This document shows, in pieces, positions 1 to 64,000 of a stretch of 64,000 nucleotides of DNA. The notes under the pieces were generated by a model. The model did no database searches and was not told the DNA's origin. It was given only the letters and a program-made list of their open reading frames with translations. The position numbers were made by a program, and so were the translations under genes. Source of the stretch: Lingula anatina (Eukaryota > Animalia > Brachiopoda); contig CM120640.1 of the NCBI GenBank assembly GCA_051362555.1, positions 27,242,503-27,306,502 on the forward strand, given 5' to 3'. The stretch's first letter is position 1; every line of letters starts with the position of its first letter.

Positions 1-2624
1 GTCTGTGGTAGGCCTACGTGCAATACCACTCCTGTGGATGAAAAAAAAAGATAACAATAACTTTTACAATAATGAAATTGAAAAGCATGTTGAGAATTAT
101 AATGGACAACCGGGAACTTTGCTTAAAGTTTTGCTGACTTTTCATTTATAACATTGCATACAATCATAGTGATGGTAATAATAGTGATGGTCTAGAAGAT
201 GGCAAAATCTTTAGGAAATCCTGATCACCGTATTTCCTGACACGCTCAATTTGATGTTATCGCCTCTAAATAGCTACAAGATAGGAAAGCGTGACATAAA
301 TTACTTCAGAGAATGTCATTTGCTGTCACAGCCTTTTCAAGTGTTTTATGGGTGACAAGAGCAACGACATCACCGCGACGTCGCATCTTGTCCAAGGCTT
401 CCAGTAGAGGTTGTCTTGGAGACACGTACGGAGGAAGAAGTATTTAATGACGACTGAATTGCCCCAGGGTGGAGATAAACGATAAGACAAGCAACCCCCG
501 AGCTTGAGCAAGCGATGGATAGCTAAATGTCGTTTATTTTTCTTTGACCTTAAGTTTAACCTCTTCTGCCGCATATCCTGTAAATGTTTACGTTTTTCTT
601 AAGAAATACACATTATATTCAACTACAAATACATCTAGACATCGAAAAAATTCCATAAGACTACAAAATAGAAGCTTTTCTAACAAGGCATTTTTACAAT
701 GTGGATCACTTGCGTATGCAATTATTGATCAATAGTTATGTTAATCGTTTGTCATGAAGTAAATAAAGTGTACATATATGTATTTTACGGGTTGTAGGTC
801 AATCAAACAAAAATGACCAAATGCTTTACAGGAATCTTCACAATTTCCACCTCACCAGTTACAATTATTTCCCTTCAGTCGGAGAGTACTATATCAGGGG
901 ATTTAGTCGAAGAAAAATCTGGTTTTCGTCATGCTGATGGTCATCTAGAGATTAAACCCATCAAATTTTTAGTGAACAAAAGTATACCTTGTCTCGCGAC
1001 AGGCGTAACTAATAACGGAGAGATGTGGACCCCGATTAGACAACGATGTCGCCTCACGTTAAAGACAAAAGAAAGGTAAAATCTGATAAACTAAAACAAA
1101 GAGTAATAAGAGAGTTGGTAACGTCATCTACGAGTTCTGTGAGACCTTTAAAAGGGAGGATTTGCGGATTTTTTAAAAATCATCCTTTAAGTTAATATGT
1201 CACTCTCTCTAAAAAGCCGATAACAATTCTTATTTAACAGAAATACAGGCAGCACATTCTTTGACCTAAAACCGTAAGGAAGTTCCTCAATTAATCCCTA
1301 TCTTTCATTACGACAAAATGGCAACACGCATTTGGCCAGAGAAATCAACCATGAAAAATGTCTTCTGCTTCCTCTGTATGGTATGGGCGCCTGGTGATAA
1401 CATACAAGGGGGCGCATCGCCCGCTATCTACACCGCTAACAACAAACAAGGCGACTATCGCAATTTCAAAATTGCTATCATTAGACTGGACAATCAAAAT
1501 CCGTAAAAATCGGACTATTATTCGCACGGCTATCCGTATATTAAATTATTTACTGGGGCCTGGTGGGGTGTTTTGTGGCCGAATCTTTTTCCTCATTTCC
1601 TATTCAGATTTTATCAACAAGTCTGGGTTTGTATACGTCCGACCACTATAGGTAAACTGAGGTCTTGCACGACTATATATAGCAACGCGCCAAATGATTA
1701 GCATAAAACATCACTTTTCGAGAGTTTTCGTGTCTAAAACTGTTTATTTTTAATGCGATTTCATGAAGTAATAAAATACTCATTCACCTGCCCAGGACAA
1801 GTACAGAAAGTTAGTGCATTGTACGAAGACCTTCATTAAATTATGTTCTTTACTATACCGTCGGCTTAGTTGTCCAAAACTTAAGGGGCGATATTACTTC
1901 CATGGGTTTAGTCATAAATTTTGTCTAGTTTAAAACTTGATATAAATCTTAAAGGTGTGCAAAACTGTAAGGATAAATTTTTAACAATTCTTTATCTAAT
2001 TCAAATTTAAACACCTGAAGAAAACCCCGAGCTTAAACCCTCCTGTAAGATAGGATCTAAGACGCTAATTTCTGTTAGAAAAAAATAAGATAAAAAAGCA
2101 ATAATATTATCAAATAAGTAAAACACTCCAGGACTTTTTTTAATATGCTAACTATATCCCAGCTAAACACTATGTGTTCAGTGGAATTAAGAAGGTTACT
2201 CATCAGTCAGATAGATAGAAATATGCACGATAGGGACTACCAGCTCCCTGCGGGCTGACCGGCCTAAGAAACTGTGAAGAATTACATGTCGAGGATAGGT
2301 ATTCTAAAAAGAGTAGAGCAAAAGGGGATAAAATGGCCCTGTGTATTTATCTTTTAAGTTAAAATTTAAAAATACACTCCGTAAGTTAGCCGTTCTCAGA
2401 CGACATAAAACTAGGTGATTTCACTGAAAAAATATCTCGTCATCGTGTTTACTTTTCTCTTTTGCGTCCCATCACACAACTTATGTTCTGAAATCAGATA
2501 GTGAACTTGAGTATTTGTTTTAATGTTCCTGTTAATTCATATAGCCTACCTTCTTTTCTAATCGAGGGTAGGTTGCTTTACGGAGTATTTTCGAAAAGAC
2601 GAAAGTAGCAAAAAACAAAAGTAA

Positions 2625-2631
<7 letters not shown>

Positions 2632-2670
<39 letters not shown>
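2632..2670. repeat. (TG)n microsatellite
   Basis: Perfect dinucleotide run. Confidence 0.97.
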
Positions 2671-2671
<1 letters not shown>

Positions 2672-5600
2672 GAGCAGTTCGTCATGTTATTTCCCTTTTA
2701 AAACTTTCTTTAAAAAGAATTCTCAGTTGATAAAGCAACAGAAAAAGCAAAAATAAGTTACTAAATTGTGTTTATTGAGAGCTCTCCACAGCATCTATTA
2801 AAGATGCGTGTAGTTTAGGTTTTAGGACACGATTTCAAAAGTGTCTTTGAAAAAGAAAAAAGGACAAAAGTAGTAGTTATGAATAATAATGTGCCTAATA
2901 AAATGTATTATCTATTATGTCAATTTATTATAATATAATTACCCTTTTCTAAAATTATTTAAAAATCAAGTGCCAATGGCGTTAGTTTTTGATTACAGGA
3001 GGCACACGAGTATTAGCAACGTGGATTACTGTAAGGACATAAATCAACTAGGGGATTGCCTGGAATATAACTATAGAGTCAAATGCGTCAGTTTTATTTT
3101 TAAAAAATGCTTAATTTAAGGAGGGCATCTTTATGTTGAAAGATATACATGGGCCAATTTCATAATTGATGTCATATCGATAAAAAATCGCGTCAGCAGT
3201 CCATTTGTCAAAATAAATACGCGGCTACCTAATGACCGTGGACAAATAATTTTTTTCATTACATCTCTTAATATATTCTGTATTGAGAAACGGTGGTTTA
3301 TGTGTGAAAAAAGCTGCTGTTGCGTATTAAATTTCCCCTCTTTACACACTGCCTAGCAGAAGGAGGTACTTAAATAGATAACAATACCAGAAATGTTGTA
3401 TTTTAATCACAGGCATATGCACTGGTTTAATGCCTATACTATTAAATTTGAATGTAGAGTGCACAAGCATTGTCTTGTCAACATTACTGGAAAAATCACG
3501 GGTATTTTATGTAAAATATACTTGGAAGTTAAGAGAAAAAATACTATAATTCACAAGCCATAACTGCTTTCTGGGCACGTTTACTTTTTCTATCAGTTAT
3601 GATTTATACTAACTACTTTTTCAATACCAAAATGAATACAGATATTAAGAAACCAGGCAAAGAGTAAAAGAAAAAAAGACCTGGTGTTAGGTGGCACAGA
3701 TGCAGGTGTTTATTCATCAAGTCAAAATGCGGGTATATTTTACTCCATACAGCACTGAGCTGTGATTTTTTCAACAAACCATGTTGTTGGGGACATTTAA
3801 TATACAATAAACGGTGCATATGGGCATAATTTAACAATTTTGTTATTATTCCAAACTAATTGCTTGTGTAGACGCAATTGCACGCCAATTACCTTTTTTT
3901 AACTGTTGGCGTTTTATACAGTTAAAGGTAAGTGTTTGACCGTCACATTTTAGCAAAATTGATCCGATATTATTATCATTACCATGTGTGTAAAGAGCAA
4001 TATGAGGGCCTTGCTTGGCTGTGGTAGAAAACGATCCATTTTAATCGTCATTTTCGCAAGTATCCAAACCTCTACGGTATTATTTCACACTTTCACTCCT
4101 TTTCATCCCAAAATTATAACCCAAACATTCCTCACACAACAGCTATCAGTTAGAATACATTTTAAGAAATGTTGCAATAGCTCGATTTAAAGTAATGTGA
4201 TTCAAAATATTTTTAACGAAATTAAAATATAACTAATTTGATAACAATGAATCATGGCACAAGGGAATAATTTTTAAAACCACTGAACTTTGTTAATCAT
4301 CATTCATTCGGTATGTGAGATTTTGTAAAATATGGGACCATGCGTCTAATTTCCAAATCTACTGAGAAGACATCTCTGTTGTGTGCCCCTCCCCACGTGA
4401 CCACGAGGTGTGTGAGCATTTCGATCAGGTTTCAGTTTAATTGCGTCTCCTACGTCGTTTGAACAGTTGAAATGCTAATATTTAAATCTGCATACGCACT
4501 TGCATTGTGGTTCGATCCTATCAAATTTCATCCTGCCACAAAAACAATGGAAATCAATGTGGCGTTGCTAATTTCAAAGAGAGCCGAAAATAGTGCAGGA
4601 AATCGACCGGAAATGTAGAGTTACGCCACAGCCGTGCTCAAACTACGTGTAGAATTCAATACTTTTTGAACTAAATAATCTAACCGTATGTAAGGCAAAA
4701 CGTGTCATATCTGTTACATTGCATGCAACTTGAAATAATTAATTTTATGCCTTTGAATTAAGTTTGGACACTTGTTTGAAATCGTGCTGTTTTATGTCTA
4801 ATTAATTTGTTCTTAAAGTATGATTGAAAGTACACTTTATGAAGGTCAGTCTTACACCTGATAAATGCCATTTTGTGGCGATTGGAATAAACTAACCGTG
4901 AAAAAAATCTTACTTCATCATTTGTCCAACGCACACACATGTGTGTGCACCAAGGCCATTAAACTGAAAATGCACTAAAGTAAAATTCCGAAGTCTTGTC
5001 ACAAAATAATTGGGTTATCATCCTTCGTGCCATCAATATAACTGGAAGAAAAGTCATAAAAATAATTGTAGCAAGATGTGAAAGCCACAAGCTGGTCTGA
5101 CGCTGGCGGCCATAGTAACAAAGCTTGCCTCTGTGTCCGTCAGCTCTGGCGTACAGGTTACACTGCTGCTACGTCTTGACGTGTATCACCCTGGGCAGCG
5201 GAAACGTAAAGGGACTAGGGGCCTTGTAGCTAGGGGTTCGGCCCACCTCGGATAACACGCATTCCAACAACACCGTCCACATATCTTTCATTCTTTATCT
5301 GAATTGCGATGATACTAATCCCCTACTTTTCTCTCATTCAGTTCATTAATTGTTATTGCCTGAATAAAAAAAAAATGATTGATCATTTTTTCTACAACCT
5401 GTAATACTGCGGATTCGTGCCAGCAAAGATTTAGGTATTGTAAGTGATAACTGTATGGGGTCGGCACGAAAACCAGTAATTAATAGCTGTATGATGAACT
5501 GCAGCGACAACAGTCAAAGAAGCGTCGATTAGATCAAGAGAAATTACGTGTTGATTCCATCGTGACATATACGATCTTTGCTTTACGGTGAAAGAATGAA

Positions 5601-6434
5601 TCTTCCGTTTTCACATATTGTGTGTGGGATTTTTTCCTAATCTAAAAAATAACCCGTTTTAAAACATCCCTGGCAGTCATCTTTTCATCACTGCACGGAA
5701 AACTCTCAACTTTTCCGAGCAATATAATGCAAAATTGCGTTTGATAAAGATTAATTTTCCGTTTCTTTTCTAAATCTGAAATGATGATAATGCGACGTGA
5801 CTGGAACAAAAATGAAAGCGTGTACAAAGACATGAAATAGAAATTTTGCTCTCAGGCCGCCGCGGTGAGCGCTAGTTAGACTTGACAGATAAGGCAAAAC
5901 ACACCCAGGGAAACAGATAAAAGACAAATTAGTGTATGAAATGTGACAGAAAATTAAAAATGAAACGGGATGCCCTTTGATTTACCAAGGTCGGACTTGT
6001 CAATGTTTTCTCGCTTTGTAAGCCCGACAAACTTTCAGCAAATGTCTCTGGTTTATGATTGGAGTGTAAAACACGAGGTCCAAGCTTAATTGGTTAATGC
6101 CTTTCCTCGGCGGGATCTCCGATTCCAAGTAATTACGTCCTAGCCATTGGATTGTAAGCTGGAATGGCACTCTGTGTTGAACAAATGTCTGAGGCAAACT
6201 CAATTTCTCTTTCTCATTATGTCTTTACCAAAATTGACAGAGAATTGAAAGAAACAATTATCTAGAAAGTGCTAGATTTTTTTGTCACAGTAAGAGTTGT
6301 TTGAGATTGAAAATGTATTGATTGATGCGATACCACAAAGCGCACGCAAAATAGCGTGGAGTTGCAAAATACAGCAGTCGTTTTGAAATAACTGTGATAC
6401 GGGCACGACCACAGATTGAATTTTAATTTCATTC

Positions 6435-6437
<3 letters not shown>

Positions 6438-6479
<42 letters not shown>
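6438..6479. repeat. (TC)n microsatellite
   Basis: Perfect dinucleotide run. Confidence 0.97.
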
Positions 6480-6482
<3 letters not shown>

Positions 6483-9400
6483 CTTCTAATTGCAAAAGGT
6501 ATTCTTTGTATTTAAAACACAAACAGCTGTTGATATTTTATAAATCTGCCTGGATAAAGTACGGGCTAGATTCCTACACCTTTAGCATAACAAACATAGC
6601 TTCCACATCAGATTACCAGAGGGATGCCAAAGCTCTGATTTTATTACTTTGATGTTTACGTAATATTGCCTTCGAAATTTATGGCACGCCGAGAACACGC
6701 GTTTGATCATAACATTTCAATTAACTATACGGTTTATTTAGATTAATTAGATTTAATTAAGCACGTTGTGATGAAGGCCTCTAAAAACCTCTGATTTTAA
6801 GAGGCAGAAAAAATATCACATTGGCCTATCCTCTGCAGCTTGTGTACCCTTATGTATTCAGTTGGTTACAAACATAGCTTAATAGTTCAAGCATAAAGCG
6901 ATCGGTATTTTCAAAATTTTTACACAAATTTAGAACACAAGTCCAAAATATCTTGATTCCAAACCAATAAATGGGAAATTTGTTGTTAATTGATTGAAAT
7001 GCAGAATCAGCCAAGCGTGGATCACGTAGCTCTAGAACTCAATTATGTTCGATAAATTCATTTTGTTTAATTACACTTAGTACACTGCGTCGCACTCAGG
7101 GTGATCTTAGCAGACTTACATTAGTGTGCTGACCATTACTTTTTTGAATCCATAGAATTCCTTTGTTAGACGCCTTCTTTTATGGTGTTTACTAAATACG
7201 TGCATTATATGTGACAAAATCCTAAATCAACTCACACACACAAACTGTTCGAAGGTTCCGATATAAATTGTGATTTAAAAAAAAAACAATTCTACTCATT
7301 AACAATATTTTGTCATACACAACGAGTGTATAGGCGGCTTTTTCAGGAAAAAGATATTGCCATTCAGAGTGGATGACATTCTGTACATTACACATTTCTC
7401 ACGTCAACTTTTTTGTCTTAATGTCAATCTTCTGAAACAGAATCGTTCCTTGTCTACCATAATACTATACTATATTTTATATATACATGTGAACTGATAT
7501 ACAGGTAGAGTGAGCACAGCCGTTGTCTGCTCTTCCGACCCCATGACCATCGGGCACAACTGACACGCCCAGCACAAAATCACCAAGACATCTCTAAGAG
7601 ATAGGCCACTTTTTAAATACAAAACATTTTTGTCGTAGTTCTAGCTTTTCTAGCCTGATCCATTTTATTCACCAGAGTGTCGGTATATTTTATATTTTTT
7701 TAGATATAGGGCTCAGATTTTACGCCCCCCTGCCAGTTCATTGGAGATATTTATTAATAGTGCTCTTTCTATACCGGCAATTACATGGCATTTTAAACTC
7801 GTCCTAAAATCTTAATGCATCTTCCTCACGCGATGGTTGACCTCAAGGCTTGTGTATTGTCAACAGCGCTGTAAGATAGTACTGTTTTCTTCATGCTGTT
7901 GTACAAAGCAAATCTGTGAAAGCTCAAATGTGTTTTATTGCAACAAACGCCTAATGCATCATAAGCTCAAGTAAATCTATACTTGGGTTGTGTTTTTGTT
8001 GTAAATAAGTATCAAACAAAATTAATGTTTATTGTTCTTAAAGCATGAGTTAATTAAATTAAATATAATAGCCATATAAATGCTTAAGTGTATATGTTGA
8101 ATTAAACGAATGGCTCTTTATACTTACATAAATAGTTGGGAGGGGTAATTAGTGTGGCAAAATTACCGAAATATTATTGCTCGAAAAAATATAGATTGTA
8201 ATATCTCTTCGTTGGAGGAACGGTTTAACTGTAAAAAGTATGGTCATGATAGAAAATTTCCTTTCTGCAATGTTTGTGTGGTTAACTAAGTGAGGCGATC
8301 ATACATTGAAAAGACGCTGGTAGATTCAAATACAATATGATAAAAAGGATAATTTAGTTGACATAGTTACTCTCCAACCAGTAAAATAAAAAACACTGAA
8401 ATCATTTGTGTGCTGCACATTCTCAAATTTAAATATCATATTTTAAAACTTACATTTACGTTTTGGAAACTGCTTTTGTTTTTCTTAAGCTTTTTGAAAG
8501 CATTAAATGGATGCAACAGTGAAACGCTGGTTAGTACTATGGCTATTGTTTTATCTGTATTATTTGCTAATTACAAAACAATGTCCTTGGGAGATGCCAT
8601 TGCTTGAACGGTCGATTGCTCTACTCTGTGCCGATCCTATCACAAAGAGACACGGGGGTTCAGAGGAGGCAAGTTTTTTTATCGCTCATTCAGCCCGCCA
8701 TCGTGGTATCCGCGATTGACGGTGAGCGTCTCTCCAGTGAAACTTGATCGATTGGCGGGTGGTCGTGGGCAAGCGCCGTCCCGGTGCGGTATAGGGGCCA
8801 TTATTTGGGCTGAATAGCAGAAAATGATACCAATATATTTCACGAAAGTGTTAAGATTACCTGCTGCGGTGTTCGTGCTCGGAACACGGTTGGGAGATTT
8901 TAGATATCAGCAAGGGACCCGTCGTTTGTGCTGAAAATGAATCTGAAGAAACCGTTTTTAGATGACCCCGATAATAAACCTTGCGTGTCGAAAGTAATGT
9001 GTACGCCAGCGTCGAAAGTCAAAATGTTTATATCTATGTACCTTAACTTGGCATTTAGATATAGATAGAAATATATATTATTAAGAGGTCTATATGATGC
9101 TTTTTATAAAAGGACCAAAAGAGTGTGACCTCTGTAGTTGAGTTTCCATGTAAATGTCCACTTTAATGCGTTTCTTTTACTTTAGAGCGCAGGTTCATTA
9201 TGATTTATCTCTCGCAGGAGTACAAAAGAACAAAGATTTATCATCGTGTCTTCCTTTTAACACCAGTTAACCTGTACCGGGTTGGTTGGTCTATTGTGCG
9301 GATACAAACTGAACTAATCTTCAGACATATACCTCAGCCCGACACGTGATTCCACCCTTAGGGAGAACGATACGACCGCCCCATCTTTAATAATCACTTT

Positions 9401-12400
9401 GATAGTCCGGGTGTAGCATCCGCCGGCCTTTCTTGTAATTTACAATGAAGCACTTTGAACCCAGAGTAGAGATAATGGCAGAACAAAATGCTATAGTGTA
9501 CATATATATTACACTTATGTGTATATGCTTTGCCAAAATGATATCTTTCGACTTTTATTTTAATTTATTTGGAATTTTATGCGTTGCAGAAAAAAAGCTG
9601 AATATAAATGGAATCAACGACTGAGGAATATACTGCATGTACTTGCACATTTTAAAGCAAGCCTTCGTGTCCCCTTGTGTGACTAGTTTTTTCAGCACTT
9701 AGACCATTTTTAACCTCAATTACATGTCATCCATTGTGTCCTTATCAATCACTGGCGTCGGCAACGTATAAAGTACAGTTGTCTCGTTTAGTTTCATATT
9801 GGGTGTCTGAACGACGAAACCAATGTGTTTGCATGATGCTGTCATTATTTGGAAGTACAATAAAAATAATTGGCAAAAAGTTTTCCTTTACAATTAGAAC
9901 TGATTAGTAAAAGCATTCTTTAAATTCAACATGGTACTGGACTCAAGCTATATATTCCATAGATCTGATGGTTAAAACCCTTTCTCGTTGATGCACTTAC
10001 ACAGCACAGGTGTACAAATCTAACGTTTTCTTTATTTGAAATTGTATATTTTGGTCTAGGTAATTAATTATATAATTCGGTCGCTGAAATAATTTCAGAT
10101 TAAATAACTCAGTTGTGTTAAGTCCAAAGGTATTCAACCTTTACAAAGCTTAATAGGAATTATCTGTATCGTAATTACCTTTCTCTTAAATTTAATTTCC
10201 AAAATATTTTCAACGTTTTAAAAATTCGTAATACATATTTGTTCTTGTCTCAAAAGGCTAAATACCAGCAAAACGCACGCCAGAAGGACTATCCTTGCTC
10301 AAATTCCTTTCTAAATTTGAACTTTGACTTTGTCGCGTTCGATGCTGCTTCGAATACGAGCTGGGTTCTTGAAGGTAAACTTTGTCATTATGTGAAAAGC
10401 TGAATTTTATCATGCTTCATTTATTCCCATCAAAGGGTTATAAAAGCAGTTGACGGTCTGTGTTTTCCACAAGCAAGCACTGGTACCTTGTGCTTTAGAA
10501 TTCCTCCCAAATTTAATATCTTATGTCAATAACACACAGCCTCTGATGGGGTGATGTAAAAAAGCAAAATTTCCTCTTCATTTACCAGGTGTGAAAAGCA
10601 GGTCACCATTTAACTCGTCGTCTGCGCTTTTTTAATTAAAAAATGCAGTAATTTCATAGCGTACTTTAACTACAATAAGCCACGTCTTAAGCAAAGAAAA
10701 TTCAATGAAGAAACGACAAGTATTGTTCTTTCATAAAAAGCATCTAATCATCTTCACACGGGCCTCAGCACGATGAAAAAGTGATTGTTTTTTAACTGAG
10801 CAGTGGGAAATCTCTGGTGATATTATTCACTACAAAGCATACAAAGAGCGAGCTTTAGAGACCCGTTTTTTCATTTTCTACCCAGCAATGCTGAAAGATG
10901 GAGTTGGCTTGTGTTTCTTGTGCAATTTCATTATTTTATCCATGCAGTGTTGGTATCTTTTTGCAGCTAACTTTAAATTATGTCGATTATATTTGTTTGT
11001 TTTTTTAAATGTATTCTATATTTATATTTGAAGTAAAAAGTGAATCTTTATTTTCTGAAATAGCAGCCATGGTATTATAAGCGTATAGCACAGGTAGAAT
11101 TAGTTTTAGCAAAAAAGTAGTTAACTATCATCATAATAGGAAATCACGAATTTTGCTCATTACAAACATTACGCAGCCCATTCAGTACTGTGAAAACAGT
11201 TGAAACAAGCTGTATTTTTTCCAACCTCAGTGCCGTGCTATGTACATTCATATCTCTCAATTGACATTAAGAAGGACATTTAGGACTTAATTTCCTTAAT
11301 TTTGGTTCCAGAGTGGATGACGAGATTCACATAGAACTTAAGTACGTGGGTATGGCGGAATGGCCTTGTGTTGAACTTATCTCTAACAATTTGATATATC
11401 TTATATGTATATCTGCACGAACTTCTATCTTAGCGTCACTATCACCGGAGAGATTACGCTGATCATAGAATACATGCGAGGCTAATGAGGTGAATTTCCC
11501 CCCACTACAATCCATTTCGGCAATGGCGTGTGATGATAAGTTTGAGGCTCTTTTTGGCTCTCAGTCTACGGCCAGTCACACAATCTCCAAAAATACAATC
11601 ATTGCTGTGTGATAGCACTTGTAAGTCGATTCATTTGTCAATGAAAAAAGTTGACACCTATAGCTTTTGTTACCGAGGCTATGACCTCGTCCTGTACTGT
11701 GAGTACCAGCGTTACTGGCCCGTGATATCAAAACGCCTCTGGCGCGGCAATATATTTACAGGACGATTTGTCTGATATTGTCGCAGAACCATAAATGATA
11801 ACACGTTTGGCAGTAAAACTGAGAGAAAAAGCCATAAAGATCTCACCTGTACATTAGTCGAACCATTTCGGCACCTTCCGTCGTAGATCGTCATCTGAAC
11901 AATTATTCTCCTTTTTTCTCCGTCAGTTCATCCTTGGTCCTGAAGAGATGCCGGACCGTGCGCCTCGGGAGCAGGCAAAAGTTCAGCTTCCCAGTTTGTA
12001 GCCATTGTCTTTCGTGCCAGCTGACAGGTTGCCAGCTACGGCGTCACACGTATTTAAATCTATGTATGAAGAAGGGGCTAGTTTTCCTCTCCGTCTGTCT
12101 ACTACATCTGTCGGCCTTTACGTTGGTTTATAGAATGAGTTCTTTTCTGATACAGATTCAGTGATATCTGAATTCCATACTGAAAGCCCCACTGAGAATC
12201 GAATTTGTTCGATCGGTTTGTCCTACATAATCCTCCCGATAGATATCTGCACCCAAATACCGAGAACGTCCTGTCGTTCGTTTTTCTTGACGAATACTGC
12301 GGTTTTGTTTGAAAAATGCCCCCTTAGACTCTACCTTATCCTTTGCCACTAACTCGTAACTGAAGACAGATGAGCAGCGTGTGTCGATTTAACAATTTGA

Positions 12401-15400
12401 ACTTCATTAGAAATTTTAATGAATGTTTAATAAAAGCACTGATATATATCAATGGGCGAATTGATGAATATTTCATGCCTTGTAATTTAGAGAGCAATTG
12501 TTGTATTAAGGCTAATCTGTACATTTGTTTATTTGGCTCAGGGTACAATATTGTGCGGCTCCGGGGAATCCTAAGACGAGGAACGCTTGTGACTTTCCAT
12601 AAATTTAGTGGGAAATCAGACAGAGAAAATAGGCAGAAGGCGCTTTCTATTTTAGAAGGCAAATTGTTAAGGCATGCAGGTCAGGTCTTAAGGAGTCTCC
12701 TAAGATCTAGTCAGAGCGAGGCATGAACTATAAACTCCATGTAATGGTATCATCTGTCTCTTAACGCATTGTTAAGCTGCTATATGCTCGTGTGTCAAAT
12801 GGGCTCTAATTTGGCGCACGTGACCCAAACGATCGACGTCTGGTGATCAACCGTAGCAGATTTAATGCTTCCAATATTTTCCTGGGATCTGTCTCAATGG
12901 TTTTGAAATAAGCGAATGAATTCATTCTAATAAATATACATGGAAAATATTGGGAATCAAATACTAACTACTGCACTCTAAAAATCAAACCAATATTAAA
13001 TTGACTTTTAGATGGCAAAGTAAATCTAGATGGTGTTTCTTTAAATAATGTATTGTATATATTATACTAAAACACACTTAATGCTCTAAAACTAGCATCT
13101 AGCAAAATAAATAAATAAATAAAAATAGAAAACAGCGAAGGAGTGTAGAATAGAATTCTCTGTGCTGACGCAGATGTTAGAAATGCACCAAACATTTTGT
13201 TTTGCTTTTAATCGTCAAAGTTGAGGAAAATGAGTGATTTCTCACTTCCTTTGAACCCCGATGTTAGGCCATAGAAAATATGAAGATTAATAACACGACA
13301 GAACTTGCTCATATGCTGCTGGATTGAAAGATTTCTTTGTCGGGGAAGCCTACAAATATGAGTCCTTTGAGACAAAAATATTTGATTTATATTAGGTTTA
13401 GGCAATACCTCGTAATCATTAATAGCGTGTTAATGTAATAATTCAATAGGAAGTGATGGGAAGGCGGGGGCCAGATAGTACTGGTCATCTGTGGTCATTG
13501 AAGTCTATTGATTAATGACCACCTGCCCCCGGCCAGAAGGCCCAATTTCTTATCCCTACAGTCGTGTGCCGTTACTTCAATTATTATTACGACAGAAGTG
13601 GAATTTTATTGGGTACATCTCAATTAGAACAGGCATATCAAATAAGTAAACAAACGCGGTCGCGATAGTTATTTAATTTAATCGTCCTGGTTGGGCAATT
13701 AAAATAACAAATTAACGATTTGGAATATCAAACTTGAAGAGTGAATTAGCATAATGTTGGGCGACTATGAAAAACTAGTGCATTTGGATTATTAAGGCGA
13801 AGGAGTCTGCTGCAAAAGTAATTTTTATCACCTTGCCGACCTCTGCAGACAAAATCTGTCTTTCTTCTCTCAGTGGCCAGCTAGCCTAAGATTCTGATAA
13901 CGGTTTTATTTGAGATACGAGAAGATGAAGATAAATTTAGACAAATAATTAATGTTTTTGCCCCTCGACACCTCATAATGGTCCAAGACGATTGATGAAT
14001 TACACGATAATTTCATTGTCTTTTCCCTTGGTTCTGTGCCGATACACATATGATATATTTGAAGATAGATAGGAGCACGGGTTTTATAGCTATAAATTCC
14101 TTTGCAATGTGTCGGGACAGCGATAGGTCATCTGCACAGTAGATAAAGTCATCCCAACTTCACAAAGCCAGTTGTCGAGAGAAATAAATCTCATCCCCTC
14201 GTTATCAGTTGCTTTGTTTCTGTAAAATTATGCTGCCTTGTAATGATATGTTAAAAATCAAGATAACTGCGAAATGCAATGTCGAGAAACCATGCACCCC
14301 ATGCTTACTTAGCTCATTGTGCGAAATAAAACTATATGAAATTTAGGCTGTGATTTGAACCAATATAAAATTAAGAAGACAAATTACTTAACACATCTTA
14401 CATTTAGAAGATAATTCTCAGTTAGCGTGTCATTTAGCATGTTATTTAAATGTCTACTTGAGTGACAGCACCCTCATGTATCACATTAACTCTTGAAAAC
14501 TAATAATACGATTAAACATTCATGAAAAACCACCATCATTTTATACATCATTGAAGACATGCCGGGCAGAACTAACAAGTTAAAGACACAAATTTTGAAG
14601 TTATTTTATTCAAAAAGCAAAATTTAACCGGCATAAGTCTGTGACTCAATGTCCTTTGTGTTAAAAAAACCGGTGTACAATTAGACTGACAGGCAAAGCT
14701 AGTATGTCGAAATGGTCCCGTCTCAAGTGCTGGCAAATGCCGGAGAGAGCCATGTTTTTCTACTGAAGTTAGCTTACCGCCTTATCTGAAGAAGTTTATA
14801 TGATCAATTGCCAGATCAATTTACGATGGGCAATAATAGTATCAAAGAAGGCCAAACTGTTATTTCGTATTATTTTCTTTCCATCTAGTTACCGACTGAG
14901 CCGAAAGACCCCTCACCTCGAGAGAAAAAATTAACATAGTAGCTTCAGCATCAAAATAAGGTTAAATGGGGTGTCTGATTTTCAATCTAAAAGGTCCTTT
15001 TTTTCCTCCTCAGCGTTATGTTTATTTTTGCTGATGTATCTGTAAAAACGCCATCAAGGAATTTTTTTCTCTATTTGAAATAAAAAAATTGGTTTGCAGT
15101 TAATGGAGTCTCGCCTCAGTACAAATTGAGATTGCCCGGTGGAATGGCCCACCTGTATACAGGTCGTATTACACTCAAAGGTGGTCACAGGAAATAGAGA
15201 GGATAAGCTAATCCAATATATGGTATATATGATACTGTCCATAGTGCTGCTTTCATCCCCCTTTACGACTGGACCGTAGGGATAAAATGCGGACCTGGTT
15301 ATAAATCTATCTATACTTATTTTTGATTAGCTGTCGTTTATTTCCGTGGATTTAACATCACTACGTCAGAACCTGTGTTAATTTTATTTTTATTTATGTA

Positions 15401-18400
15401 TTTATTAATTAATTAATTTATCTATTTATTTATTTTTGTTATCAGTTATGGCGATTTTCACTATCAGCTTTGAAATATAAAATATATTCACAAATAAACA
15501 TCCAGTGAGTGTGACCATTAGGGTCTTTTTCATAAGGCACGTGCACAATGCTATATGAACCTTCGTAAGTGTCTTATGACTCACTACCTTGCAGAGTAAT
15601 TACAAAAATTTTAACGGCCAGTATCTGATTTATATAAAAAAAATTAGTATAGGGCCCTCTAGTTTCAATGAAAATTACCGACAAATTGTAAAACCTTGTC
15701 TTAAAAGTGAAGCTCTGCTGTCGCGAAATCATTGGCGAAAAAAATGTTCATTTCGCGTGATGTCAGCTTCTTGTGCGACTGTGGGACCTCGGAACAGATG
15801 TGAGCTCAGTTGGCGTAAAATAGTGCTGTACAAAGCAGTAAAGAATTGCACGATATGTGGATCACAACATTAGCCTACAACAGATTAACCTACTATTAGT
15901 ATATTTTTCCCGAGCTCCATTGCTGTTCGGCACCAATGCTCGGTGCTAAAATATACATTATGGGATGCTTTTAAGATAATACACTTTTCTTTTCTTCGTG
16001 CAGGTCTTGGTATTCTAACCCTCGTTGTAGATACGTTGTAATATTTCAAGTAGGTTGCGCACACCAAAAAGGTTGATACTCTTGGGTAGTAACCAACGGT
16101 TAGAGTCATAACGAGAATGTCTCAAAAGACCGAGAACAAATGACCTCCGTGTAGCTTTTTGACGTCTAGGAAAGAAAGTCAAGTTTCTCAAAACGTGTTA
16201 GTTGAAAGATAGTAAATATCAGTCGATAATTTTGCCGGACCTTGAGGCGTAATTTTGATAGATATTTTTATTGTGTTTTTCCTTGAAGAATAGAGCTTTT
16301 TGTTTATCTAAAATATTTTCACAGATTTCATCTAATATATTTTCGAATTTTACAACACATCGATATTTCTTGAAAAATAAAAATCGAGTTTTGAGATCTT
16401 AAATATTGAATTATTCTAAATTGCTTGTCAGCCGATATAATCAAGCACCCTTAACAAGACTGCATGGTACAGGTGACGTGGTTTCTCCGATGGTCACCTT
16501 TGAAGTCAGAAAGTTCCCGTTTACCAACAGAATTAGAGGGTCTTAGCTATTGTTAGGGAAGCCTAAGTTAACACATCGAATAACAGCTGTGCATTGGAGC
16601 CATTGTGCAATCAAAAAGCCGGTCCATTGGCCGATTAACCAGCCTACAATACCTCGGGAAAACAGCGATTCGCGAGTTAAATACCTGAAAGGGAATAGGG
16701 ACTTAAAAGCCGCTTAGCCTGACTTAAAGAATGACGAACCATTCAAGCTTTCTGATAAACTCCTTTTTTCTTCGAGTAAGTCTCCGTCTGGTTCAATGGT
16801 AATGGAACTGTCTGAGAAATTATATGCTTAATTAACAACTTAATCAAATATTTATTATTAATGAACGCTCAGGTTCAGTGCCGGTCTCAAGTCAGCAGTC
16901 TGATGAGATTTTTTTTTCTTGTTTCAAAATGAAAATACAAAGCGAGGTAATGATAAATAATGTATTTATTAGCTCATTCATCTGCATAAAATATTTCTTT
17001 TTAAATACCACAAAACATTAATTATTAAATAAAAATATATCTGAGACCGGATTTAGTGTCTGTTGCAACTTTATAATGGTACTTATTACCTATTTTAAAT
17101 AGTCCCCTGAGTAAAAAAAATGCAGACAGTTTACTTTTTCTAAGACGTTTATCCTTGTATTAAATAGAGATTTAATTATGGTTTAACAGAGGAGCAACCT
17201 GTGCCTACAGACCATGACTGCACATGTTGATATGAAAATCCATATACTCACACGTGTTGTAAAATGCGAGATAAATGAACGGAGTGTTAGTGGGAAACCT
17301 TGCGCTTTGAGCGTTCCAATTCAACATTATTGTATTAGGGCTATTGACAGAGCATTTCTACCGAGTAAATTTGACCGAATTTACGAGCCGTACCATGGGA
17401 CTCTACGTTGTAGTAAATCTAGCCCGCGGCAGTATAAAATAAAATTTAGGTCAATAAAAAACTGCATACTTTGGGTCGTGTCTAGTAGAAAATTGTTATC
17501 ATTTATTCTTTGTTTTTCTTCATAAATATTTCAACTAGATCATATGACAGAGATGCAGATTTCCTTAATTTATATCTAATTGATCACATATTGCCTCATA
17601 AGCAGCCAAATCGAAAGTATTGGCAAATCTACATATGCTGAAGTACAGAGATGATATATAGTAAGTACAGAGGTACACAGATGTTTGTTTGGGAATGTAT
17701 ATTGAGCACGAACCCTAGCTACGGTTCTGAAGACACTGATTCAACCCGACTAATGATAATAATTCCACATATCAGTACAAGGAAGTAGTGACTGAGCCTT
17801 CGCACTGGTAAATGAGTGAGTTTAAAGGAGATGGAAATATGGTTGTGGCATCAAACTTCTGGCCATCATCATTAACTCTCTCGCTTTCTCTCTTTGTGAT
17901 TAATATTGTAATAACAGGCAGAGATAATTCAAGGAGTCTGGTCTCTTAACCTAACGACCTCTAAACAATTCACATCAGGTATAAATAAAAAGAAGACAAT
18001 CACGACTGTGACATGCAAACGTATAAAAAAAACATTGTAGAGATATTCAAGAAAATAGGTCGCCTTTGGGGATATTCATTTACTAAAGCAAAAGATAGAA
18101 TGGGATTTATACACCCACTGGAATTTCTTATTTCTAAAAACTAAATAAATGCTTTGGCATTGCCGAGTGGCACGTTGTTTTGTTTACTTACTCCATACTT
18201 TCATAAATTAATACCCTAACTAAAAACTAAACACTAACATTTCATGTCTTACTATGTACACGCAATAAACAGAATAAATTTTAAATTACACAACTTTTAT
18301 ATTTACATTGATTAAAATATATGAACTTAAGTCTGGTACTCTGCGTCTATAAATACATAAATACAGAGTGACAAGCCTGCAAGGACAAAAGCACCAGCAT

Positions 18401-18896
18401 GTATAAAATAACAACTTTCTTTGTCTTTGCACTTTAACTTAAAACAAATACAGAAATAATGAAAATAATAATATATAAACTCTATAAAAATCTTCTGCCA
18501 TTTGTACAAGTATATTTCCTTAAATCTCGGTTTTCATTGGTGAAATAGGTAGGTAGGTTATAGAACATGAGTATACTCATCTGTGTCGTCTGCAACAGTG
18601 CAGATGTCACAGCTTGTCGTCTGCCAAGGTAACTTGATCGTCTGCTTTCATCAATTTGGAACAGTGTCATCTGTCCAGAAATGGAAGAATCGTTTCTGTT
18701 AGACGTGGATTGAGACCAGTCTAGGTGGGAAAAAAGTAACTTATTCAGGAACGATAATTTACGATAAAACACATCGTTCCCAAAATAACAAGTTTTTGTT
18801 ATAAATGGCGATTGTTCTCAATATTTGGAAGAAAAATTTGTCACTGAGTAGCACCTGTAGAGATAATATGTCCATGAAATGCTCACAAACGTCTTT

Positions 18897-20141
18897 TTAC
18901 GCCGTCGTCGGATGATGTTGATTTACAACGAGAGATTGTGGCATAGTCTGTGGCATAGTCTGTGGCACAGTGTGGGGGGGGAGGTGGGCTTGATGGTGAT
19001 GGTGATGAGGCATAAGCGGAGAGCCGTTTCCTCCGTGGTGTATTGGGCTGCCGTTAGGATGCTGTTGTAACGGACTCCCATGCATGGGACTGTGGTGCTC
19101 TGAAGGGTCATAGCCCGGTGGCGCGGGAATGAATTCCCCGTTAGGTCCTATCGTCCCTGGGGGCGTCATTCTTTTCTCCTTCTGTCGTCTGTTACAAAAC
19201 CATACGCGCACCACTTCTTTCTCTAGTTGTAACGAATCTGCGAGTTGTGTTATTTCTTGCGCTGATGGTTTGGGTTGCTTAAGAAAATGGTTTTCAAGAG
19301 CGCCTTTTACAGTCACTTCAATACTAGTGCGCTTTTTACGCTTACGCCCCTGCGCTGCAATTTTATCAATACTAGTAGGTGACCCTGATGTAGAATCTGC
19401 TTCTTCGAGCCATTTTTGAAGTAAAGGCTTTAGTTTACACATGTTCTTAAAACTCAACTGCAAAGCTTCAAATCGACAAATTGTCGTTTGACTAAAAACG
19501 TTACCGTATAATGTTCCCAGGGCCAGCCCAACGTCTGCCTGCGTAAAACCTAATTTGATCCGCCTCTGTTTGAATTGTTTGGCAAATTGTTCCAAGTCAT
19601 CTGAGGTTGGGGTGTCCTCATCCGAAATTTCGGCATGTTGGCGTTCCAAGTCGTCGACTGTGGGATCGCGTAAAGCTGGATGAATTTGTTGTGGACTTAA
19701 CATGCCATTCATGTTGAGCCCGTACCCTCCCTGGTGGGGTGGCTGATGGGTCAGAGGGGACGTGTTGTTGCCCATCCCAAGGTGGGTCTGAACCATCCCC
19801 CCGTGAGTCGCCCAGCCGTGGGCCGCTGGAATGTGGGTCTGATGAGACTGGCGCAAATCTGCCATGTTTTGTTTCATGTCTTGTCCCCCATACAGTCCTG
19901 GGGGTGTCGTACTGGCAGGGGGCCAGTGTCCCGAGTCACTATGTGTTGGAATACCTGTGATCCACTGTGGATGCCCCATAAAGTGCCCATTTTGGTTGTG
20001 AGCTGACATGTACTTCATGTCGCTTAAATGATCTCGGTGGTACATCTCTTGCGAATGCATTCCGTGGCTTTCCACTGGTGATTCTGTAAACACAGCCTGA
20101 GCACTGGTGGCTATGTACAGATCTGTCGCTGTTGTGGTCAT
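18897..20141 (-). CDS. POU3: Class III POU-domain homeobox transcription factor (POU3 / Brn1/2/4 / vvl orthologue), 414 aa, CDS in one exon
   Basis: POU-specific domain ([69 protein letters not shown]), class III linker ([16 protein letters not shown]) and POU homeodomain ([10 protein letters not shown]...[16 protein letters not shown]); His/Pro/Gln-rich termini. Confidence 0.98.
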
Positions 20142-20264
20142 CCTACTGCTAGGGGAGGCTCGTGTTAGCTGATCTGAAATGCAAAACGGGACCTCACTTT
20201 ATGTGTTATGGATGAGGAGCCTTATCATTACCGCGGCCACGACTTCTTAGCTTGTAAGCATGGC

Positions 20265-20352
20265 GCTGATTGGTCACTGCTGACTTGATTGACACATGCA
20301 GCACTTAAAGGTGAATGCATTATAATGAAGAAAACGTGGGTTTGATTGGTTT
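20265..20352 (-). promoter_or_regulatory. Candidate POU3 proximal promoter: two CCAAT boxes flanking a TALE-type TGATTGACAC
   Basis: ATTGG (CCAAT on - strand) at 20269-20273 and 20345-20349; TGATTGACAC at 20286-20295; all 130-210 nt upstream of the POU3 ATG. Motif matches only. Confidence 0.45.
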
Positions 20353-21984
20353 GGTTGAAAGGGAAAGTGTCATACATTTGTGTTTCTAGTCTAAGTCGTG
20401 AAAGCAAACACCGACACAAGTTGATTCCTCTATAAACAAAATTTTATTTGAGTAAAGCGAACGAGTTAAAGCCCCATCTTGCGTTCTTACCGCGGCAGAA
20501 AGGTAGACACGGCTTGGTGAGCAGAGGGGACTACTTCAATGCCTCTATTGTTACAGAATGAAAATCTAGGCCGCGACTGAAGTTAAGGTCGCTTCATTTT
20601 AAAAAGAGATTAATGACCCATAGGCATAAAGTCAACGGGAATCTTAAGGCACGTAAAATAACTTACCTGTGCGCAGTAAAGGCTAACTTAACTAGCACTG
20701 AAATCAGCAACCTGCTAAGTTTAATTAAACTCTAAACGGCATTCTGACAACTAATTTTCCCCTTCACTCGGCCTTTGCTTAATTAATGAAGGAACATCAG
20801 AGCAAGCGTGAAGCACGATAACAGCATCACTTGTGTTACGTTCTTTGGCCCTATAGTCGCACAATTTTAATTCACGCCTTAACCTAACTTTTGATGAGAA
20901 TTAGCAAGCAAACAGTTAACATTTTGTAAACAACCAGTAACTAAAACTAACCATCAGCTGAAATAAAATGAAGTTAATCAATAGTTAGCGAAAACTTATA
21001 ATAATACTTGTGATTTTAGCTTGATGTGCGGCAGTAGTAGAATATTCAAACAATATTTCTAGAAAACCCAAGTGCTAGCACACATCAGCTTATGATATTA
21101 GCCGATTGCGTTCATTTGTCATTGGTATATTTAGCACTATTGCTCTTTAAAAAAGCTTTTGAAAGGAGGTCATTCTTTTGGGCACATAATAAATAGTATC
21201 GCGGGAAGATGAAAAGATCTGAAGTCTTTACAACTTATCGCTCTTACTTCTTACCTACTTAATAATTTCAAATAATTATCAGAAATGAAAATAGCATTCA
21301 AGATCGCTCATGTTGTTCTCTAAATTACCCAAATTTTAACTATCGTGTGAAAATCTAAATTGAGCGGCAGCTTCAAACTTCAAAACTAAAATCAAAGTGT
21401 AGAATTGCGACAGTAAGGAAAAAAACGTTTTGTCCAATGTCGCGTGTTCACGTCCTTATCCCGGCTTGTCACCAGAGATTAGTGCCCACGACAAGGAGCG
21501 AAAGTGGATGTTAAAGTTTGCATGAGTTTGGCTGGGATCGAATTTCAAAGTTTTGACAAAGTCTTGAAGTCACAGCGGTGGTTTGTCGATGACGGCATCA
21601 GAGGTCGCTGGTGATTGTTTCACGGGCACTGAGGATAATAATAGAGTAATTAAAGGGTGCCGCGTAGTAAGGGTTTCTATCGTATCATGGAACGCCGAAA
21701 AATGCCCTCCCTCGGAGACCATTTAGTTCTGCAGTCGAAATTAGTTTGGATATCGAAATAAACGTGCATGAAATTGAAAATTAGTATCAACAGGAAAAAG
21801 TGATGTATCAAAACCACCAAATTGTGAAAGTGCAAGTTTCCGACGACATTTTTATCTCCCATAGACTTAGTCTGCCACCTACGGGATATAAAGCCTTTTG
21901 TCTGACACCTGTCCGAGACAGAAAAAATCACTCCCTCTGTGTAGGTGAAAGTTCGTAAAATTATTAGTCATGCGTGAACAGCAT

Positions 21985-21999
21985 CCCCCCCCCCCCCCC
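21985..21999. repeat. Poly-C homopolymer
   Basis: Run of about 15 C. Confidence 0.9.
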
Positions 22000-24900
22000 A
22001 AACAACATTAGCACATCGCGGTCGTATTATAGTATATGTCTGACCTTAAATCTCATGCAATATTCATTAAGTGGACAATCAAAGAGTCGGCCGTGAAAAG
22101 ACTCATCTCACGAATCCAGTAGCCTCACTACTATTACTCGCACACCCACACAAACGCGGTCAAGACAAGAACCAGGAACTATGTTGAAATGATTCCCAGA
22201 AATAACGTGAAAAATAAGGCGATGAGTACAGTGACATTACATGATCTGGTGTTTTTACAATAAACAATACAAACAGTGACTTTTCTGAATTTCTCTGTCA
22301 TAAATTTTAATTTATATAAAACGCACAGTGGGTTGACCTAAGTTGAGAGTTAAGTGGCTCGTTTTTTGTTTACCTGGTGGTGGGGTTACCAGCCCTTTGT
22401 CCACAAGATATAATCGGTAAACAGGTGGAGAAGGTGGATTAAAATCTCCCTTTCGTGGTTGTATGTATTAAACAAGTTGAAGGGCTTAAGCCCTCTGTTA
22501 TATACAGCATTCGGGGGCAATGCCGGACTAATAAAATTCCTGGTAACAGAATTAGGGACTTAGGTAACTGCTTTGGTCAGCAACTGTTTAAGCCATCATC
22601 GGTCATCCAAGTGACCTTCATCGAGAAGTAATGCGTTAATCTTTCATCAAAAAAAAAATACCCAGCAAAAATATATTTTATTCATTCATCTCTTGGGAAC
22701 GAAAATCGCCTCCAGTCAAGGTTCGTTCATATAACATGACAAGGCCAATTTTACATGCCTTTATCAGGGCCGCCATCTCTTTTCCTTACCCCACATTCAG
22801 TAAAGACAAAATATCAGACAATATTAAACTTTCTCATCTCAAGGCACTTCGGTGATGCCAGATAAATTAACCTAACAAAAAGAAGGAGATCTTATTTTGA
22901 TTCATCGCAAAGATTATGTTTGCAGCGTAAAGTCGCACAAAAAACCGTCAACAGCGATCTGGTGCCTCTCATAAGACGCACTAATGGGAACTGATCTACA
23001 TTGTACAAGAGCGTGTGTAATTTATGATTTCTTAAATAAACGTGTTATTTTGTTGTAGGAAAGCTACTAGTAGTATAAATCAATTTTAATGTCGCTTAAG
23101 CTCGTTAAGTATCCTAGGCGCGGCACCTTTCTTTGCCCGGGATGACTCGTTTGCTATGTGCACCCATGCGAAGGAGAAGCACTGTCACTTTTAAGCAAAC
23201 CTTTTTTTTTTCTTCATAACCCAGAGTATGGTTATAACACGTAAACAACAGCGATAAAGTTAATGGATTGTGTTATTACTAAACTTGCCGCAGCTAATGC
23301 ACGGAACACCTCAATTTCAGCTTTCATTGGTTTGTCCTGCATGTCTATTTCCGTCAGATGAGGGATGAATCCGTTTATGACTTAATATAGCATTCATTAA
23401 TCCGAAGAATATAAATTAATAGAAACCATCCCGCTATTTTCATAGAAACGGTTAGCCTGCCACGAAGCCGTAAAGAAATACACTCTTAAAAATGACTCTT
23501 CAAGTCTTTTATAACAACATCATGTTTTAGCCAAGGAATTGTATAAGAAATAGCCATTACAAAGATTTTGCTGTTTATATTTAACAATGAAAAAATGCCC
23601 TCGACACGCGTAACTAGGAAATGTTATCGACGAATTAATTATGATTCATTTGTCTAACAAATGCATCTTATTCATGTTTTGCTGATTTCTTCTTTTTCTG
23701 AACTCTACTCAAGTAAGCGTTTTATGAAATTGACCAAAGAAATATAGTGATAGGAAATAACAGCTTTAGTAAATGCCACAAGAAGTGCGTCATGTGCTAA
23801 TGATAGTGTACGTAGTGGTGCTTTAAAAAAATTGACTTCGGGCCTTATCTTGTGTATCGCCTTGTTCTTTACGACGATCCATTCAGATTTTGGTGACCTT
23901 GGCATCCTTGAGCCGTGAAAAGATTTACCTGTGTCCCGGGGAATCAAGAATTACTCCGTCTAACCTAAAGCGAAGGAAATACAGCGCACGCAGGAATCCG
24001 CATCTATTTGTTGACCGTAGAGCGATTGGTTACGTCTACGTAAATGTCTTTTATTGTCAAATGTAACGTACCCGAAATGACTCATACCAAAATAGAATGA
24101 ATTGACGTTGCCTAAAACGGGGATAAATAAAGCAAACAAACAAAGCGCGTCACATTTAACCTACTAACGTTTTACACTTGCATTTCTAGATTTTTTTCAT
24201 CATTGATAAATTCTTGTGTATCAACAACTGTGGTTATAAATAGTGTGTTGAATGTCTTTTTCTTCTCAATTGCACCGCTTACAAAATGATTAAGGCGGGT
24301 TCAGTATGATTCATTTTTTAAAAGTGCACAAGAAAACACTGCCCAGCATTGTCCAGGCATGTAATTCGTCATATCTTTCAGCGCCAAAAAGCGTCAGATT
24401 TTATTTGTCTTTCTATAAGTCTTTATGGTTAATGTTTCTCGTTGGTGACAGTTGTTTCCCCGTGGCTCGTTGCTGTCGGTTAAAAAACATAGATCTGTTG
24501 CCGGCCCCGCGAGCACTCGTAGCACAGCCTTGCACGGAGGATCTTTAGTTGCGAAAATAAAAAAGAATTCATGCACTAGCTTGACCAGTTTGATAGTCGC
24601 ATTTGAACACTATGAACCTTCCTTTTGATTATCTTACATTGCATTCCACAACGGCATTTTCTCGTACCTCTGTAAACATTTCTTGCATACCCATCACAAA
24701 CGCAACAAACGAGATTCAGTGGAAATATTTCGTTAAATTGTAAATAAGATATCAAAAGTCAAGATGGTTACAACTTTTTAATCTTTATTTTTCTTGAATT
24801 TTGTTAAAGAAGCTTCAGCACTGATTCTAGAATATAACGGGCATAATATCAGACAGCAGTGAAAGAGCATTCAAGAGATTCAACACAAAAATAGATACAT

Positions 24901-27900
24901 GTAATATATAAAAGAGTGAATTCGTACACCTTTCTGTGGCTCAAAGCGCAAGACGTATGGCACCGTGATCGTCTCTGCGTAGATTACAGGTGCGCCGACA
25001 CCGGCTTTCTTTGAATTACCTCAGCTTTTGTTTTCAACATCTAAGGAAGACAGCCCGCCACATGGACCAGACTCGGGCTGATCATAGCAGCCAGTTCAAT
25101 TTCTTTTCTAACTGTCCTTTTTATCAGCAGAAGTACACAATTGTCCAGGGTTTTCGGTCATTGTACTCGGTGCTATCCGGACGCTTTATCGACGGACATC
25201 TACAGGTGCTAGGGCCGCTGATGGGCGCTTTGCGAGACTGCACTTTTAAGTGAAGATTAAAATCTAACTATCGTGTTCGCCTAATGAAAACGCAAAGGTG
25301 GTTAAATACCTTTGTTCCCATTATCGAATCAAAACTGAAGTAATCTGTGCGCTTTATCCACTTCTATCGTTCTAATTATAATTGAGACATCCCGGTGTTT
25401 ACGCCTGGAATGCCTGATTGTTAGGGTCATCATTGCATCATAATTAGAGGTACACGTTTTTAGTGCCGCCGATAGCGCGGGGTTCTATCTACGGAGGTAT
25501 CGCGGACTGTCGAGATAGGACACTACGAACTTATCTGGCTGTTCAGCCTTAGAGAATGGGAAAGCACCAAGTAGCCGCCGAAAATAATCGACATGTTGGA
25601 GATATGGTCTGTTTGAAAATTAGAAAATAATTGGTCGGAAGAAACCACGGCGATTACTTAATCGGCGATGTTTTCCTTCAACGCAAAGCTGACCGCAAAG
25701 AGGCTCTTATGCGCCGTTTATTTTATAAAATCTCTGTTCAAAACTACAACAATAATAACACAATATACTGAGCCTCAAACGACCACACCGATATCTATCT
25801 TACATTAAAGAACAGCCTTAATACACCGTCTGATAGCTAAAACTGCAGTTCAGCTACATTCTTAATATCAACTGCCGAGAGGAAAATGATAATGAAGTTC
25901 GTGATCGCCTGAAAGCGTTCACCGTCTCCGCTCTATTTTCGTGACCGTTGTTTGTGACTCTGCCAAGGAAATATACCCAGGAGTCGATTACCCAGTTCCT
26001 TGTTCATTTATCACCGTGTTCTATCAGAGAAAACCGCTTGCAATCTGTGGCCTTAACCATCAAAGGAAATAATAATAGCTGCATCAACGCATTGTTCTGG
26101 TCTTCGCCGAAATTTATCACTTTTTATGCAAAGCATGTTACGTTATAACATATATGAATTTAGGATTAAAAAAAGAAACATTTTGGCATAGAAAAGGTGA
26201 TGAAAATTAGCAACAGACTTAACAACTTACTTCCATTGCTTTGAAAAGAATGCGTCGAAAGTAATGTCAAACACCATCATTGCGGTTCGAGAAAATTCAC
26301 AGCTTGGTCCAACCGCGAAAAGATGCAACAAGCGTTTCTCGCAGTTTGTATTCTAATTTGTGGAAGGCTATATTTAGGTATCCTTAAAACAGGTGAATCA
26401 TCACCCGCCCACCCCGATTTGTTACTTTTGACCGACGCTTTGCCTTGTGTGCAACACCCAGACTTTGTAATAAAAAAATGTTTTCAGGTCGCAAGAAGAC
26501 GCAATTTATAATCAGAATAGTCGTGGAATGTTACAACGGGGCTAAGATAAATATTTTCATATTATAGAACGTGATTCTTTTACAACTTTTTATCCCAGCC
26601 TTGTTTGAAGTCCAAGGCTACACCGGCGAAGTTAAAACTATGCACTTAATCATTTTCTGTTTGGCATGCATTAAATAACAAAACAATAATAGTTTTAGCT
26701 TGAGAATGTTTAGTGCATGTATGTATTTCTGAATTATAAAAAAATCTTAAAAATGAAAATCTAAAAAATATAAATATATATAAGACGGCGACCTGAGGGT
26801 ATCAGATAACAAATTATATCAATTTTTCGACCCTACTTTTGTCAGAGTGTGAAATAAGCGTAGCCAGAGCTGTATGTGTGGCATGGTGCTGCCCTTATAT
26901 CTCACCAAATAGACCGTTGTTTGGACAAGTGCTTGTCTAATTATCCCTATTTTTCTCACGCAAATGAACGTCTCCCAGAACCAGCAACTTCTTCTCATTT
27001 CAAGTCCCAGCAAAGCTAGCGACTGTAACGTAACAATAATAGCCCTACGGTCACCGAAACAAACAATACGACAATAAGCTTACTGCTCTCGAGGAAATGT
27101 ACCTGGGAGATGTTTTCCGAGAAATGGCATGTTAAGCCGCCACACCTGCCTTGCTTGGCACTTTCACCGAAACGAGGGTGGGGTAAACAAAGAGTTCGCA
27201 CATTCAAGGGGATTTCTATCGATGTGAACTACTGTTGGGCTGCAATCAATGGGAGTTTTGGGAGGCTTACGTCTAAACCACCTAGCACAACACTCTTCTA
27301 AGTTTACATCTTTGTCAAGAGGTGGGCTAGAGAAGAGAAGACAGGGGATAAAAAGCAATCTAAACGGTATTGGCCTGCTAATCAGTTAATTGCGTTTCAA
27401 AAACAAACAGAGGCAAATCAAGTGCTATTGATTTGTGTGCTTGGAGAGCAATTTGTGTCGACACGGATAATACTCAACTCACATCAAAGTTTTAGACGAT
27501 AAAAAAATGGTATGAAACCAGACGAAAATGCGTTACGAAGTCTTGAAGATAAACTAGAAGAGACAATTATTGTTATAAATACAATACGAGATATAAGTTT
27601 TTTACAAGATATATTTAATACTAAAATACTACAAAAATTAATATCTAAACTGACGAATTGAAATGATAAAAATTAATTAGTTTGTGTTATTTTTATTTCA
27701 TCTGTATTCGATACCAATGGAAAATATCTCTTTTGAAAGATAAAGACCGATAGACACACTCGTTATCTCTGGGAGACAGTGTACAAATCAGCCCAGCGCT
27801 TGACCACGTCTAGCTCGGACCTAACGTCTCCCTGTCCTTTCGATAAGCGTTCACTTTTTTTCATAATGTAAAAATCAATGCGGGGAGGATGTTGTCTTAC

Positions 27901-28785
27901 AGTTCGCCGGTGCTGTGTGGCGCCGTCCACATCTCGATACAGGAAGGCAAATGCGGGGCTTTTACCGACTTTAATTCCTGAAGACTAAGCCCGAGAAATT
28001 GTACCCCTTTTCCCCGTCATTATAGCGCGTTCTGGATAATCACCTCACAAAAAGAGACCAAATTAAACGCGGGTTTGTTTCTGAAGTCGGCGCGGCTCCT
28101 GTTTCGCAGCTCTGTGTAGAGGGATAAAAGGAGAGCGCAGTAAAGGAAATAAAGTGAAGCGTGTTTGATATCAGAAAAAAATCGTCTGTACCGCAGACAC
28201 GGCGGTGGGGAGGTTTTTCCTGTGCTCTGCCTTGCTGCAACCAAGCTGTGGCTTGTCCAACACAGAATCCGGTTACTGATGAACGATTAGTGGAGAGTTT
28301 TCACATTAGGATGTCTGACGGAGGGGGCTGGGATTTAGAAAAAAAAAAATAATGAATCTCATTATTTTATTGTTATTATGATTATTACTTTTTGTGTAAA
28401 ATCCTGTTCATTCAATGATTATGTCCATGCGAGAGGTGAGGGGTCATACTAAACAAACTCCGACTCAACTGATATGACTATCATTTTTAATCCTATGTTG
28501 GTTGCATATTCCATTATGAAATTCCTCTATTTTGTTCTTGTATTTTTTATTTATTAACATGGGACTATGTATCTTCCTCCTCGTGTTTACAATTAAAAGG
28601 GATGCATCATGGATCCCACTTCTTGGTATCATCATATTTATATTCATCTCTTTCCTTATGTACAGCATCTCACTGGCACTTCCCTCCCCTCCTCTTTATT
28701 GCATATCGTCTTCAACGTTTAAAATACTATTTCACATACTGGCCTAAAGAAAAAACATTCCCGTTTCAAGATATATTTCTTTCTT

Positions 28786-28787
<2 letters not shown>

Positions 28788-28848
<61 letters not shown>
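28788..28848. repeat. (ATT)n microsatellite
   Basis: About 20 perfect trinucleotide units. Confidence 0.97.
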
Positions 28849-28849
<1 letters not shown>

Positions 28850-31800
28850 TTTATGCGGAACACGGAGTTTGGGCGTCCGTCACAAGTCAGGTGACGCACG
28901 CGTATGGCGGTCATTAACTGACAGTTTTCCAGGTTTTTTTGTTGTATATTTATGCAGGCTTATCAATCAAAAGAAACTGATCACCCGCAGATCATACGTT
29001 TATGGTCATCCCTTTGATTAGCAAAAATAAACGACCTCAGTATTGTAACTTTTTCAAACATATATAAATCGAATTCGAACAGAAAAAGATAGAGATTGAG
29101 CATCTTTATGTTAAATGTTTCTCATCTTGTACTTGTAGACTGTGCGAATCTTGAATACTGGATATTGGTCGAAGCGGTGCATTAACATAACCATCCGATC
29201 AGATGCAAAATTTCATTTAACAAACTTACAAAGTGTGTAAAAAGAGACATGAATTCGCGCCGCGTAAGCCACCCACAGTCTTGCAGTGAGTGGAGTTTGA
29301 TTGGGTAATTCATACCTACCATTGCTACAGTGAAGACAGATGTGGCGTTGGTTATTATCAATTATTTAATAAGGGGATGCATTTAATAACTCGGTAACAT
29401 GAGTGGGATCGCACAGACAGAATCTCTTAACTAACCTTATTTCAAAAATACTATTATTTCTTTGAAGCAACCTTGTGAAAAAAATTGACAACTGATAAAT
29501 GAATAAACAAATAAATTGATTTATACATGGGATAGAACGTGTTTCGGCTAACAAGTTGCAGAAGATGCAATGCCACTTCATAACACACTTTATCAAAAAT
29601 ATAATCTATATAAGAATGGTTAATGAATGGTTAATTGATTAGTTGACAAATAGATAAAATTATTGTTGAATTGAGCATTTTGAAGAAAATGTTCGATAAT
29701 ATATGCTCATGGTTATTCAATTAAATATGCGGATTCATAATGATCAGGACTTTTTTGCTTGCGGTTGATGTAATCGATGTTGGTTTACATTTTAATAATT
29801 CAAACTACTCATTAAATAGTAATATTTCAAATATCATTTATTATATCCCTCTTCAGAAGAGTTCATACACGTACTTGAAATAATAACGAGAAGAAGAATG
29901 TTGAATTATGGATTTTCTCGTTAGCCTAATGAATATTTCACTTGCTTGAATTAAAAGGAAACGTTTAAAATTATTTACTTTTGCAAAACTTATTTCAGTT
30001 TTCCTGTAAAATCAAATGCATCAATTAAAAAAAAAGACACTGTTGGGAATCAAAACGCAAAAAAGAATCAAAGGATAAACAAAACACGAACTACAAGTAG
30101 ACAAATCATCGGCGAGAGAGTGAAGAGCAGCTGCGTGATTTCATACAAGATATAATGGCAGCTGCCATGTCCTGTTCTACAAGTGTGATCCCTTGTGCCT
30201 ACAGGTGCATTCTCCGACTTCAAAAATATATTTGTGTGTCAATAAGGACGTAAAGACCGCAGCCACCGCTAATGTTAACTCAACCACCTTACAACTAAGA
30301 CGCATGTTTTCTATGTTTCCAACTATTATGGCAAATTCACAGGACGTGATAGTTGAATTATTTATTTCTGATTGGCTTATGGTTTAGTTTTCTCTAAGGT
30401 TTTTACTCACCATGATCCACGAATGAAAGAAGTTATCATTCATATAATTGGCAATAATGTAGGGAACATACGTCCAAAACGTGTAAATGTCCTTTGTGAA
30501 ATTATTTTGTGTCTCTAATATCTCATAAAAATTCTCACTTACCGTCACCACCAATGCGAGTACCTCTAACACTACTTTTACAAAAAGATGCAATTTGAAC
30601 CAAATACATTTCATCTCCCACAATGAAGATGTGATTTTAATGTCGACGTTAGTTTTTCATCTTTTTATCGTTGCTCAATTGGGGATAGCTTATATACATG
30701 TCTTTTTTTACCGTGATGACTTCTCTGTGTATACATTGTTTGAAAACACAAATGTTCATTGCTCTGTCCATCTCCCGCTCACCATGTCAAACACAGTCGC
30801 CGTATGTTAAATCACCATGTAATAGTTCATGATATGTGCGCATAAATTCATAAAATAACAAAAGGCCAACAACTTATAAAGTGTGACCCTTGACAACATC
30901 AAAAAGTATCTGAAGGGTCTAAATAACTTCATCAGTTATCCTTGCTTCTATTTAAAAAAAAATTGTCTTTATCGAATTCTTTCTTTCTTTCTTTAAATAA
31001 TTTTTGATGATTTAATAGATAATGGACAATTTCATATTATACCATTATTAAAGCATGATGGACAGCGAATTGAAAAAACTATTTACTACAGGGGGAAATA
31101 TCCTCAGTCTTGTCAAACTTAAATCACCCTAGCACTTCAGTCTCAGTCCAAAGACATTCACCCAAAAGCGCTCACTCAGACACGCGGAAAGAAACCTCAT
31201 GAGTTCTGAATATAAAATAACAAACTAACAAGACAAAAGAGTGCTGTTGCATCAATTGATACTGTAAATAATGGCGACTTGTGAGGCAAGATCATGTTGC
31301 TGAATATGTTGTCAACGGCGCGCGTGTAACAGACTAAACGAGATGTACAATAAAGTCGACGTTTTTTGTGCACGCAATGCTTACCGTATTTTCTCCGAAG
31401 ATGCCACATTATTCTGATGTCCTAATTCTTACTTATGTCCAGGTCTTGATTTTTTACTCTGCTTTCGCCAAACACCAAACAGTGTTTCTTTTCCAAGCAC
31501 GGGGCAGCTTCTGCCGCATGTTGAACGAAAGGCGCGATTTTATAAATTCAAATGAACTGGTGTATTGATTATTAACAGTGATATGTTTGGCACAACCGCA
31601 CATCTATAAAGTGCTCGAATAATTATCTGGTACACGAGCGGCAGCTCTTAACATGTGAAACATCGTTCCAACGGAAAAAGAGGGGAATGCATTTTTCAAA
31701 AAACTTATATCCACACCTGTATGTATATACATGTATATATAAACTTACTTTACAAACCCATTTATTATAATATATGCTACCACTTTAAGATTTTAAACTT

Positions 31801-32308
31801 TCTTAAATTACCATCCATTTAAAAAGTTAAAATGGCAGTTGAACTCTCGACCTCAGTTTCAATGCTATGATTTCAATTAGACAAGTTATGGCGAGGCGAT
31901 TATAAGATACTATAGGATGCCTGTCTGTTTCGTCAATCATTTTATTTTGACTTGATGATTAGGCAGAGGACAACAGGAATCAACTTTAAATGGAAACGTT
32001 TTTCTAAGAAATTACTCTTTCTCGATTATTCCAGCCCGGATGACAATCAGTAAGACACGAGTTTCGGTGTCCATGTCTACATCATCTGTCTTGATACTTC
32101 AAAAGAAGTAAAGGAAGAAATCCCATTTCAGTCATTTCCTTTCACTTGAGTGGATGCTTTCTTGAATATGCATAAGACACCTTAACGCGGAAGGAAAGCA
32201 CAGATTGGGTTACTTTTAGAGATATCGTCCACAGGAAACCTTCGCCAATTAAGATGATTTTACAACTTTTCCCAATTTTGGCTTCAAATACCCTAACATT
32301 TGTATCTT

Positions 32309-32340
32309 ACACACACACATACACACACACACACACACAC
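32309..32340. repeat. (AC)n microsatellite, one interruption
   Basis: Seen directly. Confidence 0.93.
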
Positions 32341-35300
32341 TGAAAACCTGTGCTGTTACAGTGTACATGTGATAATTGCATATTCGACGTTTATGATTTA
32401 CATGCCGAATGGCATTGCTTTCAAGTAGTCAATGACAAATTAAAAAAAAAAAAAGAAGAAGCGCTTAAGATTTCGAAGATTTTTTTTTTCAAAATCGCTG
32501 TAGGCAGTAAAAAATATCGAGCACAGACTCTAAGGGTGAGGAGTGGTATTTTCTAAAATTTCCCCCGTGAATAAAAAATCTACAAGACAACTGTCATGGC
32601 GAGATTCTCACATGTCGAACTGCTATTGAATTGCAAAATGCAGTATTTTCCGTAAAGGTCTCGCTGTCAGCGCACGTCATAGCATACGCGTATGGAGTTT
32701 CTCCAGGACAGACGGATGTCAGGGATAATCAAATAATCAAAGCGGAACTTTGCGGCAAAATATCACATCTATGAACAGATTTTCTATTGTGACATATCAT
32801 TTGATTGCTTTTGACTTGTTTATCATTTTTCTCAGCAGACGTTCATGTTTTATAAGCTTTCCCGCTCGGATGCTGGGTTGCCAGCCAAATAATTTGCGAT
32901 GACAGGGTTGTGAACTGTCGCTTGTAATAAAAACAAGTGCACCCTAAACCAACAAGACGTTACGAATATCTGTTAAGAAACATGACATTGAATATGTAAC
33001 GACTCGAAAGGAAAATGCTTTGACTTACTTAAACACAATAAATGGTTTTACACAGAATGCCAAAATCATGTAGATGTGTCATTTTTAATATATTTTTTTG
33101 TTTATTTGTAAGATATTTCACAAGTTAAACGCTCTGTATCTTACCATATCTTCATCAAGCACTCTTCGTCAATTATTTTTATTTCCTTTGAATACTACTT
33201 CTCCATACTTCTTCTGCAGTGGCAGTTATACCTGATATCCTCATAAATGAGTCCACTTTCAAAATTTCCAAAAAGTTAATTCCACTTTCTACAGCAGTGA
33301 AGAATAACATACAGACGCGCCCTGCTCTCTCCTGGACCTTTTGCGTGCGGTTGTGCTCTTTTGTCATTGTAGGGATGATCTTCCGGTGCGTGAACGGTTT
33401 TGACTCAACGCACATTTATAAAAAAAGTGATGTTCTTTCACTCCCCATTTTAGTTTTTATTACGACGATTTTAAGATTCAACAAACTTTGAAGAGGAGCG
33501 CCATTAGATGTGAATGCGTTTATTTAGGCGGTGAATACGTGTAGTAAATGTTGACCCTGTGTTGTTATAAGCTGCAGCAAAACGAAATAAAAAAGGAAAA
33601 AAAGAACCCGAAAATAAAAAAAAAGCGCATGACGGCAAATATAAAGAGATTTAGAATCGGGGACATTATGGCGAAATGGCCAAGTAGTAAACATTCAATG
33701 GTCTACAATAGCACCAGTCTCACGAGTCAGGTCCAGCAAGAGCACGCACACATGCACATTGACAGATGATCTTTATTCTTGATGTAGGCCTAACAAAGCT
33801 TTTTTTTTCAATTTCTTCCCGTGTCGTGCAATGTTGAAATGGCAAGATCACGCAAAATCAATTAAAGCAAAAGAACTCTCATGTCAAGAGAAAGCGACGG
33901 AACAGTCAGATGCGACAAAATGAAATATTGTTATTGATACACTTTGGTTTTGACTGCAGCTCTATCACTGCCTATAAGACGCTTCTTAACTTCTCTTTGA
34001 GAGATTGTCTCCTCTTGATTAGACATAGGCCAGACTAAATGTCGAACAACAATTGGATTTAAACAATTTTGCCTTGTTTCTTGTATTGACCACAGCGACA
34101 GTTCGCGATTATCTGAAGCCCTAATCGGACATGTCACAAGTTAACCTAATCAATTTGTGCTAAATTTGATTAAGATGAAGTTGTTGCTATGGTTACAGAA
34201 AGTGGTTCCTCATGTCATGTAACCGAAATTTGAAATTAGTTGTCATGGTTGCAGAAGACACACTGCTCCTTGGAAAGACGCAAAAAAGTGAGAACAAGTC
34301 AAATGACATATTAAATAAGAACATGCACTAAAATCTTAAATTTCGCCATAAAAATCGCAACTGAATTATTTTTTTATGAAACAGCCAACATTCTTACCGA
34401 AAAAAAAATAAGATATATATGTGAAAGCAATTTTAACCCAATTTCTCTGTTTTTCTAGGCAATGTATGGCTTAAATACTTACAAAAAAATGGTGTATTCG
34501 GAGTAAAATATTAAAAACATCTAACATCTTTCTATAGACATTGCTTAACTATAACTAGAGCAAGGAATCAATTGATGTTTCACTACTTATCTTATAAGAA
34601 GAAAACGGCGTTTTTTCACATTTATTTGATCCCTCATTTTATTGATTTTCGTATAAATCTCTTCAGCACCATCCCAATCACCAAGGATTTTCTTAATGTT
34701 GAATTGATGACGGTAAAGGTCTGCGAGGTCCATCAGTCAGCAGAGAGAAACTTCTCTGACACCAGGAAACCTATGTGCTCGACGTATGTATGGATAAAAT
34801 TTCTAAAAATTATATTTTTGCTTATTGGAAGGCCTGGTGTTGATTGTCTTGGGGGTATTTTTATTATTATTATTATTATTTTTTTTTTTGTATTTAATCT
34901 CAATTTTTTTTAGAATGAGAGCGAAATTTCAGAAATCTAATATTTGAAGAGTAAATGAAAATATATCATTTCTTTATATCTCTTGGCAATATCTTCAGAC
35001 TAATTTTTTATGTCCGAAACTTAAAGATGATGCGTTTTAAGCACTAAAATGAAAAAACGTAGACATTTGTATTACACACAGAGAATTATAATATGTCACT
35101 GACCAGCTTATTAGGCAAATGTCTGTAAACATAGGCCAATATAACACCAATAACAATAACTGTACATAATTTCTACTTACCAAGAGGATCGAGTTACGTG
35201 CGGTTAAAATAACAAAATAAGATTATAATGCAAATTTTGATAGATATGGCCAAAATGTGCGAAGACGTAGAGAAATTAAAAATCCATTTGAGAAAAAGAT

Positions 35301-37679
35301 AGTATTGCGCTGGCGCCCTTCGACTTGACGGCAGTGTGACAAACACAGCTGATGTGAAGGAGGTCGGGTTTATCGCTGTCTGACTCAGGATATTTTATAC
35401 ATTACAGGGGTCCAGTACATCAGAAATCATGTGAATACCATGGATAGTCAATCTCTCTCACTAATTAATCCGTGAGACATTCTGTAAAGTAATGTTCAAG
35501 GCCCAGACTATGTATAACGGGGTGGGAGCTGACAAGCCAATACCAGTGCCCGGGAATAACCAAGACAATGAAAACCGTCCGCTCAACTATGTGTTGAGAT
35601 TTTGCTTTACGAGACGCTGCTTTTAACAAGACAGAAGACGGATGACCATTTATCATTCGTTGAGTGCCCCAACTCCGTTTTTGTGGTGATTGGCTGCGTT
35701 ATTTGTACATTATGAACATAGAATTAATCACTATGCACCCTTAAAGGGTAGGTTCAACCGTGTGCACCCTCTTAATGGATGTCGTAAACACAGTGTTGAA
35801 CCGCAGATCTTGGGCGGCGGTAGGATTCAAATTCTTCTCTTTTGGGATGTAATTGGGTGTCGTCTTTGGCGGTAAAAAGAGTAGAATTAAATATTCACAT
35901 ATAGTTTGTAATGATAGCATTACCATGCATGTTTGTAGTAACACGTTAGACACATTGGGAATAAGTATGAACATTTAATTCATGATTTTCTTGTTGTGTT
36001 TATTCATTAGGTTAGGCATTTTATTTTAGCGTGTATATAATCAAAAATTACTCGTAGCAAATGAATAAAAAATAGATAAATTAATAAGTTGATGGGATAA
36101 AAAATAAAATGAATATTAAAATGAAATAGAATAGAATTTTAAAAAAGATAAAGAAAAAAATTAAAAGCAAATTCAAAGCAAAATGTTTAAGCTACGTAGT
36201 TAACATATGATTTCCATATTCCGTCTTTTTCTTTATCGGTTTTACTTTTGGTTTTCAGTTGCTGAAACAAATGAGCTCTAGGCGATGCAACTAAAACATT
36301 AATTGTTCTCGATTCATTGCCTCCATTGTGCGCTGTTATGTTTTTAGACACTGCATGAAATTCGTGCAGGTTGTTAAAATGCATCGTATTTCACTCTGAG
36401 TTTAGCTGAAAGACCGTACATCAATGTCGATGACCTGCTACAAGAGTACGATAAAAAAGTAACAAACAGATGCGTAAAAAGTACTTTACTTTTTAAGCAG
36501 CAAAACGCACTGATATTACAATTTATTCAATCACAGAGTTCCCCATTGAAAAAATCTTTTTTCTAATCGCATTTGTGGCCAAACGCACTTAAAATAAATC
36601 TGAACATGCTATCACGAACCTTTATCCTTAGGCTATTATCATTGACGTGTGCCACCATTCAGTAAAATAACAATATTTAGCAGATCAATCAATTTACCTA
36701 ATTGAGAACAATCCGTTACAGCTTCCTTATTTCACAGGTGAAGGGCGACGCGTGAGAGTGACAGATCTTACAAGACTCATTTAACCGTTCACTTACTTAA
36801 AACAACGGATAAGAAGCTTTTCTCTGTCAACGAGATGAATTAAAACACAAAATCTATTTCCCAAATGGATTTGAAATTCTCTAACCTATCATGAAAGCAG
36901 TGATAATTGACGTAAAAGTGTGACACTCTGCGACAACTGAAAGATTGCCATTGCCAACGCTTGTGACGGCCCTCCCAGAACGCTTGTTTGCATGTCTCTC
37001 ATTCGAACCTTGCTGAGAGAAAACTAATATTTTTTAATTTGTAGGTCCGTGTGGTCAAGCATGGACATGATGTGGGTCAAGCACCTGTCCTATGAAGTAA
37101 GGTGAGTTGACCATGTGGGTCCACAAGAAATACCTCTGGTCAACTGTATATTCAACCATGAAGATTCATAAATTTTATATACGAAGATGTTTTTCAGGAA
37201 CAGCTGCCGCTCTTTTATGTATTATACGTTATAAACCGGATTGCATCTGATTTCTTTCAAATATCTTCAACAGACAATATGGAAGTTTATGCAATTAAAA
37301 CAGCAGGATAATCAATACTGTCACCATGTCAACATTGTAATCTTTGTGGGAAAAAAAGAAAAATAAATAGAAAGAAAGAAAGAAAAAACATTACTCGAAA
37401 TGAAACGACAAAGTGCTCTTTTATGTTATATTCATAAATAGTAAAGAATTGTTGTGAAGTATATTCATAAGTGGCAGGGACAAGCAGGTCGCTGTCACAA
37501 CATAGATGTTTTATTATTTCAAAATCAAATAACCGCATTTTCATTACGCATCTCACAATGCGCTGAAGATATTATAAATAATCAGCTATTGTAAAAAAAA
37601 CCCTTCAAATAAGTAGTCACATTTGTCTGATATGAATATCAGGTTCAGTATTGATGATTCTAAACAATCTTATCCTGAA

Positions 37680-37682
<3 letters not shown>

Positions 37683-37713
<31 letters not shown>
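37683..37713. repeat. (TG)n microsatellite
   Basis: Perfect dinucleotide run. Confidence 0.95.
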
Positions 37714-37716
<3 letters not shown>

Positions 37717-38933
37717 AAAAATCCTAAGTAGATTATGACGTTTATAATGTGTACCATTAACACACTAGGAAACTGCAAACAATCGCCTATTGAAAATTGT
37801 TTCAAAGCCAAGTTTGTTTTGAAACAGAGACCAAGTCATTTATGTCGCAAGCTTTTTAATAATCTGAAGTTGCAAATGTATCATTTTCAGATTGATTGTA
37901 CAGATTGAGATGGGCAGATTTATCCAGAAGTAAATCTAATGTACAGGTAAATTTAGATATTTGACATTCCCGTGGAACAGGTACATCAACGGGGTAATTG
38001 TCTTTTAAGTATTAAAAGTATTTACCGGTATTCCAACTATATGATCTGGTATATAGGTTTAGTGCATTCCACATGGGTCTAGCCAGGTAGATATGCGGAG
38101 TCTATATTCTAGTATTCACTTAGAATACTGTAGGCTCTACTGTAGATATTAAAAGATATGGTTTAAATATCAAATGTATTCGGTGATATCGGAAACGACA
38201 GACAGATAAACGAGAATAGACGGGTGGGTGGTGCGCAAGCAGAGAGAGAGAGAAAAACAAAGACGTAGACGAAAGAGAGTCACAATTAATTCAAAAGTCT
38301 AGTCGCAAATTTATACAACAAAGTCTACTAAAATACTAATGAAGATAAATATTTGCGTTCTTTGGTTTAAAATAAAATTACAGTTATAAAAACAAATATA
38401 CATATGAAATCAAGAGGCCTATGTACTGGTACACTAAGCACAAAACGCAGGGGCAAAACCTTGCAAACCTGTATTGGCTTTTTTTCCCCAGTCATTTCTC
38501 TCAAATAAAATACTCTGCAAAACCATTTACCTGACATATTGCTAATAGATGATACTTACCCACTGATCGACACTCAACATTAAAGATATAAAACATTGAC
38601 CTGGTTGATTTCTACATTGTACAAATTACTGGATGAAGATGGATTCATGAAACCGATTGTGCATGGCGACAGCTAATACTAGAATATAGATAAATGCGGT
38701 GAGTATAGGTGACGGGTAACAAAACATTCTTTTGTGTATTCGCAATTTTCTATCAAGGTCCTAAAATAAAATGTATTTACTTGTGTAATTTTTGCAGCAT
38801 TAATTTGAATTCGAGTTTATTCATCACCGAAACAAAATCTTGATTTCGATCATTATATTTCTCTAAACAAAAGTAGAAAATGTGTAGAAATCGCAAGCTC
38901 CTATTTTATGCACTTCAGTGAAAGCGTTGTGAA

Positions 38934-38952
38934 GGGGGGGGGGGGGGGGGGG
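38934..38952. repeat. Poly-G homopolymer
   Basis: Run of 19 G. Confidence 0.92.
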
Positions 38953-41379
38953 AGTCATCGACCTGGACAATGTCCCGTTTGTGAATGTCTCAACGCAAGG
39001 TATTAAATACACCCTTGTTGGTCATTTTCTCACAAATCTCATTTGATATTTGAAGTCGGATAATCGATTTTCACTTAAGTTTGAACCAACATTCATATAA
39101 TCCAATACTTGATAATCCAACATTTATCAGTTCTATTTCACTGATATTAGGATTTACAAGAAAAAAGAATAGGAGCAATCAACTTTAAAATAAAAAAAGC
39201 TAAAGAAGTCCTTTGACTGTAAACATATTCGACGTATTATTTTACATTACATAAGTAAAAAATTCTGAAGTTTCTTTTAACAAGTGAAATACAAAGAAAT
39301 TATGACAAACAAAATGATTAAAAGAAAAAGAAAAAAATTAAGAGTAGAACGGAAAAGAAATATGATATAATGAGCCGACACAAATTTTGCGCCTTGCTCT
39401 ATAAATCTGTAAAGTACGGTTTTATACGGTCACCCCGAATCGATGAAGACGTGAAGAGGGACAATCCCAAATCATTAGCCCTGTAATTGCTTGGTTTCGC
39501 CGAGCCCTCATCCTTTTCCTCCAGCCGTAATTACCTAGACCTCAGGTAATTAAACACTATTAACTCTGCAAATATCAAAATCAATAAAACCCGATGGAAA
39601 GTCCAAGAAAACATAACTCGCTTTGATTGGAAATCAATAAAAAGCCATTTGAACAAGCTAAAACATAATACTTGGAATCCCTAAGTACGCAACATTTTGA
39701 TCTTTTAATTGGTATCATCTCGTTTGAACGCTATCGTAGCAGGTTCGATGGCTTTTGAGGGATTTTATTCCCGTCCTTAATTCTGCCTATGTTCGACTGT
39801 TGGGCCTGGGCTATTGCACATCCTTAACCTCAAAATTGGCAAATGTCTCGTTGGGGAAATGAAAACTCGGGCAGGGAAATGTAAATCATGTTAAGATAAT
39901 TAATTCAATCTAGCCCTGCTGACACGCAGAGGTCAGGTTTACAAGTGGGGGCAATCTACAGCAGATGGGAGGAGAAATTGAATTGTCCAGTAGAGGGTAT
40001 CCAATGTTCAAGCAGACACGCCATGATTATCTCCCCGTCTAATTCTCATCAAACCTGACTCCATGCATAGCACGTTGCGTCTAGAATGAGTGAAAGTAAC
40101 TTTGTCTTTACTTCTAAATAAGTGGAATAAACCAGCCCTATAATTTAAATGAGATATCAAAGTGTCGAAGCAATGACAATATTTGAAAGCACATTTTCTA
40201 AGTGCGTATCTCTCTCAATCTCTCTCTATTATTTCAACTTACATTTGCATTTATTCCTATATACCGTGCAGCCTATCTCCAAATGATATCATAGATATAT
40301 TCATTCTATGATATATTCTATGATGATGTCACATACGCACGAGGACAATTAAATACAATAATGGTGTATGTCTTTTTATTTGTTTAAGTGCTGATGTCAA
40401 GATCAGCTCATCCAGTTGCTGTTTGTATGCAGAATTAATTAAATGTTGTTTTTTTTTCTCATTCAGAGGTTTATATTTGAAAAAAAAATCAGTTTACTAT
40501 ACTTAAAACATTTGTAAAGAAGATTTATTAAGAAAGGAGAAACATGGAAAAATGGTTCCTTAAAACGGCATATTTTTCGTGTTAATGCTTTCTGATAAGG
40601 ACAAAATCTACCTGTCATTATGTTTTTTTTAAACTGATAATACATGTAAATGCTTTAAATTTTCATTTCAATTTCTAAATTCTGTTTTTACTTTTAGAAT
40701 TGTATCAATTGATTTCAAATAAGGTTGCCGTACCATATTCTACTGTCCTAACGGTTTTTTTAGAAAGCGAAATACCTTTCCAGAATTTGCACTGATTTCT
40801 CCTGTATAGCAATTTACCCTGCTAAATCATACTACGATCATTGTCTGCTCGGCCCTAAATTTATATCGATGATTAAAAACGTTTTCCCGTTTTCCCATTA
40901 GAAAAGAGTGATTTTACATTTGTTTGTTTTCCCCTGCTATCACTGTTCGCTTCCATCATACTCACCACGAGGGAAAACACCACAATATTTTCAAATTGCA
41001 TGATGATTTTAGCCATAAGACCACAAATGCACTCGTTTAATTGGCACGGGATGAAGGATCGAATTACACCAATAATTGTTAGTGAAATGTCAAATCCTGA
41101 GCGATGATCAATTATTCCATTTCTATCAACAATATAGCCGTCTAGTTAGAAAAAAAAACACTGTACAATGCCCAAAGGAAGAATGACACGTAAACAATAA
41201 TGACATCTATTTTTATTGTCTCAATTAATTTGAAGTGCTTTACAAACGGGATAGCACAACCACGAGAACATCTAATGCAATTACAAGCTGTACCGCGTAC
41301 ATGTAACCTACAGTCTAGTCATGTGATAAAATGACCTATTTTTACTGCCGTATGTATGTCATACTGAGCGTGGTCAGTT

Positions 41380-44300
41380 ATGTCCCTGTCAGTTATTGCC
41401 GCAGTCGTCACTGCATTTAGTGCATTGGTGCTGTATTTTTGGTCTCAGAGGAAGTCTTCAACTGATCCACCTATTCTCAAAGGTTGGGTTCCTTGGCTTG
41501 GCTGTGCTGTTGAATTCGGAAAGGCACCGTTGTGGTTCATCCAAAAAGCGAAGTGCAAGGTACAAAATTCAATAATCAATACATGTACCGGTATATGAAC
41601 ATTTTGGTCTATTCGTTCTATGCACGAGGATGCCGAAATACGAAATGGTTTGACCTATGTTAATTCTCTCTCTCTCAGTGCTTCCCACCTATTATTTTTC
41701 TTTAAATAATATAAGTGTATTAAAATATTACAGCTAGGTCCATTGTTCACAATATATGTGACAGGAAAGAGACTGACATTTGTAACAGAGCAAGAAGATT
41801 TCAAGCACTTTTTCCAGTCCCCAAATGTTGATTTCCAGCAGGCAGTTCAACAACCAGTCAAAAATACAGGTATACATATATCAGTATTTAACATGTTTAG
41901 TGTTAAAAGTCAAAGTACTTCAGTATTAAAATGATCTCATCATCTGCTTGAACTTTAAAAGAGAGGTTAATTCTGGTCACTCTGGGGACATACTGAGGTT
42001 TAAGTTGCATGTATGACTACAGATATATTTATTATTTTGCAGACTGTCATGATCAGTTATTTGCACACTCTATTGGTTGACTGTATAAATGACTTTTTGC
42101 ATCCGTATTTGTTTCTTTTATTTCTCAGCATCCGTCAAGGAGGAATCATTCTACCAATATCACACTAAGATCCATGATACTGTGAAGGGGCGACTGGCAC
42201 CCTCTAAACTTGGTCCTATCTCCCAGCAACTTTCCAAGGGATTCTTAGAACAACTGAATAAGTCAGAGAGATCAGGTGCTCTATCAGAATGTGAATTATA
42301 TAACTTTCTGTTACATTTATGTGGAGAAGATGTACTAAGTATATTTTACAAATCGCCTTGCTCATGAAAATAAAGTGTTCAGAGTAGTTTGAATTTTTAG
42401 ACAATTTTCTTAAAATATGCTATTTCAGTAAAATATATTTTAAATTAACCTTAGATCTATGTGTTTTAAGTCTGAGTGATTTTTATCAAATATGTTTGTT
42501 TAATAAACTGATGTGTTTTTATATTGTTACTTTGTTTGTGGTTTTGAGGTACTGTATTTCATAACTAATACATGTATGTTAACACATGGTAACCATATTT
42601 TACTAGTGCTGTTTACTTTTACATACATGTTATTTTAGGTCAATCCATTGATTTGAATGATTTCATTAGAAATGTAATGTATGCAGCTGTCCTTAACCAT
42701 TTATTTGGGAAAGGTGTGATGCCAACAGACACAAAGGTAACTTGTACATGTTTACCTTGCCCACAGCCAAGATGGATTTAGAGATTTGCCCATCAGACAT
42801 CTACCTTAACTTAAGATTGCTTTCAAGTTGAAATGATTGTTTGGCCTTAATTTTTCAAATGTTACTAACCTTGCCGAATGAAAGTCTACTTATTATAAAA
42901 ATTCAGACTGAAATGAAACCAAGTTGTCTGCTTATTTTTCTTTTTCACCCATCCTCAAGTATACCCCTGGCCGTAAGGCTGAAAATATATCATCAGACTG
43001 TCATATATTCAAATAATAATATTCAAAATATGTGTGAAGAACCTTATTGGTGTACACTGTACCACCTCAGTGAAATTATGGACTTTCATGTTATCTTTTT
43101 CTCTCAGGAGGGCCTCAGGGAGCTGACTCTGAATTTTGTGGAATATGATGATGAGTTTGAGTATGGCTCCCAGCTCCCAGAGTTGTTCTTAAAGTAAGAT
43201 AATATTAAAGGTTATTTGTTTATCAAATTTGTTTATTTTTTGACATATTTTTACAAAAGAGCTTTTGATAATGTGATACTGTGTCTGTCTGTGTAGCTTT
43301 TTATGAAAATGTATTTCTTTGTCAAGATTAATATATTTGAAAATTGTATGAGAAAATAATCTTGGATCCCCATCATATGAATCTAATCTACTTTTATTTA
43401 AACTAGGCAGTGGGCCAAGTCCAAGCACTGGTTGCTGAACCTGTTCAGAAACATAATAAAGAAGTTAGATGCAGAGCAGAGGTCATCAGATGAAGATGAA
43501 ACATTGCTGCAGACTCTTATTGCTTCTGTTGACCGACCCCATGCTCCAAATTACGGATTATTGCTTATGTGGGCCTCGCTGGCTAATGCTATTCCTGTAA
43601 GTAACTCTACGATTTTGTTTGTGTCATTACATAAACATGCAAGCCTTTTCAAGCCTGTTAAGTCTTTCATTTGTAACTGTTTAAAGTTGAGATTTAGTTA
43701 TTATATGCGTAACAGTTTATCTCACTCATTCTGTACCATCAGTTGTGACATCTCTGGTATATATCATCTTTAATATTTTAATATTATTCTGTTATCATAT
43801 TGTTTTTAATTAAAATTACAAAAATGCTTTATTTAGACAGATGTTCCATTTCACTTTTGTGATGTATTAATATCTCAGATATTAGAAATATGAGTCGAAA
43901 AGGAAAACAATATTCGATTCCCCTGATTTATATTTGGCTCATTTTTAAATGATCCACCATATCACTTTATGGCCATGTTTGTTGTAGTCATTACATGAAA
44001 CCAATTTTGATTATATTTAAAATGAACAGTGATACATTGATACCCATTTAGTGCCAGCTATGAAATATTTGTAATGATGTATGTTTTATTTTTAAATTTA
44101 GATATCATTTTGGACTGTTGCTTTTATACTATCTGAGGAGGGTTGTTTAGAAAAGGCAAAGAAAGAGATTAAAGAAGCTTTGGGCAGCCCAGGTTCATGT
44201 AAGTAAATGAAATATTCTTTGTAAATTTATATTTGCAAATGATAATTATTTTGGCATTTTGTGTGATGTTTAAAACTCCAATAAACAGTGGAATAAGTTT

Positions 44301-46803
44301 GAGTGAAATTGGCTATTCACAATCATTATGATCTTTCATGAAAAAATTATTTTGCCTCTGTATTATATAACTTCTTTTGATATGTTATAATCAAATATAA
44401 AAGTAATAGATACAATTAATCTAATTTGTTATTGTGTAAATTTAAAAAGCATTTTTCTTGATGGCTATTATACACTGATTTTGTAAAAAAAATTAATATA
44501 TAATTCAGTACCCTCAGATGCAGAAATACCTGAAGAGACATTACTTAAGATGCCCTATATCAAGCAGTGTATCATGGAGGCCATCAGGCTGCGCTCGCCA
44601 GGTGTCATTACCCGCAAAGTTGTCAAACCCATTCCTATACGAGTACGTAGGTATTCCATATTAAGTGCCAGGTTGATTTTAGAAAGTTTTCAAAAGTAGA
44701 TATAGCAATATTTCAACAATTTGGAAAGAAAATATTGAAATTTTAATCAGGAAATTCTATATGGTGGGTCTAAGTAAAAGGGATTGCTGTTTTTGTAACT
44801 GAAATTATAGATCTTGAAGTGATTAAATGTTTTAAATAACTGGTATAATTAAAAATAGAACTGTTTTTCTCTTGTTAACATGTATGCAGATTGATGTGAA
44901 AAATAGAAAGAAGCTGATATATTTGCAGAATTACATCATCCCTGCTGGAGACCATATAATGCTGTCACCATACTGGGCTCATAGGAATACACAGTTTTTT
45001 CCAGAGCCAGAAAGATTTTATCCAGTGAGTATATGTATAACAAATATCCTAAGCTGAACAGAGAAAGCATTAGCAGTTGTTTTTTTCCTATTTTTAAACT
45101 TTGAAACTTAAAATTTTTGTTGGAAGTCTTATTATAAGAAAGTTATATATATTATATATGTTTTTTGTGATACTTGTAAGTTCTCCAGTTAATGTGCATG
45201 ATTTATTAAAACTGTATATTCAACTTGGTTGTTTTCATACATCAGCTTATAACAATAACCAGTCATATAAGGTTATTTATGTTCTAGATAAAAATACAAT
45301 AACTTTTGATAAATAATAAGGAGTATTTTATCAGGAACGTTGGGACAAAGCTGATTTAGAAAAGAATGTGTTCTTGGAAGGGTTTGTGGCATTTGGCGGG
45401 GGCAGATATCAATGTCCTGGGAGGTGAGTCCACACTCTGCAGGCAAATGAGAGAATTATAACAAAAACGTTGTAATAACCTGTTCACCTTCACCTGAACA
45501 GGTAATTCAGTTGTATCCAAGTCTGTCAGAGTGAACAGACAAAACGTTCAACAGGTAAATCAAATAACTGGATCTATCGTAAATAAAATTATTTTGACTA
45601 TCAAAATTGAGATCCAATGAAACTACTTTCACATTGTAGTTTTATAGTTTTGTCGGTTCAAAAACACACTTGATGAATACATAAAGTGCAAAACAATTAT
45701 ATCCAACACAAAAACTTATTCTGCTTTCCAGTGTAATGAAATAATCAAGATCTTTTTTTTTTGTAATATAGATATGTGTTAAGAGTAGCTTCCAGTAAAT
45801 AAAGGCAATTAAGACTTTTTTTGGGAGGGAGTTTCCAGGATTTTTGGCAATTTTCTGTTTTCATCTCTGTATTTATTATATCAGGAAATGCGCTTTCTGT
45901 GAAAATGTGATATTTATGCTTATCTCTAAATATGTCTTTATTTTTAAGACAGGCATGAAATTATTCATTTGCATGTGTAACTTGTTTATGCCATCTACAT
46001 TTATATACGTTAGATCTGTGTTTATTAAACTTTTATTTGCATTTCAGGTGGTTTGCTTTAATGGAAATCCATATGTTTATTGCTCTGTTATTACACAAGT
46101 TTGACATGAAACTCGTCAGCAATGTACCAAACCTAGTATGTATTATGTTGCATTTAGTTTGATGAATCCAAATGAAAAAAATTAAGTTTAAACAGAAGAA
46201 GTGTTATGAAGACATAAAAAAGACATTCTTGTCTAAGATATCTGTTTAACACCTGACCTGGCTTGACTGTGCATATTTTACATATATACATAGGTAAAAG
46301 TTTTAAGGATTATGCCTGATTTTAGGATTTCAGTCTTTTTTTTTTACATATGGTTTTAATGTGATGAGAAACTGTGTGCTATGCTTTCAGGGTTTTCATT
46401 TTTCGAAAACTTTCACCCATGTATATAGTAGATTCTTATTTGTTAATGAAAAGTAGAACCTCAGGATGATAAAACAAAGAAGGGAATTTGGGACATATCA
46501 AAAGTACACTCATACAAGTAACTTTTATTATTAAACCATAAATTAAAATTAAGATTTTGGAATAAGTCAGCTATTTGAAATTTATACATAAGTACAATAA
46601 TGCACTTTATTTTTATGTATTGTTCCACAGATATCCTGCTACTTTTTATAATTTTTTTTTAGCTGGTCTTTCATTTAACACATACTACATTTACAAAACA
46701 GGAGTATTGATTGGAAACATTCTTTTTTTTCCAGAGTCCTCTTCATCTTGTTGGTACTCAGCAACCTGTAGGGAAATGCCTTGTAGATTACAAGATGTAT
46801 TAG
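41380..46803 (+). CDS. CYP39A1: Cytochrome P450, CYP39A1-like (clan 7, oxysterol 7-alpha-hydroxylase family), 12 exons, 469 aa
   Basis: Exons with GT/AG boundaries and continuous frame: 41380-41559, 41734-41869, 42129-42275, 42639-42736, 43108-43193, 43407-43596, 44102-44198, 44509-44642, 44929-45024, 45335-45423, 46048-46135, 46735-46803 (1410 nt including TAG). N-terminal membrane anchor then PPILKGWVPWLGCAVEFGKAPL; YDDEFEYGSQLPE; I-helix LLLMWASLANAIP; ExxR (EAIRLRSPG); PEPERFYPERW; heme motif FGGGRYQCPGRWFA; C-terminal SPLHLVGTQQP. These segments resemble vertebrate CYP39A1 as I recall it. Confidence 0.92.
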
Positions 46804-48097
46804 TGCTAGAATTGTTGGTGTCAGCTACCAATATATATATTTTTTAGTTAATGACACTCGAAATTAATTTTAGACTATGATTATTGTTTGTGATAGTTGA
46901 CTTAAGTAAGCGTTTTTAAAACAGTATGTAAGCACCTTTAATCATTGTTGGTCTGTGATATGCCACCATGCTCAAAACACAGGCACAGGGTTTTATCACT
47001 ATATATATATATATATTCCGAGGAGATTTTGGTTGTTTTGGTGATGAAACAAGGATTTGAAAAATTGTCGATGGACATATGGGGCAAAGTCTCCACATTG
47101 AACATTAAAAACGAGATATGCAGTATAACCACGAAAAATTAAGCACCAAACAAATGATCAGTGGAATAAATGAAACACGGGGAACGAAGGTTTTAAAAGA
47201 AAAAGACGAAGAAGCTTGGTATAGATGATATTCAGGTTCAGCCATTGATTTTAAGTCGGGCATACATTTTGGGTGAAAATTTTCTTAATAACGTTTATTT
47301 CTGAAGAGAGAAAAGGAGGCAATTCGCAATATACGCTCTTCTCGTGAAAACGCGGTGGGTGAAAGATAGGCGGTGCTTGGTGATTTAGACTTTGACTATT
47401 GCATATTCGGGGGTTAAATGTTAGTTTTGAAGTATTTAAACGTGCGTACTCGTTAAGAAAGAGGAACATTAATATCAAAATAGGAGCACACTAACTTGAC
47501 GAAGGAGCGTAAAAATTGTCGGACCAATCTGACCGAACCCCCGTGTACCGGGTGTCTAATATAAATAGGAGATAATTGCCATTGTATCGATAATGTGTCT
47601 AAATATCGTTTTATCGCATTATCTACCGATAATTACCGTCTACATTGCGAAGAGCATTCAGATCAAAGTTTATGATATAATACTCTTGTAACATGGACTT
47701 CTTAGAATGAAATCCTTGTCCTTGTTGATGTTGCATTATGCAAAATGTTCAAATATTTGCAGGTATCATTTATACCGTCCTGGTGAAAATTTTTTGATTG
47801 TCTTATAAATTTTTTGTCATATCTTATGCTTTGTGTTTCATATTATTTGCTGCTCTACTTGAAGATGTTTTTAGTTTAAAAATAAAACTGCATCCGTGAC
47901 AACGAACGTATATACATGTACTATTCACTGCAAAATCATTCATCGATGTGACCAATGTTTCTAAGAAACGCCCAAACACATACGGTACATGTTGTGGTTT
48001 GAAACATTAAACGATAATATTGAATCATTTTCATGTTATTACATAGTAGGGTTTCTATTACACTTTGGGTTCTGTTTCACTCAAATTTTCTGCAGTC

Positions 48098-49051
48098 TTA
48101 ATTTTCCGTCTGAATGTTTCGTCCTTTTTGTTTAGGCGCCTTGACTGGTGGCAATTGGATTTTTGGATCCTTTGGGTCCTGGTTTCGAGAAGGGGCAACC
48201 GCTGTTTTGCTTCGGTGTTGATATTCTCTTAGTTGCCATAATTTCTTCTCTTCTAACTCTTCTCTGGATTTTTTGTAAGACTCCGCTGACTTTTGTTGTC
48301 CTGTTTTCATTATAAGTCGCTGCGACTTCATACTTTTCACATTTGGCACGGTTTGACCGGTCCATGACTGAGACACCTGCTGTTTTGTTGCTTTGTGCAA
48401 GGGCGGGATACTCTCCAATGGAAACTTGACATTACCATCTATGGGCAGTTTATCCAGGTCACCAGTTGATGTAGAACGCAGAAACGGTAGCTTTGTTCTG
48501 CCGGGCTCGTTAATGCTCAAGAAATGGCGTGGCTCTTCTCCAGACGACACCAATTGTGGGGATTTAGTGTAATGATGCCACTGACTGAGCGGTTTGCTCT
48601 CTGTACGTATGTCCAATGCAGATGGAGTCTTGTATAAGACTTCCCTGGCATCTGCTCTCTTCAGCAATAGTTTCCCACAGCTAGGATTTTGCATGTGCTG
48701 CGTTGGGGAAACATTCAGTAGATTACCGGTACTTTTGGACCGAGATATACCAGTCTGCCTATCTTCATTGGTTTGGTCGCATGTCTGAATTTTTATGACA
48801 GGACAGTTTTTAACGCCAGAGTCTTCAACTTTGTCGTCATTTTGCTCCTTACTTCCACTATGTGATTTGTTTCGTTGTTCTCCGCCAGCTTTTCTTGGTA
48901 GCTCACCATCTCGGGGTTTTGGAATGCTTAACTGTTTGCCTCTTTGGGAAACCCTTTCCAGTTTGTGATTGGCTTTCATTTCTTGTGTTTTTTTAATCGT
49001 ACTTGTATTTAGGTCTTGTGTCTTTCGAGCTGCAGCCGTAGTATTAGCCAT
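48098..49051 (-). CDS. Uncharacterised 317-aa K/Q/S/T/P-rich, probably disordered protein; single ORF
   Basis: 954-nt ORF in AT-rich DNA where chance ORFs are under about 140 aa; ATG in strong context (ataccATGg); no recognisable globular domain. Confidence 0.7.
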   Translation of the reverse strand: MANTTAAARKTQDLNTSTIKKTQEMKANHKLERVSQRGKQLSIPKPRDGELPRKAGGEQRNKSHSGSKEQNDDKVEDSGVKNCPVIKIQTCDQTNEDRQTGISRSKSTGNLLNVSPTQHMQNPSCGKLLLKRADAREVLYKTPSALDIRTESKPLSQWHHYTKSPQLVSSGEEPRHFLSINEPGRTKLPFLRSTSTGDLDKLPIDGNVKFPLESIPPLHKATKQQVSQSWTGQTVPNVKSMKSQRLIMKTGQQKSAESYKKSREELEEKKLWQLREYQHRSKTAVAPSRNQDPKDPKIQLPPVKAPKQKGRNIQTEN

Positions 49052-51145
49052 GGTATTATCCCGTGGTATTGTCGCGTTTTTCCACTATATTTTGCAATGT
49101 TACTGTGATCTTCATTAATATAGCAGACCGAAAAAGAAGAATTGCGTGACAGTCTTAATATCATAGCGCATTCTGACGTCTGCCAATGGAGCTCGTGCCT
49201 AAATTACTTCTATTGATTGATATCATCGTCTGAGAATCTTCTGGATGGTCGTTAGAAGATTAACAATCAGACTCATACGTAACTAAAGCCATTTCATCAT
49301 ATCGGCTATTAAATGTAGATATAAAGTTCCAGTGTATCCATAATAATACATTTTATGCTTTTGATATTTTTGGCTGTTTAACCTAGAATTTCAAAGCATA
49401 TGGATATTTATCTACAACTTGGCGGCCATTATTGGACATATAGCATTACAGTAGGTCTTTCCAATGCAGTATGTCGGTAAATGACGGATCGAATAAGGTG
49501 TCGATGCTCGGGGTGTCCCGCTGGGCTAAACTGATTCACAGCCGTGAACTTTATTCCAAATATATTAGTTATTTATCTTTTTTTTATTCTATGTCAACAC
49601 GTTATTTCATCATTTGTGCATAGTTTCTGAATGATTCTTGGTGTCTGAGGCCGATTTTGATCTGATAATATATCGAGGGATCGTTCAAAGAAGTAAAATG
49701 TTCCCCTGTGTATGACGCCTACTTTTAGTAGCTCATAAGACAGACTCACTTATTGGTAAGGTGTACTTTGATGGGTCCAAACAAAGAGATTCGGGTTAAA
49801 AGAACACGTTAAAACAAAACAATGGTACTGTTTCGAATTTCGATATGATTGAATTTGATGTGACGCATCACCTTTCAAACCTTTTAATAATATGATGAAT
49901 AAATATAGGTCACATAAAACTCAAAATATCTTTCGAATTTCTTACGTTTTAATTATAAAACACAACAATACATACACGAACTTCTGTCATGGGATTACTG
50001 CAGGAACAACAACATTTACACCAGACTTTTGTAATTAAAATTTGGATTAATCATCACATTTCGCTATAACTATCATTTATTACCAGCAGGTCAGGGATTT
50101 GTACCTCTGTCAAATATGAATTTTGGTTATTCGACAGAATTATTTGATGGTGAGAAAATTTGGTTAAAATCGAACTCTTCTTACACAGAACGAAGACATG
50201 TAAAACACATTCAGGCACGTGTTCTAGTGTAACAGTAACATTGAACATTTATATTAGTTTTCGTGTCTAAGGTAGACCTATTTAAATAAAATAGCTCTAA
50301 CTTTTCTTTGTAAACATACCACCTATCACATGTAAACATTGATTTTCATAACAGACGTTTTCAGCACAAGTCGAGGCACTTGAATGCCTATGCTTAGCAG
50401 GTACCTGATAATCTACAGTGTACACCTTATACAAACATGTTGTAAGTCCTATAAGGCTTATATACAACTTATGTTCAGCCAAATGCCTGAAACGCAATTG
50501 ATTGGCGGAGAATGTCATGTTCTTTTTATCTAATACAATTAGTATTTTACCTGCTTTCAAGAAACAACACTACTAACGTAAACTATGTCGTTAAGCGAAA
50601 ACTTGCTTTTCGTGACATAGATAGTATATACATTTCATACAATTCTGTATTATTAAAGTACTATGGATAGGAACCAATCTGCAATATTTAACATACAGGA
50701 GCAACATTTCTATCACTCCATCCTCACTCCTTTCAAACTGATCGTTAAAACTTTGGCAAATTCCTAAAACTAGTCTCATTCTGGTCATCCAGAATTTATT
50801 GCTGTCAGATGGAGTAACTGCCGTTAGTTCCGAGAAGGATGCATCTAACTAGCGGTCTTACAGTTTGAGCACCTAGCCACTTTGTCGGCCCTCTTGTACT
50901 CCTTAAATTGTAAGTAAATGTGCAGAGAAAAAAAAGGGGCGATCTTTGGTTTTCGACATTTTGGACACCACTGGTTTCCCACTGATTCTCGTCTTTGAAA
51001 AGGAAATTGTTTAGACATACACAACCAACACGTCATTTGAAAAGAAAGACAATAATCTGCAAAGCATTATGTATAATACCGAAGTTTTAATAGGGAAAAA
51101 TTGAGCCTTTTTGAGGAAGAATTCTTTTTTTGTCCATTGGTGTGA

Positions 51146-52792
51146 TTACAAGTAGTGAGTCGCTGGCGCAGAACATATGGCTTCTTTTTCACTTACTGGA
51201 GGCTTTTCTTTTGCCTCGATCATTGCAAGCAAACGCTGTAATAGAGTATTGTAAATATTTAAAAAAAAAGACATATCGAAAAAAAAGGTTATCAACCCAC
51301 GATACAATTTGTAATGTTTACTAAAACACATTGTAATAAAACCCCTTTGAACAAATTATTTAAAAAACGTAAACCTAATGAAATTTCGCGTGTTAAATCA
51401 ACACAAAAATATTATGAAATTTTACCATCAATGAAGAATAATTCATATATACCTGTTTCAGCCCTCCTTTAGACGTAAGCAACAGGTATACGACGTAGGT
51501 TGGTATCGGGATCAGAGACGATAACGTGATCATCCAGCCTATAGCAATAGCCCAGCCAGGGAAAGGTTCGTCGTGGGTGTAAACAGGCGGTTTGTACCCC
51601 ACGATGGAAAGAATGAAGAGGGTCTGGAAAAGACGGGATCTATTCTGAATTACAGTGACCGATTGACCATTGCTTAAAATTGATTTCGGAAGCAAGCATT
51701 TGCACAATGTTATCTTTGGCGTTGTCCGTAATATCGATCCTCTAAGCCCGTGCTGGCAAGCCCCGTAGCCAAAGGTTTTTGAAAAAACAAAACAAAACAA
51801 AAAAAAAAAACGAAGAAGCCCTGTAAAACCTTGTAAAGGGTGTCCTAGTCACTTTCCTGGGACCAGCCTTATTCGTTAATTACTGCTAGTTAAAAATCGA
51901 GGAGCATGACCTATCTGCCTCAACTTGGCTACGATACTGCCACAGATGGTATATGTGCAAAGCATCATTTGTCAGGTCGGTAGCTGACTAACAAGCAAGA
52001 ATAGCATTTCTGGTTATATACTAGACTTGTTGTCATAGACTGGGTTCCCATACTTAGATCGATCCGTCTGGATCGACCTAACTCCCTGGGGGTTCACGCT
52101 AAATTGCTATCAGCTCTAGAGGTTTAAATGTCTGTCACGCCTACCGAATCAGCTAGGGGTAAGATAATTACCACCTAACAGTTTTACTAGACGTGACAGA
52201 CGTTTAAGCCGGTTAGTTTGATAGCAATTTAGTGAGACTCCCCAGGGAAATAGATCGATCCAAATATCTGTGGCAATGGTCCCATAAACGCCACAAAAAA
52301 TACATATACTTATATGACTAATAGCCACACCTACCAGCAGGAATACGGGACTGATAGCCACCCAGCAAATTTTCCAATATATACCAGGTTGAAATCCCAG
52401 CATCGTTTCTATATCACCACTGAAACGATTCACCCCTGAAATACAAGATAGAAGGACTTATTGAAAGTCGCCTTTTAATTAATTTTTGGGCGTAGCAACT
52501 CTTATATAATCTTTTGTTTCTCTATATCATATGAAGGTTAGACAGATATCTATGTATGAATCTTTCTGATGATATTACATAGGTACTTGTAAATTAACAA
52601 TTCGACTTTATATAATAATCCCATTGACTTAATAATGAAACGACCGAGCCCGTTTCAACTTTGCATGTTTTGATACCGTACGTAGCACTTACCGTAAAAC
52701 CAGTTCACCGCAATAGCTTCAATGAAAACGATGAAGAGAATTGAGATGGGGACACCATGTGAGTCTAGTAATACGAACACGTTATATCCGCC
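51146..52792 (-). CDS. SLC6A4: SERT 3' exon block 2: duplicated TM10, TM11, TM12 and C-tail exons, intact, likely alternative 3' end of the same gene
   Basis: 52693-52792 (100 nt, [33 protein letters not shown]), 52335-52435 (101 nt, [34 protein letters not shown]), 51453-51623 (171 nt, [16 protein letters not shown]...SKGGLKQ), 51146-51235 (90 nt, [29 protein letters not shown]); canonical splice sites, no stops or frameshifts. Confidence 0.88.
52069..52262. repeat. Long imperfect inverted repeat (fold-back; possibly a decayed MITE)
   Basis: 52069-52143 matches the reverse complement of 52188-52262 at 58 of 75 positions without gaps (hand count); the 44-nt spacer has a further short stem (taggggtaa / ttaccaccta). 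Confidence 0.85.
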
Positions 52793-53689
52793 CTAGCCGA
52801 AAGCAGCGGTGAAAAAGATAAAAAAGGTCTATCGTCAAAACAAATAGTATAATCGGTACGGTTGCCTTGCTTCAGATGTGAAGAAACCGTGCGTGTTTTT
52901 AACATTCTCTTACACACATGAGTGTCAGAAGAAAATGAAAGTATAGGGTACACCAGGCAGAGAGGGAATTATACGGGACACATGCTGTGCAAGCCACCAC
53001 AAATATTTATTTTTCATACTTTCACCACAAACGACAGAAATTAAAGTAGAATTATGAAATTGTGAACATATGAGACCTTTCGGCTTGAGAGGTTTGATTT
53101 TGTTTCCTTTATCCAATCAAAAGGGGACAAGTTGGACACGATGAACCGAGCGAATAATAGGGCCTATGTATCAACTTTGTGTTAAACTTTACACATAAAA
53201 TGGAAAAATACATTTATTTGATTGAATCAATATAAATCAAAGTCTGGATAAAGGTACCATAAAAATTAAAATAGAAATACGACTCCTTTTCACGTTTACT
53301 GACCAGTTCAACTTTCCTGCGCCTAGCTATAGATTCCATTTGAATGTCTCTTCTGCTGTGAAAACTCTGGTCCATTGGCTAACATTGGTAAATAACTAAA
53401 TACCGTTTATTAATTAGGTCAAATAAAAAAAGCTATTTTATATCATACGAACACATTTTCCTATATTTATACACAAGTGCACTGGTTTAATACTTTGACA
53501 AATACAAAGTTAATTAAAAACATTACTAGTTTCTAGATAATACTTGCTTAGCAAGATAATAATTATAATCTAAAGGAAAATAAATACACGAAGATAATGA
53601 CAATACTTAACCTTTGTCTATACGTATATTAAATACATCTATACATCTTTTTACATAACGTTAAACTAATGTATCACTAACACCAGGAT

Positions 53690-53885
53690 ATTTAGTTGAA
53701 CGTTTTTACGCCAAAAGGTAACCTTCGTCTTCAAGAACATCTTTACTTTCTGTAGGCTTATAATACGATCTTTAGAGACCCCTACCGCCATTTTTTCTAT
53801 AATTTTACAAAGACATGACCGATATCGAACACGGACTGCATTGCAATATCTTAACGATTGCCTTTACACCCTGGCCAGGCCTCTG
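53690..53885 (-). mobile_element. Possible degenerate tRNA-derived SINE fragment
   Basis: On the - strand an A-box-like tggccagggtgtaaaggc is followed about 25 nt later by a B-box-like gtgttcgatatc, and the stretch ends ggcgtaaaaacgttcaactaaata. Single copy in the window; weak. Confidence 0.2.
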
Positions 53886-54178
53886 CAGCTAAGGGATGTA
53901 CAGTAATCTTAGGGTACACATTTTACACTTTTTTCGTACTCTATATTAACAATCACTACTTTGTATATATAGTGGAATGCTTATTACATATTAAATGAAA
54001 CTGAAATACACAACATTCCAAGCGTTGACTACGTGATTTTTTTAATTAATCAAAGCACATCTTAAGTTATGCACCAGGCATACTTGTACTACAAGCGGTT
54101 CAGAATATTGTGTAATTCCCCCTTTTCTGTCCTTTATAAGCTACAGCAGAGCACATTCATCTTTATTGTCGAAGTCAT

Positions 54179-56006
54179 TTAAATGAAATGCGTGGTGGGC
54201 ATAACGTACTGTACGCCGTTCGTTTCATCAACTGCTGGTCTTTCTTCTGGCGCCACCATCAACAGCAGACGCTGAAAATAAATATAAAGTTTGCATGTTT
54301 CACAGCAGCACATTTACAGATTGTGTCATCTCACCAAACACATTTATTGGACATCTAAATAATCCATCGAGTTAAAAAAATTATTATAACATAATAAGAA
54401 AAAACATATAATATATTTATCAAACGCCAAATATTTATTCAAATTGAATTGAAAAAAATCTCAAACTTGTACATTTCCTCTGATGCATCCATCCATTCAT
54501 TCATTCATTAGTGTTTGGAATTTAACATACCTCTTTAAATTTTCCTTTGGTAATAATAAACTTATATATAATATATATCGGAATTGGGATTAGAGAGGTC
54601 GATGTGATCGCCCAGCCTATAGACACTACCCAATCTTGGAAAGGTTCACCAGTAGTATAATTTGGCGGCTTGTACCATACAACCGAGAGAATAAACAAAG
54701 TCTGCAAAGAAACATATAAACCATAATCATATCTGACTTGTTAATGCGGTATTTTGCCCCTGCTAGTAACTTCTATTGTTATCGTTAATTCTACTGCACC
54801 ATTTATTACTTGTGTGATGGATTTAGAATTACCAAAACAAGTTCCACATGTGTTTCATGGAAAATGTCATAATATACAAATATAAAAGTATTGTGTTCTT
54901 ACCAGAAGAAACATAGGACTTATGATCGCCCAGCATATCTTCCAGAAGATCCCGGGCTGAAATCCTAACATGGTTCGTATATCCTGGCCAAACCGGTTAA
55001 CACCTAAATTATACACTGGATCGTGATTTTTTAATTCTAATACATTCAACAGATTATTTTTAACTGATCGTAGACCTGTGTTGCACAAGAACAAATATGT
55101 ATTTTTAAAGACAAACCATATTTTACATTTTGATAAAAAAGTGAAATAAGCACTCTGCGAGTGTATACTAAACTACAGTTTCAGCATTTTTAAAAAACAG
55201 TATTGTTTTTCATGCAGTTTAAGCATATAAAATGTAACAAGATTTAAACTTACCATAGGCACGAGCAGCAGTATTTCAAGCGTTTAAGGAAATGGCGGAT
55301 AATACGGAGGGCGATGCCCCATGCTTATAAAGCAAAGGAAACTGCGAAGTGCCCAGCTTTAAGCTGGAGAAGCAGAGGAAGTAAAAAAAAAAATTAAGCG
55401 TTTCATTACAACATTAGATCCCACATATCACCAAAGCGATTTCTCGAAACCTCAAGGGTAGCGCAACTCTTACAGTCAGAGTTGAATAAGCGAGCGATAT
55501 AATTCTATCTACTGGAAATCGGTTAAGGAGTTAAAACCAGGAAATATGTGTGCGGCAACTATTTTAAAAATGCACAGGCCATGATGCGAAAGCAAGCGTT
55601 TTAATGCAAGAGCTCGGCTGTCTTGAGTTACGTGCGGCATGTTTTTGCGTCGTTTATGAAAAGTATTAATCCCGTGAAAACACTCAATCCAAAAGACATT
55701 CAAGCCAGGAAAACATTGTAAAACCAATGTAATAACCCACTCCAAAAACTAAGTAGCTACACATTGAAAACCATGCCAAGGAATGAAGAATGGTAGAAAA
55801 TGCATGTGGAAAAGAGGAAAGGAAACGACTGGTTTTAATATTAAAAGTTCATGGGAAAATAGCGCGTGTCAATCATGCCAAAACCTGCCTGGAGCCGTTC
55901 ACTTACCATAGCACCAGTTAACAGCTATACATTCTAAGAATACGATGAACAGAATGGAGATTGGAGCACCGTGTGTGTCCAACAGAAGAACCAATGAATA
56001 TCCTCC
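54179..56006 (-). CDS. SLC6A4: SERT 3' exon block 1 (TM10, TM11, TM12, C-tail)
   Basis: 55907-56006 (100 nt, [33 protein letters not shown]), 54903-55003 (101 nt, [34 protein letters not shown]), 54531-54701 (171 nt, [16 protein letters not shown]...TKGKFKE), 54179-54271 (93 nt, [30 protein letters not shown]); all with AG/GT sites. Confidence 0.9.
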
Positions 56007-58177
56007 CTGGCGAACAGGTGAAAATAGAAATTAACTGAATGAATGAAATTAAAACAGGGATCCACAGACAAATAAGACCAACGTTTTTCAACGTGAATCT
56101 TGTCTCCAAAAATTATTATACAGAAAAACAAAAACAAACAAACAAATAAAAATAATTATAAGAAGAAGTAAACTAAGGTAACAACAACATGCAATTATCA
56201 TGACCAAAGATTGGGTTTGAACAAATAACAAACATTGCAAGATCGATAAAGAAGGCGAACTGATCATTATCATTACCATCTTTACAAGTATTAATAGAAT
56301 CATGTTTCGCTGAAAACCCATCGGCATTTAGGTTTGGCTCATTGATGGCATTTTCAAGAAGAAAATATTTAACTCTAATAACCTTTACATTTAATGATCT
56401 ATTCTTACCCCTTCAGGTGTCGTGATAATACAGAATATACAACTGGCATCACTCACCTCTGTGGTCGTTGAGAGAGCGCCAAGGAAGCAGTAGACCATCA
56501 GTCCAGCCACGAACAACTCTCGTCTTTTACCCACAGTCTGCGGGAACTCGTCACATATCCCTGTGATCAGTGCTTCAAGCCCTCCAAACTGCAAAATGAG
56601 TGTGGATATGATATTTTATTAATCATATTTGATGTTTCAAAGAAAAATATATTGACGCTTCATAATAACGGCATCGGACACCAATTTCTTTGCAATGGTG
56701 TAAACTGGGTTTCACCATATTATAAGATTCCCAATCGGTCTTTCGATCAAGTTATTTTTCTGAGAGTCCCTCAAGTTCTGTGTAATTCCTAGAATAAAGA
56801 GAACAAAACAGGCAATACATTAACATGCAAAACCCAGCACTGTATAAAATGGTCATGAATAAAGAATATGGAGACAAAACTTACTGTGCTGTCCAGTCCC
56901 AAAGTGATTAACATAAGAAAGAAGATGATTGCCCAGAACACGGAACCCGGCAGTGCCGCTATGGCCTCTGGGTACACGACGAAGACTAGACCAGGTCCTG
57001 CGAACAAGAAACGAGTTATTGATATGACATGTGTCATACAATCGCAGCAATGACAATGACAATTTTCATTGTGTAAGCAAGACTTGCATGCCATGGGCAT
57101 ACATTGAAATACAACTGCGAGACAGTCCCGTTTCCTTCTTGTTCTTACTGGCAATATGGACGAAAACAACTAATCGCTGATGGCTTTTCGACATTTTCAA
57201 AATGAAATTGCGTAACCTGACTTGAGGAAGATACTAAATGAAAAAATTAAATACTCAAAAAGGCCACAAAAGAATAAATGGAAGTTCGCAAGAGAAATCT
57301 AATTGTTTTAAGGTAATCATGATGCCAACACACATATTTTTCATTTCAGCTGATATAATATATATCGCTATGACACTGAACCCTATAGCAGGGTACCACC
57401 CACCATCTTGTGCGACAGTTTTGATGTCCTTGCCCTCCATGAAGGCCATGTGCCCCAGCACTGAGAACACCACGAATCCTGCCAGAAAACTGGTGGCACA
57501 ATTGATGGAACTTGTCAGCAACGCGTCACTGGAAGCGTAAAATACAGGGCAAATAGTTCTGGTGCACAGAATTACTAGCTTACACAATACTGTAGGAGTT
57601 ATTTTTGCTCCGGCGCTTTGTGTATGCAAGTCTAGAGAAGTCAGAATGTATCTAAGTTGATTAATTTATTCGTAAAATGTTCAGCAGGGGTGTTATGTTA
57701 GTATGAAGGGGAACTCTCGCATGAAGAATGCAGTTCAGATGTACTTTTCACAAACCTGTAGCAGTTATTATGAAATTTGTTGTAACTTGAAAGTGCCAGC
57801 AAGACACCAAAGCCGGGTCCCAGGGAAAAGAAGATCTGTGCCGCAGCATCTATCCAAACCTGAAGATTGAAAAGTACAAATTGCCTTAATACATGGAAAA
57901 TATATGAAGAAAAAAAGCAAAATTGTTTTCTCTCTGTTCCTCATATTAGTGGGTATTGCAAGATTTCCGTGAACGTCTTACCTGTGTAACAAGTAGCCGG
58001 TCCCATTCCGGTCTGAGATAAAAGAGAATACCACTCAATGATCCTTCCAAAGTAACGCCGCGGATAAGCAGGATGAACAGTACTATGTACGGCATAGTAG
58101 CGGTAAACCACACAGCCTTATGAAGAAAGAAGAAGTTACATTAAAGGAATGCAAATATTTTAAAATCACTATTTGTT

Positions 58178-58213
<36 letters not shown>

Positions 58214-59600
58214 GGCACGCGCGCGCGCTCGTGTGTCATTTCGAAAAGGCCACATAATTTGTATATTTTCTTTTCTGTTTTAACTACGTTTCCAGTCATG
58301 AAGCCTTGAATACATTACGAAGTATTCAACTTAATGCGTACATAAAGTTTTTAAATTAAAATATGTCAAAATGCATTCAGTGTCTAGTTCATAAAGCGTT
58401 TAAACAAACATACACACGTTTTAACAAACACACAAACACCTTTAAAATTGTCAAATCGTAAATTTGATATGATTGTTAACATATTATTTTTCAAATGAAA
58501 TAAATAGGCCTTCTTTATTTTTTAAATGAAATATATACTTTGACTTTCCTTAAGCCCTATTCTCACCTTGCCAGATGTTTTGACTCCTTTCCAGAGTGCA
58601 AAATACACTAAAACAAAGACGGCCATGAGACATAGCGCAATCTGCCATTTGACTGGACCAATGTTACCGATGTCGTCCACATGACCTTCACCTTGTAGCT
58701 CAAGAACTCCACGACTAGAATGATCACAAACAAAATATCATATGTTACATTTAACATAGTTGGTCTGCTAAGAATGTATGTGTTGGTTACCAAATACACT
58801 TCGTGTCGATTTTTGGATCGTCATTAAATAAAGATATATACTTGTCCACTCACAAACTAGCAATCAAATTATCAATTAGAGACTGGTAATGCACCATTTG
58901 TTTTAATTATATTACATTGTACAAGGTCATGATTATTTATGTACCAGAACAGAAATAAATTGATTAGAATTGAATATATTAAAATGACGGTGAACAACTT
59001 TGAGACTTCTTCAATTGCAAATGCTGTATATAATAAAAGAAATGATGCAAGTTGCCAATCGGAATACACATGGGATTAAACGAGATTTTACAATACAACC
59101 AACATTTCCAATAATACTCACAATATTAAAAGATTGCCGATTTTGTATCTAAAATGGCTAGCAACGGGTTATCAACCGAAAAACGATTGCTTCCTGTTTA
59201 TTTATCTTTTAAAACATCTGGAACAGTGCTAGTGGAACAGTGTGAAACAGGATATCACATGAAACGTTGCGACTTTTTGTAGATTGGTGTGTCTGTATTT
59301 ACCGGAAATATTCTACGAAACCAGCAATCTAGATTTTTTTATATCAAAACAGATATACTTATGTAACTTACTAAAAGAATTCGTGAGAAGCAAGCTTGGA
59401 ATAGTTATTTTTGGCCAACGTTTTGTTTAGCGACCTGTCTCGGAATGTTGTACAGTTGTCCGTGTTCCAAGGGTTTCCGCAGGTGGCCCACGGCACTTCA
59501 CTCGCCATGGAAGAGAAGAGGTAATAGAACGCCCAGGCGATGATGGTGTTGTAGTAGAATGAGACCCAGGTGGCAATGAAAATGATGCCAAAACCGATGC
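54179..59600 (-). CDS. SLC6A4: Sodium-dependent serotonin transporter (SLC6/NSS family), 5'-partial; isoform using the proximal 3' exon block
   Basis: Shared exons (transcript order): 59372-59600 ([24 protein letters not shown]...[10 protein letters not shown]), 58567-58714 (...[11 protein letters not shown]), 57982-58116 ([10 protein letters not shown]...RGVTLEG), 57756-57859 ([34 protein letters not shown]), 57404-57528 ([14 protein letters not shown]), 56885-56997 ([13 protein letters not shown]...LGLDST), 56457-56588 ([16 protein letters not shown]). Then 55907-56006, 54903-55003, 54531-54701, 54179-54271 (stop). LALSSYN and LDSTFGGLE match SERT rather than DAT/NET as I recall them. Confidence 0.92.
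58180..58236. repeat. (TG)n microsatellite followed by a (CG)n run, in a SERT intron
   Basis: (TG) run 58180-58211 then gcacgcgcgcgcgctcgtgtgt. Confidence 0.92.
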
Positions 59601-60407
59601 CTGCAAAGGTTACAAATGCAATGACAATATTTCAACATTAGGCATAAATATTAAGGTACGTGTGAGAACTGAAGAGTAAATTGGCAAGTTTTTTTTATCA
59701 AATAATTCATTTGGATAATTCTATTTTGAATCACAAAGCACCAACTATCATTCTTAATTTGGACAGCCTAAATCTAAATTCTGGCTTAATGATAAAGATA
59801 AACATTGTCAATAAATTAGAAACAGGTTGATGTTGTTAAAGAATGATGAAACAAATTCATTTAGGTGATCTGTCAATCGGCAGAGGACGAGATGACGCAT
59901 TTGTCGGGGGCGTGATGATTGGATGGGTAAAACGACCCTTTAAAATGTAATTAATTTTGTGACTTCATTGTCGCTCTTACAACGAAGAGTAAGGATTACT
60001 GACAGGTCTGCATTGATCAATGATTATTTGTTGTATCATGGCTGCGATGATCAGGCAAATCAGTTATAGGTCTGACAAATTACCTCTGAATGGGAATTTG
60101 TGACTATTAACAGATTTGATGTTTTGGGCAATGTGCTGTCGATGTGAATTAGACTGCAGCTTACCAGTTCGACCGCTGAGTCTCAAAGTGTAAGAATAAT
60201 AAACGGTCCTATTATCCCCTTAAATTTCCTCTTTTGCAACTTTGATTGTATGGATTCTGGGACGCCAATAATGTTTTGATAAAAAGAAATTCATCACAGA
60301 CAAAATGAACTCAAGATGGCACCTTCCAACTTTCTCCCCAGGGCTAGTACATGTAATATCAACATGAAAAAATCTCCGTGGTTATTTAATCTAGAGCGGG
60401 TGTTACG

Positions 60408-60433
60408 TATATATATATATATATATATATATA
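60408..60433. repeat. (TA)n microsatellite
   Basis: Perfect dinucleotide run. Confidence 0.93.
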
Positions 60434-63400
60434 TGGTAAAGACGAAACGCAATATTTCTTGAACACTGTCTGCAACTGAGTAAGTCTTTTTATTTTCAGC
60501 GAAGCCAATAATCTTCCTCGGACGGAGGAAATTAGATGTAGAAAAAATAAATAGGAGACCGTGTGCTGAGGATGACGCCGTGGCAAGTGTATGTTGTATC
60601 CTTGAATACGCAAACCAGATTTGCTCGATTTACCAGAGCCACCTTTTGTATCAATCTAATTAGGGCGAAAAAACATTACATACATCTACGTTTAGTTCAA
60701 TTTCAAGAAAAGCGTGACTTACGAATAACGTTTTTTTTCTCTTGACTATATTTTTACCATATTTACACTTCAAAACACGGCTATTGCAACGTTGCATCCG
60801 GAATGGTCAGCTAAATATTAAAACCAGCAACCCAAGGTAGATGTGTAACAGATCCTAAATACCTAATTTGACGTCAAGGGCCTGTTATGTCGATCCAACG
60901 GTCCCAAGCCCGCCCTGAACCCTGATAAAAAGAATGCGTAGTGGTGGGACACTCTTGGGCTGGGGACGTGGTTTGTTTGAAAAAAGAGTTTGGAAACCGT
61001 TTTCCCTACAATTCTTCAGAAGTTCTTCTATTTCGACTCTTTAGGCTCATAACAGATAGAAACCCATCCTTATTTCTTGAACTTTAGGATAATTTATTTC
61101 GAGAAGATCTATTCTTCAAGGACGAAAAAATACTTCTAAAATTCAAAATATATGCTTAAGAACATGTCAACCCTTTTATGATATGATATGCTATGCGTTA
61201 CAAACCAAGACGGCCACTGCATTGGATGCGTAACCATGGCTGTGTATAGTTACATCTGTATGCGTACTCTTATCTGGTTCTACGTATTGCTGTTTTTAAA
61301 CCAAAGTCGTATTAGGTATATTTACACTTAATAGTGAACGAATTTTCTTCTAACCCTGAAATTTGTGGTGGAATTATAAAAGAAGATATTCATAATTGAA
61401 ACCAAATTACGTTTCAACTATTATTGGTTTTCGACTATGTAAGAAAAAATGCAGTTTTGTTTGATGCCCTAGAGAAAAAAAATAGATGCAAACACCAAAC
61501 TTTTTTGCATGTATAATCCGAAATTACTCCTAAATCCTAACAGTTCGCTATCAGAACCAAATAATTTTAGTAATATAAAGAGAAAGAGCGCTCTGGGGCA
61601 AACCATGGCCATTCAGAGAGTGCATTAGGCCTAACAAAGTCAAATAATTTTTAACTAACGAAATTTCACCAAGTGTTTTATTGTATTGTAAGATGTTGTT
61701 TGATATAGCTATTTGGCGATAAACATACTGTAGTTTTACTTTTTCAAAATGTAGCAGAAATTCTGCTAAAACACATAGAGTTTAGCTGCACTTTTGGAGG
61801 TCTTTGAAACAAGGCATTACTCTCTTCCGACGCTGGATCGATGTATATGCTCAAGGAATCCTAATCTGCAATTATTTCCGTATACAGCCTTTAAGCTATT
61901 TTATGTGTCCCCGACAAGATGATCTTTTGTGTTCATGATTGTAGGTAATCAAGCTGAAAATCTAAGAATTAGCCACGCCAGAAAGTTTAAAGACTTATAA
62001 AGGTAAAGAAAATTCATGTCGTTGCCTTGTCAATTTCTTTATCCCGATGCTGGCAACAGGCGTGGTCTTGAAATGCATATTTCTTTTATTTATTTGTGCT
62101 TGTTCCGTTCTTTTATTTCACATTCCAAAATCAATCGATTATTCATAAGACAAGACGCTAACATTTGGCAAAGCTAGTCCCTTTGTCGACAGTAACTTGG
62201 AAATCGCGCTCAAGATATGGATCGGTTAACGACAAAATCATACGTCTACGGTTTTATCAGATGCCACGGAATCAGAGCCTACTGTGGGGGAAAGTTTAAC
62301 GACTTTCGAATTGGTTTGGAATTATGATATTGATGTGATTCACCGTAGGCTTCATCATCTCTGGAATTACTCCACCGTAAATATACAGAACATCTCTATA
62401 AAGCAACGAGTGGGACAACAATCGCTAAAGCTCCATTTGCAATGCCTGGTATTGCTCCCAATAAAAATGGATAGGAACAACGGGCACTGACCTTTAAAGA
62501 TAGGGCGTTTTTTTAACATTCAGGAAATCAACCTTTTTATATAAATTTGAAAGTTTTAAGGCTGTTAAAGCATCTAGTTCTTTGTCTTAAAACAATGGAA
62601 TTATTTCTTAAATGATAGGTTAAAACACAATAAACAATATGAACGTTCAGCATTGAAGTTGGTATGTAGAACACCAACATCGAGTATGCAGGAAACAGGC
62701 ATACTGTCATTTAAACAAAAAATTTCATTTTCTTATGGAAGTGAAAAAAAACTCGCGTTTGCTAAATTATGATTAGAATCACAAGTTGAAAGCCAGATTC
62801 ACCGCAGTCACGAGGGATTGTGAAATAATCGACATGTAAAAGGGAGGATTACACACAAGCCAGTTCCATACATCAAGTCACATTTGTATATACATTAGAA
62901 ACCTGCTTGAGCCCCGCCTTAGTGTCCTCGCTTTCTTTGCCTTCATAATGAAACGCGTTGTTGAGATATACATGAATATCCACAGAACTATAAACATTTC
63001 TTTGTAATATATTGATTTCACAAAATTCTTTTCTCCCTAGTTGTTCTTTGCTTTCATCGTTCATCATCTTAATAATGTTCTCTGAAATAAGAACACAGAG
63101 CGGGTGGAGAATACATGATTTGTTGAATTTTTTTCTGCTATCAAAAATTATTGCACGTGGTCTGTGGGAGCATCTTCTCTTCTAGGGGTATAAATATAAA
63201 TTATTATACTATTATCGTTGTTATTGCCATTTTGATTCCAGAACATCACGACTCCAGCTGAGCATGAAATCATCATAAACCCATCTTATCATAAAGGCAA
63301 AAACACTGATAAGAAATTTTGTTTGATATTAATTTTATTAGATTAACCACACGATAAAATTAATCATTTGGTTTTGATGTGGCTTCCTGTTCTTTCCCCG

Positions 63401-64000
63401 TTTTATTGAGAACGGTAATAGTTTTTACGCTACATAGCAAAAACAATGATATAAGGAATGTTGTTTATGTGCAAAGATTCCAAGAATTTGGCTTCTTGAG
63501 GTTGTGCTTTTGTCATATCTTTTTCCCGTATGTCTTTATACTCAAGAATAAGTCACAGAAATGTTGGAACCAGTGAAATTTTTTAAATGACCGTCGGGAG
63601 TTTACCGTTTCACTGCTTTTTCTTAAATGCCGCAAAAAGCCTGAGAGTAAAAAACGAGACTTTCCATTAAGTACACGCCCAAATGTCATTACAAAATGAC
63701 GGAAAACTGAACAAATCAGAGAGGTCGATTAGAACACAGGATAAAACACTCACCTTGACAGTACGGCATTCCATTTCTCAGAATTGTAGTTTAAATACCA
63801 GCACAACGTACATTTTTATGTTTGCAGGAGAAACAATAAGTATTTTTCTAATCCGTCGGAATTTGAAGTGATCTATCATTTATGCTATTAAATAGATAGC
63901 AAACTACGAATTTGACAACATATAACAATAATAGAGGCGGCTCTGTACATGGAAAAATCAACCATACTGAGATCAGAAAATTTGACCTCACCTAACTTTC

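Follow-up and report, generated by a model that had tools for sequence, protein, structure and literature searches.

A serotonin transporter gene of Lingula anatina ending in two tandem four-exon cassettes

The serotonin transporter (SERT) gene of the brachiopod Lingula anatina carries its last four exons twice, as two tandem cassettes that we call A and B. We are fairly confident that this is one gene in which the exon encoding TM9 is spliced to A or, likely, to B, giving two complete transporters whose predicted differences lie mainly in TM12 and the C-terminal tail, with likely effects on trafficking or regulation. The window analyzed here is a 64 kb stretch of DNA (64,000 nt), and the gene lies on its minus strand from TM3 onward, terminating in cassette A (56006-54179) and then cassette B (52792-51146; Table 1). 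All eight cassette exons were found where an earlier note on this DNA had placed them and at the sizes it gave, 100/101/171/93 nt in A and 100/101/171/90 nt in B. Their splice sites are canonical, with an AG acceptor on 8/8 exons, a GT donor on 6/6 internal exons, and phases that agree. The seven core exons (59600-56457) joined to either cassette form one open frame to that cassette's own stop, and the in-window proteins are 482 aa for core+A and 481 aa for core+B (core 328, A 154 and B 153 aa).

A tblastn search with core+A across the whole 64 kb matched every core exon once and the three internal cassette exons twice, and it returned no second copy of any core exon. Nothing was matched in 54179-52792, between the cassettes, which upholds the note's claim that no TM1-TM9 exons lie between the first stop and the second block. 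Cross-block E-values for exons 1-3, at 1e-12 to 1e-18, are far beyond chance, and the second copy of exon 4 was recovered in the 64 kb from the B query alone (tblastn, E 0.025). Protein residues 1-305 have no match better than E 0.75 in the window, and the TM1-TM2 exons are presumably located past position 64000. A candidate third, decayed copy of exon 1 at 55353-55254 was rejected, its protein-level E of 5.6 being insignificant. A palindromic repeat lies at about 52030-52290.

Table 1. SERT features in the window, in order of transcription (positions are those of the window)
Feature	Position	Strand	Evidence
Shared core exon, TM3-EL2, first SERT exon found in window	59372..59600	-	tblastn/frame; core identical to RefSeq
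Shared core exon	58567..58714	-	tblastn/frame
Shared core exon	57982..58116	-	tblastn/frame
Shared core exon	57756..57859	-	frame; spliced joint 57857/57980 in RNA run X7
Shared core exon	57404..57528	-	frame
Shared core exon	56885..56997	-	frame; 9 reads join next exon
Last shared exon, TM9	56457..56588	-	donor 56457: to A shown by reads; to B per RefSeq model and suggested by depth
Cassette A exon 1, TM10	55907..56006	-	core-to-A1 joint, 13 reads, 3/4 runs
Cassette A exon 2, IL5 + TM11	54903..55003	-	A1-to-A2 joint, 17 reads
Cassette A exon 3, end of TM11 + EL6 + TM12	54531..54701	-	A2-to-A3 joint, 7 reads
Cassette A exon 4 coding part, C-tail + stop	54179..54271	-	A3-to-A4 joint, 5 reads
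Isoform A 3' UTR + read-through zone	52840..54178, lower bound approximate	-	read depth; AATAAA at 54167, 53411, 53218, 53011
Cassette B exon 1, TM10	52693..52792	-	frame; thin depth in runs X5, X7, X9
Cassette B exon 2, IL5 + TM11	52335..52435	-	frame; ~200 read bases in run X5, intron bin empty
Cassette B exon 3, end of TM11 + EL6 + TM12	51453..51623	-	100% to RefSeq isoform X3; thin depth in runs X4, X7
Cassette B exon 4 coding part, C-tail + stop	51146..51235	-	frame; depth in runs X4, X7
Probable isoform B 3' UTR	50060..51145	-	AATAAA at 50800, 50081; scattered depth to bin 49984-50467 (run X4)

On sequence comparison the gene is assignable to SERT (the SLC6A4 orthologues). Both isoforms match positions 1-522 of the 524 in the PF00209 (SNF domain) profile, at 740 and 731 bits, the monoamine-transporter TM1 aspartate aligns within the TM1 motif, and the best PDB sequence match is human SERT (720 bits), followed by NET (692) and DAT (675 or less). 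In a tree of the core, Lingula groups with spiralian proteins named as SERT (SH-aLRT 99), and the larger clade that contains them also takes in the SERTs of Drosophila and vertebrates (96), as judged against an outgroup of few true members, one half NET-named and with no true DAT. Exon B3 is a 100% match to XP_013392308.1, annotated in RefSeq as Lingula anatina SERT isoform X3, and the same protein cluster includes XP_013392305.1 and XP_013392306.1 (isoforms X1/X2). RefSeq X1/X2 correspond to core+A (782 aa) and X3 to core+B (781 aa). A protein search with exon A3 gave no match, probably because the cluster representative is core+B. The window is identical to RefSeq over the 328 aa of the core and all 153/153 residues of B, and differs at 3/154 residues of A; it is thus another haplotype that likewise has both cassettes.

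That RefSeq attaches B to the same core bears on whether B might instead terminate a second SERT gene whose 5' exons are interleaved upstream or supplied by trans-splicing. Room for such a gene exists, in that the window shows the locus from TM3 onward and the upstream region beyond 64000 is out of view. The core exons, single-copy within the 64 kb, and the single Lingula cluster among the best 120 matches argue the other way, and we consider a second gene very improbable.

RNA reads from the same species show cassette A in use. Seven of nine runs were mapped, 6-30% of each, and joints were listed from three reads upward. Because the palindromic repeat swamped the first mapping, everything below 52300 was left out when joints were counted in runs X7, X8, X9 and X5, which places the B2-to-B3 and B3-to-B4 joints, and any A-to-B3 or A-to-B4 hybrids, outside the view of these counts. 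In that order of runs, the reads joining core to A1 number 6, 1, 6 and 0 (total 13), A1 to A2 10, 3, 4 and 0 (total 17), A2 to A3 2, 3, 1 and 1 (total 7), and A3 to A4 3, 1, 1 and 0 (total 5); runs X1 and X2 have almost no depth on the gene. Of the two junctions that the note had offered as a check, the one from 56457 to 56006 is therefore present in 13 reads, whereas the one from 56457 to 52792 is listed in none of the seven runs, of which part of the reads were mapped. No B joint of any kind reaches three reads among the joints listed for these runs, in a first mapping crowded by the repeat, and in the three best-covered runs the 13 core-to-A1 reads compare with at most one that would fit core to B1. 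On the best reading A predominates in the runs with most coverage; B is probably minor, or confined to certain tissues.

The signal on B comes from read depth. In run X9, 41 bases stop at the B1 acceptor, and a read class that has no core-to-A1 joint contributes 31 bases up to the core donor; these sums would fit one read joining core to B1. In run X5 the depth is about 200 bases over B2 and 55 over B1, nothing falls in the intron bin, and A2 has a similar depth to B2 at about 177 bases; runs X4 and X7 have thin depth on B3, B4 and downstream. Depth over the A UTR extends to about 52840, beyond the last AATAAA at 53011. The B exons are transcribed at a low level, and read-through past A's last AATAAA happens. 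Some of this transcription appears to be unspliced, as 301 bases of run X7 over B2, B1 and 52783-53104 fit a single unspliced pair running from the A UTR through B1 into B2. On that fit, part of the B signal would be read-through or unfinished pre-mRNA, and the pair lends no support to the core-to-B1 joint. The proposal of one gene with two isoforms agrees with RefSeq, which models both (X1/X2 and X3), and reads splice A; its core-to-B1 step is, on the RNA side, a matter of depth.

A harsher interpretation of the same reads is that B is now untranslated, transcribed purely as read-through from the A 3' UTR, and that RefSeq X3 is over-predicted. This would account for the absence of the core-to-B1 joint from the listed joints and for the seemingly unspliced run X7 pair, but it sits poorly with four exons that are open and of exact size despite saturated synonymous sites, and with 0/153 amino acid differences in B between two haplotypes. 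The run X9 read that fits a core-to-B1 joint and the depth in B's own UTR region also speak against it, and we judge it improbable.

The two cassettes have been apart for a long time. Protein identities between A and B that had been counted by hand for the three internal exons (24/33, 27/34 and 33/57) proved exact on recount, and the cassettes are 64-69% identical in DNA and 67% in protein. Over the 124 codons of exons 1-3, pS is 0.79, which is saturated, and pN is 0.19; with 25/34 fourfold sites differing and introns that do not align, the note's case for an old duplication is supported. The same is true of its remark that shared residues use different codons, as they do at 46/78 of the A/B-shared residues that have degenerate codons. 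In an A-versus-B blastn the exons alone align, besides one 28-nt match and two short chance-level matches. The pN/pS of exons 1-3 comes to 0.25, with a bootstrap range of 0.18-0.33; dN/dS can be no higher than this value, which is well below 1, and B is unchanged from RefSeq though A is not. The purifying selection that the note had proposed for both copies is supported by these results, and long-term constraint on both cassettes is supported by comparison of their sequences. B is no more distant from other SERTs than A is (of 121 proteins matched, self matches included, B scores higher against 83 and A against 33). In the 40 of 63 rows of read differences that were seen, 9/13 of those in A coding exons are synonymous.

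Divergence on this scale already refutes an assembly artefact, in which two haplotypes would have been set in tandem. The species is highly polymorphic, and an identical doubled TM10-12 block does occur in a DAT-like protein model (P0233). Cassettes with 64-69% DNA identity and unalignable introns, present together in the window and in RefSeq on haplotypes that differ at three A residues, and both with mapped reads, make such an error vanishingly improbable here.

In a tree of the cassette (38 rows), A and B are sisters (100/98) on a stem of 0.41 with tips of 0.44 and 0.56, a topology that would place the duplication on the Lingula line within a sample that has no other brachiopods. No other brachiopod or phoronid was recognized among the matches, whose best single-stretch identity over the cassette is 53%. 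The 67% identity of A and B equals that of limpet and sea hare, or of the nemerteans Lineus and Tubulanus, over the same region, and if rates are comparable the duplication is probably hundreds of millions of years old.

Nine membrane helices are likely common to both isoforms, which would differ over the final three helices and the tail. Predicted structures of both show the full fold, with pLDDT 82-97 over residues 631-760; AlphaFold would give such a fold to any close homologue, and as evidence it is weak. The core+B model has the 12-helix LeuT-type fold, with TM-scores by target of 0.88-0.95 against NET, DAT and SERT structures, and core+A has the same helix pattern. A and B are least alike in TM12 (14/27 identical) and the tail. 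The available text of a study of human SERT locates an allosteric 5-HT site in TM10-TM12 and EL6 (PMC8635421). A and B agree at 5/7 of the named human residues when these are mapped by alignment, and they differ at the remaining two by conservative swaps, T/S at E494 and V/I at F556. The position of human T497 in TM10, a residue that we take to line the central site, also differs between the cassettes (A/V), and an N-Y-T sequon in EL6 occurs in cassette A only. Both tails finish T-H-aromatic-aliphatic, and both retain an ER-export RL motif with a hydrophobic +2 residue, as the motif is given in the accessible part of PMC3581386; a SEC24C/D switch between tails was rejected on this ground.

It is about an even bet, from this analysis, that the isoforms have the same predicted substrate and differ in trafficking, partners or regulation. 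This combination is favored because most allosteric positions agree between A and B, the cassettes diverge most in TM12 and the tail, and RL is kept, a situation comparable to the variants of NET. Possible, and on balance somewhat unlikely, is a regulatory subfunctionalization in which both isoforms are made and are functionally interchangeable, the cassettes being kept for different 3' UTRs or tissues. The shared allosteric positions, RL motif and tail ends would all suit interchangeable proteins, as would A and B UTRs that have no alignable sequence between them (blastn) and an A:B balance that seems unequal between studies on very few reads. The divergence of TM12, a largely different tail, the A/V difference at T497 and the A-only sequon are harder to reconcile with it.

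Under the arrangement that we favor, of one gene with alternative ends, cassette choice would be an alternative 3' splice-site choice coupled to polyadenylation. Cleavage and polyadenylation in A's 3' UTR would leave A as the sole available cassette. When polymerase reads through, donor 56457 could be joined to the B1 acceptor by skipping 3,664 nt, in a core+B message that would terminate in B's UTR. The layout fits a splice choice of this kind, as described for tandem 3' cassette clusters in the accessible text of PMC6191721, and AATAAA motifs and read depth are present behind both stops. Of the 207 inverted pairs, the 25 longest include no convincing GC-rich docking/selector pairing of the core intron with the region around the B1 acceptor. 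Such competing pairings, known from the three fly genes compared below, are a mechanism that the layout does not depend on. In this scheme we infer four things, namely the core-to-B joint, a link between splicing and polyadenylation, control by tissue, and a difference in function.

A related swap appears elsewhere among spiralians. Twenty non-Lingula SERT clusters, with at most 15 members listed in each, were screened for isoforms by selected pairs or against the representative, and a homologous swapped block was found in 1/20, that of the nemertean Lineus longissimus. Its X1 and X2 (XP_064649560.1 and XP_064649571.1) differ in a single block, which has the same ends as Lingula exon 3 (end of TM11, EL6 and TM12) and is 59% identical over 56 aa. 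The two Lineus blocks group together, and with Tubulanus, and 4/4 cross-pairings of a Lineus block with Lingula A or B were rejected (AU p 0.0002-0.0035). The swap of the TM12 exon in Lineus, known from protein models, thus appears independent in origin, and it involves one internal exon whereas Lingula has a four-exon terminal cassette. Among the other relatives, the tails of Dermacentor SERT X2/X3 are non-homologous, and several molluscs have two whole SERT-like genes instead. An 'EPF' motif in EL6 was rejected as unique to Lingula since a chiton paralogue has a similar one; in a tree of exon 3 only, the chiton paralogue joins A and B in an unresolved group. The parallel pair of exons in Lineus is a hint that the swap has evolved more than once. 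We entertain, as a speculation with the odds well against it, that the TM10-TM12 scaffold was made swappable more than once in spiralians, one core serving two allosteric or oligomer modules. If true, a swappable TM10-TM12 could yield natural isoforms unlike one another in kinetics or in their sensitivity to drugs.

The region of human SERT spanning TM10-TM12 and the tail carries folding and ER-export signals, and the roles of these are still debated. Lingula SERT amounts to a natural domain swap, with TM1-TM9 constant and TM10-TM12 plus the tail about one third different after long selection, and its two cDNAs would offer a direct test of what the TM10-TM12/tail module tunes. The impact is limited by a layout that is already known, by the presence of both proteins in RefSeq, and by Lingula being no easy laboratory model.

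We found no paper on Lingula SERT isoforms or on duplicated cassettes in a monoamine transporter, in a literature search of incomplete coverage that excluded supplements. The novelty raised in the earlier note was overstated, since both isoforms were already annotated and CG42235/kumpel had been published. The RefSeq models X1/X2 and X3 represent the same gene and the same two proteins; they are automatic models only, and the window's A allele differs from them at three residues. The tandem 3' clusters of PGRP-LC, pipe and CG42235 are described, in the accessible text of PMC6191721, as duplicated multi-exon cassettes with one common exon and one cassette per message. Lingula SERT resembles these genes in that its common exons are followed by a tandem series of homologous terminal cassettes, each of several exons. 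In the fly genes, so far as that text goes, the cassettes number 3 to 10 and RNA pairings compete, whereas Lingula SERT has 2 cassettes and no convincing pairing was found. Drosophila CG42235/kumpel (SLC5A) is itself a sodium-solute symporter, and its isoforms have N-terminal helices in common and diverge over the remainder, according to the part of PMC8790523 available; kumpel isoforms share 1.5-3 helices there, and Lingula SERT shares the whole TM1-TM9 core. C-terminal splice variants of mammalian NET (SLC6A2) differ in expression and function, as stated in the available portion of PMC2916826. Judged from that portion, NET is, like Lingula SERT, a monoamine transporter with C-terminal isoforms. 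The NET variants, which have non-homologous ends, are not known to alter more than the cytoplasmic tail. Lingula SERT, by contrast, swaps three membrane helices by means of homologous duplicated exons; it is a real and old, and probably functional, new case of the known tandem 3' cassette layout.

Between the first two exons of cassette A, exons A1 and A2, lies a segment that is a weak candidate for a third, degenerate copy of the first cassette exon. The segment carries an internal stop and ends in a GTAAGT donor, and by similarity to A1 it ranks first of 92 windows with a strong donor and is tied for first and second among 7056 GT windows. Its protein profile match reaches only E 5.6, and read depth over it is zero in the same-species RNA runs X5, X7, X8 and X9.

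Within cassette A itself, exon A3 (54531-54701) encodes an N-Y-T sequon that is absent from isoform B; it sits in the EL6 loop, which is short and may not leave enough room for glycosylation. Across the last exon and UTR of A (52963-54268), reads of X7-X9 show many fixed differences and indels relative to the window, pointing to either high polymorphism or a distinct population carrying the same species label. In cassette B, the palindromic element between the second and third exons is partly overlapped by thousands of RNA reads derived from other copies, and is therefore an abundant MITE-like repeat.

Features in and downstream of the SERT cassettes (window positions)
Feature	Position	Strand	Remarks
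Palindromic element	52069-52262		Intron B2-B3; 89-nt arms, 74% complementary
Possible decayed cassette exon 1 copy	55353-55254	minus	Inside intron A1-A2; further acceptor at 55363
Stop-free frame	49084-48101	minus	328 codons; 2 kb downstream of cassette B
Long open frame	20198-18900	minus	POU and homeodomain matches

Downstream of SERT, the long open frame is a predicted POU transcription factor gene, and the stop-free frame closer to cassette B returned zero matches in a Pfam search.

Doubled C-terminal blocks are also seen in other SLC6 models. In two database models, P0233 and P0290, the block is repeated in identical or near-identical copies, which probably reflect either errors of assembly or duplication in the very recent past; in P0233, DAT-like by eye, the repeat comprises TM10-TM12 and starts at the same point as the Lingula cassette. 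The SERT models XP_064649560.1 and XP_064649571.1 (P0129 and P0018) of Lineus longissimus differ solely in the TM12 exon block, and a comparison of their sequences suggests a mutually exclusive TM12 exon pair of independent origin.
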